A stretch of 62,984 nucleotides of DNA, counting the filler, from Asterionella formosa (taxonomy: Eukaryota): assembly GCA_002256025.1 (NCBI GenBank). It is 23 parts of 23 records of this genome, joined end to end, with 100 filler letters (N's around TTAATTAATTAA, not from the genome) between each part and the next. Parts side by side here need not be neighbours in the genome. Positions count along the whole stretch, not along the records: positions 27,498 to 30,142 come from NKIB01015005.1; 22 more parts are not named here. One strand, written 5' to 3'. Below the pieces are notes generated by a model. That model worked only from the letters and a program-made list of their open reading frames with translations, did no database searches and had not been told where the DNA came from. Positions 1 through 62,984 of the stretch are shown in pieces. Position 1 is the first letter of the stretch. Every line of letters starts with the position of its first letter. The position numbers and the translations under genes were made by a program.

Positions 1-1
1 A

Positions 2-994
2 TTTGACAAAATCATCATGATTGCCTGATTGTTTGTTTTTTCGATAGGCAACTTGATAATGATGATTAATGTATCCCATTACCAATGAAAAGTCTTTGGA
101 AGTGAGGACATCATATTTTTTTGCGTAGTCAGCATCAATTCCAACTTGGTCCCAGTATTCATCTTCGGGAAATGCTAGAATGATGCAGTCGTCATCCTCA
201 TCATCATTATATGTGACAACAAGTCGATCGAAAATGAACTTGTGTCGAAATCTTCTTGCATCAAGTTCAGCCAGAGTTGGTGGCTGACCTAGACGCAAAA
301 AATCACTGCGATGCTTGTTGCACATGTAGACATTAATGACACGGAAGTATGTGTTGATGCAGGTCACAGCATCTGGAGGGGTTGACTTTGCCTGTGCCTT
401 ATTCTTTTTTGCCTTTTTCACAGGAGGGGTCACTTCCTCATGTTCAAACTGAGGATCGACCAAAGACTCATGTGGCTGCACTGCTGTTGCCTCTTGAACT
501 TTTTCGTTCCTTTCATCATTATCATCTTCGCAATCTTCATCGACTTTGAATTCCTCATCATTAATTGATGAATCTTCGTGATTATCATTATCACTATCCA
601 ATTCAATGTCTGATTCATTGACAATGAAAGATCTAGGGTATGTCCTCTGTGACAAGCTGTCTCTCTTCAAAAGTCGAGCAATCAGAGCAACAGTGAAAGC
701 CTTCTTCGCATTTTTGTATCCAGAAACTTTGTATCTGACGCAAATTTTTCGGAGAACCTTGACCGAGATCTGCTTCATTGCAACACCTTTGATGAAAATC
801 ACCTTTGTCCTTTCACTATCAAGCACAAAGTCATCAGGAAGTATGAGGGAGTCAACAAATCGATCGACTTCAGTATCTGTAGCAAGAGACTGCATTGTAT
901 TGTTGAAGGTGGTGGGTCGATCTTGATATACAGTGGTCTTCACATCAACAGTTGTTGTTTGCGTTTGTGTGACTGGTTCCATATGCGGTTCCAT
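2..994 (-). CDS. 331-codon ORF open to the window edge (missing from the ORF track); stramenopile repeat-family protein, probably the accessory ORF of a PIF/Harbinger-like DNA transposon
   Basis: Manual translation from ATG at 994: MEPHMEPVTQ...acidic tract...KKAKKNK...YFRVINVYM..F...G.PPTLAELD...Y.VAYRKNKQSGNHDDFVK with no stop. The FR.INV / ELD / SG.H..F pattern resembles a multicopy oomycete/diatom TE-associated family (recalled, not searched). Confidence 0.6.
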   Translation of the reverse strand, partial: MEPHMEPVTQTQTTTVDVKTTVYQDRPTTFNNTMQSLATDTEVDRFVDSLILPDDFVLDSERTKVIFIKGVAMKQISVKVLRKICVRYKVSGYKNAKKAFTVALIARLLKRDSLSQRTYPRSFIVNESDIELDSDNDNHEDSSINDEEFKVDEDCEDDNDERNEKVQEATAVQPHESLVDPQFEHEEVTPPVKKAKKNKAQAKSTPPDAVTCINTYFRVINVYMCNKHRSDFLRLGQPPTLAELDARRFRHKFIFDRLVVTYNDDEDDDCIILAFPEDEYWDQVGIDADYAKKYDVLTSKDFSLVMGYINHHYQVAYRKNKQSGNHDDFVK

Positions 995-1247
995 TTGCCT
1001 TGCTTGTAGTATCTTCAGGGAGATTCAAATGACTGATCTGTAGTAACAAATACACAAAAACACTAGGGAGTTATAAGATGGCCAAGTATAACTTTCTGTC
1101 TGGTGCCGTATAATTGTATCAATGGTGTTGCTTGGACGATGCACGCAGCCAGCATAAAATTGAAGGAATAGTATATGCCATTGATATTATCACTGGTACC
1201 TTGCCTTGCAGGCTTATTTTCGGTTATTTTATTAGTGACAACGGAAA

Positions 1248-1416
1248 TGATACCCGCGTGAAAACGTCAGTATCACTGATACCGTTTTTGGAGGGGGCAA
1301 AAAAAGGTATCAATTTTGTATCAATGATACAAAATTGATACTATCAAGTTACCATTGCTGATACCGTGTTTTGATACCAACCGTCACTTTTTGCCTGCAC
1401 CCCGGAAATGATACAG
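1248..1416. repeat. Cluster of TGATAC/GTATCA motifs in both orientations; candidate subterminal repeats of a DNA transposon
   Basis: About 10 copies of TGATAC(C) or its complement within about 170 bp, upstream of the 2-994 ORF. Confidence 0.5.
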
Positions 1417-2654
1417 CAAATTCGGAATGATAAGAACGACCCTAAAATCGTCTCTATGCATCGTGATCATCACTTAGTGCCGTACTAGGTTTTATGCTAA
1501 TTTTATTCTTCGAAACAGGGAAACGTCAAGAAAGCACAACAATGACTCGAGCAGTAGAGGGCATGTATCAAAATTCTTTCAAACACACTTGAACACATGA
1601 AAAACTTATCCGTGTACTCAATACAAAAAAGGATTCCATAAATTAATTTAGCCTTTGGTAGGATGCTACTATGATCTAGTACTAGGCAGCTAGCGGACAA
1701 TCGTCCGGGAGAACGCCATGTAGGTGATCTTCACCATAACTTCAACCGAAAATCACCAGCTTCACCGTGTCACGTTTTTAACTCAGAACAAAATTCAGCT
1801 AAATATCTCGATTACCGGACCTTCATTTGGTCCCAACAATTTCCTGAAAATGCATTTATTCATAGATTGGACATTTCCCATGGATGCTTTTGCTTGGCTG
1901 GTGTCCTTTTGAACCTGTATGTAAGAGCTCACTTCAAGCCGAATCAATTCACGGCGAACGACGGCTAATATAATTTATCATTAATGCGCCTATGTACGTA
2001 CCAGGGTATGCCGGCTACAACAGCAGCGCTCATCCTCGTGCTTTCGCGCTCCTGCTTGCATTGCTTTGTTTTGCGTCTCAATGAAAACAACCGGTGGCCT
2101 ATTAGCTATAGCGCATTCGTATACTACCGAAAGTAGTACCTGGTACCTGGTACCAGTACCGGTAATCAAGAATATGTGGTGCTTTCAAATTTGAACCTGG
2201 CATCACCCATCATTGTTTCTTCGGATCGACTCATATCAATTCCTTGCATTTTATTATATGCTTCTGTTATAACACATTGTGCGCTACATACTAAAAGCTA
2301 CTTTGGCATACCGGTAAATTGCTCAATACGCTGGTAAGAACAGACGGTTGCTTGAAAGGAAAACAGAACCAATGTAGCTGGTGTCACGACCAACCGAGAG
2401 AAGCGCAAACCAGACATTACAGTTGAAACTGACATGAGATTTCAAAGTAGCAGTTTCTCATTTGAATTTGAATCTCATCCGACTTGTCGCGTTTGCTCCT
2501 TTCTTTCCTTGCATAAACTAGACTCAGGCATTTTACTTTGAATCCTCAGCATATAGATCGTCATGTCATACTCGTGGGACGACGAAGACCTCAGAAGCCA
2601 TCGTGGGACGGATGTCTCCAGAAGTAGAGGTCCAGAGGAGGACACCTTCACTGA

Positions 2655-2754
2655 NNNNNNNNNNNNNNNNNNNNNNNNNNNNNNNNNNNNNNNNNNNNTT
2701 AATTAATTAANNNNNNNNNNNNNNNNNNNNNNNNNNNNNNNNNNNNNNNNNNNN
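2655..2754. other. Artificial contig-joining spacer (first of 22 identical 100-bp spacers)
   Basis: 44 N + TTAATTAATTAA + 44 N. Further copies start at 5409, 8161, 10911, 13661, 16410, 19159, 21906, 24652, 27398, 30143, 32887, 35630, 38369, 41108, 43847, 46585, 49322, 52057, 54791, 57523 and 60254. The contigs between them never increase in length. Confidence 0.99.
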
Positions 2755-4089
2755 GGCTTTTCCATCAGCATTGGATATCTTCACTTTGTTCTTGTCATTC
2801 ACAGCCAAGTTCCTAAGTGCTCCACAACCATACTCTTGCACAGTAGCATTTGAGGAATGAATCTTCATTGCAGACAGAATCATAGTGATACCTCCTGCTT
2901 CAGCAATTGTCACCTCGTTGTTGTCATTCTTAGCCAAGTTCGCAAGTGCTCCACAACCATATCCTTGCACAGTAGCATTGGAGGAATGACTCTTCATTGC
3001 AGACAGAATCATAGTGATACCTCCTGCTTCAGCTATCGTCATCTTGTTGTTTTCATTGCAAGCCAAGATCCTAAGTGCTGAACAACCATTTTCTTGCACA
3101 GTTGCATTGGAGGAATGAGTCTTCATTGAAGACAGAATCATAGTGATACCTCCTGCTTCAGCTATCGTCATCTTGTTTTTTTCATTGCAAGCCAAGATCC
3201 TAAGTGCTCCACAACCATAGTATTGCACATTAGCATTTGAGGAATGAGTCTTCATTGCAGACAGAATCGTAGTGATACCTCCTGCTTCAGCAATCGTCAC
3301 CTCGTTGTTGTCATTCTTAGCCAAGTTCGAAAGTGCTCCACAACCATAGTATTGCACATTGGCATTTGAGGAATGAGTCTTCATTGCAGACAGAATCGTA
3401 GTGATACCTCCTGCTTCAGCTATCGTCATCTTGTTGTTTTCATTGCAAGCCAAGATCCTAAGTGCTGAACAACCATTTTCTTGCACAGTAGCATTGGAGG
3501 AATGAGTCTTCATTGCAGACAGAATCATAGTGATACCTTTTGCTTCAGCAATTGTCACTTGGTTGTTTTCATTATTATAAGCCAAGTTCCAAAGTTCTGC
3601 ACAACCTTCTGTTTGAATGTTAGCATCCTGCTCATTCATTCTCATCTTTGAAAGAACTGCAGCAATCGGAGACGGAATTGAAGTGGCAGGAGACCCTTGG
3701 TTATTCATAGGATCTTGATCGCATCTAGGGCGGCAGTCTCGCACAGTCTCATCAACTCCAAAACAGATTCTCTTTGCGCTCCTAACGAGCTCTGCTTGTA
3801 CGCCATACTCAGACACAATTGGAGCTTCATGCTTATTGCGGTTGTATGAAGCGCTGACTTTGATGTCGCCACACTCTAACCCAATTGCAGCTTCATGCCG
3901 AATCTTTGTAGGGACGTATGAAGCATCGAGGTTATTCGCCATGGGTGATTTATGAAAGGACGCTTCTTTATTCGTGGTGGGATTTGATCGTGCCCGTACT
4001 GCACAGCTGGTTCCTCCTGGTCGTGTTTGAACTACCGTAAAACCTGGTTTCTCGTATCCTTCCAGATACCTGTACCCCCGTTTGTACAT
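2755..4089 (-). CDS. Armadillo (ARM) repeat protein, 3' partial
   Basis: About 7 tandem 43-aa repeats (N..N...IAEAGGI..IL.AMK.H..N..VQ..GC.AL.NLA). DNA period is 129 bp (GCCAAG anchor at 2804, 2933, 3062, 3191, 3320, 3449). The true start codon is uncertain. Confidence 0.9.
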
Positions 4090-4249
4090 CTGGCGCAACA
4101 CTCCCAAATATTTCCCGTGTACAGAAAAAATAGCACAACATAAACGTTTTCTATTTATTGGTATGTATTTTCGTATATTACCGGTACCCTACTGTTTCCA
4201 GTAAAGTATCATCACCTGTAAAATATCGTCACATATACCTTTTGGCAAC

Positions 4250-4642
4250 ATGATAGTTGCGGACGACATTCGTGATGGCGAAATCCTTGGCCTCAGAGGT
4301 ACCACCAATGGAAGAAGCTGTGAGCAGCATGCCTGCTGTGGGGAAATTGTAAGGCCGAATGATTGTGTTCGGTTCAAGGCAGCTGTGGTCCTGATTGATG
4401 GAGTTGATCAGGCAGGTATCAAGGCTGTTCTGATCCTTGATGGGACGTAACTGTGCACGGTTGGTTTCCTTGGCGAGAATATTGCAGCTTTGAAGAAAAC
4501 AAGTGACAAGTTTGTCAACAAGTTCGCTCAAGTTATTGAACTCTATGACTCAAGTGAAAATGCTGCCAAAAGGGCAAAAAGCCACAATAACCTTGGAGTT
4601 TGTTCATTCCGGCTTCTTGAGGACATCCAGATTCAGGAATAG
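4250..4642 (+). pseudogene. Small HIRAN-like protein with a CxxHxCC motif (130 codons, one internal TAA at 4448-4450), carried inside the pogo element
   Basis: Reading through the stop gives DGEILGLRGTTNGRSCEQHACCGEIVRPNDCVRF...AGIKAVLILDGT*LCTVGFLGENIA...FAQVIELYD.SEN..KR.KSH.N.G..SFRLL. The EI.G / IKAV / VGFL spacing resembles HIRAN. Confidence 0.6.
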
Positions 4643-4845
4643 ATGTTATGAAAACTGGACAAGCCTTTGAATACTTCAACCAATCTACACTAGAATGTTA
4701 ATAATAGTATTAGAAATTAGCATTTTCAGCATTAGAATCACTCCGTTTTGGGTTTTTTGTAGTCATCAGCTTAATTTATTTGCCTATTAGGGTTTGCCAT
4801 CCTGAATCTAATTGACGATAATAATTGTTTCACTAAAACTAAATG

Positions 4846-5408
4846 TTAAAATAGATTATCAAATAATCCAATCCTAATTCCTGTTGTTCGAAGCCCAATG
4901 GTCCTTTCGCCTCGGGTTGCCAAAGTCTTTGATCCAAACATGTCAAAATTGATGTTCGTCTCATCAATATTGACAATAAATCCAGCAGGAAATTCGAACG
5001 CAGCAGTTTGATTGTTGACGTAGGAAACAAAATCTTGAATTGTCTCCTGATCCAGCCTTGTATTTTGGGCGACACGAGTCACACGCCTAATGACAATGTC
5101 CTCACGGGCAAGCCAGCGCTTGATCCGTTTTTCAAGTGCCTTCAGTGACACATTTTCGTTCCCAGGTTGCCTCTTAAGCTCAACACTGAGCATACTGGTG
5201 GTGCAGGCCCTATCTTGAAGCCGCAACTGGTCAATAAGAGTCTTCAATCCTTCGAAATCAGCTGCACTTTTTGGAGAGCGACCCGGGTGAGCGATTTTTT
5301 TCATCAACACCTGCCTCTGAATCACACCTTCTTCCTGCAGAGGAATCTCCGCCACCTCCGCCGGAACCACAACCATTGCACCATCCAGCATGGACTTCCA
5401 GCTCCGGA
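4846..5408 (-). pseudogene. pogo-type transposase fragment (CENP-B-like HTH plus first catalytic D), truncated
   Basis: HPGR...LR.QDR...RI.RWL.R..I.IRR.T..AQ...IVNIDETNINFDM....TLA.RGERTI..RTTG; homology then stops abruptly. Confidence 0.85.
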
Positions 5409-5614
5409 NNNNNNNNNNNNNNNNNNNNNNNNNNNNNNNNNNNNNNNNNNNNTTAATTAATTAANNNNNNNNNNNNNNNNNNNNNNNNNNNNNNNNNNNN
5501 NNNNNNNNTTCAACACCATGACTTCAATTACGACTCTTGTTCAATGATTGACAGGGAGGTACAGGTTCTCCCTCCGGTCACTTCCATTTCTTTGTAGAAG
5601 TAGTCTACCCCATC

Positions 5615-8160
5615 ATGTCAACAACAATGAAGGTTTGGTTCCAGTTGTTTCTTGGAGACGCAGCACAAACGCCCTTTAAAGTAACTTTGAATCAGAATGC
5701 TGACGTTGCTGACTTGATCGATGCCGTGAAGATTAAATGTGGTGACGATCTTCAAGGTGTTTCTCCAACGCGGCTCCGTGTGTACCCACCTGGAACTCAA
5801 GTGCCGGTTCCTGAGGGAGCTACTGATGATCCAGCCTTGGATCCTGGAGATCTTATTGCTGTTCTGAATTGGGGATCTAGAAGCAAGAATGCGTTCGTGA
5901 TTATCGCACCTGCTGCTATTGCTATCGGTACAGTTTCAGGAACGAACCGAACGATGTTTTCAGGTTTCATCAAACGCAAAAAGAGTAGCGAAGTTTCCAA
6001 TTCCGCGTCCACGATCAATCCTAATTCTAATGATGGCACCATCACGACCACAAAAAAAACGACTGCTACCTCTCGTCCTGGAGCCGTAAGTGTGAGTGGG
6101 AACTCGACTGTCTTTCGTGTGACTGTTCCAGAAAGTGCCCAACCTGGACAAGAATTTCAAATTTATGCTGGAGGTCGAATTGTTAGAATTCGTTGTCCAT
6201 TAGATTCTAGACCTGGAGAAACATTGCAAATTACAGTCCCAGCGGCAGCAGCTCCTCCTACTACTAATGATGATAATGATGATGATGATGATGGCAACAA
6301 CAATACCAACAACAACAATGATGATGGCATTCGAGTTGGACAACAATTCCCTGTCACTATTACTGATGGCAATGCCAACAACAATACCAACAACAGTCTA
6401 CTACAAGATTCACCAAATGTTCAACCCATTCAAGATGGAAATCAAGGAGGGCCCACTGCTAATATGGATACCATTCCTGATGGCATTCGAGGAGGACAAC
6501 AATTCCCTGTCACTATTCAAGGACAACAACTCATGGTAACTTGTCCACAAAATGCTAGACCAGGTATGAATGTTCCAATTGTACCACCACCAACCAGTAC
6601 AGACATTACCAGTCGTACCAGTATGAATAGTAATACCAGCAACCACAGCAACAACAACAATAACATGTCATCACCACCGCTACCAATTAGAGACCAAGAC
6701 AAGACAACACAATTGCTTGAAGTGGAAGTGCCAAGGGGAGTCTTACCTGGACAACCATTTGCTTTATTCACAGGTGGAGTGAGAGTACTTGTGACATGTC
6801 CAGACGATGCTACCTCTGGACAAAGGATTAGATTCCAATTGCCATTGGCATTGACTCAAAAAACAACCATTTCCAATGAAGCCGCTGCCATTAAACTACC
6901 CTATTTTAAGGATGGATGGCAACGTATCATTCGAGTTTCTGATATGAAATTTCAATGGGTACGAGTGGATGGACGAGGAAATATTGAACTCAGTACGAGA
7001 TTCAATGTGGAAAAGTCGGCATATGTCAGGAAACTGGAATTTAGACCTGGCGATGATCCAAGACATAGAACTGGGATACTCTCTCTTGTACCTGCCAGTG
7101 ACGCAGTTGTAGACTCGAGAATCAAATCAGCAGACAATCGAGACCTTGTAACCTACTCAGACATTGCCAATGCACAAGTCAAGACCTTTGAAGAAAAGGC
7201 CATTTGGTTTCAAGAAACTTGCGCACAATTGTGTGTTCAATGGAATGATGGACACATGAGAATGAATGTCAGACGTCGATTCCTCTTGAGGGATTCTGTT
7301 GATGCAATCATGTCATTGTCACGTAAGGATTTACATAAATTGTGGAGATTCGAATTTGTTAGTGAAATGGGAGTTGATGCTGGTGGATTGGCGAGAGAAT
7401 GGTTTCAGCCTCTCACTGAAGAAATATTTGATCCAAATTTGGGATTGTGGCAAAGTAGTTCAGCCAATCAAATGTGTATGGAAGTCAATCCAGCATCTGG
7501 TATGTGCTTGAAATGTTGTTTGGTGTGTCTTTGTCTTTTACATCATGTGATATTTGTAGATATATATATATATATATTATATTTATTTTACTTTCCACTC
7601 ATACTTGTTTTCATTCTTTTCATTTTTACTATTATGCATACATGCACAGAATATTGCTGTGAAGATCACTTGATTTATTATCGATTCTTGGGTCGGGTCA
7701 TGGGCAAGGCACTCTTTGACCGACAACTTGTTGCTGGTCACATGGTTGGATATATTTACAAACATATCTTGGGCTGGCCTGTCACTTTTGGTGATTTGGC
7801 AATGGTCGATGACGAATATTACAACAATTTGAAGCAATTGCAGACCTTGGCCACGAGTGGGGAAGATTTGAGTATGCTGTGCTTGGACTTTACCACTACT
7901 CAAGATATCATGGGAGTCAAGGAAGAGATTGAACTCATTCCAAATGGTGCAAAAATTGAAGTGGACAATGACAACTTTCCAGAATATTTGGAAGCATGTC
8001 TCAAATACAGAATGTTGGATCGAGTCAAGCCACAATTGAATGAACTATTGTTGGGATTCTTTGATGTTATTCCAGAACCACTCTTGACTATTTTCGACTT
8101 TCAAGAATTGGAACTACTCATGTGTGGTTTGCCTGACATTGACTTGGAAGATTGGAAAGA
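5615..8160 (+). CDS. NEDD4-like HECT E3 ubiquitin ligase with an N-terminal Crinkler-like ubiquitin-fold header; 2 exons (5615-7499, 7650-8160), 3' partial
   Basis: HECT motifs: VRR..LL.DS, F..E.GVDAGGLAREWF, YRFLGRVMGKALFD, IELIPNG..I.V, GFFDVIP..LL.IFD..ELELL.CG...ID..DW. The N-terminus reads VWFQL...KV......DVADL..AVK.....L......L.VY. Confidence 0.92.
7500..7649 (+). other. Spliceosomal intron (150 nt, in frame, no stop codon)
   Basis: GTATGT...AT-rich...TGCACAG. Splicing restores NPAS-EYCCEDHLIYYRFLG, the expected HECT N-lobe continuity. Confidence 0.9.
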
Positions 8161-8260
8161 NNNNNNNNNNNNNNNNNNNNNNNNNNNNNNNNNNNNNNNN
8201 NNNNTTAATTAATTAANNNNNNNNNNNNNNNNNNNNNNNNNNNNNNNNNNNNNNNNNNNN

Positions 8261-10910
8261 TAGAAGCTATCAAGGCTAACAACGGAGGTAAAATGCCATA
8301 TGGCACTATTTCTAAAGTGGTGGAGGCTAGGAAAAGATTGCTCCCATGGCTATCAATTAACCATGTCAAGTACCAGATGAAGAAGAATAAGAAATTATTT
8401 AATGAGATTTACTCTAGTACTACTACATCGACCAGCACATTCTCAGCTGCTATGGGTAATGCCGCCTCATCCTCTCTGACTTTTGCTTCCCTTTCCACAA
8501 TGTCGACCAGCGACTTTAATGTTCCTAGGAACCTTGCCCCCGCCATCCCCACCAATTACGATTCCTCACCAGTAGCACCAGCAACCACCCCAGCAATTGA
8601 TTTATTTTATTTGTTTCAAACACAGCAGGACGAAGAGGAGGGTGGTGGTGAGATATCATTTGATAGCCAGAAGCTAAATGAGCTGACAAGCGCAGAGCAG
8701 AATGACACACACAATATTAAACATACCTGTGAGAATTTTGGTGAGGGCGATATGAGAACAGCAGATGCAGAAGGCAGTATAAGTCAACAAACAACCAGCA
8801 CAATAACCGGAGGAAGACCAAAGGGTGCTACTACAGCTGCTGTACGAGATGTTGGGCAACGACATGAAATTGCCATGAGGGAAATATGTGATTTGTATGC
8901 TGTTGCTCAAGAAAATTTCAAAGATGCCAAGAGGCGAGTAAAAAATGGAACACTTGCGATGATCATAACAGAAGCAAAGGCAAGGAATGGGCTGCCAGAA
9001 GAAACTTTCATGAATAGAAGCACAATTGTCAACAGAGTCTCACAAAAATGGGGCACCGACATGGAAGGGTAAGCCCAATGCTTGCTATAGAACCGTACAT
9101 GGTGGAATTGATTCATCAACTTGCCCGAATGCGAAATCCTATATCTGTCAGTGATGGTCTTCGACTTGCCAACTCCCTAATATCTGGAACTAAAATAGGA
9201 GACACCGTCAATTCATGGAGACAAACTCATTCTTCTGCATACCGATCTAATAAAAATCCGAAACTTGGAATGGGTTACTGGAGAGGGTTCATGAAAAGGA
9301 ACAAAGACTTAGTGACCGCTAAACGTGGTGTTAAATTTGAAAGCAAGCGAGTCGATTGGTGCACTTACAATAATTTTGAAGCAATGTATGAGCAAGTGTA
9401 CAAGGAGATGGTTGCGGGAGGGATTGCTGTTGAATTACCAAATAAGGAATGGTTGAATAAAGAAGGAGTAGTGGTACTTGAGGAAAAGGATGCATTGGGA
9501 CTCCAGACAAAGTATAATTTGATTCGTCCTGACCGGCTGCTTTTTGTTGATGAGGTGGGATCAAACACATCTCAAACTAAAGATGGCAATGTGGGGGGAG
9601 AGTTATTTCTCTGTGGAAAGGGTGAGCGACCACAGCAAAGATCGGAACATAAAGATGCACACTTTACCGTTCTTGGGTTTACAGCTGCAAATGGGAATCC
9701 AATTATGTGTGCCATCATTTTTGCTGCTAAGACTCTCGAAGATGAATGGGTACTTAGTCTTGATACATTTGCAGAGTGGGTGGGAGATGAAAACAAATTG
9801 TTAGCGAACAGTGGAAAGAAAAAAGGTACCCGCAAGGACCAGTGTGCACAGTTGATGGAGTCAACTTACCTACATACTGTTGTGCCTCTGAAAATGGAAG
9901 TATCACAGCAGAGCTACTTGTTGGAATGCACTCACACATGGACAAAACCGGAATTTTTGCACGGGACACTGGCCCACCACCGTTCTTAATTCTTGATGGT
10001 CACGGAAGCCGTTTTGACTTGCTCTTTCTTGAATACATCAATAATCCTGAGCTTAATTGGAATGTCTGCATTGGTGTTCCATACGGGACCTCCTACTGGC
10101 AAGTCGGTGACTCCACTGAATAAAACGGTTGCTACAAAATGGCCATTACAAAAGAGAAGCAGCCAGGAGCTACTCAACCAAGAAAGCGGATCATCGTCAA
10201 GAATTCTCACTCAATAAAGTTGACATTGTCAGAATTGTAAGCACTGCATGGGATGAATCATTTGGTCAAGTTACCTCCAACAGGACTGCAATTGCCAACC
10301 GAGGATGGGGCCCACTCAACTATAATGTTCTCAATCACTCTGAAATCCAACTTACAAAGACAAAATTGAAAAATGGCACCCAAAACAACAACACTGGAAA
10401 TGCTACTTCTCCCCAAGAATTAAATCTGTCAGATGGATATGCTGGCACTCTAGTTGACCGTGTTGTTGAATACAGGAATCGTGAAGATGCTCGAAATGGA
10501 ATCGACATTGATGCCCAAGCCCATCAATGCAAGGAAACAGCCCAAGCCCATCTCGACTCCCACAAGAAAAGAATCTCTGCCGGCCTATTGGCATCTGCTG
10601 GCATTCATGCTCTTGGACCAAATGTGCTTGCATCTGCACTGGTGAGAAAGAGAAAGGCAGAGGAACTGGTTATTGAGCGTCAAAACAAAAGGCAGCATGA
10701 ATTTATGAAGCTACGAAACAAATTTTTGGCTCTACGCGCAGCCAACAAGCCTGAGCATATGCTGTCAGTTCCTGAAATTAAGATCCTTGTGCGATGGTTT
10801 CGACGCAACGGAGATTTCCCGGTACCACAAACAATACAAGCCCTACTTACCCGCTTTGGAGATACCTCACACCGAGGAGACCAGCAGGCGCCAGCAGAAG
10901 AGATCAAAAC
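8261..10910 (+). mobile_element. Degenerate DDE_1 (pogo/Fot1-like) transposase
   Basis: Four overlapping ORFs carry successive motifs: NGGKMPYG, GGRPKG, SPML.IEP, G.GYWRGFMKRN, LFVDEVGSNTSQ, HFTVLGFT, GSIT.ELL, LILDGHGSRF, YGTSYWQVGDS.E, AIA.RGWGPLN. Frameshifts near 9060, 9820 and 10160, plus a stop at 10121. Confidence 0.9.
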
Positions 10911-11010
10911 NNNNNNNNNNNNNNNNNNNNNNNNNNNNNNNNNNNNNNNNNNNNTTAATTAATTAANNNNNNNNNNNNNNNNNNNNNNNNNNNNNNNNNN
11001 NNNNNNNNNN

Positions 11011-13660
11011 ATGGGGATTGCCCCACCACGGCCGGAATCACTGTACCGGCGGATTGTGATGGAGGAGAAGGAACTCAAAGTAACCGTGGCTAATAGTAAC
11101 TATTGGCAGCCACTAGCTGACTCGCTGGAAGAGGACCTGGAGGATGTAATCGAGTGTTCAAATTCACTTGAAAACCCCACCAGTTACCACCAGGAAAGGT
11201 TGGATGGTATGGCCAAGAAGTTCACTACAACATGTCACCAGGTGGCAGAGGACCTGAACCTCCACCAACGGGTGGCGGGACTAAACCCACCAAGAGTGAC
11301 AGGACAGGTACGTCGGGCGATTGAGACCCGAAGGAGGATCTTCCGGGAAACCCGGAGGGCGGAGTCGCGAGGAGACCGTGAAGATGTAGCACGGCTTGGG
11401 GACATGTACAAGGCTGCCAAAGAGAGGGCGCGGAAGGTGATCCGCCTCTCGGGTAGGCGGGCATGGTATAAGGCAATTAGGGAGGCTCACGTCAATATGC
11501 GCGAGAAACCTCGCCATTATTGGCGGTGGGCCTCAGCGACTGCAGGATGGCGCCAGAAGAGCAGCATCGCAGGGGTCCAACCGGTCCTTGGCCCGGATGG
11601 ACGCCTGCTGACAGCTTTGACTGATATTCATCAGGCCTGGGGAGCGCACTATGCCTCTCTAGCAGCAGATGAAACCGGTCATAGCCAGGAGGCCCAATAT
11701 TGGGAGAAATTTGACCCGCAACCACAGGCAAATGAGGGGATCCGTTCGCTGGACGAACCCTTCACAACCTCCGATATTTGGACTGCCCTAAGGAAGATGA
11801 AGAGCCATCGTGCTCCTGGCGGTGACGGGATACCCACTGAACTGCTACAGGCATGTTTGGCGGAGGAACAGGCCCTACTTTCCCACCTTCAAAACTATCG
11901 GGAAGAGGAGCCCACCCCGCCACCATCCACTCCAATGACGGACTCACTAGGAACCCTACTCAACTTTGCGTATGAGAGGGGACTGGTGGCCCAGTCATGG
12001 GCTGAGTCACTGGTCGTCTCAATACCTAAGAAAGGGGACTTGGCTGATATGAACAACTATCGGGGGATTTCGCTCATGGCCACTGTCCTCAAGGTGGTGT
12101 GTGTGATCCTTGGTACCAGGATAAATGTGGAAGCGGAATCTCGAGGGCTGTTTAGCCGAGCCCAGGCTGGCTTTCGCCAGAGAGAGGAATGTGTAACCCA
12201 GGTGGCCTGTGTCATGGAAATCATACAACGCCGGAGGATAGTGGGAGAGCCGACCTACGTGGTATTCGTAGACCTCAAGAAGGCATATAATACGGTGCCC
12301 CACGAGGCGCTCTTTGCGAAACTATCCCGGTTTGGGATTAGGGGACGTTGCCTTGCTTTTCTACGTGCCCTTTATCGCAGCAGTACAATCAGGGTACGAG
12401 TGGGGGGTGGCTTGACTGCCCTTTACTCGGACCCCTGCAGACTGTTGCGAGGTGTGCGGCAGGGTTGCCCTCTTTCGCCTATACTGTTCAACATCTTCAT
12501 TGATGACTTGGCAGTGGGGACGGAGGAGAGCGGTGCCCTGGTACCAACTGGGGACAGTCGCACATGGCGGAACTCCACACCCACACTGACAGTGGGATGT
12601 ACCCTCTTTGCTGATGATGCGGCCGGAATCTGCCCCTCCCTGGAGGCGGCCAAACGGTTCTGTACGCACGTTACCAACTGGGTTACAGCTAACGAGATGA
12701 GTGTGGGCATAGGGAAGTGCGGGCTGATGGAATTCCTACCGCCAGACCCAGGTTCGGCCACCGAACCGCTTGTCCCTGGACAAGATGTGGCTGGACTGGA
12801 ACTGGAGGGACTTCCACTCCCTGTTGTGGACAGATATATGTATCTGGGTGTCCTCATGACACCAGGTCTGTCTATCTCGTCTATGGTGGACCATAGAGTC
12901 AAGCAAGGGCGGGCCACAGTTGCCACCTTGGTACCGTTTCTACGGTGCCCGGTGGTACCAATGGCCATGCGTTTGCTGACTGTTGCAGGAGTAGTTGCCC
13001 CCCGCCTCCTTTTTGGGGCTGAGCTGTATGGTATGAACCGTCACCTTACGGACAAAATGCAGGTTCTTCTGAACCGATGCCTTAGGGCTAGCATTGGAGC
13101 CAGGAGGGCAGGGGGTGTGCCATCAGTAGGCCTTTGGAAGGAGGCACGGATGTTGCCAATGTGTGCCTTGGCGGGTGCCCGACGGGCCAGAGCTTATGCC
13201 AAGGCCTCGGGTCTCAAAACCTGGCTTCAGGAATTGGTCCTAAGACCATTCCGAAGTCAGAAATGGACATGGTGCTCAGGGGGTCCGCGCTGGCTGAAAC
13301 GCTATGCGCTCCCCCATGCACCGGTGTCTATTGTGGAGAGGTACTTGGGTGCTGGATGGCAGAGCCTGGAACCAAAGGTACTGGCTGAGGTAGTGAAAGC
13401 ATGCATCTTGGAGAGAGAGTGTGGGATCCGACGGAACTTGACTCGTCCGTCGGGGGCCCGCACAGTGTGGTATGAGGGAGCCGGATTTGACAAGCATCCA
13501 CTCACACGGTCACGTGTGGGGGGCAGTCCCAACGACCAAGCAGGACTGGCTTTGATAGTTCGGTGTCGGATTGGGGCATTTGTAACTGTCCCCACCTTGG
13601 TGGGGTGGAAGCGAATGCCTCATAGGTATTTGAGGAAGTGTCCATTTTGTGGTATGGATG
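11011..13660 (+). mobile_element. Non-LTR retrotransposon (LINE) ORF2 reverse transcriptase, RTE/RTEX-like, both ends cut
   Basis: APGGDGI, IPKKGD...NNYRGISL, QAGFR, FVDLKKAY, GVRQGCPLSPILFNIFIDDL, LFADD, Y.YLGV, and a C-terminal CPFC. The ORF is uninterrupted across the whole contig. Confidence 0.95.
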
Positions 13661-13762
13661 NNNNNNNNNNNNNNNNNNNNNNNNNNNNNNNNNNNNNNNN
13701 NNNNTTAATTAATTAANNNNNNNNNNNNNNNNNNNNNNNNNNNNNNNNNNNNNNNNNNNNAC

Positions 13763-15397
13763 ACTATCCCTCTTCATCAATCTGGGCGCATTCCTCAATC
13801 CACTTCTGTTCCTGGTCCCCCAGCAGCAATTCCAGTTTCAGCTTCCCCTCGTACAAAATCGCATTCACCAAAAACTCTCAGTCAAATGCAACCTCCCTCC
13901 GCAGTTCCAGTTACTGTGCCCCCTGCTGCTAAATTTCATTCACCAAAACATCCCATGCAAATGCAATCGAGTCTTGACCCTCCAGGATTCGATATCAACC
14001 CCCTTGCCCTCAGCCTTGGCGATATCGACAAGGAAAAAACAAAGAAACGTGGATTGTTCAATCGCCAAAAAAAGGTTGCAAAGTCAACTGCCGGAACTCA
14101 ACTGTCAATTCCAACGTCAATTCCACCTCCACCGCAAAGGACAGGACCTTCGCTGTTTTCCGACCTTTCCTCGGAGAAAGTTCATGTTCCCGTGGCACCA
14201 GACGTTCCGGGGCAAACGAAGAAAACTGTTACAATGGGGAAAAAGAAGGAAACAGTTATATGCACCATTTGCGACAAGCAAGCCACCACTTTCCTCTTGG
14301 CATTGGACAAGAAATATCACCCAGAATGCTTCAATTGTGCTGCATGCCATAAACCTATTAATGCGAAAGGCCCGTTTGCATACATGACTGTTGAACTTGG
14401 AGGCAAGTATCCTCTTCATCGAACCTGTTACGCCGAGCTCTACGGTGTGAAATGTGCAGTCTGCAAGCAGTTAATTCCGGCGGGCCCAGATGGAAAGGTG
14501 TCGTTTGTGAAGCATCCTTTCTTTGAAAGCGAACAAATGTGTCCTCGTCATGCGACCAACCCCGGCCGTCGCTGTACAGGATGTCATCGTTTCGAGCCTG
14601 AGGGAGAGCCTTTTGCTGAACTTTTTGACAGTGGCCGTTGTGTCTGCTATTCATGCTGTCGAACTGTTGTTGTCGACAATGCCGACGCGACTCCCCTTTG
14701 GAACAACGTACTCAGCTTCCTGGAAAATTCGTTGTCGCTTCCAATTTGGAGGGATATGAGGAAAGTTCCAGTTTTGATTGTAGGTTACGATGCCTTGAAC
14801 CAGATGATGGAAAATGGCGGGAATCATAGGGGTTCCACTCAGATCACGACCAGAGGACTGTGTCTCACAGAACATCAGAGTGGGCGTCGACTGAAGCTTC
14901 CAGCTATGAAGTTTAATAAAAGCAATTCCAGCTTCGAATCTTTAGATGCCGAAGAAAAGGGTTTCACCTATTTCCAAGTGCCCGATGCCAGTAAGACAAA
15001 TCCAGACGCAAGCGTCACTGCCATTCTGTGTCTTTCTGGATTGCCAACAGACTTGACTGCTAGTGTCCTTGCTCATGAAGCAACCCACGCTTGGATCAAG
15101 CTTCATCCTCGCTTTGATATTGAATACCCTATCCCTCCTCAAGTCGAAGAAGGTTGTGCCCAGTTGGTGGCTATGTTGTTCTTAAATGAAGGCTTGGCGC
15201 CTGCTTCTACCGAAACCTACGGTGACCCCGGACCTTCCGATGCTAAGCTCCGACAATATTTTAAGTTCAGTATTGAAACTGACGACCATGAAATCTACGG
15301 AGAGGGATATCGACGAGCAGCCATGGCATATGCTAACATCGGAATTGAAGCATTGCTTAGTCACGTTGTCCTTTACAAGGACTTCCCTAAGACTTAA
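13763..15397 (+). CDS. DA1: DA1/DAR-like protein: LIM and LIM-like domains plus a zinc metallopeptidase; 5' partial
   Basis: LIM C..C...HP.CF.C..C, H..CY..L...KC.VC, HPFF...CP.H....RC.GC.R.E, TRGLCL.E, V.AIL.L.GLP..LT.SVLAHEATHAWI (HExxH), VEEG.AQ, IETD...IYGEGYR. The frame is open back to the contig start. Confidence 0.93.
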   Translation, partial: TIPLHQSGRIPQSTSVPGPPAAIPVSASPRTKSHSPKTLSQMQPPSAVPVTVPPAAKFHSPKHPMQMQSSLDPPGFDINPLALSLGDIDKEKTKKRGLFNRQKKVAKSTAGTQLSIPTSIPPPPQRTGPSLFSDLSSEKVHVPVAPDVPGQTKKTVTMGKKKETVICTICDKQATTFLLALDKKYHPECFNCAACHKPINAKGPFAYMTVELGGKYPLHRTCYAELYGVKCAVCKQLIPAGPDGKVSFVKHPFFESEQMCPRHATNPGRRCTGCHRFEPEGEPFAELFDSGRCVCYSCCRTVVVDNADATPLWNNVLSFLENSLSLPIWRDMRKVPVLIVGYDALNQMMENGGNHRGSTQITTRGLCLTEHQSGRRLKLPAMKFNKSNSSFESLDAEEKGFTYFQVPDASKTNPDASVTAILCLSGLPTDLTASVLAHEATHAWIKLHPRFDIEYPIPPQVEEGCAQLVAMLFLNEGLAPASTETYGDPGPSDAKLRQYFKFSIETDDHEIYGEGYRRAAMAYANIGIEALLSHVVLYKDFPKT

Positions 15398-15558
15398 GGG
15401 GCCTCTTTCGACTTAATAATTTACAGATGCTTTACAACTTATCAACCTTTAAATGGTGTAGCTCTTGGTGATTGAGAGCACCAGATAATGAGATAAATAA
15501 GTCTGGCTATCTTCAACCAAAATTCGCGGTTAAAGCAATTAAAGTGAATTTGTAAAAA

Positions 15559-16377
15559 TTAATCCTTCTTTGATTTCAGTTTCTTTATCCATTTAGAGGC
15601 TTTTCGTTCGAAGGAACCAACTACAACAACGCCAGCTATTGCAGGCACCACCAAGAAGGGAATTGGCAAGATTCCGTCAGCATCCAAGAAGTGCTTGGAA
15701 ACAAAGTCCATGACATTGATTTGTGGCACAGCTGGATTGCTTCCATCCACCAATGTTCGCCATATAAATCCATTAAGAGTTCCTACTAACAGGCCTACTG
15801 TCACTTGTTCCTTTGTATGAAGTTTGGTTTGTACCCGATAGTAGAGAGATGTTGCTCCATACAATGCTATGGGAGCTACTGTCCAATGTAAAGTCAACGC
15901 TGTAAAAGTGCCAATGAAACCCAAACTCATGGCATGACTGGAAGGCATACCTTTGTCAGAAGGTTGCTCAATGTTATCGAAGGCAGGCATCGGTCGATCT
16001 TGATTTAATACCTTCTTCAGAACTTTGCTGAGGATCCCATTGAGAATGCTACCTATGAAGAAGGAAACCATGAGTGCATCTCGTTGATAGGCTAAAATGG
16101 TGAAGAAAGTTCCGGCCACCACCATTGAAGTGGTGCCTCCAATCGCAAATAATACTTGATTGGTGAAGGATATTTTCCCACTTTCATTTGGATCGGATAC
16201 CGCCATGAAAAATCTCATTGGACTGTTTTGGCGACGAGGCTGTAATTTCAAGACGAATGGTCGTTGAACTTCGGCAAACTTCTTGACGCAAACGAGCCTT
16301 TGCTTTGGAAACGCAAATATGATCGAAAACGTTGTCAAGAGGTGGAGTAGAAGTAGAGCGACCCGAATCGACACCAT
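15559..16377 (-). CDS. PAP2-family lipid/dolichyl pyrophosphate phosphatase (LPP-epsilon-like), probably plastid-targeted
   Basis: K..LK....Q.RP, GMPSSHA and R....HT..QV..G motifs; TM segments; signal peptide ending IFA-FP (diatom-type bipartite presequence). Confidence 0.9.
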   Translation of the reverse strand: MVSIRVALLLLHLLTTFSIIFAFPKQRLVCVKKFAEVQRPFVLKLQPRRQNSPMRFFMAVSDPNESGKISFTNQVLFAIGGTTSMVVAGTFFTILAYQRDALMVSFFIGSILNGILSKVLKKVLNQDRPMPAFDNIEQPSDKGMPSSHAMSLGFIGTFTALTLHWTVAPIALYGATSLYYRVQTKLHTKEQVTVGLLVGTLNGFIWRTLVDGSNPAVPQINVMDFVSKHFLDADGILPIPFLVVPAIAGVVVVGSFERKASKWIKKLKSKKD

Positions 16378-19260
16378 TGTCAAAACACGGATAAAAAATG
16401 AACGACACTNNNNNNNNNNNNNNNNNNNNNNNNNNNNNNNNNNNNNNNNNNNNTTAATTAATTAANNNNNNNNNNNNNNNNNNNNNNNNNNNNNNNNNNN
16501 NNNNNNNNNGTACGTGTATGCGGGGAATAGACCATTGTATATATTAGAGTACTTAATATGGAGTCACCACGAGTACATATACTATAGCACTATATTACAG
16601 TAAATAGAGGACCAAGTCTATTATTGGTAGGTGTGTATATGTCTAATATACATAAACCCGAAATGAAGTGAAAACAATCAATATATAGCTAATGAAAAAT
16701 AGTGAAAAAAATAATGTAGCTACAGTAGTATGAAATCATGCATCTGTGTAATAATAGCCTAAATACATACTAGCTGTGTATGACCACCAGCGTGATGATC
16801 AGCAGATATCAATTGATTGGCAATCTAATCTGTGGCATTATTCTATCTGGAATATATACCTCATACATTTTGTCAATTTGCAATGTGGCAGTGAAAAGAA
16901 CACAGCTCAAAGTAGGGCAGTCATCATAGCTATCCCACACACAACGCTTTGCCAACCAACAATACTCCACCATTCTTACTATGTCCTGCTCAACCCTTGT
17001 AAAATTTTCAGCAACCTTACAAACCTAATTCCAACTTTTTGCATTCCTACCACAGAACAAATAGTTTTTGGTGTAAAAGAAAGACTACAATACTGACAGA
17101 ATTGCTTCCTCCCTCCTACCTCTTTGACACACATCCTGCATCATTTCTGTTGGTTAATCAACTTGTTAATTGTTGAAAACTTCTTCAAACACCGCATTTG
17201 AGGCATTTCTGGACTCTCAATCATCATTCTGCATACTTGTCACTCCTGCTACCACCAATAACTAGTAGTAGTCAGGAGTCAACACTCCTTCAAGACGAGA
17301 GTCGACTGGCTGATGTCATCCACCTTAGTTTCAAAACTAGGCGACATTGCATCTCGATCTGCTGGGAGTACAACCCAAGTACCCGGTATATAGTTCCAAA
17401 AACAAACTGGCAGCTCATACTTCCCTCCTTCACCTGCTGTTGGTGTCCCATCAGTCACACCTTCCTCTCCTTACCGCTGCTGCATACCGAAATACCGAGT
17501 ACCTGGTACCAGTACCTGGTACCGGTACATGAATGAGGATGGGGTTTAATTTGTGTGTACGACCGGTACCAGTTACCAGGTACTACAGTGTAATAGCTAA
17601 TTTTATGTACTCGTACAGTGTATATTCCTACGATGATCGTGCGTACAGTTATGGTTTAATTAAACCAAAAAATTAAACCCCCAGTTAAACCGGGTTTAAT
17701 TTTTCTACTGGCAAATACTGTTGTAACACGGTGCTTCCTCTAGTATTTTCAGATCAATACCGTGCCAGTATTAAAATGACCCAGTAGACACATAGCAGAG
17801 GCCTACGGGAAAATACAACTTGGGTTTAATTTTACCAATTACGGGTATGTAATGTCCAATACGTATGTATGTGCCAGTACTTCAATATATGGATTTATGA
17901 CAGACAGCACACTGCTACCAGCAGTACTGGTAACAAGGAATCCAATAAATTTATTTTTAGACCACACATTTAGTAGAAGTAAACAATTGGTAACTGTATT
18001 TCTCTGTGATGTCCGGCAGCATCTTATGCATTCGTCGTGATATGTTCAGCGCTTGTTTATATTTTGCTTACCAGCCACATAATATGGATATAATAATGGA
18101 TTGCAAAAGGACTTGCGAGAAGCCAGCCGGTTCGCCATCGAACTTGTAGTACAAAAATCAAATAGAATAAGGAAACTATCACGTGACCATTAGTATCTAT
18201 ATGGAGGAAGCAGTCATTATAAAAACTTATGATAGAAATTAGCAAAGGGAAAATGATCAGGATAGTGCACCTATCCAGAGAAAATTGCACCTGTCATGAT
18301 CCAGTTCTTGAATGTACCAGATAAGACAGAATAATTTACATGTTGTATCCTATATAATGTGTTCTTATTTGAGCGCAACTCATAGTAATTACTTCACATG
18401 TGTCAGCTAAAGGATGACATTGAACATTTTGTGGTGTCTGTGTTTGACTGAAGGTCTTCTGTAATAATGTGCCTAATAATTCTTGAATATAGCTGGTTTC
18501 CTTCTTTAGAAACAATAATCAATCGAATAACCCACATGATGGTTTACCTCCTGAGATTTAGAATCAGTTAATGCACTGGAAAAGAAAAACCTCGCATGAT
18601 GTACCAGGCAAGAGATCAGTCCAGGGGTACAAAGGAATCTACAGTCCCCTCAGTACCAAGACAGGTTTCGCTGTGAATGGAACTTATGAATCGACAATCA
18701 ATATTAACCTTCCAACCACCACCATCCAAGAATCAGGTTCTTGTATCTCAACCAAAAGGGTATCCTACATCATCAATATGGTTTGGTCAACCCACTGACA
18801 AAATGCAATTACTACTGCTGGCCAATGATAGTACATATCAAAAAATATGCACCCTATAGAGAATGATGATTAGAATATAATTTCATTTATGAAGCGCCTT
18901 ATTGCTACTCCATGATTCGTAGGGTAGCCAGCATAGCGCTTGCTTCTTGGCATGCTGGGCCTGGGTTTTTGTGGGTAAAACTAACCCATTGTGGATCATC
19001 CCAACAGGTGTGGTGACACTCTGTGCTTGTGCGCGGGGAGAATGAGGTGGATACTCTCTCTCTAATGAGAGTACCGGTAAGGGAATTTCATTTTGTGCTG
19101 TGTAGTTTTCTTATATGCCATTTTCTATAGTATTTCAGTACTGTAGATTTTAGAAAATNNNNNNNNNNNNNNNNNNNNNNNNNNNNNNNNNNNNNNNNNN
19201 NNTTAATTAATTAANNNNNNNNNNNNNNNNNNNNNNNNNNNNNNNNNNNNNNNNNNNNTT

Positions 19261-19434
19261 TCGTATGCCTATGAAATTGGAGAGTGGGAGGAATGGACAT
19301 TGATTGTTGACTCTGCAGACAAGAACAAGGTTGCCTTTCGCTCCCATCATGGTACTTACTTGTCTGCGCGAAATGATGGAACTGTTTGCTGCATGGATAA
19401 CCTACTCGGATGGGAGTGGTGGTTTGTTGAGTAA
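19261..19434 (+). CDS. C-terminal fragment of a fascin-like / actin-crosslinking beta-trefoil protein
   Basis: Manual translation: ...EIGEWEEWTLIVDSADKNKVAFRSHHGTYLSARNDGTVCCMDNLLGWEWWFVE*. Confidence 0.75.
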   Translation, partial: SYAYEIGEWEEWTLIVDSADKNKVAFRSHHGTYLSARNDGTVCCMDNLLGWEWWFVE

Positions 19435-19603
19435 TCTATATATTTATTTATTTGCTGAATTCATTTAAACGAACGATGTATTTTAAATTGCAATGTTCCA
19501 ACTTTTCTGATAATGGTTTTGTATATTCAAACTTTTTATTTTAGTTTCTCCATCTATTACATAACTTGCTCGCAATGACAAAGCTATGTGATTCTTCATT
19601 GCA

Positions 19604-20347
19604 TTACTCTCCATTCCATTCGGAGTACAACTTATCATCAGCCACAAATGGTTCGAGATTTCTCCAATGGCTGGATTTGACTGGCGCTGGTACCAATGGA
19701 ATCGGTATTTTCATTTGGGTGGGTTCTGTCTCGGAATCGAATGACTGATCAGGAGCTGCCCATCCAACTTGCACATTGCCATCTGGTATTGGTGGAGCAT
19801 ACTTGGGTGGTGGAGGACGCTCCTTCTTGCTATTATTCACATTCGCCGACATTGTTTTGTTCACCACTGGAGCTTGCAGTTTTGTTGCAGTCTCTTCGTC
19901 AAGGTGAAAAAACAATCCACATGCCCGTACAAAGGGGATCGGAGTATACTCCATACCAAACCCAATCACGGTCTTGCCAGAATCCCGGAGGCGACCCGCC
20001 AAGATGGTAAAGTCGGCATCCGAACTCACAATGCAATATCCGACAATTGGCTCATGGGTAAAAAGTAGTTCCATAGCGTCAAGCATCAATGTTGCGTCCA
20101 CGCCAGTTTTACCTGGAACTACACATGGCGCCTCAACGACAAAAAAGTCAAGGTCCACGGCTGATTTTTGCCACGAGACGTGTCGTCCAGAGCTAAAGTC
20201 CCCATAGAGACGCCGAATGGAGGGAATACCACCCAAGTTTCGAATCTTTTCGAGGCAAAAATCAATCTGATTCCTGGAAACAGTATCGCAATCGACCAGG
20301 ACAGCGTAGTTCATTGGCATTGGCATTTCTTGATCATTTTCGAGCAT
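19604..20347 (-). CDS. NYN (LabA/DUF88, PIN-like) domain protein
   Basis: AVLVDCDTV, IRRLYGDFS, GKTGVDATLMLDAMELL, IVSSDADFT.LA.RLRDSGKTVIGFG, F..AC..F. Confidence 0.9.
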   Translation of the reverse strand: MLENDQEMPMPMNYAVLVDCDTVSRNQIDFCLEKIRNLGGIPSIRRLYGDFSSGRHVSWQKSAVDLDFFVVEAPCVVPGKTGVDATLMLDAMELLFTHEPIVGYCIVSSDADFTILAGRLRDSGKTVIGFGMEYTPIPFVRACGLFFHLDEETATKLQAPVVNKTMSANVNNSKKERPPPPKYAPPIPDGNVQVGWAAPDQSFDSETEPTQMKIPIPLVPAPVKSSHWRNLEPFVADDKLYSEWNGE

Positions 20348-20353
20348 GTTGAT

Positions 20354-20415
20354 GGTGGTAGTGGTAGTGGTAGTGGTAGTGGTAGTGGTATTGGTATTGG
20401 TATTGGCAGTGGTGG
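20354..20415. repeat. Compound hexamer microsatellite (GGTAGT)n(GGTATT)n directly upstream of the NYN start
   Basis: Read directly from the sequence. Confidence 0.9.
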
Positions 20416-20828
20416 ATGTTTGAATATTTTATGATTCAATTTGTAGAAAATGTGTGAGACAACGGTGGACTCCATCGTGTTGGCCGAAACAACTGGCGTG
20501 ACTATCCCATCCAGACACATCGTCACGTGTAATGCTCGGCTGTCTGTTTAAAATGGACAGGGAAAATAGATATTGGACTGCTTTTCTTCACGTTTTGCCT
20601 GACTGATGTTCGTGATAACATCAGAAAATAAAGTGACAGAATGCATGTGCGATTGATTATGAATATTTTGATTTTGAGAGGAGCTGTCAAACCGTGATGA
20701 CGGCAGGCGATTTGGCGATTGCCTGATACCCACATATGGACATGAAGACGAAGTGTAGGGGCATGATCAAATTCCATAAAATCGGAAATACAGTACATAA
20801 AAATACGGTAGAAACATGCTGAAGGCAA

Positions 20829-20959
20829 TACACGCCCGAGGTGGTCACTTGCCTGCGAGTATACTTGTGTTCTCGAGGCTGGGTGGCGCGAGTAGGTTGA
20901 CCGTACCAGTGGCGCCCTTGGCGCTTCGAGAAGGTGAGCTAACCAACTACCACTAAGCT
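20829..20959 (-). other. tRNA-derived / SINE-like GC-rich segment (tentative)
   Basis: Minus strand has an A-box-like TGGTAGTTGGTTAGC, a GCGCC-AAG-GGCGC hairpin and a degenerate T-arm GTACGGTCAACCTAC, followed by CACCCAGCCT...TGACCACCTC. It does not fold into a clean tRNA. Confidence 0.3.
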
Positions 20960-20993
20960 GTTCCAGTACTATTTCTATGTATATTACCTGGTA

Positions 20994-21137
20994 CCGTTAT
21001 TCTGGCTGTCAAACTAAAATCGGAAATTTTGATCCCGAAAAATTCGATGTGCCCCATATTGCCCCCCAAAAAATTGCCTAAGAATTTACACAGAAGTACC
21101 CGAATGGCAAGATGACAGCTCGAGCGGGAATTGCTGG
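20994..21137. mobile_element. TA-flanked ~145-165 bp MITE-like element, copy 1 of 3
   Basis: TA-CCGTTATTCTGGCTGTCA...AGAAGTACCCGAATGGCAAGATGACAGCTCGAGCGGGAATTGCTGG-TA; homologous copies at 40207 and 58292. Confidence 0.75.
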
Positions 21138-21344
21138 TATACTACTCCGTACAGCATGTACGGAAAGTACATTGTTCGAAGATCTTTACGGTATATACTC
21201 ATGTAGGTCGTGTCCTTACCGTGCCCGAAATACGAATGCAACAAGAAAGAAGCAAAATGTATACAAAGGCTATATGGTACCAGGTGAAGTATCTAACTAG
21301 AAGTAGTAGTATTTGTTGAATATATGAGCTTATTTGTTAATCCT

Positions 21345-21905
21345 TGTGTGTAACTCGTTCTCCAAGTCGACACCAAAGTATACAATGAGGGTTAGTCGAG
21401 TTCTCTCATTATTGAGTTCTGATACATATATGATATAACACTAACCCTATATACATCTGTATTGATGCGCAAGATCGCTCACTCTCCCACACCAAGGGAA
21501 AACCTTTTAGCTTTGAAAAGGTTTGATGTAATGGATATTAATTCGTTCCGTTGTATGCATAGTTTGTTGAAAAGTAACTGTACCATAGGATTCGATAGTG
21601 ATGTAGGAATAACAATACGTCAAGTATCTCCTGGATTCTTTACAAAATACATGAAATGTATATGATGAAAATTGATAGAGGGAAAATTTAACAGATGTGT
21701 TTGGTTTGTTGATTGAGAATGAGATGAGTTGTTTGATTGAGAATCAATTGTATATCCAGCAATTGTTTATCATGTATGGAGTAATATTCCAGAGGATATT
21801 GAATATTGTCTGCCAAAATTGGATGATTGAGGGAACAGGTAAACAAAGGTTCATCATCTACTTCAATTGAGAAAGTAGAAATGGATGTTGATGCTGAAGA
21901 TTTCG
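21345..21905 (-). mobile_element. Gypsy LTR retrotransposon remnant: pol linker fused to the integrase C-terminus, PPT and short 3' LTR (about 21345-21481)
   Basis: Minus translation gives FSIEVDD..L..C.LNHP.....YPL.Y......Q..D, then RIVIPTSL, then GTVTFQ.....ERINI..IKPF*. The purine tract TGGTGTGGGAGAG is followed by TG...CA. Confidence 0.7.
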
Positions 21906-22005
21906 NNNNNNNNNNNNNNNNNNNNNNNNNNNNNNNNNNNNNNNNNNNNTTAATTAATTAANNNNNNNNNNNNNNNNNNNNNNNNNNNNNNNNNNNNNNN
22001 NNNNN

Positions 22006-24010
22006 TTGATGAATGGCATAAGCAATATCTGGGCGGGTATTTGCAGTCAGGTACATCAGCATGCCAATGATTGAATTGTATTGCCAGGTTTCAGTGAACG
22101 GATCTCCATCGAAATCATTTTCTGAGGGAGTATTAGTCAATGGTGTATCCACTCCATTACAATCAGACATGCCAGTTGCTGCAAGGACTTTGTGTCAATT
22201 AGTCCGGTTTGAGTGAGATTATATTCCTGCAGTCAAGTTTTTTATATTTGAATTCCAAGAAAGGCACCAACTTCTCCTTCATTTCTAAGTGCAAAAGTGT
22301 GACGCTGTTCCTTTTCATGGACGCCAAGGCTTTGGATTTTTGCTTCAAGAACAAGTGAGTCCGCTCCAGCAAATATGGTGTCATCGATATAGCAGACACA
22401 AATAATTCCTTGTTTCATGAACAAGCATGGATCAATTTGAGATTGAGTGTACCCATGTTCCAAAAGTCCCTCCCGAAGTTTCTCAAAGAAGGTGCAAGGA
22501 GCTTGACGAAGTCCATATAGATTTTTTAGCAGTCGCAACACTTTATTGGTGCCGGACTTGGGTCCAAAATGCGAGGGTATTCCAGATATACTTATTCTTT
22601 GAGATTGGCTTGAGCAAATGCGTTGGTGTAGTTGACTTGACGGGTTGACCAGCCCTCAGTGAGAACAGTTAACAATAGCAAGCGAATGGTAGACAAAAGT
22701 AAAACAGGTGCATAGGTCTCGAAGAAGTCAATGCCCTCCTTTTGGAGATCTCCTTGTGCACAAACGCGTGCTTAGAAGCGATAGCTAAGGTGTGCCACCT
22801 GGGAGCCGTTTCAGTTTGAATACCCATGTTCCTTTTAATACATTGAGGTTTGCAGTTCTTGGCACAGATTCCCAGGTACGTTGAAGAATGAGAGTTGCAA
22901 TCTCTATTTGCATGGCTTTAATGTACTCTTCTGAATTTTCGCCATGGATAGCCTGATGAAACGTTGGAGAATCAGGGTCATCTTTGCGGCGTGTTTTGGA
23001 TGCATACACTCGAGGGTCAGTAATGTTGTGAACAACTGTCAAAACAGGTAAGTAATTCTGCTGAATATGCCAGTTGTTTCTTGTAGAAATTGTCATGCTT
23101 GGTTTGATCCAGCATGGTCAACTATACTTCGTCAATATATTTTGTACAATTATTCTGACCGTCGAACTGCTGGCACTGGTGGTGAAGAGTGAGGTGAACT
23201 TGCAATAGAATCTGGTATGTGTTTTGTGTGTGCACTATCAGTGCTGAGTGGAATAGGTGCTTTAGGAGGAGGTATTGGAGCAGATGCTCCCTCTAAAATG
23301 CCGATATCTTCTGCTGGTGTTGATGGTCCTTCAGGTGGTAAAGCTGCCGTAATGAAGTGTGTGGGGTTAAATGTGGTACGAATCCGCTGTTGTCGATGAA
23401 GCTCCCTCTGTTTTTGTGCTTGTTCATCTGAAGTGAGCCAGTCGTCTTGAAGATGCATTGGTGTTTCAGTGTTTGAATCGTTCGGTATGTAGATTGTATT
23501 TTCCAGACACAAACCGTCCCAGTATTCAGGAGGGTCTTCATCTTTTCCAATTGACGCCACCGTGGAGAAACTGTCGTCAAAAACCACAAGATATTGAGTG
23601 GTAATACTCCCAGTTAGCAAATTAAGGACCAAGGGGACTTCACTGGAGTGAATGGAGCTCAATCCAAGGAACACACCTCGTCGTGATCGTGGTTGATATC
23701 TAGGCAATTTCTTCCCAGATTGAAGAGTTGGGTCAAGAAATCATTGAACATCCCCAAGTGTGAAGATCTCGCAGATAATGTCTGGGAATTGTGCTTCCAG
23801 TGTAGAGATCAGCTGGGCAAAAGGAATGATTATTTGGTGTATGATTGTAAAGGTGCACAGTGTAAGTAACTGCTATAGGCTAAAGTGTGCTGTCGATCCC
23901 TCCTTTTCAATGACTGGAAGCATGGAGAATCATTGAGCGTGCCATGTCAGATACTGTTCTAATAGCCTGTTCTGCTACACCATTTTGATGGTGTGCATTT
24001 GTTCCACACA
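22006..24010 (-). mobile_element. Copia (CoDi-type) pol remnant: integrase to RT, degenerate
   Basis: GTNAHHQNGVAE.AIRTV, PRSRRGVFLG.S..H...V.LVLNL.TG.I..QY.VVFDD.F.TV, AM..EI..L, GTWVFKLKR.P, NLYGLRQAP, DPCLF, YIDD, FLGIQI, IGMLMYL..NTRPDIAYA; several stops and frameshifts. Confidence 0.93.
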
Positions 24011-24204
24011 TCTAAGCCGCGTATTACGTGAAGTGACCATCACATAAATAAGCCTAGTTAATTTTGAATGCATCACATGAATTAGTTGAAAACATCAAAA
24101 TACGTAGTTGAATATATCTATATATTATTTGAATACATCACGTTAAATATTTGATCAAAGTATCATGCATGCATTCCTGATCATCACTATATTATGTGAT
24201 CACC

Positions 24205-24303
24205 TTCACATAATTATTTGAAATACTTCACATAATTATTTGAAATACTTCACATAATTATTTGAAAATACTTCACATAATTATTTGAAATACTTCACGT
24301 AAT
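24205..24303. repeat. 22-bp tandem repeat (TTCACATAATTATTTGAAATAC) x ~4.5 in an array of TTCAC(A/G)TAAT motifs
   Basis: Read directly from the sequence; degenerate copies extend over about 24020-24400. Confidence 0.9.
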
Positions 24304-24751
24304 TCTGTAATTTCGTTCACATAATTCTAGAATAAAGTTCACTTAATATGTAACACATTTGTTTACGTAATTTTCTGGAGTTCATTCAACTAAATTAAAG
24401 AGTTTCATTAATGAAATAAAGCCTGCTCATTCGGAACGGCATGCGAATGCTCCTGCACTGAAAGGGTTTGCTGCAATGTCAATTGAATGTAGAGGAAGAT
24501 CAGTGTGAGTTATCAGTAGCGTTGCGCATATAGCCGTCAAAATAGCGCAGTAATCTTACCAGAACAACTTCCATTCCGGACCTCATTGTCCCTGCCTGTT
24601 GTCAACAACAATGCGTGAGCTGACAAGCCATACTAGCATTTTTCGCCGACTNNNNNNNNNNNNNNNNNNNNNNNNNNNNNNNNNNNNNNNNNNNNTTAAT
24701 TAATTAANNNNNNNNNNNNNNNNNNNNNNNNNNNNNNNNNNNNNNNNNNNN

Positions 24752-25872
24752 AGAAATAAGCTTCTGACGAAATTGGTGAAGTCAAGGTCATGCATGGAAA
24801 GAAGCATGATTATTTGGCTATGACGCTAGATTACTCTATTCCAGGAGTGTTGAGGGTGGACATGACCAAATATGTGAAATCAATGATTAATGATTTTCCG
24901 GATAAACTTGAAGGTGTCGGAAAATTTCCATGGACAGATTAATTGTTCACAGTTGATACAAAATCAAAGAAGCTTGAATATGAAAAAGCAAAAATATTTC
25001 ATACTTTTGTTATGAAAGGAATGTTCCTATGTAAGCGAGGAAGACAGGACATTCAACCAGGAATTGCATTTCTGGCAACCCGAACTATCAAACCGAATGA
25101 AGGCGATTGGGCAAAATTAGTCAAGATCATGAATTTCTTGAAAGCAACTCAGAACGAGGTTGCATCTATGAGTGCTGATGACACTCAGAGCATTAAATGG
25201 TACGTTGATGCGGCGTTTGCAGTACACAAAGATTTTAAAAGTTACACAGGAGCTACAATGTCACTTGGAAACCGAATTATTTGTTCTATGTCTACGAAAC
25301 AGAAAGTGAACACTAGAAGTTCAACTGAAGCAGAATTGGTTGGTGTCGATGACATTATATCAAAGGTGTTGTGGACGAAATTATTTATTGAAGCACAAGG
25401 ACACAAGGTGACTACGAATGTCATTTACCGTGACAACACTAGCGCAATGAAGCTAGAAGCAAATGGAAAAGCAAGTTCAGGAAAACGCACGCGGCATTTC
25501 AACATCAAATATTTTTATATTACTGATCTTATTGAAAGAAAGGAAGTACAAATCAAGTACTGTCCATCAGATGCAATGTTAGCAGACTACATGACGAAAC
25601 CACTGGTTGGAACGAAATTTATTCATTTTCGTCAGCAAATTATGAATTCAAAGTGAGCATCCGTGTCCAGCAGGAGTGTGTTGGAGAAAATATTTTAGGA
25701 AAGAAAATCCCGGTATGAATTACCTACTACATATTGAATCGAATGAATCAAGAAAGAATATGGTACCAGAGAATTCGAAAACAATCTACACCAACAGTAA
25801 AAACGCATAATTCTATTAAAACTCTTAGGAACGATTACAATCGATCACGGATACATCGTTGTTATATCTACA
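24752..25872 (+). mobile_element. Copia LTR retrotransposon 3' end: RT C-terminus and RNase H, PPT, 3' LTR (about 25679-25872)
   Basis: HDYLAM.LD, KRGRQDI, WYVDAAFAVH.D.KS.TG, KQK.NTRSSTEAELV, DN.SA, GKRTRHFNIKYF, ADYMTKPL. CCAGCAGGAGTG is followed by TGTTGG...CTACA. Two in-frame stops precede 24943. Confidence 0.92.
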
Positions 25873-26780
25873 GCCTATTTGGTCACAAGAAAGCATAGAG
25901 TGCGGGGACCATCTTTAGCGTCTTTTGGGGGAATTTTTGTTTGAGTAGTATAATCATTTCCAGACGTTAGGTTGATTTCGACATTTCTTTCATCTTTACT
26001 CATTAATGAATATTCATCGTTATAAAATTTCCAATCCAGAGCCACAAAAAAGCACTTTTCTAACGACGCCAAAACTCCTCCTGTGGTGTATAACAACTGT
26101 TCCCAGAACTGTGCTATATCCTCCATTTCCGCTGCTGGGTGATGTAATTTTTATGTCAATGGCAAGGAAGAGCTCAGTGTCATTCACATAAGTTTCTGCT
26201 GCCCGTGATTGGCTTCTTGTTCTTCTGGGATTGCTGAAAGACAAACCTGGAGACCGCTTAGAGATTGCTCCTAATATCATGCATGCAATTGCTAGCCATT
26301 GGCTTTGAGATGCCCCCGACCCCTGTAATGTGGTGCCAAGGACCCAGTACTGAACATTGTTGAAGGAATCTTCAGATATACCAAGAGCTGTCCTCAACCT
26401 GTATTTCATGTGCTCCAGAGAACTAAGGAGTGCTTTGACAGAGTTTTCACTGGCACCCAGGCGTCTCAATGCTACAGGGCCAACTGATGGGATCATCCGG
26501 TCAAAAGCAGCTTTCCCATCATGGTTGAAAATTATCGCAACCTTCTTGCAGATCCGGATCCCATCATATGTCAGTCTTTTCATTGTAATTGCATCCGAAG
26601 AGGATCGGTTGGATCTTGATCCCCATTGTCAGGGTGATATTGTTTCCCGGTGGCCAAAGACTATTTGTAGTACCATGTTTAAGTCGGCCTCTATTAGCTA
26701 AATGTCCCTCAGCTTATTCAATCTGGGGGTCCCCATCACCTTCTCGAGCATCACCAGTAATGCAATGGTCCACCTTTGGA
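25873..26780 (-). mobile_element. Degenerate LINE reverse transcriptase, Ambal-like clade
   Basis: GSR..RS, KRLTYD..R, DGKAAFDRMIP, LRRLG, RTALGISE, LQGSGAS, YVND (YVDD equivalent), AQ.WEQLL..TGG.L..EKC; frameshifted. Confidence 0.8.
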
Positions 26781-27330
26781 TAGCGGATTTGTCATATCCC
26801 TTCCTTAAGACCAAATATGTAATGAACAAAATGATTATTGCCACAAGATGATCTCTTGCAGTACACTATAATCACATAGGCAAAGTCACTCAATATACAA
26901 TGGGTGACAATTGCCGCTGTAAGTGTCTCCACCACAATCCATTTGTGGATTGTAATCAACATCCACAATAACAGCACTCACATTGGTTGGATGGAGTTCA
27001 TGTGTTTTGAATCGAATGAGATTTTGAATTGTTGGAAAATCCCAATATGAAAGAGATTTGAACTCCTCAATTTCTTTTTTGAAATTTAACAAGTTATAAG
27101 TCTTTGCAGCATAAGTACAGACTTCTTGGGGAGTTCAAGAATAAAGTTCTTCCCATTGCTCGATTTGTGGCTTCGTTTCGGGAATGTTCATGTACATGAA
27201 GGTTTGAATAGGAAACATGAGTTGATGTAATTGAAATGAAATTTTCTCTATATATGAATTGCCCTCGGGATTCTCCATGATGGAATTATTGACAGAATCT
27301 TTTTCTGATTATGGTATTTTTGTTCTTCAA

Positions 27331-27397
27331 GGGTTAGGGTTAGGGTTAGGGTTAGGGTTAGGGTTAGGGTTAGGGTTAGGGTTAGGGTTAGGGTTAG
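27331..27397 (+). repeat. Telomeric repeat (TTAGGG)n, about 11 units, at the contig end
   Basis: Perfect GGGTTA array with the G-rich strand running toward the contig end. Confidence 0.95.
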
Positions 27398-27599
27398 NNN
27401 NNNNNNNNNNNNNNNNNNNNNNNNNNNNNNNNNNNNNNNNNTTAATTAATTAANNNNNNNNNNNNNNNNNNNNNNNNNNNNNNNNNNNNNNNNNNNNGGT
27501 GAACAACATAGTGGCAGTGTGCGGTATAACTCTGTCATTATTGCTGGAGACATCATTGTAACCTGGTAGTAACAAGGACTTTATCATATGCCAAAATGG

Positions 27600-28410
27600 T
27601 TTTACATTTGGCAGATCCAGCTTTAATATTTTAAGCTGTCAGTATAATTCTTGAAAGGAAACACTTGCATGGCTTTTCCTTCCATAGTATTTGCAAGTTC
27701 TTTGTATTTTGCAGTTGTTTTGAATGTTTGTTTCAACAAACGAATAGGAGGGTGATAGATTTTCTCGGAAGTACAAAAAGATTTTGCGACATGTAAAAAT
27801 GGATCATCTTTTTCTTCTGTTCCAAAAAACTCATCTGGAAGGAAAGATAGATTGAGGAAAAAACGCATTCTTGTTCAATTCCGTCGATAACATAAAGGAA
27901 GTTATCTTTTTCTCAGAACTGTTTTGATTAGCCGTAATGAATCAGTGATGAAACATAGGAAGTCTTCTATCTCTGCTGCATTCGGCGGCATATTGTTGTC
28001 TTTCTGATGTAGTCTAAAATCTCGAGGAAAGTGAGTCTTCCATAAAATCATCGCTGGTCCTATATGATTCCGAAATTTCCTTGAAGTTCCAAATGATGTT
28101 TAGTTAAACAAGCCAGACTCTAGGACCACAGAGAATTTGTTGAGAACAAAATCCAGGACACTGTCATCTAGCCTTGTCTCCTTGCCTTTGTCATCATGAT
28201 CAAAGTATCTAACCAGTAAGAGTCGTTCCTTACTTTTCCGTTGTCTCTTGAACAGACATGAAATGCGCCATAGAAACACGTTTTTCCTGATTGAACAATC
28301 TGCAATCGGTACCCCTTCACAACCATTATCGTTCCATTCCTTGTAGCACTCGGAACATTTGCCATTCCGCCCAGATAACACATGACATATTGCACTATCG
28401 ATAGCGTGCG
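27600..28410 (-). pseudogene. Degenerate multicopy gene of unknown family (CxxC near the N-terminus)
   Basis: A long reading frame broken by stops (GKCSECYKEW...RYFDHDDKGKE.RLDDSVLDFVLNKF...). 28026-28235 recurs at 46387-46584. Confidence 0.45.
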
Positions 28411-28539
28411 GATGTCAAGAGAAACAAGGAAGCAGAAAGGGATAATGGTCTGTCAACAAAGGATTAAACAGTGGGCGAGTGCTGGATCAGAAGCGATGCA
28501 GCACCGACATACTCAGTAATATACATTAGATTGGTACCG

Positions 28540-28927
28540 CAAAGCTACAGTTTCATAGTACCAGCGTAGTAATAGGTATAGTTTCTTAGTACCAGCGTCA
28601 TGTTCCGACCGGGTATTGAAACAAGGGGAAGAAGGGAATGCTGGTAGTGCAAACCTACAGTCTCACAGTACCAGCGTAGCAATAGGTACAGTTTCACAGT
28701 AGCCACGTCATGTTCCGACCGGGTATTGAAACAAGGAGAGGAAGGGAATGCTGGTAGTGCAAACCTACAGTCTCACAGTACTAACGTAGTATTGTACAGT
28801 TTCACAGTAGCCCCATCATGTTCCGACCGGGTATTGAAACAAGGGGAAGAAGGGAATGCTGGTAGGGAAAACCTAGTACAGTCTCACAGTACTAATGTAG
28901 TATTGTACAGTTTCACAGTAGCCACGT
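28540..28927. repeat. ~110-bp satellite, left arm
   Basis: Units begin CATGTTCCGACCGGGTATTGAAACAAGG at 28599, 28709 and 28817, with a partial unit before them. Confidence 0.95.
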
Positions 28928-29920
28928 TATGTATGCCACCCTCTACTTTGCAATTCACGAGATACAAACCATCCCAATGTTTCCACAAATATCCTTCTCC
29001 AGAAGGTATATTGATGATTGCTTCATAATCTGGGTCCCTACATCAACTATCAATATCGAGGATGACAAAACACACAACTTGTTTATCAACTCGATGAATA
29101 CTTTTGGCATACTTAAATGGAATGCAGAACCACGACGGTTATCAACAACTTTCCTGGATCTCACAATCTCTATCAATAAACATACCCGTTCTATTGATAC
29201 AACACTTTTTGAAAAATCCATGAATCCCTATCTCTATATACCACAACATAGTGCACACCCTCCTGGTGTCCTTCGCGGTCTTATTGCTGGAATGATTCAC
29301 CGGATTTACCATTTAACAACGGTTGACACACATTTCAAAACTGCAATCCATTCTTTCTACAACCGCCTACAGGTCCAAGGTTATTCGGATAAAACCCTTA
29401 TACCCATTTTTAATACATACATCAAACAGCTATATGTTAACAAATCGAACAAAACCAACATGGCCACTCAAAGAACGGACACACACACAGAACAATGCGT
29501 GTTCCTCCACATGCCATTCCATCCGAACAACCCTCCTTCATCTCACATTCAACGAATTTTCAGAGACACTATATTTTCCCCGGGTAAAGAACCAATTCTT
29601 ACCACCCTACGGAACTTCTCCGGAAACCAATGTACCATCCAACAAAATATTGGTAATAATACATCACCACGGAAATTGAGATCGGACACCACTTCAGTAA
29701 GTACTCACCTACTTACGATACAACTTGATACTACACGGGATACATCAACCTCTACGAGGTCCATGCTACCTTCCCCTCCTACTATCAATACTGCTTCCAC
29801 TCCTGGTGTAATTTCACAGCCAACCACGCCCGCCCACACCATGACTTAAATAAAACAAGACTACCGGTACAGATCCAAGCCAACTGATGAAGCCCCTTCA
29901 GGCGAAAAGTAACATTAGTC
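28928..29920 (+). mobile_element. Penelope-like element, 5'-truncated (RT C-terminal half and thumb; no GIY-YIG visible)
   Basis: YATLYF, RRYIDD.FIIW, G.L.W, FLDLTI, T.LFEK.MN.YLYIP..SAHPPG.LRGLI.G, RL..QGY, FLH.PFHP.NP.S..IQ; ORF 28929-29849. Confidence 0.88.
29875..29920 (+). ncRNA. Hammerhead-ribozyme-like core (type I), lacking the 3' strand of stem I
   Basis: CTGATGA-A-GCC-ccttca-GGC-GAAA, then ag-TAA-ca-TTA-GTC, located in the PLE 3' UTR where hammerheads are expected. Confidence 0.6.
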
Positions 29921-30142
29921 TCAATGTTCCGACCGGGTATTGAAACAAGGGGAAGACAGGAATGCTGGTAGGGCAAACCTACAGTTTCACAGTACTAACG
30001 TAGTAATAGGTATGGCTTCACAGTAGCCACGTCATGTTCCGACCAGTATTGAAACAAGGGGATGACGGGAATGCTGGTAGGGCAAACCTTCAGTTTCACA
30101 GTACTCATGTAGTAATAGGTATGGCTTCACAGTAGCCACGTC
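29921..30142. repeat. ~110-bp satellite, right arm
   Basis: Units at about 29924 and 30033, same consensus as the left arm. Confidence 0.95.
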
Positions 30143-31877
30143 NNNNNNNNNNNNNNNNNNNNNNNNNNNNNNNNNNNNNNNNNNNNTTAATTAATTAANN
30201 NNNNNNNNNNNNNNNNNNNNNNNNNNNNNNNNNNNNNNNNNNACTTGCTGCAATGGTGGACCTGACCCCTACCCTCCAAGATCCATCTAGTACAGCAGCT
30301 AGGGGCATCAAAACCTCTAGAGAGAGAAACTTCTTAGATATCTTGCAATTTAACATGAGGACTTATACACTTAAATATTTATGAACAGAGTAAGGATTAC
30401 ATAGCCTTGGCCAAAGACGAAGACTTATATTTTATTATAGTTGGTTTTTGACCAGGCAGCCGATAAGTTGAACAACATGAGACCACGTGAGAGTTCAGTG
30501 TCAATGATATTCACAAAGATTACTAGAATGTCTAGAATCATTCCTTTTAAACAATATAGGCAGAGCCAAATAACCCCCAAAATAGTACAGTAAAACTAGA
30601 AAATTATCAATGAGCTAACTTCTTTTATTGTAGGCTTACTAGTTTAGCATAAGCTGAAACATGGCAAGTCCAAATTGTTCTGTAAAAACTGGTCCATTGA
30701 GTTTGAAATTGGTTTGATATTTATCTTCAATTAGTTGCAATTCCATTGCTATGACAATAAAATGTTTTACATCCCTTTCCACTGTCTCTCCAGTTCTATG
30801 GAGAAATGTTTCAATCAAAATAAATCATATGATTGCAATGATCAATATTGTAAAGTGAACCATGAAAAGATGGAGAAGTCAAAGAAATGGGGTCTGAAAT
30901 GCTGCCAAGATTTGCTGAGAGATGAAGAAGTTGAAAATCGAAATGACAGTGATCAACCCCTCATTTTGCATCATTCGATTGGCATCATGGAACATACTTA
31001 ATTTAGCTAAGAAAGCCCATCAGTTGGATTCTTTTTACAATGATTTTCTATTGCCCTTTTAGTAATCAAATAGTAGAAGCCCAAAAGGTTGTTGCATGTG
31101 AAGACGCCGTCCGGTTTTGTATGATGGTAGAATCAGTTTGCATACCTGCTCATGCTGAAAGCTAAACAGGATGGAAACAGAGGACACTACACAGGGAGCT
31201 CGAAGAAAGGGCAACGCAAGGTTACCTTGTGTGCAGTACGCCAATGGAGGTGGTGCAGAGTTCGCGTATGGTGGGAACACATCCATCTAGCAGAATTGTG
31301 GTACCTGGTACCAGGTATTATATCACAAGGTATTTGCGCACCACAATTCTTCGTTTCTCTGAAGAGAAGTTCTGACTGGTGTTGTTGATTGTTGATTGTT
31401 GATCCTCATCCAGAGCCATTGTTGGAACAGCACTTGATCAGGCTGGTTGCCAACAGTTAGCAACAATAGTTCTAATGGGAGTAACAGGTACAGTACCTCC
31501 TGGTACAGCAAGATAGCTAGAATATGTGAGCCTATTTCCCATTTTTTGGAATGCAAGCAGAAGATGCGGTTTCAACATATAGCTTTGATTTACAGTATTA
31601 ACTTCACCTTCCTTTTGGTTGGGAGCGAAAACCACCAAGCAAAATTGCTTCCTGATGGTTGTTCGTTTCCATCGTACGTTGTCGGAGTCAGTATGAGATG
31701 GTATGAATGTACGAGGTAGTATGAGTGTATGTATTATACATACAACGTACCGAGTATATCATGCTGATATTTACCTGGTACATGGTCCTCGTACCAGGAA
31801 CTGGTACCAAGTGTACGGTGATGTAATCATGAATACATGCTATGTACAGTTGCACTCTTGGACGGGAGTTCTGTTTG

Positions 31878-32106
31878 TCATCATCAGACATCTACCGGAC
31901 ACTGACGCTGATTTTCGTAGAAATGTTCGGACAGTAGGCCGGTTTTTCGAACAATGTCTGAACTTCAGTTCATTCCCAGTTTATAGTTTCACACGGTATA
32001 TCTAGCACTTCTATGTTGAACTTGGAGTGAAGTTTGATCATTAGAGGGGAATACCGGACAAATGGCCGTTTTTCCCCGGTAGTCATTTTCTCGTGGCATT
32101 TTACAT
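31878..32106. repeat. ~228-bp dispersed repeat, probable Crypton terminal region (copy 1)
   Basis: Aligns by eye with 58478-58705; lies upstream of the Crypton-like ORF. Confidence 0.8.
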
Positions 32107-32331
32107 TGGCAGTGGTTGTCCTGATGGAATCTTTTTTTTATACACTTTGATGCAAACTACGAAAGTATCATGTGTGTATGGGCAATTTCAGCGAGGAAAA
32201 AATGCATTCATATGATGAAAATTACATGAGTATAATGTGTTTATGGGCGATTTCATTGAGGATCTGCATCAAGCAAGAAATTTCAAAAGCACACACCACA
32301 TCATACTCATCATTCATTGCATCTCCACCTC

Positions 32332-32886
32332 ATGGCAAATACTGTCCCCATTCATGGGCATCCTCTCCAGGATGTTAATGAACAAATGATGATAGAAAAT
32401 ATTGTGGCTGGTGGAACAAGGCGGGCATACATCGCTGCTAGGCTCCTGTTTGCAAGGTGGTGCTTGGAGCATCAAACTGGGTGGCTCACAGCAAATGCTA
32501 GAAACCGACTCCAACAACTGGAATATGAAGCAGAAGGAATGGGAACAAGGCAAGGCGGGATGCACATCAAATCAGGCTTTGCCCTTTTGCTACAGAATAC
32601 AGCAGAGGAACCTGTTATTTTGCAAAACGAGATCACACCATCAGGCTTCATGGTCTACTTGCAAGGATTGCGGCATTGGCGTACAAAAGAGAGGCTGTCC
32701 AAGAGCGGTTATGGAAACAAAAGATCTGCAATCTACAATTTATTTCGTCTACTTAATGGAACAGGCTTCTCTGCTACCTTTGAGCAAGAGTTAAGCAATT
32801 TAATGCGAGGTTTCTTCCGAATTATTGCTCTTGAAAACAATGATGGATTGGGTGAGGTTCGAGAGGGCAAGGATCCAATGACTTTT
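32332..32886 (+). mobile_element. Crypton (CryptonS-like) tyrosine recombinase, N-terminal part
   Basis: TR..Y......F..W, F..YL, LSKSGY..KRSA...LFR, F..EL....RG..R, G....EGK.PM.F: the core-binding region preceding the YR catalytic domain in stramenopile Cryptons. Confidence 0.75.
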
Positions 32887-32986
32887 NNNNNNNNNNNNNN
32901 NNNNNNNNNNNNNNNNNNNNNNNNNNNNNNTTAATTAATTAANNNNNNNNNNNNNNNNNNNNNNNNNNNNNNNNNNNNNNNNNNNN

Positions 32987-33142
32987 CAAGTTTGGGAAGT
33001 TTGCCATTACTCTTGTCAGAGGCCCAGACTGTTCTGCTGCGGCTTTGGCCGATACTTGATCTGGCGACGTGACAATCAACGTGGTGAAACATGATGACAA
33101 TGAGGAGGGGGAGGGGGAGGTGGTGGTGGAATCGCAATCCAT
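32987..33142 (-). CDS. 5' end of an unidentified protein
   Basis: MDCDSTTTSPSPSSLSSCFTTLIVTSPDQVSAKAAAEQSGPL..., open to the contig end and divergent from the next gene. Confidence 0.45.
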
Positions 33143-33705
33143 CGTGTTCAGGTGTTTGTGTTTGATGTGAAGATCATATATTATATTTTTAAGATCTGAA
33201 CAAAATGATGTACTAGCTTTATAGTAGCTGCACCAATTACATGTAGACATGTACAGTACCTGGTACCTGGCACCGGTAGGCTATCATGTGCACTGTGTTC
33301 TGATGATGATGGTATGCAGTAGCACATATCATAGTAAAATAATATGATCTTCGCCGACCACTCTGCGTGGGTACGTATTTTGTCAATGCAATTTATTACT
33401 CATGGCTGGATATCACTTATATTTGGATCGACGAAATAGAAAATATGTCCTGCCCTAGTAAGTATGTACATAAAATATATTCCGCAGTGCTGAGTAATAT
33501 AAACATCGTGAAAATATATAGAATGATAGAGATGTAGATCTACATTCGATATATACATGTAGGTTTACATAAATATAAATACTCAAAACCTCTACCGGTA
33601 AAATGAAACCACAAAACAATCTATCAGCCAAGATATTATTGATTTTATACCACAATCCTCACCAAACGTTAGCGGTTGTGAGGGGATCCCAAACAAATCG
33701 CAAAC

Positions 33706-34443
33706 ATGACAGCATCCAAGCAATGGATGAGTGTAACAACATCAACATCACTCCTCCTTGCACTACTTTGCTTTGTTGCTACATGCAAAGAAACGGTTGC
33801 GTTGTCGCTTCCGCAACAACAGTATCCTCCGCCATTTGTCACTCGTCGCCACGTGGTGGAACGCGCCGCCTTGTTTACTACCATGTTGCTAGTACCTACC
33901 CCACCATCCTATGCTGCAACTACTACTACTACTCCAAGTATCAAGGAACTAGAAAGACTTCAATTAGGGTATGCTAGAGTGCAGTATCTGCTTCAAAACT
34001 GGGACTCGCTCACGAGCGTTTGTGGGAAGGGCGTCATGAGTGATATGGAACGAAAGCAAGTCATTCGTACCGAAGGTGGTGGAGGTGGCTTTTGCGAAAA
34101 GACGCCCCTTGTTGTGCAAGAGTACATGGGATACAAATCTACCAAGGATCCGCTGTACAGAGCTGATGCGCTCATGGTTCGAGCAGCTCCGTTGGTGGAC
34201 AATGATGTACTGGAACAGTATTTGGATGTTGTGGAAAAGTATAGAGAAAAGGCTGACAATGTTGCCATGATGGCATATACCTCATCATGGGGAGAAGCGA
34301 ACCCAAATGGAGGAAAGGAAGTGGTTGATGATTACTTGGATAGGACAAAGCTAGATGTACAAGAGTCAGAACGGCTGTTAAAGTCCGTATTGGGATTTTT
34401 GAACCTTGCGACGTTGCCTCCTTCGAAGGGGAAGTTGTTGTAG
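33706..34443 (+). CDS. Putative thylakoid-lumen protein (conserved algal hypothetical)
   Basis: Signal peptide, then a twin-Arg motif (TRRH), a hydrophobic stretch and an A-x-A-type site (PSYAA). The helical mature part contains L..YMG.KS..DPL and AY.SSWGEANP.GG. Confidence 0.8.
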   Translation: MTASKQWMSVTTSTSLLLALLCFVATCKETVALSLPQQQYPPPFVTRRHVVERAALFTTMLLVPTPPSYAATTTTTPSIKELERLQLGYARVQYLLQNWDSLTSVCGKGVMSDMERKQVIRTEGGGGGFCEKTPLVVQEYMGYKSTKDPLYRADALMVRAAPLVDNDVLEQYLDVVEKYREKADNVAMMAYTSSWGEANPNGGKEVVDDYLDRTKLDVQESERLLKSVLGFLNLATLPPSKGKLL

Positions 34444-35466
34444 TTGAGTCAACAATAACACGTGATGGTGCGAAGCTATTAATCATACGGAGATTATGTA
34501 ATATATGTATAAAACAGCTGATCGTGTTCGCACAAATGTAGTGAACAAATAAGCAAGGAGCTCAACGAGGCAGACATTATAAATCGCTTGAACATGATGC
34601 TAATAAATAATACTAGACTCCTAACATTGTTGATAGAAAAAAGAAAGGGGCTAGTTTGAAGGATTTCTTCTCCCCGTGAGGATGATGGTTGATGGTTGCC
34701 TCATAATATACGTATTATTTAGTTTATTACAGACGAGTGAAACAGGGGATGTGCACAAAGCACGCATTGAATCAAGGGAAACAAGAGAAATCGGAAGGCA
34801 GAGAGGGCGAGGCAAGAGTAGCAACCATGGGAGCTAAATCAAGCCCAGCAAAAATCAAAGATGAGCATCTCTATCTACCGGTATAGACTTCTTTGTCTAA
34901 CGATATAGATCTATCTAAAAAGGTAATACTGTCACAAAGTCCCACTGCAACTGAGGCTATGGGAGACCCGGAGGAAATGAGTTATTCAAGCTACCGGTAC
35001 ATAGAACCGAATTCAAAAAACCAAGCATGAGTCTAGAGATTACCGGTACCTGGTAGTTGGAACAACACCAAAGCGAGCCATTCAAGAATCGAAAGGACGA
35101 AATGGAACATTTGCAGAAAGGCAGTCGAACAAGTCGGTAATTGAGTCGAAGTAACTTGTGCATACATATTTGACAGAAATTAATCTGGCGGTAATCATGT
35201 TTTATGTAGCCAAGCATGAAGCATGGACAGCACACGTAAAAAGTACATCTATACTGTATAATATTATTCACGTATGAATAGTTTATTCTTGATGAATCGT
35301 CAAGATTTGGGCGATGAGGATACCGGTATGTGAGTAAAAAGATGTTAAATGAACACAACAAAATGTTGAACCGACAAATTCAATTAAGGTTCATTTCATT
35401 GCATATAACAATATGTCCTGCCTCATTTGTCGCTTACCACAAGAATCAAAGATTGGCATAGCACCC

Positions 35467-35629
35467 ATGAAACAGTGCGTGCTCCTCGTACTATTGCAGT
35501 TTGTTGTTTCAGCTCATGCTGTTGTGAACCCTTCACATGTCATGCACGATTTAGGCGAAGACATCCATAACGTTGGTGCCAAAGTTAAGGTCACAATGGG
35601 CAAAACGTATGAACATTTAAGAGAAGAAA
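35467..35629 (+). CDS. 5' end of a secreted protein
   Basis: MKQCVLLVLLQFVVSAHA signal peptide; the frame is open to the contig end. Confidence 0.55.
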
Positions 35630-35729
35630 NNNNNNNNNNNNNNNNNNNNNNNNNNNNNNNNNNNNNNNNNNNNTTAATTAATTAANNNNNNNNNNNNNNN
35701 NNNNNNNNNNNNNNNNNNNNNNNNNNNNN

Positions 35730-35850
35730 GCAGGTACCTATTTGTCAACATTGTTTGGGTCAATCCATTCTTGTTCCCGCAAGACCAGCAGCAATTATCC
35801 CTTTACTTCCTCTCCTCCCAAGAACCTTCATTTCTCTTTCACAATTGTCC
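35730..35850 (-). repeat. Second copy of the Tc1/IS630-like transposase remnant
   Basis: Near-identical to 43728-43846. Confidence 0.8.
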
Positions 35851-37919
35851 TGATGTTTGCAGAGAATTTTTAGTTCCCTTTTGATTTTTCAACTGGTTTT
35901 GATCCCTTTTGCATTCAAGTCAAGAAACAAGCTACTCATTCAGAAGGCTTCTATGTGTTTGCCCCCGCCCACTTGGCATTCTACCATTGCTTCAATAACA
36001 GTAAAATTGAAAACTGTATGTAGATGAAATGTGACTTCGTCTGCAAATAAAAACTATCATATTCCTATTATGCATCACAGGATTGTGATCTTCTGGTCAA
36101 TATTATTCGTTATATCACCTATTAATTTGGATAAATGCCCTTGTAATTTAAATTGAAAATGTCAACAAGAACAAGTAGAATGTGTTTGTTTACAAGTTGA
36201 TTGGCGAGATTGTAATGCTGGTGGTCGACAAAACGGATTTACTGTTTGCACAGTGCTGTGTGCAAAACCATTCCAAGTTCGAATGATTTCTTCTCTGTTC
36301 ACTCTTAATTCAAGGATTGTGAACATAGGTTCACTGCACATGACGATTACTCAAAGATATAATGATCACTTGACCAAGCAACAATTGAAGACGTTATCGC
36401 AGACAATCATTCCACTTGTCATCGCTAGTATATCGTTGTTGTTGCAAAAATCGGAGTGATTACAGATGTAAATGACGAGCCAAATTATATTACCGGTACT
36501 TTAGCTGGTTGTAAATTGAATTATCATACGTTTTTTCTATTAGATTCCTGTATTTGAATTTCTTGGTGCTCCTCGAAAAGTCGGTGTCCGTGTCATCATC
36601 AATTGAGGTACAAGAGTCCTTCATCATTGTGGTTTGCTGCTGGAAAAATTGGTACCCATCATATCGTCATTTGCTCGTTGGAACTGTCCGTTGCCTCAAG
36701 CAAACCTGCTTAGCGTGTGTGTACGTACACTGTTGACTTGTGTAGATTATATAACTGTGCTCTGTTCAATAATTACTACACTGGGTTACAATCACACCAG
36801 TTTTACCTCCACAAGCGCCGCAAAAAACTCTGCGTTTCCCTTCCACTGTTTTACATCATAGTCTTCTGGCCCTTTGACAGCTTTCCAAATAACATTTCAT
36901 GGATTTCATGCAAAGGATCAGTCAAACAAGAAACGTGACTTACTTCCGTCGTTAACACTACACGACTTTTTGTTTTCGGAAAAGAATATGAAGAAGCTTA
37001 TGAAATCAATCGAAGATTCCTTTGAATACACTCAAATAACAGATGAATTTGAACAGATTCATAATACTCCAGAAAAAATAATGAAGCAATTATGCCGATA
37101 CAATAGTGGCAGAGATTGAAAAGAAGGAAAGATTGCTTTCGAAAGCAATAGGAATCTCAAACATTTGTTCTTTGCGGATGAAGACTCTATTCATACAGAG
37201 TCACAGTTCCATCCAGTGTCATATTTTTCTCCTCGTTCTCCTGAAATCGCTGATAATGACGAAAAACTCAATGATTCTCATTCATTTGATGAACAAATTC
37301 ATGCGATGAATGAAAATACCGGCGGAAATGTGGGAGACATCACTTCTGAAGACAAATAGAAATGGTTGAAAAGTTGCAAAACCAAGAAATGTATCTCACT
37401 ATTTGTCCAGAACATCAAGATGAACACCATGAAAGCAGAGAAATTATTGCATTTCTTAAAGAAAAGCTATTCAGGAAAAAGTCTGCGCTAGATCAAGGCC
37501 TCGAATTCAAGAAGATCAATGCAAACGGAGATGTGATGCTGGCTAAGGCAGTTGATGCACTGAGTCGGAAACAAAGCTTGAAGCACAAAATTGAATCTTT
37601 TTCCTAATTAGCTATACATGGTGGAAGAAAAAGAATTTCTTTGTAAAATCTTTGAGAACAATCCCGAAGGCAGCTAGCTACTTTTGTGAAGAGTCGGCAT
37701 GTGATATGCATAGAGTTGTTGTGCCAAATCAAAACTGCATTTTCCTTGAGTTGGCCGAAAACACATGGACAACTAAAATTGTGGAAAGATTTATACACAC
37801 ATACCCCACAAGAAATATGCAATTACACCTCTTTATTTTATGGAGTCAAAGGTGGTATGAAAATCATCTTCAGATTTTAAAGATGTTGCAAATTGGCACC
37901 TTGAAACAATTGACTCTAT

Positions 37920-38368
37920 GATCTGTTGTTGGTTCTTGATTTTTGCCAGTGTAGATATTTTTGCTAATTGGTGCATGTGTCCATTTTGGTATTTGCCCAT
38001 TTCTTCATTTGCTCTTGATCAAGAAAAGCACTTTTGTTGTTTCAGTGATACGTTTATGATCAGAGATGTTCTCTGGAATATCTGGTGATTTTCTTTCTTG
38101 AAAAAGACATGTCCATTCTTCAGGGATAGTCCACTAATTGTACATTGATTCCAAAATGTACTTAATTATTACAAGTAATAATTGATGAAGAACCTCAAAT
38201 GGAGTTGCACCAAATAATCCTTCTAAGTCACCACCAAAAAATGATTTATTAGTGCAGGCATAATAGGATTATGCGATATAACATGGCACCACTCGTTTGC
38301 TGTTGCGTATTTGCCATTAGATTGGGAGACACAATACTCAGGTGGGATACATGGTAATTTTCCATCGG
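37920..38368 (-). pseudogene. Possible Plavaka-like transposase remnant
   Basis: Minus translation includes FFGGDLEGLFGATPFEVLH; the surrounding frame is broken by stops. Confidence 0.4.
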
Positions 38369-40206
38369 NNNNNNNNNNNNNNNNNNNNNNNNNNNNNNNN
38401 NNNNNNNNNNNNTTAATTAATTAANNNNNNNNNNNNNNNNNNNNNNNNNNNNNNNNNNNNNNNNNNNNAGAAGGGTATTGTTGAGGCAATTCACAAACTA
38501 GCTATCGTCATGGCATTAGCTTACTTACTGCCCACTCATTGAGCGTAAATGTCATTTTTAGCTTGCATTGGCCCATCATATAAAATATATTTTGGATATT
38601 TCCTATCTTCGCATAAAATCTTGCCAAAGGTCCGATATTGCCAATCCATCAAATATATTTTGTGTATTTCCTATGTTAGCATTTTGGCAAGACAACAGAC
38701 GCCAATTGACCCTCGGATTTCCAGCCCTGGGATTGCCGAAATCGGCCAGCAAGGGGTCTACTTAAGGAAACCATTTTATATACTATACAGATTTGATTAA
38801 ATTATATCTAGTATTCACATCGTTTTTCTTCGTCAACTGAAAAGTGGAATCCGGCAATTCACCATTCACCATGCCGATCACCGTCCATCATACCCAGTCT
38901 GAAGCAAAATGAGTTCATTGATGACACCAGTAGCAATTCGTTGTCAAAAGGATGCGGTTGTTAGTTGGCTTGCTTGTCTTCTCGAGGGATTCATGTAGTC
39001 ACATCATCCATATTTCGTCGGACAAATGATGATTTTGATACATCTGATGCTGCGGAAAGTTTTTGCTCTGTTCAGATATGTGATGCTTAACTAATATTCT
39101 AGTCATTTAGCCTACATACGAACGTGGTACTCAAAACAACCACGCATGGTTTAAGCTAAACTTCAACATTTCAATGCGTATTATCTTTGCGATAATGGTG
39201 TGTTAAATTATTTGCTTCCCATATTCATTGATTTTACGAATGCCCGATTTCGTCCTCACAAGCAATTATAACAAAACACTCTACCCTGTCTCCCGTTGCT
39301 CAATTTGGGCTTGCAACAGCAGCATTTTTCTACTTTCTTATGAGCCCGTCGTCTGCTGCGTGTTACGCTTGTTAGAGCGGATTGGTGAGTACAACAGTGA
39401 AAATTTGAATGTCATTGTAGATTAAAGTTGTCGAATTTCCGATTTGATTGCTTCCATGGTTCGTTTTGATCGCTTCCATTATTGTTTGTCGTTCCGCACT
39501 GTCGTTGTCATTCGATTGTAACTATCTAGTACACAAGGGCCGATGTATTGATCCTACTCTTTGAAGATGCATTATTGTTGATCTTATTTGTTGATCTGTA
39601 TAGTCGTTGACCATGATGTCAATATTCCCGCCAAGCAATGCTTTTCTTGGGCTAACGCGCTTTGCTAACTTTCTACTATGAGCTCGTATCACAAGCTACG
39701 TAACCATACTCAGCTAGAGAGAGTCAATAGTGCTGGAGCAGCGTGCTGGCGATCACGCTCGCTCAGAATGGAATGATCAGGGTTGCTTGTTAGGTGGGAG
39801 GAATGACTGTGGCAGAAAGACTGCTACTACTGGTGTCAGGCTACTACAGCGATGTGCATGGTTGCAGCAACCAGATCATCTAGGCTACATAACGATGCAG
39901 GTCTAAATTGGGTTCAGCTTTTTTTCTTCTTCTTTCGGTCTTTGATTGTGTGGTGATGGAAAGTCAATGTTGCCTGTCTAAGTACTACAATGAGTCACAA
40001 TGCATAGCTATGTCTCCATTGAAACTCCTATTTTTTACTTCATTTCTAACCCAAAACAATATTTTCTATTTCTCATTTGATGCTACTTATTACATCTCAT
40101 TTCATACTTTTGTTGCTCCAAACATCATGTTCAATTTTCATTGATGTTGCATGTTATAATCATTCTTGTGTGTTTTATGCTTGTTGTACCATTTCTATGT
40201 GCATTA

Positions 40207-40361
40207 CCGTTACTTCATGCTAAAATCGGCAATTTTAATGCCAAAAAATTTGATGTGCCTCATATTGCCCCTAAATAAAAATTACTTAAGAAATTACTTA
40301 GTGCCTAAAAATTACTAAGAAGTACCCGAATGGCAAGATGATAGCTAGAGCGGGAATTGCT
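40207..40361. mobile_element. MITE-like element, copy 2
   Basis: TA-CCGTTA...GATGTGCCTCATATTGCCCC...AGAAGTACCCGAATGGCAAGATGATAGCTAGAGCGGGAATTGC. Confidence 0.75.
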
Positions 40362-43339
40362 TTTATCACATGACCTAATCCATTCTCGAAAATGTATATA
40401 TATTTTTTGTATACACTTATCTTGAAAAAAGTATATACGTTTGTGACCCATTGAATTCACTTTTTAGCTGTTTTGTAATCATTGTATCTTCTGATGAAAT
40501 CGTTCAATGAGAATTTTAACACTACAGCTTGATTGATCGATACTGCTCTGACACTATTGAACAAATGGGTCCGCAATTTGGTAGAATTTACGTATATTCG
40601 GAGGAGTCAAACAAAAAAACCCAACTCAATGGGTCATGGCAGATTTTTACTGGTACTACAGGTATCTCTATTTTGGTATTTGTAGTAAGGTGGAGTTGTT
40701 GGTACCAAATACTGGTTACTCCGTATATGCTACCAAGATTTCTGTAGTACTAAGTGCTTCATTCTCATAAGTACTGGCCCCTCTACAGCTGCTAGTTAAA
40801 TACTGACTACTTTAGAATCTCAGTTCCTTGTTAATGTAGGTGCTGCTGCCACCATCCATTGCATGCTTTCTCCCTTTCAACACACACAAGGTACTGATCC
40901 CTTCCCTGAATGCCCTCTGTCATGAGATCTCCATTGCCTCATGATGATAATGACACTGATGCAGCTGCATTCAGTGGCGAATTTGCTGCTTGGCAGCAAC
41001 ACAAGAATGCAACACTTTTTCCCCATCCTCATGGTGAACTAATGGTGGCGCCTCTTAACCCTAACCCTACCTGCCATTACCAGTTCATCCCCAATGTTCC
41101 AAACCCTNNNNNNNNNNNNNNNNNNNNNNNNNNNNNNNNNNNNNNNNNNNNTTAATTAATTAANNNNNNNNNNNNNNNNNNNNNNNNNNNNNNNNNNNNN
41201 NNNNNNNTTCTATGATTCTATCATATCTTAAGTGGCTACAGAATGTTCTACAATGCTCTCATCGCAATGATTGTTGGTGCCGCTTTCACTTCCACCTCCC
41301 CCTCCCCCAATCCAATTCTGAAGGTTGTTGTACTGGTTGCCTTGCCGTTGTTCCCCTGCTTGCCGTTGTTCCATTTACTCCTGACGGATCTGAGTTTGCA
41401 TGCACGCATTTTCCGATTACGATTGAATTCGTTTCGTAGTTCCAATCAGCCATACTAACAAAGAGAAGCAATTCATTGTTAGCTGTTCATGTTTTGGTTA
41501 CACAACAACATTCATTTCGCTTCTATCTTGCTTCACTTACCACAAATTGAGGAAGGAACTGATGCATATTTCTGTAGAAGAATGTGTCAGTCGAAGATTT
41601 GATGAGAAGCAAAGTATCGATCAATAAATGGGCTCCAACACTGCTGTTTGTAACTTACAATTACTGTTTGTCTACCATTATCCTGAAAGAAGCAACACAT
41701 ATGTGTCAGTTTTTCTAACAGTTGTGGATTGATCCAAAGATGGCTGATAGGCAGCACTTACCGATTTCTTTTGTCCACAGCCATTGATGGTTGGCCAGCC
41801 ACCAAATCGAAAGGAGCTATTGAATCACTGAAAGCAAGGGGACGAGTCATTCCGTAATTGTAATCTCAACAATTGATCATCCTGGCATATGCTCTTGACA
41901 TGCTGTGATACTAGCTATACACAGCTTGTTGATTCCGCCCTTCTCCGCCCATCATATTCACTCCTTCTTAGCCGCATGGTGTATTGTCACTTCAGTTTTT
42001 CGTTGCTTGAGATCCTTCATTTTAGGAAGTGGATGCAGCATGACAAGGAACACGAAAGGCATTCGCTCTTGACTTACCATCAATTGATTCCGCCCTTCTC
42101 TTCTAAGCTGCAAGTATCGCTCATTGTGCTTTATTATCACTTTCGTTTTCCGCGTCATCATCTGTGTTAATCCTTCAATTCAGGAGCAAAGTGTATGCAT
42201 AAGGAACCACATGAAAACATGATTTCAAATGTTTCAGCCATGAATACATATATATATAAAGATTTGTAAGAAGTTTAAATGTATATATAGTTGAACATTT
42301 GCATAGTTTGAAACACCCTCATAATACGGCACATCCTGTGTATACTTTCATCAATTTTGATTATACATAATTCAAATAAATACAATGCATGATGAGTTCA
42401 TAGTTTTCCATGACCTGTTGAGTTTTTTCAATTTTTGTTGTGTCAATTCTTGTACTGATTTAATTAAGCCCCTTAATAAACGGGAGTCATCACCAATTTT
42501 TCAAATGGTCTAAATCATACATTTATGTATCTAGACATATTGACCAAAATTCATATGGCCTACCGGTAGTCCTGTATAATTGCTGGTAATTACTTCCATC
42601 ATGGAAATACCACAATAGTGCAGCGGAAAACTGAATATGCTCATGTGCTTAGGATCATTTGATCATATTTTTAAGATTGATTGATCCTGATTCTTGAAAA
42701 TAAATGTTGATTGTTCATTTTCTCATCAACGACACCGTTCATCATATGATCAATATGTTATGATCAAAGTTATAGGATAAACGAATCTAAATTCATTGAT
42801 TAAAGATCATAGTTTATACCGGAGTAGTTGCTCATGCAGCCATGCAACCCCTTCCTCCCCTGTATACAGTACGGAAGTGATAACCCCCAAGCTACCAAAT
42901 TTTTATGTCTTGTAAGAATTATCGCAGCATGCATGCACACATGACTCCTACTGGTATATACAATGCGGAAATGATGACACCAGACTACCAATCCTATAGG
43001 TCCTGCAGAATTATCGCAACATGGCTGCATATCTAATGAAAGGGCGGGAGGAGTCATCCATGCACCTGTAGAGTATGAAATATGGAAATGATCAAATATA
43101 GCTAGTCTACACAAGGAGCAGTGCATCATATATGCCCTGTTTTTTTTATTTCCTATGAAATCTTGCTCTTGATCTGTTCTGCGCTTTTTCGCCACAATTG
43201 TTTTCATTGGCTGTTTCACTGGACAGCATTCGAATTGATTGTGCTTTGAACGAAGCAATGATCAAAGTCCACCCCATTGGAGAATGGTGAGTCTAACAAC
43301 TAATTATCAGCCAGTCATGGACTGTCTTTGGTGCACCCT

Positions 43340-43846
43340 CGCTCGCTCGTTGTGTTTGTACTTGACTTGGCAGCTGTCAGCCAAGAGCAGCCATGGTATG
43401 TCACCATTTATTGTCTATACAAGTTTCGAATGCGTTCAGCTATGATATCTTTTGATCCCCCCTCCTAAACACTATCTCACCACCCTTGTCGTAGATTTTT
43501 CTTTATCCTTCGGCTTCACAGGCCCAGGATACTCAATGCCTTCATCTGCAAGGAGTTCAGCCAAGCAGGTCCATGTTGGCGTCAAGAAATCCTCAACCCC
43601 GATTTTCCTCACATGCTTCACCCATTGACTTCTTCATTGATGAATTCGAGGTAGCTATACTGACGACATCAGGTGGCGCAGGCTTGTGTATAGATTGATG
43701 ATGCTGAATGCATTGCTTCCTTTTCCCATAGGTACCTATTTGTCAACATTGTTTGGGTCAATCTATTCTTGTTCCTGCAAGACCAGCAGAAGCAATTATC
43801 CCTTTACTTCTCCTCCCAAGAACCTTCATTTCTCTTTCACAATTGT
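43340..43846 (-). pseudogene. Highly degenerate Tc1/IS630-related transposase remnant
   Basis: Relics of KG...VL.E...IDPNN.D, SLRHLM, LTPTWTCLAELLADEGIEYPG (compare TPK.H.ELAGEGIEY.W) and ..RAR.. Confidence 0.6.
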
Positions 43847-45685
43847 NNNNNNNNNNNNNNNNNNNNNNNNNNNNNNNNNNNNNNNNNNNNTTAATTAATT
43901 AANNNNNNNNNNNNNNNNNNNNNNNNNNNNNNNNNNNNNNNNNNNNTTCTATTTGTTGCCAGATGTGACGCAAAGAAATAGACACAGTATTGCTGAACTG
44001 AAATGACACGATAACGACAGAAATCAGACAGTCCAACATGTGATGGTAACCATCTCTTTTGTCGTCCTTAGTGCAATATGACGGAACAGGATGGATTAAT
44101 TTATGATCTAGCTAGATACACAATTTATGTAATTGAATATTTAGATAATGTTTTATTTAATATCTATTTACTTAGTGAAACTTTTCAATTGTTGCCAATT
44201 ACTAGTATCTCCAAGTTCCATATCCTCCTCTTTGTAGTACTTCAGTAATTCATCATTTCAGCACAGAGGAAAAACCATTGATTCGGCTTGAACTGTTCAT
44301 AATAAGTTTATTGCTTCCCAACCGCAAGAATTTCTTCTCAGGTAGCGGCTTTAAGAAACTGTATGGGAATATCAGCATCTCCACTAAGATTCTTGGTTTT
44401 CAGGGTGCTGTTTAATAGCAATTTTCCACTGATATTGTCATGAATTGAATCTCCAAGAACGTGTTTGCCATGCAGAGGAAACTTTCCTTGATTAGTTTAG
44501 CTTGTGCTTGTAAGATGCATCTAATTGGTCCCAGTAAATTATGATCATGAATCTTCATTCCTGTTGAACAGAAACTGATAGGAGCGAGTACTTGGAGGAA
44601 TGCCTGTAGTGTTTGCATGAATGTTCAGATATGCCCAGATGAGCAACCTGATACAGAGAAGAAGCACAAACAATAAAATCGGATTTACTGTATTCTGTTA
44701 AGTTGGTTTCTGAAACAATAAAATCGGATTTACTGTATTCTATAAAATTGTTTTCGACTCAACCAACTAAGATAGAGAATAAACGGTCAGATATAGTCAA
44801 TAACACCCATGAATTGAAAGTTGTAAACTTACTCAAAACCGCAAAAATAAAATGATTCCATTTCAGCTGGAAGAAACGCATAGAATTGATGTACATACAT
44901 CCAAATGTACTTCAAAATAGTAATTTTTTTTATATTTAATTTGCTTGTCAGATTATTTTCTTACACATGTCAGGTTACGCATAGATAGAAGTCACATATA
45001 TTAGTTATCAAATTTAATATGCTAACCAAATGTTTTGATATATTTATACGTTGTTTGATTGATCAATAGCTGTGGCTCTTTGATCAATTATTGTTTTAGC
45101 AAAGGTTATCACCTTACTTGTATGTAATCCTTGTACCCGACACTGCTACCAGAATGAATTCTGTGCAACAACGGTGCATTTCTTGTTGTCATTCCGATTT
45201 GAATGCTCTACCAATACATGCTTTGATCCAATTCTTGTACCAGTAGTATTTTGTCTCTATCTCTCCATTCGCATATCAGTGGTAATCGAATTTCTTACAA
45301 GCCATGTGCGTTTGTAGATTCCCTTACGAGCTACCTTCTTGCGGGGACAACGATGATCTCAGTCTGATAACGAATAAAATGGTCTCGATATTGCTGGGGA
45401 ATTATGCTGGCGAAGTTTGAATTGTTTGTTTGTTACTCGAAATCAAAAGCTTTGGTCAAATTATATTTCAGAATTGGAGAACGATGCATTGAAGGCCATA
45501 CCCGATTCCAATTCCAATTCCAACCGAAATCAAGAAGATAATGCCTTTTGATCATAATTCGCCCATTGCAAACATCGATCCATATTTCGAATCTCTTCTT
45601 CAAGATGAGATGTGGATCAAAGTGAAGAATAAATCTCTGTCCCGCACGGCGGTCTTGTCTGGTGTGCAAGAAGTAGCGGCACCTT

Positions 45686-46378
45686 TTGCCGCCTTCCAAG
45701 GCGGTCGAAGTTTCCCCTAATGCTGCGGCTGTGACAATCAACTTTCGCAAAAGGTGGCTGGGGACTCCCCTACGTTTCCCTGACAAGCCGATGGAATTAG
45801 TCATACCTGTCATTCCAAATAAAGATCACCGACGTCATGTATTCTCCGTTTTTGCATTGACAGAGGCAAGTGAAAACGAAATAGTTGATGCCTGTTCATC
45901 TTCTCCCAATACCATTCCAAAAAGTAAAGATCGTGTTGCTTGTATGCCCTTGGTAGATCTTGTTTTCAATTCCTCAGAGCGTCTAATTGAGTCTGTCGAA
46001 CATGATAGACTTGATATAAAATCTCCCCCTTCCAAAGCAAAAGCAAAATGTAAATTAAAGGCAATTCCAGCCATGGTTGACAATCTGGAAGAGGCAGTCC
46101 ATGACTTGTCACCAAAGAGTTCCGAAATTGTAGAAGTGATTGGGAAAGTAAATGAAGAACAGGTCGAAGAGGAACGTGATTTGTCCCATTTATCCAGTAA
46201 GGAGTTGGAAATATTCAAGCAGGACATGGTCGCCAGTCTGGATGTAATTCATGACTACTTACCAAAGATTTCCGAAATTGTTGCAGTCACTGGGACAGTA
46301 ATTGAGCATGGTTGCCAGTGTGTTTGTAGTTCATGGCTGCATTTGGTGGCATATTGTTGTCTTTCTGATGTATTCTAA
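45686..46378 (+). pseudogene. Unidentified ORF or decayed gene with an internal ~55-bp duplication
   Basis: 230-aa ORF; VHDLSPKSSEIVEVIG and IHDYLPKISEIVAVTG are duplicates; the upstream frame is broken. Confidence 0.35.
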
Positions 46379-47974
46379 AACCTTTGGGAAAGTGAGTTTT
46401 CCATAAAATCATTGATTCCGAAATTTCCTTGAAGTTTCAAATGATGTTTTGTTAAACAAGCCAGACTCTAGGACCACATAGAATTTGTTGAGAACAAAAT
46501 CCAAGACACTGTCATCTAGTCTATTCTCCTTGCCTTTGTCATCATGATCAAAGTATCTAAACAGTAAGAGTCATTCCTAACTCTNNNNNNNNNNNNNNNN
46601 NNNNNNNNNNNNNNNNNNNNNNNNNNNNTTAATTAATTAANNNNNNNNNNNNNNNNNNNNNNNNNNNNNNNNNNNNNNNNNNNNCAGTCTACATCGTTCC
46701 ATGGTTTCATTGTCTCAGCAGCATGGCATTCAAGGTACACAACATGATGATGTGTCCTACTGGGACATGTAAATGAATGAAAATGGCTTTGTGTTCATTG
46801 GAGAAGTTTGCAAAGCAAAACTTTACTGCACTCATATATATATATACAATCTACGCTACGGCATATGCAGTTGCCTTTGTGAAACCAGTTCTCACGTCAT
46901 ACCACTCTAGACTGACTTCTCAGGAAACAAAAATCTACACTAGAATGTATGTCTGTCTCATACCTTGTTAACATTTTTCAATAGAAACAGGAGACCAACG
47001 TTGTTATGTGCTAGCGCTGTTTCAATCCTACCCATTCCAATAAAAACGAGAAACATCGAGGACCACATGAGGTGCATACCGATACTTGGAATCACAAGAA
47101 GTCTAGTATGTCAAGAGCCAGGTCCCAGGTACCGGTATTCAACCAGTAACCTGGTACGGAGTAGTATTTATCCCGGTATCTACGTGCCGGTAAGACTCCC
47201 TTGAACCAGGTACAACCGATTGTATCTAATGGGACTGTACGTACCGTATGTAGACTGAAGTCTTGGAGGTTTCAAACCAGGTATGGTACCTGGTACCACA
47301 CCGAAGTCTAAAAACAGGAAATCCCGGTGCAGCAAGGTATATATATATTGCGGTATATACCGGTATGCACCATTCCACGAACACCGATCACTTCAGTTTT
47401 TGACACCATCAATTCAGCCTTATGTCACCCCATGGCTGAACCAACTGGCACAGCATCATGTCACCAGAAATAGGCTATGTACGTGGTAATAGTACCGTAT
47501 GGTGGTACCAGTGTACCTGGTTACCGGGACCTTCGTCGTCTGTACACCGTGGTTTTTTGTGTGCAGCAGGGGTGCTGTACAGCATCTCCTTAAAGTACGT
47601 ACGTAGATTCGTTGTTGAACAAAATTACGAGCACACGCACGTCGTGCACTGGCAGTTTATACGCACAGGGAATACAGTACATGCGACTTCTGGTCTAGAT
47701 TCCTGCTGAAGTCATTGTTCCTTCGCTGGAATTGCAACGCAATGCAGGATACTGATTGGATCGTATTCGAGAAGGCGTCATTGGTACAAGACCAACATGA
47801 AAATCAGAAACGTATTGTTTTGGGGTAGATTTCGACGACGAGACGATGCAGTGTCCGTTTCTTAGCATTGAATAAGACATTGGATGCAGAAAGAGCAACG
47901 AATTTTAATGACACCATGTCTCCCATAATTTCACCAGGGACTCCGTAATTTACATTACAACCAAAGCATTCATC

Positions 47975-48676
47975 ATGGCACCAAATAAGAAATCCCTCGC
48001 TCAACTGGTTGAGACACTCTCAAGCCATGATCTTACTAGTATGATCAAGTCGAAGTACCTTCCATTGACCCATGCCAAGGCGCAAGACACTTTGTCGGCT
48101 GTTGTGCAGACAGAGAAACCTACTTTAGCCACGCAAGAATCAGATGACTACTGGAACTGGACCGCGCCAGTAGAGATGGACGTTCCTCTATCATTGGAAG
48201 AAGCAACTCGACTGACAGCAGAAGAAACGATTGCCTATTGGGACGAACCGATGACGCAGTCCACGTCGGACTGTTACTGGGACTGGTCCGTTTCACCACA
48301 TGCTCACGTGTTGACTGCATCTCATGTGGAATCCAACCTTTTGTCCTTTGTTGCCCCGGTGGATGTGGTTCGTATGGTACACGCTTCTGATTCGGGTGTT
48401 TACTGGGATGTGACATCTGCTAAAGACAAGGAATCTAAATTGGTGCATTCCGTTGTGGAATCGACGGACTACTGGTACACTCCCAATACAACCACACAAG
48501 TCCAGGCCGCCATTTTGACTCGCATCCTTCAGGATGAGAACATTCGGCATTTGTTAAGTGCTGAGCATTTGGAGGAGCAATTGCAACAATGTGCCTCGGA
48601 TGCTTATTGGCAATGGGATGCCCCTAACTCTCTCACTGCAGTTTCCATGGGACCCGTTGACTATTGGGATATGTAA
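47975..48676 (+). CDS. Acidic hypothetical protein with seven dispersed (D/A)YW(x)W-type motifs
   Basis: Intact ATG-TAA ORF of 233 aa with coding-like codon use; motifs DYWNW, AYWDE, CYWDW, VYWDV, DYWYT, AYWQW, DYWDM*. Confidence 0.8.
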   Translation: MAPNKKSLAQLVETLSSHDLTSMIKSKYLPLTHAKAQDTLSAVVQTEKPTLATQESDDYWNWTAPVEMDVPLSLEEATRLTAEETIAYWDEPMTQSTSDCYWDWSVSPHAHVLTASHVESNLLSFVAPVDVVRMVHASDSGVYWDVTSAKDKESKLVHSVVESTDYWYTPNTTTQVQAAILTRILQDENIRHLLSAEHLEEQLQQCASDAYWQWDAPNSLTAVSMGPVDYWDM

Positions 48677-50925
48677 ATATTACCCTTGCTGCATTGTAAT
48701 ATTACTATTTAAAAAAAACTTGCTATAGAGAGGCAAACCTCTTCAGCTAGCTAGGCCTTTGTGACAATACAATGATTCTTGGTCAATTTTATTTAGGTGC
48801 CGAGATGTTTGCTTCGAGGTTCAGTGAACGAGTTTTTTCACTTCATGTTTATGAAGTCCTATCTGTCATGAAAATTGCCTTTGTGACTTATCAAGCCAAG
48901 ACATTAGGGTGACTCCACCTTTATATGAAAATACACTCATATATCAAGCAACCATACGTTGGGATTTTCGACTCAACTCCTGCTGCAGATACGATTGTTT
49001 CAAGATACAACTGGTAGGTGAAATATGGGGGTTTGCTGGTTGACAATTGCTAGATTTTTTACTACCATCATTTGGTCGTATCAGGTTTAATCTCGACTTG
49101 TGTATTTCGGTTGCCTGTTACTAGAACCAAATTGTTATGCAATCTGAACTTGCTATGTGAACCTTTCACCATACTAAGGGCTGTTCTTATCATTTTTCAT
49201 TGTGTATCACTTCATTTGAAATTTTTTGAAAATGTATCAGCAATGGTAACTCGATTTGAACTGAATTCCATCCATCCCAAACATGAAATTGTATTTCTAA
49301 TTTGTATCACAGCAGTGTATCNNNNNNNNNNNNNNNNNNNNNNNNNNNNNNNNNNNNNNNNNNNNTTAATTAATTAANNNNNNNNNNNNNNNNNNNNNNN
49401 NNNNNNNNNNNNNNNNNNNNNCTAACATCAAATTGTACTTGTAGTGTACCAGGGAGTACCAGGTACTGGTACTGTCGGAAGCAAACCATCGGTAATCAAA
49501 TGTAAACCAGGTATGGTACCAGTACCGGTACATAGCCTACTTGATGAGTACCAGGTACCCGGCATTCCAATCATGTTTTAAACCTCGTACTGTCGGGTCC
49601 TAATTCGTAAATCATGTAGAATGGATGCCCATCAACCACAACTCCTTCTACAGCTGTAGCCATGATTGATCTACCGGTATGCCACTTTTCCGACTGAATT
49701 CCTGAACGACTACCGGTACCGATGCCGTTATTTTAAATGACATACCGTAGACTACCGGTATGTTCACATAAATACTGTATATACCAATTCCGAAATATAT
49801 GTATTGAAAACATTAAGAACTGTGCGTGAGCGCCCGGTTGATAATTCTATTTATGTTCGTACCCTGGTGCTCGGGCGGAGTAACACACTATTCATATGTA
49901 TAAAACGATTGTGATGCCTGATTCGTCACCATGAACAAAAGGAGCCACCTTGACATCAGCAGAAACGCATCAAACCGTACTACCTGGTACCTGGTACCAG
50001 GTGCCTACCCTAGTACCTCATAATTATAATATGAATAGAATAGTTGTTGTTCGGTATACTTGCAACGGTTGTTACACCTACCGGTACATGGACCACAAGG
50101 CCGGATGTTTAAGAGTTACAATCATCAAAACGAGCATACCGTCGTTTTCTTCCTCCTTCACATTATCTCCACTTTCGGGGTTACGCATTCCATATTTGAA
50201 CGCAAGTTGCCATTGTTCTACTATTATATCGTACTTTGTACTAATGTCGAGAATAGATGGTTCGAAGAAAAATGGGTCCTCTTTCTTGCATCTGCATTTT
50301 GCTCGAGATAGCCATTGGTGAAAATCGAAAAAGCCCAAAAACAATTTTTTTATCAAGCGTAGTTGCCAATTTTAATCTTTCTATATATATTATATACTTT
50401 TCTGCAGCTTAGAGCAAGCCGCACAATGGAGCAATTGCGGCGGAGATAATCATAGGAGTCACAATGGCCCCGGATAAATCTGAATTATCCATGAAATTGT
50501 TATTGGACAGAGGGAGTACCTGGTACCAGGTACCGGGTAAACTTACCGGTACCCATGGGGCAATTATTTAATTTTATTTATACAGTAGTCTACGTCCATA
50601 CCGGTATTACCGGTAGTCTATGGACAAGTCCATATCTTATTAGAGAGAAGAGAGACAACACACATGCATACATAGCACTACATATAGTACGCACCACATA
50701 CATCCCGTTAAACATGTTAAACGCCTTGGTGGTACCTCGATCCCCAAGCAATTTCACGGCTGCATCATAGAAGCAAGTAGTTGAAGACTTGATTTGCCGA
50801 GCATCCCCCACCAGCAGAGGTAATGCACGAGCAAAGGGCTCGACTATCATAACATTTTCAACCTGCCTCTCATCAACCCCAAACGATCGAAAATCGAAAA
50901 CTATTCTTGGGAATCAATTTCATGT

Positions 50926-51162
50926 ATGGACAGCTACATGCGTAAAATGAACCAAAGGACGAGGAAATCTCCAGGTATAACTTGGCGAATCTTATTTATC
51001 GTTCTCGTTACGATCCAAATTTACTTGGACTATGTTTTGATTGCACTTCACAGCAGGCGATGGAAGCTTCAGAAAGCACAAGCCAAAATGGAGGAAACAG
51101 TGCTTGGAATTTTGGAGAGGCAGAAACGAAAAAATAAAGGATTCGACCCTGAAACTGAGTAA
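50926..51162 (+). CDS. Small single-TM hypothetical protein
   Basis: 78-aa ATG ORF with one hydrophobic helix and a charged coiled tail. Confidence 0.4.
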   Translation: MDSYMRKMNQRTRKSPGITWRILFIVLVTIQIYLDYVLIALHSRRWKLQKAQAKMEETVLGILERQKRKNKGFDPETE

Positions 51163-51778
51163 ACCAATTTAAACGGAGCGTCGTTCCTGTTCGTTTGTTC
51201 GAACTAATTCTACTCGAAACGAAGACCTCACGACGAAGATTAGCGAAGAAGGTAATTGGAACAATTTTCGAGTCACCATATGTAATCCTTTTGCAAATAT
51301 TCCCCGTGTGGCGGTACTCCAGACTTTCTGGAAATAATTCCAATTGATACTCCTAGGTGCACATTTAATGACCTTTACAGTGCCCGAAAGTCGATTTTCT
51401 GATTCCAGGCAACTGCATTGTGGCTGTTCCCTATTGAAATATGCTGTACAAGAAAATCTGTTCTATTATGACCAGATGACTTGAACAATGGATGATCCAA
51501 CTACTGTCAAATTATTGTTCAATATCGCTTCCACGTTTGAGAAGGCACCGTCGCAATTAAAACCAACATAGAGATCATATATTGTTCCAAATCGTTTTAG
51601 ATCTTCACTAAATGCGTCTGGGATTATGCATAGTATTGTTAAGAAAGCCTTAGAAATTTTGGTTGAGTTGTGACTCTTTGATCTTTTCGATTTGCAATGA
51701 CGTGAGGGGAAGCGTCGGGCAGCTCGATCTTACAACTAGCGGAAGAAAATGCTATGAAAATAATAATTACGTAGCAAG

Positions 51779-52056
51779 TTAAAAGTCAACCCCCTTCCTA
51801 TTCGCCTTTTTCCCGGAAATCATTCGCTTGTTATCCTTATTTTTTTCTTTTGCCTCCACACTCACCCCAGTTCGAATCTTTCGAATTTTTGGCCTTGGCC
51901 AAGCACTCAGAATAATAGATTTGAGCTTCGCAAAAGCATCCTTACGATTTCCTATTTGAGTTCTATGCTCCTGCGACGACAACGAAAATATGCCTTCCTT
52001 GCTTACCCGACTGGGTTGTTGCTCTTTAATGCGCTCGCAGACTTCCTTCGGCAGCC
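51779..52056 (-). CDS. ICT1: ICT1/ArfB-like peptidyl-tRNA hydrolase (release-factor family), C-terminal part
   Basis: LP.EV..R.......R.SKEG.....SQE.RTQ..NR.DA..KL...I..A..RPK.RK, followed by a basic tail KR..S.KK..R; the GGQ region lies beyond the contig edge. Confidence 0.85.
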
Positions 52057-52294
52057 NNNNNNNNNNNNNNNNNNNNNNNNNNNNNNNNNNNNNNNNNNNN
52101 TTAATTAATTAANNNNNNNNNNNNNNNNNNNNNNNNNNNNNNNNNNNNNNNNNNNNAATAAATAAACAAAATGAATGTTTAGTATTAGGCATGATAATTG
52201 AGAAATAAAAATACAAAAATGAGAATAGCCAAAGCGCGTCAATCAGTGATGCTCTGGACTACGAATAAAATTCGAAAATGGTTGACCCTGCCCA

Positions 52295-53110
52295 TTACCA
52301 CGCTTCGTCTCCTTGACGATTTGCTTCGTGAAGGGCCGTCTTTAAGCCAAATTTACGTTCCAATAGCGGCTTAACATCTGGCTCGTCTTCCAATTCTCGT
52401 AACAAATCCAAGACAGCCAACAGTGTTTTGTCGGAATCATCACTGTAATAGGACTGCACCAAAATGCCATTTTCTGGATTGGCCAAAAAGGAAAGTGGAT
52501 TATTGTCCACTAACACCACCCGATCCAGATTCGGCTTGTTCAAAATATTCAAATCTTTGACATAGGCGTTGTCTCGAAAGACGCACGACTCTCGGTACCA
52601 TCGACCTGCCAGCTGATCGGACGGATCCAAGTAATCCAACACGGGCTTGGCATACACAGACATGGCAGCCGTGAAGATGTGTGTTTCGTAACGCTGTGTG
52701 ACTTGTTCTAGAAAGTCTGTCAAGAAGGGACGCGGATGAACGTGCACAACGTCACCATCCGGGAGTGTAATGTGGAATGAGTCGACATTACGCTTGTTGT
52801 TCCATTCCTTGTTGACGTCTGCAACTTGATACGCAAGTTTCGACGCCTGATGCGATAGGAATCGCGAATGCAGTAAACACTCGTCCATATCCAGGACTAC
52901 CACGAGATCGGATTCATAGCGCGGTTCCACTTGTGGTGCTAATGACGCTGTCGCTCGTTGCCCCACCAAGAGGTTCCTGGGCGACGATGTTGCTATTGAA
53001 GTTGTGGTCCGCAACAGTTGTTGTCGTCCAATGGCACTATGCTTCTGTGCGCATATCCTGCTGACACGCAGTACAGTCCCGTAATTCATGATCATCATGG
53101 TGGATTTCAT
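52295..53110 (-). CDS. FCP1/SCP (NIF) HAD-family phosphatase with a mitochondrial-type presequence
   Basis: VVLDMDECLLHS, RPFL..FL, E..IFTA....YA.PVLD.LDP, YRESC, YVKDL, VVLVDNNP.SF..NP.NGI; Arg/Ser/Thr-rich N-terminus with no acidic residues. Confidence 0.92.
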   Translation of the reverse strand: MKSTMMIMNYGTVLRVSRICAQKHSAIGRQQLLRTTTSIATSSPRNLLVGQRATASLAPQVEPRYESDLVVVLDMDECLLHSRFLSHQASKLAYQVADVNKEWNNKRNVDSFHITLPDGDVVHVHPRPFLTDFLEQVTQRYETHIFTAAMSVYAKPVLDYLDPSDQLAGRWYRESCVFRDNAYVKDLNILNKPNLDRVVLVDNNPLSFLANPENGILVQSYYSDDSDKTLLAVLDLLRELEDEPDVKPLLERKFGLKTALHEANRQGDEAW

Positions 53111-54890
53111 GGCAAGGAAATGAAGTAACTAAATTAGCGTTCTCGTATCTGATCAACGGGCAGCAAAAACAGAAATAACGGCAACTGTTTTGAGAATATG
53201 TCCTGTAAGTTTTCGACTTCTATATTGGCTTCGTCCCTGCGTCTTCTTGCTCCTCGCTGATGACGAATAGCTTAGATTGTCTGTCTGGATGATTCCTTTG
53301 CAATGTGGGGAACAGTGTTTTCTCACAGGGTGATAGTGGATTCACTGATGATTTGTGTTGTTCTGTCCTTGCGTTTATTTAATGCACTCTCCACTCGCTT
53401 CAGTTGACTCTGGTTGCATGGCTACGGCACGGAGTACGACGTCCAGGTACCACCTCGATACACCAGAGTAGTACATTTTTGTTCAAAATCGTTCATGTAC
53501 GACAGCTGAGCGATGCATACATAGAGCAACATTCGGATTCGATACTCCATAGAAACAAACAGCATGAAGTCTACAGGATGCACCTACAGTACTATTATAT
53601 ACTGAGTACCGGTAAATGTATCAGCTTTTTTAACACTGTTCAACATGATTGTATCCTCGTCGGTGCATGTACCGGTATGTAGGAAACTGATCTAGGGATC
53701 GCCGAGTCTTGTACATAGGATCAGTGCTGCTGAGCCACTAGGAATCGGATAAAACATCAGTTGGCGTCACCAAATCAAACGATGATTGGTCCACAAACAA
53801 GAATGCAAGTTCAAAAATGTTCGAATTTAACGTCTGTGACAGTTACGACCTGCACACTATCGGTATGTGTTGTCAAATCATTCCAGGCAGGAGGACAACA
53901 GAGGTATGATGTGCACGTAGCTACGCATGTCCTCATTTCGAAGCTACTGCATAATTCAGTGTCTTTGAGTGGTTCCCTGTGTTCCCTGCTACCTTTGAAC
54001 TTCATCTTCGAATTTTTCGGCTAGACTGACTTAGCTCCCATGGTCGCTATCTCAATCTCAGCCGACCGTAAGTCTGTTCCTTCTGGGTTTCGAGTGCGCG
54101 CTTTGTGCACACTTCCTCTTTTTTCCCTCCTCTATTATAAAAAAATGATTATCTCGAAGGATGTAGCACCTGGTACTTGGTCCCTGCTACTGGAATCTGG
54201 TACCAGGAATCCACTAAGGCCATTGCTAAAGGTGGACCAAAATGCCAACCAATCAGTGTTTTGTTTTTGGCAACCCCAAAAAACGATGCTACCAGGAGTG
54301 AAAAACCCAATGCAAACGATTCCGTGCCCATATCCCAATAAGTTACCCAGATGCCTTATGTTTAGGTTTTTTTCCAAAGTTACCTAAATGTTGGATTCCA
54401 TATTGACTACTTTGAATGTAGTCACTAGAAACCCAGTTATTATCATTGTAGAATCACTACATATAGGATGCATCATATGTGATATATATAACAACAAAAG
54501 CTATACTGTACTCTGGCAAAAGGGTACTCCTTCTGTCCAACATCATTTGCATCGATAATTCAAATTTATCCGGGACCATTTTGACTCCTACGATTTTCTC
54601 CGGCTCAATCGCCCTATTGTGCGGCTTGCTCTAAGCTACAGAATTATGTATATATTATGTAAAGAAAGATTAAAATTGGCAACTACGTTTCAAAAAACGT
54701 TTTGGGGATTTTTCGATTTTCACTTGTAGCTACTATCTCGAGCAAAATACAGATTCGGAGGACCCATTTTTCTTCGAACCATCTATTCTCNNNNNNNNNN
54801 NNNNNNNNNNNNNNNNNNNNNNNNNNNNNNNNNNTTAATTAATTAANNNNNNNNNNNNNNNNNNNNNNNNNNNNNNNNNNNNNNNNNNNN

Positions 54891-57522
54891 ACCAAAACAC
54901 TGTTTGCTTTGCGTTTTGGTCCACCGTTAGCAACAGCCTTGGTTTCAGTTGAAAAAGACAAAAAGGGAGTCACACTGGCAGTCACAGCTAGTCTTCTTTC
55001 TTCACAACTTCTCCCACCATTCATCATTGATACTGGATCATTTGGAGCAGATCTGATGACCTCTTGGAGCAACTACACAAAGTCAACAGTTATTTTCAAC
55101 AAATCAAATTTATGACTCAATAATCTATTTTAATTGGAAGAGACAAGAGAAGTGACACAGTAGAGTGTGTGATAGACCTACCACAGCTATGACAGGTACA
55201 ATATATTTCACCCACTGCCTGGTTACCTTGATAGTAATTCTGGTTTCTTTAACAATAGTAAATGAATGCTGACAATCAAAGTATATCTCCACTTCAAATT
55301 TTACCAGGTTGCTTAGACAAGTCGTGAGGTTGCTTGAGGCCCCTGCTTGTTTACTGAGTTGTTTAATATAAACAATTCTGGGACAGCTCTCTTTTAATTC
55401 AGCATCGATAGTACGAAGAATCTTCATTATTTGTGGCATTTAAGCTTTCAAATAAGAGAACATGGCCTGGCCTTGTTGATTTAGTTGTGTCACTTCAGTT
55501 TTTAAATCTTGCACTCCAAGATTTATTTGTTTCACTTCAGTTGGCAAACCTTGCAAACCCTGAACTCCATGATTTATTTGTTTCACTTCAGTTGGCAGAC
55601 CTTGCACTCCACGATTTATTTGTTTCACTTCAGTTGCAATCACTTGCATTGAGGTTAAATTTTTTTTATTAATATCACCTTCTTCACCTTTACTAAAATT
55701 ATCAATTCAACAGTGATAGCCTTTTCCTGGATCTCTCTCAAGCTTACTAATAATATTCCCCCACCAATGATAGCGCTCGTTTGGATCCCTCTTCAGCAAT
55801 CCTTTAAGCAGAGTTTTCAAAAAAGTCCAGTCTTGAATTTTTGGCAAAAATGTTTCAACCTTTTCTTCACAAACTTGGTCACTCCAATCTTATATTTTCT
55901 TAAGCTCATCCAGCAATACTTCTTCACGCGTATCCACTTCAAAAAGTTGACGACCAGTGCAGAGATTATATAGAAGGGCTCCAAAGCACCACATGTCATA
56001 TTAGGGACTGGCTTTAACGACTACAGCACCCCTGCTCCTTCTTTTGCATCTGGTACTCAACAGCAGCCTGTTCGGGAAGCATGGGACTGGTTTAACTCCC
56101 TTTGCAGCAACCTGCTCTATTCGAATATGGTACTCAACAGTAGCCTGTTCGGGAGGCATGTATCCAGAGCTTGTTCGCTTCTGACCAGCATTTTCTTTGT
56201 CAATTAATGCCGCATTGTCAAGATCAATTGCAGCATATCCAACACCCTCGCTACCAGACACAAAATTTCGAGCCTTCACATCTCCGTGCATAACCTTACA
56301 CTCTTCATTTAGAAACTGAAGGCACTTTGCAATTTGGATTGCAATGAAACGCACCATGAAAATGGCTTTGCCTGCAATGTTTTTATGCGATATAACATCA
56401 CTGAGGTCATTCTTGTTCCCGCACTCCATGACTAGGAGATGATTGAATTCAATGTCTCCTTTTGCCATTTGACTGTCAGGTTAAGTTGAATCTCAATACC
56501 CAGATGAATTCATCCAACCCTTCCATGCTGTCAGTATATGCAGCCCTCACGGCAATTAAAAAAAATTCTGCACCATGAATGCTCATGATTTTTTTCCGCT
56601 TTGCCAATTCGCGCAGGAATGCAGGCCTTTCTGTAAAGAGCTTGAATGCTACACCGGTCAATTGCGTGGCCCCAGGTACAACGATCAATTCAGTGCCAAA
56701 CATAACCATACATGTACCTGAGAAATGCTTCTCCTCCTCAAATTGATATTTTCCAAGAAACCTTCCGTATTTATCACCCCACTCTTTGAGCTTGGGAAGC
56801 TTGGACAACTTTGCCCTATTGGCAACCTTTTGCCATGTCTCTTTTTTAACTGAAATGACGCTACTTTCGTTGCGCTATGATTATAAATGGAGATTTTTAG
56901 CTGATCCTATTCTTCGGACCCTCTCAGCTGTTCCTCTATCTGAAAGAATATATTGGCCGTATCAGCTGTTCCAAGATCCACCAAGATTTCCAAAACGGTC
57001 CAGTTAGTTATTGGTTCTTGATTCAAATCGAGGCATGGGAGAGTCCTGCTTCGATCAAATTCATTGGTGGCGAGCACCCAAAAGAAAAAGCCCAGCGGCT
57101 CTGGAACAAAGAAACTTCTCCGCCTCTCTGGAACTTTCTCAGCTTGGGGTGCGTTTAGCATGCACAATTGCTCAAAAGCCGCAAAACCTTATACCAAATT
57201 TCAATAGGATTTGACAGATCCTTTTGTACCTCATACTGTTTGGAAGACCGCTGGCCATCTCCAACATCAAGGGTTGCATATTTCTTTATCGATTGAAGGA
57301 GCCTCGAAACACAATATTCAAATGGATTATAGCTCGTTTCATTATCAAGAGTGTTAGTCGCATCTGGGTGTTTCTTGATCAAAATATGGACAACATCAAA
57401 ATCAGGATAATCTCCTAGTTGCAACGCGAGGAGAAGAGGTGACTGAGGTTTGGAGTGCCATAGTTTGCAACTGAATTTGGGTTGTCCTTTATGATTTGCT
57501 TGATCTCTGGAGCTTTTTCACC
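54891..57522 (-). pseudogene. Frameshifted multidomain Ser/Thr kinase gene (ankyrin-like - kinase - coiled repeat - COR-tail-like)
   Basis: SPLLLAL...V..L...PDA; VAFKL...F.REL..R; LVME; HGDVKARN; IDLD.A; SSGYMPPE; YDMW.FG.LLY; TEVKQIN repeats; CPR...YF.C.H...I.V...WV....P; at least four frame breaks or stops. Confidence 0.75.
55470..55645. repeat. 42/51-bp coding tandem repeat (TEVKQINxGVQxL)
   Basis: GATTTATTTGTTTCACTTCAGTT recurs at about 55520, 55571 and 55613. Confidence 0.85.
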
Positions 57523-57710
57523 NNNNNNNNNNNNNNNNNNNNNNNNNNNNNNNNNNNNNNNNNNNNTTAATTAATTAANNNNNNNNNNNNNNNNNNNNNN
57601 NNNNNNNNNNNNNNNNNNNNNNTAGCAATTTTGCTTATCGTGATGGCATATAAAAAAGCATTTGTGCAAAGGCCACCTCCCCTCCATTTCGAATTTGTAG
57701 AGTCCTTGTT

Positions 57711-57838
57711 ATTTTTGTTTTGTTCGTTCTCGTTATTATTGTTATTGTTATTGTTATTGTTATTGTTTTCGTTTTCGTTTTCGTTTTCAAAAATTGTTAT
57801 TGTTATTGTTATTGTTTTCGTTTTCGTTTTCGTTTTCT

Positions 57839-57870
<32 letters not shown>

Positions 57871-57903
57871 CTCGTTCTCGTTCTCATTCTCGTTCTCGTT
57901 GTC
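57711..57903. repeat. Compound hexamer microsatellite (TTATTG)n/(TTTTCG)n/(TTCTCG)n
   Basis: Read directly from the sequence. Confidence 0.95.
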
Positions 57904-58291
57904 ATGGTTGGTTTCATTGATAGATATTTGATAAACAATTGCAACATGAGACATTTTGTCCTCCCTTCTCAACGGTTATTATATATTTCTTCCTTGGTCA
58001 GGATGAGCAATATAGATTGATTCTGAACAATTGACTCTGATACCTCCCTCCTCCGTAGGGCTCCAATCAAAGAAGCAATAAAGCTAAATCAAAAATAACC
58101 ATGGCAACTTTGATTGTACAACAACAAGTAAAGACTAATGATCAAGAAAGTATGATGAAAGTGGCAAGAGTTGTGTGTGTGAGAGAGAGAAAAGGATGAC
58201 GGCCTAGATAGTCATGGATTCTTGTGAATATGAATTTTGTATAAACGGAATCGTGCAACAAAGAATGCGACTTTCTTGAAAATGTATTTTA

Positions 58292-58455
58292 CCGTTATTC
58301 TGGCTGTCATGCCAAAATCTACAATTTAAATGCCGAAAAAATCGTTATGACTTATAATACCCCTAAATAGAAATTACTTAACAAATTACTTAGAGCCTAA
58401 AAAATACTTAGAAGTACCCGAATGGCAAGACGATAGCTGGAGTAGGAATTGCTGG
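58292..58455. mobile_element. MITE-like element, copy 3
   Basis: TA-CCGTTATTCTGGCTGTCA...AGAAGTACCCGAATGGCAAGACGATAGCTGGAGTAGGAATTGCTGG. Confidence 0.75.
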
Positions 58456-58477
58456 TCCAAGACGTTTGCGAAATGCA

Positions 58478-58705
58478 TCATCATCAGACTTCTACCGGGC
58501 ACTTACGCTGTTTTTCGTAGAAATGTTCGGACAGTAGGCCGGTTTTTCAGCCGATGTCTGAACTTCCGTTCATTCCCATTTCATAATTTAACACGGTATA
58601 TCTAGTACTACTATGTTGAACTCGGAGTGAAGTTTGATCATTTGAGGGAAATACCGGACGAATGGCCGTTTTTTCTGGTGGCTGTTTTCTCTTGGCATTT
58701 TACAT
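58478..58705. repeat. ~228-bp dispersed repeat, probable Crypton terminal region (copy 2)
   Basis: Aligns with 31878-32106. Confidence 0.8.
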
Positions 58706-60353
58706 ATAAACCATCATGAATCTCTTGACAAATACATGCCACATACAATGAGGAGCAACAGCCTCACACTTGATTGCTACACTCACCATGATGATACCTC
58801 TGTTTGTCATCGTTTGATCTTCACCATCAACTCCTTGCTATAACTATGATCAACCAGCAATGCCATCCTCATTGAGTCTCAGATGTTCTTGGTGACAGGT
58901 AGTACCATTCGTTCCATGTTCCATGAGCTTGTTGGAAACTTGCAATTGATTTTCAGTGATGAAGGGAGAACGAATAGAAAGAAACACGACAAATGGTAAC
59001 AATACTAACAAGCAAGGCACTGAAGGTAATCCTTGCCCGTCAGCATAAATCCAATGCCCATGTCTGAACATGAAGAAGCGATTTGTCAGAATTGCCAAAA
59101 GCTTGCTGTGGTGAATTCTGTCTACAAGTTTCAACCAAAAAACAAGGAAAGGAGAAAGATATCTACAGGTTTCAACGAAAAGTACAAGAAGGATTTGATC
59201 CATTTCGAAGTAATTTAAAATGATGCAATTGATAAGAGAGTCTTGGAATTGAGAGGATTGATTTTCGTGGTGACAAGAGAGTGCCTTGCATCAATCAAGG
59301 ATACAAGATTGATGTTATGGGGAATGTGGGTCCTACTTTATTTGTTTGTTGAAACAGGAACATGTACCCACGCAAATTCATTTCTGAAATTGAGTGGGCT
59401 CAACATATTTGATGTACCAATATAATTTCTGTTTGTAAACATCTTTGGAGGAAGGAAAAAAGAAAGGCAACTAAATCTTGAATGCATTGCATTTTGGTCT
59501 CCACTAATGGCCATAAATACTTTAAAATAAATGTTGCGAAGTAGACAAAGAAAGATGAACCAAAGCAATGAACATACTTGTTCTCAACCACATATGATTC
59601 ATAATGCTGCTATATAATTGAACTTATTAATCCTTTCCACTTACTAATGTATGTTATTAATTATATTCTAGCATTAACTATCTTCCTTGGCAGTTTTGAG
59701 TTTCATCAAACTTGTCATGGTTCATTTCTTCTTCTCAGACCAAACGTCCTGTGCATTTTGCTTTGTAATTTCAAAATGTTTGCTTTGCCTTGCCTTGACA
59801 ACCAATGTTAAAATCGCTCAAAACTAAATTGGAATGAGTGCCCTCGAGGAACCATCATCTCATAGTTACAATTCTTGAAGCAGCAGTGAACAAGCAATCT
59901 ACAAGATCACATTAAGGAACAAAGATACGAGAATGTAAGTGATGGCCATTGCAATGGCCGTTGTGATGACCAAAAACAAGCAGTTTTGAGGGATAAATAT
60001 TTAAAAGGTGACCAGTCAATATTCTCAAGGCCTGCTTATCCCAATCCAATGGTTATTTGTCTAATCTTTGCACTTGGAATGTATTTATGTTTAAAGGCCA
60101 TCACCAAGACAAGAGATTTTGTCCCTTTTTTAACAGGTTTTGAGGATGAGCAGTGATGATGAGCTTCTCGATCCTTGGATGGCAAGAGTATACTCTGCAG
60201 TAGTAGACAAAATGGTTGTAAATTATGGTAACAATCAGCATTATATATGCCGCNNNNNNNNNNNNNNNNNNNNNNNNNNNNNNNNNNNNNNNNNNNNTTA
60301 ATTAATTAANNNNNNNNNNNNNNNNNNNNNNNNNNNNNNNNNNNNNNNNNNNN

Positions 60354-61004
60354 TATACAAATCCTCGCTTTGTCGAGCACATTGACGAGAATGCAGTGAG
60401 GACCTTGACCGATTTCGTTTCCAACCATGCCATTCATGATGATGATTCAGTTTTAGACTTGTGTTCCAGCTGGACAAGTCATATTAACACGAAAGCAACA
60501 AGGATTCGAGTAGCAGGGCTAGGTATGAATGAAGAGGAATTGAAAGCTAATCAGGCTCTCACTGAGTACGTTGTTGTAGACCTGAATGAAAATCCAAAGC
60601 TTCCCTATGGCGATGAGAGCTTTTCGGTTGTATTGTGTCAGTTGAGCATTGATTATTTGACCAGACCTCTCGAGGTCATGAGGGAGGTGAGCAGGGTACT
60701 GAGACCTGGAGGACGTGTATACATTTTGTTTTCCAATCGTCTTTTTATACAAAAGGCTGTGGCACTTTGGACAGGCGCAGATGATATTGATCATGCTTAT
60801 ACTGTAGGCGGTTACCTTGCGTTTTGTGATGGTGGATTTGAGAATATCCAAGCTCAAGATCTCTCGACAAGGCAAGGGAGGAAGAAAATGATTGTCGGTG
60901 ATCCACTGTATGTAGTTACTGCCGTCAAAGAACAGGCAAGGGTGCAGCCAGTCTCATTGTCTAGCCTTTCAATACAAAAACAACTTACGAAACGAATATA
61001 CTAG
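60354..61004 (+). CDS. Class I SAM-dependent methyltransferase (Methyltransf_11 type), 5' partial
   Basis: Y..PRFVEHIDE.A, VLDLCSSW.SH, GLGMN.EEL.AN, DLN.NP.LPY.D.SF, SIDYLTRP.EV..EV.RVLRPGG, FSNR.F..KA..LW, DPLYVV. Confidence 0.92.
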   Translation, partial: YTNPRFVEHIDENAVRTLTDFVSNHAIHDDDSVLDLCSSWTSHINTKATRIRVAGLGMNEEELKANQALTEYVVVDLNENPKLPYGDESFSVVLCQLSIDYLTRPLEVMREVSRVLRPGGRVYILFSNRLFIQKAVALWTGADDIDHAYTVGGYLAFCDGGFENIQAQDLSTRQGRKKMIVGDPLYVVTAVKEQARVQPVSLSSLSIQKQLTKRIY

Positions 61005-61177
61005 TAAGATATTGGCGATGCTACGTGGACTTTTTGTGAAGACAACAAGAAAGACATATGTACGGCCAAATATCCTTTGTCGTTGAATTGTTCTTTGTGG
61101 ATTGTCCATGAGAAAATACAGCTTTAGATCCAAGTGTCTACGAGGAAATAGCATATGTACAATAATGATAAATAATT

Positions 61178-62173
61178 CTATTTTGTTGTTACATTATTCG
61201 AGTCCACATCTCTCGACTGGCACAGCTCATTTTCCCTGTCTCGACCGACATCGCTAGGAAGGCCGAGTCGGCGTCGATTTGATCCAGAACATTTCAAGAA
61301 CTGTGGACCACACATTCTTTCGTCACATTGGAGGCAATCATTCAATGAACCGTCGGCTTTGTTGGTGCTGTTGGTGCCACCAGTAATTTCATTTAGAAGA
61401 CTTAGAAGACAAGTAAACTTGCAATGCGTTTTGGTGCATTTAATATTTTCGACCCAACAATCCTCACATGGTTTTGTAAAGCCAACGTTCTTCTCCAAAC
61501 ACTTATGTACCGCCTTGAGGCCCCCGGTGAGGGACATTAAGGCGCATTTTTTGGAGGTTGTGGTCAGTGTCTTGACGGTTTTGGCTTGAATTCCAATGTC
61601 GATGGGGTTCGAGCAGTGGCCGCATTGACCACAGTGAGCCACTTTGTAGTCATCGTCATGAGCATCTTGTGATGATGGAAAGGTGCGAAAATCGATGTTT
61701 CGGACTGACGTGTTGTTCCTTTTTGCACAAACATCAGATGTGTTGTATAATGACATGGTTGAAGGTGCCCTTAGGAAGGCTCTCTTTTCGAGGCTCGATC
61801 CAATTTTGGCCACAACAATAAAGACAATCAATGCAGCTGTTATGAACTTTGAAATGATGTATAAATCGTAGAGAATGATGATTAGCCATCGTTTGACACT
61901 GCAAGAACTGGGACCTGTAGTACTACTTTTCTTGGCCAAGTCAATACTATCATCCGTATCAGGGACAGCGAATGAATTATCTTCGTCACTTCCTGTTATA
62001 GAAATTGTATCTGAAATTGACTCTGAGAACTCGGAATTGAGTGGTTCCTTTTTCTGGTGTACTTGGTTGTTACCTCCCAGGAATAGCACGTCTAACGCCA
62101 TCTCCACATCGTCGGGAATATTGACTGACGTTGAATCAATGACTTGGTCTTCTTCATAGATTGTAATCACCAT
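61178..62173 (-). CDS. Single-TM protein with a Cys-rich C-terminal domain of unknown function
   Basis: Acidic N-terminus, a TM helix, then HCG.CG.CSN..D, C...VGFT..C..CW..NI.CT...C...C and LN.CL.CDE..CGP.F..C.G.NRRR.G..SD..R. Confidence 0.85.
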   Translation of the reverse strand: MVITIYEEDQVIDSTSVNIPDDVEMALDVLFLGGNNQVHQKKEPLNSEFSESISDTISITGSDEDNSFAVPDTDDSIDLAKKSSTTGPSSCSVKRWLIIILYDLYIISKFITAALIVFIVVAKIGSSLEKRAFLRAPSTMSLYNTSDVCAKRNNTSVRNIDFRTFPSSQDAHDDDYKVAHCGQCGHCSNPIDIGIQAKTVKTLTTTSKKCALMSLTGGLKAVHKCLEKNVGFTKPCEDCWVENIKCTKTHCKFTCLLSLLNEITGGTNSTNKADGSLNDCLQCDERMCGPQFLKCSGSNRRRLGLPSDVGRDRENELCQSRDVDSNNVTTK

Positions 62174-62646
62174 GATTGAGTCGTTGATGGCAAGTATTCT
62201 CCTGGAGCAATTTTAGTATTAATTGCTGATTTTAGATTCGCAAAAATGTGACCACCGTAAAAAAATGTTATGTACCTGTACCATGAGGTAGCATACATGA
62301 CTCAACCCCATTGGACGAGCATGACTGCGACAAGATAAATAATGTGCGATTGATAGTTCCTGTCCAAATTCCGATTGCATTCAAAAGTTACCTGCCTAGC
62401 AATATTACAATTCCTAGCCGCAATTACCGGTACCTATTCATACAAGATTCCGATGTATGAGGGACAGACGGTATACCGGTACTTGTACTCCTCTTCTGGA
62501 CTGAAGCCACAGATTTACGTACAGAAACCACCGGTATGTATGTTCCACATTTTTCTCTACATACTTCCGCGACCATCCTGCATACTGGTAGTTTACTGTA
62601 CTACCGGTATGTACCTGTATGTGATCAAACGCGTCATGCAATAACA

Positions 62647-62984
62647 ATGACAAAGAAGAATCCGACCCGCACCTGTCTCGTCATTCTTCTGGCGCTGCCT
62701 TTGCTGTTGGTGATCCCATCACTTATTCGAATTACACACAGCAACGAAGGACGGTCCTTTGTCCCTCGAAATCTTCGAGAAACAGCAAACGAACGGAAGA
62801 CTCTGAAATTCTCTGCTTCCACCGCTGACAGCGGCGTTCTAAATGTTCACATCGTCCCACATACACACGACGACGTGGGATGGCTCAAGACTGTGGATCA
62901 GTACTACTACGGCCTTAATCAAACGATTCAACATGCGCACGTCCAAAGCATCTTGACCACGGTCGTTCAAGCTCTCCTTGCCAA
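62647..62984 (+). CDS. GH38 alpha-mannosidase (lysosomal/vacuolar type), 5' part; missing from the ORF track
   Basis: [24 protein letters not shown]...[26 protein letters not shown]...IQHA.VQ.IL. Confidence 0.95.

Follow-up and report, generated by a model that had tools for sequence, protein, structure and literature searches.

A truncated copy of an endonuclease-less Penelope-like element ends within a predicted hammerhead in a satellite array of Asterionella formosa

Background

Does the 3' end of a retroelement copy that interrupts a satellite array in the Asterionella formosa assembly GCA_002256025.1 record the cut end of a self-cleaved RNA? The role of the ribozyme in the transposition of Penelope-like elements (PLEs) is an unsettled question. 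Endonuclease-less PLEs and their hammerheads have already been described in protists, and the sole in vitro study, carried out on an endonuclease-bearing PLE, found cleavage to be dispensable, according to the available part of that paper (PMC11167929). A sequence-only reading of the locus had proposed that the insert ends at a hammerhead cleavage triplet and that it represents the reverse-transcribed 3' end of a ribozyme-cut RNA. We analyzed the insert, its satellite target, the relatives of its reverse transcriptase (RT) and the candidate ribozyme, for which contigs of RNA runs were matched to the window and the pairing with their loose end was worked out by hand.

Results

An insert that breaks a 110-bp satellite in phase

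The window, that is the whole stretch of DNA that was analyzed (62,984 nucleotides), is a chain of contigs of about 2.65 kb with N44-TTAATTAATTAA-N44 linkers between them. The insert's own contig covers positions 27498-30142 only; a (TTAGGG)n stretch at 27334-27393 is part of the preceding, unrelated contig. The first 1 kb of the insert's contig (27498-28530) holds broken minus-strand ORFs without a Pfam family, and it is followed by two satellite blocks and the element that separates them:

28532..28928, no strand: upstream block of the 110-bp satellite (TRF, 3.7 copies; junction alignment)
28929..29923, plus strand: insert, an endonuclease-less Penelope-like copy truncated at its 5' and 3' ends (uniqueness, homology)
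28929..28932, plus strand: ATGT shared at the 5' junction, belonging both to the element codons Met-Tyr and to the satellite C-ATGT-TCC (by eye)
29924..30142, to the contig end, no strand: downstream block of the 110-bp satellite (TRF)

The insert is 995 bp long and occurs once in the window, the rest of which contains no second PLE piece and no further satellite copy. TRF reported the satellite at 28532-28932 with 88% matches and at 29924-30142 with 2.0 copies and 93% matches. The last letters of the upstream block are ..GTAGCCACGT at 28927, followed by a T at 28928 in place of the satellite C; this position is C in one contig of run X2 and in one contig of run X8. Sequence and junction alignment place the restart of the satellite, with ATGTTCCGACC, at 29924 in the same phase as the upstream array, and the phase is kept across the insert to within 1-4 nt. 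ATGT is found again at 29924-29927, and the copy at 28929..28932 would be either 5'-junction microhomology or a 4-bp duplication. At the 3' junction TCA (29921-23) is common to element and satellite (G-TCA-TG). The same sequence and junction alignment gave no clear target-site duplication or tail at either junction.

In a separate observation, MAFFT paired the loop III region described below with the satellite's ...ACAGTAGCCAC..., a similarity whose side of the break is the wrong one for priming and which may be due to chance.

The reverse transcriptase remnant

Two features describe the coding part of the insert:

28929..29849, plus strand: RT remnant ORF, 306 codons and a stop (29847-29849), starting just after motif B
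29643..29644, plus strand: position at which 27 nt are deleted in frame when compared with one contig of run X7

The ORF corresponds to the C-terminal ~40% of a telomerase-like (TERT-like) reverse transcriptase and contains YIDD, a conserved LYLP.HSAHPPG block and an S/T/P-rich tail. Its frame (28929-29846) is colinear with proteins of 540-720 aa, from motif B (..GTAMGTPPAP|MYATLYFA..) via YIDD to the C-terminus, and of 1026 candidates searched with it, 214 matched at E<=0.001, the top one with E 8.4e-55, 41% identity and 86% coverage. The alignment starts only past motif B, which marks the copy as 5'-truncated; its length is about a quarter of the 3.4-3.9-kb units of the relatives. A 5'-truncated Penelope-like RT remnant at one point of the satellite unit, as first described for this locus, is borne out. 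The Pfam search of the insert translation gave a sub-threshold DUF2461 alone (E 0.1), and viral contigs queried with the RT alignment yielded 14 pattern matches and no relatives.

By hand translation, the letters absent at 29643..29644 restore R-L-I-I-A-Y-N-R-P, where the relatives' consensus is RxIVAYHRP. The window copy has diverged by about 4% from the transcribed copies. The insert is thereby shown as the remnant of a Penelope-like retroelement of the endonuclease-less kind, dead and truncated at both ends.

Assignment to the endonuclease-less Penelope-like elements

PLE membership was considered from an RT nearest to telomerase RT, the N-terminal motifs (GxKF/Y, DKG-type), a terminal or inter-unit hammerhead on the sense strand, and tandem units. 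Present in the RT relatives are the blocks LGL(N/K)F and TDKNLGP, which were matched by eye to the PLE N-terminal motifs as named in the available part of PMC8557442; these motifs fall outside the truncated window copy and are seen in the relatives only. An AF2 model of one full-length relative (pLDDT 86.4, pTM 0.80) found TERT as its best match in the PDB (3du5_A, E 5.5e-9; human telomerase, TMq 0.40-0.41), with viral RdRps and group II intron RTs scoring close behind. A sequence-profile search of the PDB returned nothing significant (best E 0.14). The nearest Atlas clusters are annotated with DUF8422 and HTH_animal, and Rotifera are their most frequent source.

The window ORF finishes in its S/T/P-rich tail, so that the absence of a C-terminal endonuclease noted earlier is upheld. 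The alternative once left open, an N-terminal endonuclease lost by truncation, is unlikely: 26 aligned full-length relatives begin with the PLE N-terminal motifs, and their alignments show no additional N- or C-terminal domain. Pfam families, GIY-YIG included, were found in none of six full-length RT relatives (P0002, P0007, P0010, P0106, P0116 and the L004 RT) and not in the one upstream ORF1 scanned (L004), a scan that is weak as an endonuclease negative because it was also silent on RVT_1 and on the precomputed DUF8422 and HTH_animal. The element is assigned to an endonuclease-less Penelope-like clade.

An incomplete candidate hammerhead at the 3' end of the insert

The core boxes and helix II of a hammerhead start 35 nt past the RT stop codon, on the same strand:

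29879..29883, plus strand: 5' strand of helix I, GCCAA, complementary to letters 8-12 (TTGGC) of the loose end (by hand)
29884..29891, plus strand: core box CUGAUGA (29884-90) and a bulged A (29891) on the 5' side of helix II (sequence)
29892..29903, plus strand: helix II, 3 bp between GCC and GGC closing a loop of 6 nt (29892-94 with 29901-03; fold)
29904..29912, plus strand: core box GAAA (29904-07) and 5' strand of helix III, AAGTAA (29907-29912), complementary to TTACTT of the loose end (by hand)
29913..29923, plus strand: loop III, 11 nt, holding GTC at 29918-20; the copy ends here (sequence, RNA-run contigs)

Helix II was predicted in the 48-nt fold and was differently paired in the other two folds of the stretch. 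A single site in the window combines the two core boxes with a helix II of 3 bp or more, where 0.455 would be expected in each shuffled window; taken alone, this is not significant. Besides the RT remnant, the window copy retains the 3' UTR and about two thirds of the family's predicted 3'-terminal type-I hammerhead (5' strand of helix I, both core boxes, helix II, 5' strand of helix III and loop III) and lacks the 3' strand of helix III, the cut site and the 3' strand of helix I. The earlier view of the copy as degenerate is borne out.

The Rfam scan that had been proposed as a check found no hammerhead model in the window: there were no matches in the whole window at the gathering score, and at E<=10 the region 29700-30140 matched a single family, an unrelated snoRNA (E 7.9). 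Metagenome contigs searched with an IUPAC pattern for core and helix II gave a single locus (L001) on an unrelated, GC-rich, bacterial-looking contig, which was rejected as a chance match.

The letters beyond 29923 come from two contigs of a single poly(A) metatranscriptome run (X7), about 4% diverged from the window, 30 letters of which were shown. Letters 1-6 of this loose end (TTACTT) complement 29907-12 and letters 8-12 (TTGGC) complement 29879-83, 11 of 11 in the exact hammerhead register. TTGGC had been predicted to follow GTC in fuller copies, and it is indeed present in run X7, whereas in the window none follows. What makes a chance origin unlikely is the combination of these in-register letters with a site that lies 35 nt past the RT stop and on its strand. 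Read by hand, the window and the loose end together would form a monomeric type-I hammerhead with 5, 3 and 6 bp in helices I, II and III. Its cut is predicted to fall just after letter 7 of the loose end, at the triplet U-U-U, and the insert, whose junction is at 29923, therefore stops 7 nt short of it. The ribozyme may be weak, given this triplet, its 3-bp helix II and the extra A that the candidate carries between A9 and helix II.

Both run X7 contigs cross the predicted cut and continue for about 160 nt, so that uncut molecules (or DNA) exist. The 18 letters that follow helix I in the loose end contain no CCCTAA repeat.

In the same run, one diverged fragment (loose end behind 29317) adjoins (CCCTAA)n on the sense strand, an orientation that would be as expected for priming on a G-rich overhang.

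Predicted hammerheads and tandem units in related elements

The same hammerhead design was found on the sense strand downstream of the RT gene in four of ten loci (L004, L005, L015 and L016), against 0.04 expected from shuffles (2 matches in 500). Helix III has 5-6 bp in these relatives; in three of the four the H17 base is U and the triplet is A/G-U-U (N-U-U) rather than GUC, and three of the four have a bulged base at helix II. The locus L004 is a head-to-tail tandem with a period of 3442-3443 bp and the order ORF1, RT, hammerhead, ORF1, and in both of its units the word ACCCTAACC, 9 nt of telomere complement, is found 72 nt past the hammerhead, weak evidence for a telomeric stretch there. 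The two contig ends of L003 match over 95 nt, 3922 nt apart. By eye, this contig also has a hammerhead-like stretch near 3125-3200, whose CUGANGA box holds one additional base; the stretch does not pass the descriptor and was left out of the counts.

Rfam at E<=1 gave only mir-883 (E 0.078) in loci L002-L006 and no hammerhead, even in L004 and L005, which pass the descriptor. The hammerheads of this clade, with N-U-U sites, a bulged base and a long helix III, escape the Rfam models.

Discussion

Origin of the copy

The most likely origin, which we put forward with considerable reservation, is a break-primed, endonuclease-free insertion templated by cut RNA and followed by decay. In tandem units the hammerhead would lie between the RT gene and the next ORF1, and self-cleavage would give a unit-length RNA ending 7 nt past 29923. 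A broken satellite end would then prime reverse transcription in loop III, a few nucleotides inside the RNA 3' end and without an element endonuclease, from a foothold of at most three shared letters (TCA), possibly with one additional A. The cDNA would stop or switch in the RT gene just past motif B and be joined to the other satellite end via ATGT; the 27-nt in-frame deletion and the divergence from the transcribed copies would reflect later decay. In favor of this origin, no more than 7 nt separate the junction from the predicted cut, in elements with units of 3.4-3.9 kb. Against it, an offset of 7 nt means that the two ends do not coincide, contrary to the original claim that the insert finishes at the ribozyme cut; a single copy can show no pile-up of 3' ends; and run X7 reads through the predicted cut. 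Evidence from other PLEs also counts against it. In the endonuclease-bearing PAc, hammerhead mutants left insertion unaffected in vitro, reverse transcription begins at internal sites and no RNA-seq reads end at the cut, as the available part of PMC11167929 reports. Athena and Terminon carry a telomere-complement tail downstream of the hammerhead (PMC6431247, in the part available), so that their template was not cut at that hammerhead.

These last observations lend weight to a second reading, which is quite possible: the same endonuclease-independent RT route on an uncut RNA, with an internal start in loop III, either at the stem-loop or at a DNA-end foothold. Closeness to the cut would then only reflect the place of the hammerhead near the element's normal 3' end. 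The RT of PAc does begin inside a stem-loop independently of hammerhead cleavage (PMC11167929), and telomere-attached endonuclease-less PLEs retain sequence past the hammerhead (PMC6431247, PMC8557442), within the accessible text of these sources; moreover, run X7 contains read-through contigs, and the word shared by both units of L004 suggests that units end beyond the hammerhead. PAc, however, belongs to a distant, endonuclease-bearing clade and has a weak minimal hammerhead. Landing 7 nt from the cut is also less expected if priming was free across a longer 3' region, and the RNA letters past 29923 share, by eye, almost nothing with the satellite letters that follow the junction.

An event at the DNA level, with no role for the ribozyme, is improbable. 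A piece of an array, or free cDNA or DNA, would have been caught in a satellite break by microhomology-mediated end joining, or a longer insertion would have been trimmed. The brief shared letters at both junctions (ATGT and TCA), with no clear target-site duplication or tail, the truncation of the element at both ends and the tandem arrays of the relatives, which could shed fragments, are all in line with this. Yet the phase kept to 1-4 nt argues for a single clean insertion over a later deletion, and a random fragment end would fall within 10 nt of the cut with a chance of only about 20 in 3400.

That the assembler misjoined satellite and PLE reads is very unlikely. The contig is short (2.6 kb) and consists wholly of repeats, in run X1 the satellite bins exceed the insert bins by a factor of 10-50 in summed word depth, and no piece bridging either junction is present among the RNA-run pieces listed; but the two junctions share one point of the satellite unit and are in phase, which a chimera would not give twice, the shared words of 3-4 nt are far below an assembler k-mer length, and contigs of runs X2 and X8 span 28928.

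Of the original proposal, the candidate hammerhead at the insert 3' end stands, and its helix III (TAA-ca-TTA) and GTC cleavage triplet do not. A 2-nt hairpin loop is sterically impossible. The letters are present and the satellite does restart 3 nt past GTC, but cleavage at 29918-20 with the insert end as the cut RNA 3' end is scarcely tenable, since TAA-ca-TTA would need such a loop and appears in none of three folds (z-scores -1.07, +0.81 and -0.77), the base after GAAA is unable to pair with the G of GTC, the RNA contigs extend past 29923 and supply an in-register 6-bp helix III and 5-bp helix I with another cut site, GTC thereby falling within the 11-nt loop III, and the relatives have helices III of 5-6 bp and, in three of four, N-U-U triplets. 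The ribozyme anatomy is corrected accordingly in its helix III and cut site.

Comparison with known systems

Endonuclease-independent L1 insertions reportedly are truncated at the 3' end, lack a target-site duplication and show microhomology at their junctions. The copy described here resembles L1 insertions of this kind into broken DNA (Sen et al. 2007, PMC1920257, available in part) in that a retroelement copy sits where a break is presumed to have existed beforehand, which in the satellite we infer; unlike them, it belongs to another retroelement class.

Among the closest systems are the endonuclease-deficient PLEs Athena and Coprina (Gladyshev and Arkhipova 2007, and also Arkhipova et al. 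2017; both as cited in PMC8557442 and PMC6431247). As far as the accessible parts of these sources go, the present elements share with them a TERT-like RT that has no GIY-YIG domain, the placement of a hammerhead close to the 3' end, the occurrence of 5'-truncated copies and, in relatives, head-to-tail arrays, and the diverged run X7 fragment adjoins (CCCTAA)n. Unlike Athena and Coprina, the window copy lies within a 110-bp satellite on both sides and not against telomeric repeats, has no reverse-complement telomeric stretch, and ends inside the hammerhead and not beyond it.

In the part of Cervera and De la Pena 2014 at hand (PMC4209133), the PLE hammerheads of protists and fungi are type I, with a large helix III, and active as monomers, and a bulged base 5' of helix II is called usual. 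The candidate hammerhead agrees with these in its type, in a long helix III that would be stable as a monomer and in the bulged base, and likewise in helices I and II that vary in size and in having no evident loop-loop contacts. It differs in its predicted triplet, U-U-U (A/G-U-U in three of four relatives), and in escaping Rfam detection, and the window copy holds the 5' two thirds only.

With PAc (2024, PMC11167929, in the portion available) the window copy shares an insertion boundary that falls inside the RNA, within a stem-loop close to the hammerhead, at a site of little or no target homology. PAc has a GIY-YIG endonuclease, its start sites are some 90 nt away from the hammerhead cut, and its cleavage was dispensable, whereas the boundary of the window copy is 7 nt from the predicted cut and the element encodes no endonuclease.

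Significance

A single copy shows a boundary near the predicted cut and not at the cut. Whether 3' junctions pile up at the cut or just before it could be tested directly in a family that combines tandem units separated by a stable monomeric hammerhead with copies transcribed in public RNA runs and with insertions that lie outside telomeric repeats. It is somewhat doubtful, as a more general proposition, that a ribozyme-cut unit-length RNA is the normal transposition intermediate of this protist clade of two-ORF, endonuclease-less PLEs and that any free DNA end, telomeric or otherwise, may prime on its last few nucleotides. If this is true, the satellite insertion would be a genomic footprint of the healing of a break by a hammerhead-processed retroelement RNA.

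Contig setting and insertion junctions

The window (1-62984) was artificially strung together from 23-24 contigs, each about 2.65 kb long, which are divided by 46 runs of 44 N that flank TTAATTAATTAA in pairs (linkers N44-TTAATTAATTAA-N44), so that features on either side of a linker have no physical linkage. The insert lies in contig 27498-30142, to which the 110-bp satellite is confined within the window (TRF: 28532-28932, 3.7 copies, and 29924-30142, 2.0 copies). The array is broken at a single point of its unit, between ..GTAGCCACGT(C) and ATGTTCCGACC.., with equal phase on both sides when four unit junctions are aligned with the two insert junctions; the insert, of 995 bp, occurs once in the window. 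At the 5' junction the satellite and the element have ATGT in common, which is found again at 29924-27, and at the 3' junction they have TCA in common; the product may hence be read as a 4-bp duplication, as the loss of one C, or as microhomology at both ends.

The kilobase 5' of the satellite (27498-28530) is highly repeated in sequencing run X1 and is also found in X7, a poly(A) metatranscriptome run; its minus-strand ORFs are broken (e.g. 28100-28414) and match no Pfam family. The preceding contig (24752-27397), unrelated to that of the insert, terminates in (TTAGGG)n at 27330-27397 (tract 27334-27393, about 11 units), probably a chromosome end, and tblastn with five reverse transcriptase (RT) relatives found no Penelope-like element (PLE) in it. 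A different contig carries a 22-bp tandem repeat (24204-24347, 5.5-6.5 copies).

The reverse transcriptase fragment

The frame 28929-29846 encodes 306 residues. Of the 1026 candidates from a search limited to longer proteins, 214 are relatives at E<=0.001 (best E 8.4e-55, 41% identity), mostly of 540-720 aa on contigs of 2.5-4 kb. In the alignment the fragment begins exactly past motif B, between GTAMGTPPAP and MYATLYFA, and extends by way of YIDD as far as the C-terminal blocks, so that the window copy is 5'-truncated, with about 40% of the RT gene left. A 545-nt X7 contig, whose identity is about 96% when indels are set aside, has 27 extra letters past 29643 that by hand translation restore R-L-I-I-A-Y-N-R-P, the conserved RxIVAYHRP block, which indicates an in-frame deletion in the window copy.

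Matched by eye, the LGL(N/K)F and TDKNLGP blocks of the relatives fit GxKF/Y and DKG, named as PLE motifs in passages of PMC8557442. The AF2 model of a full-length relative, P0007 (pLDDT 86.4, pTM 0.80), has a predicted fold whose top PDB match is TERT (3du5_A, E 5.5e-9), closely followed by other telomerases, viral RdRps and group II intron RTs. ESM Atlas neighbours, a lead only, are clusters that carry DUF8422 and HTH_animal, with Rotifera as their most frequent source. Pfam returned nothing beyond a sub-threshold DUF2461 for the window fragment and no family, GIY-YIG included, for six full-length relatives, a silence that is weak evidence since RVT_1 went unreported as well. The alignments with the relatives have no additional domain at the N- or C-terminal end, and ORF1 (372 aa), the gene 5' of the RT in the related locus L004, matches no Pfam family. 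On these sequence grounds we read the element family as endonuclease-less.

A predicted hammerhead completed by RNA-run contigs

The segment 35 nt 3' of the RT stop contains CTGATGA (29884-90), an extra A, GCC/GGC with a 6-nt loop, and GAAA (29904-07). A descriptor that combines both boxes with 3 bp or more in helix II matches once in the window, at the insert, against 0.455 expected per shuffled window; significance lies in where the motif stands after the RT stop, not in the motif by itself. The stretch by itself formed a hammerhead in none of three folds (z -1.07 to +0.81), and Rfam detected no hammerhead in the window.

Contigs of three DNA runs and of X7 were placed on the contig of the insert. 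Two X7 contigs follow the element to 29923 and then run on into sequence that does not resemble the satellite (median 161 letters, agreement 0.95). Past 29923, letters 1-6 (TTACTT) are reverse-complementary to 29907-29912 and letters 8-12 (TTGGC) to 29879-29883, so that 11/11 letters are complementary in exact register (chance about 2e-7 for one register). Window and X7 letters, paired by hand, make a complete predicted type-I hammerhead, on the basis of one run, two contigs and 30 visible letters from an RNA library that can contain DNA.

Predicted hammerhead of the element (hand pairing)
Helix I: 29879-29883 with X7 letters 8-12, 5 bp
Helix II: 3 bp, bulged A
Helix III: 29907-29912 with X7 letters 1-6, 6 bp, 11-nt loop 29913-29923
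Predicted cut site: U-U-U, cleavage after X7 letter 7

The sequence-only reading had noted that the helix I partner TTGGC is missing from the window, and X7 letters 8-12 supply it. Its cleavage triplet, GTC at 29918-20, falls in loop III once these letters are paired, and its helix III, a TAA-ca-TTA hairpin, appeared in 0/3 folds of the window stretch.

Related elements and their hammerheads

The search of the viral collection found no relatives, and a DNA-pattern scan of metagenome contigs matched only an unrelated contig. Five loci came from the prokaryote genome collection, evidently eukaryotic contigs that had been binned into MAGs, and searching the four bins concerned gave more. Two-ORF eukaryote-type PLE units of 3.4-3.9 kb, tandem or circularly assembled, occur in bacterial-labelled MAGs (L003, L004, L005, contigs of bin G003), most likely as eukaryotic contamination; in G003 alone there are four or more distinct PLE contigs (L011, L013, L015, L016). 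In L004 (1-5811) the units follow one another head to tail every 3442-3443 bp, in the order ORF1, RT (606 aa), gap, next ORF1.

A descriptor with helix I >=4, II >=2 with optional bulge, III >=4 and H17 not G matched four times in 10 loci, against two in 500 shuffles (a stricter one: 1 match against 0 in 120 shuffles).

Hammerheads in related loci (descriptor)
L004 3730-3833: RT sense strand
L005 249-300: RT sense strand; 5' of ORF1, at contig start
L015 639-684: RT sense strand
L016 1085-1134: minus strand (RT sense)

All four lie on the RT sense strand and, except in L005, 3' of the RT gene. Their helices III have 5-6 bp and loops of 6-50 nt, the cut sites are UUC, AUU, GUU and GUU, and three of the four have a bulged base 5' of helix II. 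Rfam detected no hammerhead in these loci; L003 has only a near miss, seen by eye, and L002 and L013 have too little downstream sequence. In the 5' copy of the L004 tandem (287-390, against 3730-3833) the core box is mutated from CTGACGA to CTGACGT, a change that would presumably inactivate this copy. Both L004 units conserve a 9-nt telomere-complement word, ACCCTAACC (461-469 and 3905-3913), about 20 nt ahead of the ORF1 start, which may mark the unit boundary.

Origin of the window copy

The window copy is an in-phase insertion truncated at both ends, with its 3' boundary in loop III, 7 nt short of the predicted cut. [quoted passage not shown]

We tentatively favour a template that had been cut by the ribozyme: the hammerhead has the design of a stable monomer, tandem units would give RNA of unit length with its end at the cut, and a 7-nt offset is small against a 3.4-3.9-kb unit. 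However, run-through contigs occur in X7; PAc, an endonuclease-bearing PLE, starts internally and does not need hammerhead cleavage, according to passages of PMC11167929; Athena and Terminons carry a telomere-complement stretch downstream of the hammerhead (passages of PMC6431247 and PMC8557442); and in both L004 units ACCCTAACC lies 72 nt past the hammerhead. An uncut template with an internal start, to which these same points lead, is only slightly less likely. Capture or trimming at the DNA level is improbable, and an assembly artefact highly so. Least credible is the literal model of the sequence-only reading, a ribozyme-cut 3' end copied at GTC: its anatomy had to be corrected, and its central idea of a cut RNA persists in weakened form.

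Comparison with known PLEs

In the portions of PMC4209133 (Cervera & De la Pena) that treat them, hammerheads of protist and fungal telomere-associated PLEs are of type I, with a large helix III, active as monomers, and a base bulging out at helix II's 5' end is usual in PLE hammerheads. The design in the relatives agrees with this, and the ribozyme belongs to this known type. PLE insertions with microhomology or independent of endonuclease were absent among the 10 best-ranked of 80 literature matches, which is no proof of novelty.

A diverged 134-nt X7 piece of the RT region (29184-29317, about 87% identical) joins CCTAACCCTAACCCTAAC on the sense strand with a TAAC overlap, oriented as priming on a G-rich overhang would predict; it resembles a copy on telomeric repeats that was truncated or primed internally.

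Unlike Athena and Coprina, which are defined by telomeric features, the window copy has no tail and is flanked by satellite; by most tested features the element nevertheless belongs to the endonuclease-deficient PLEs, and it works like them.
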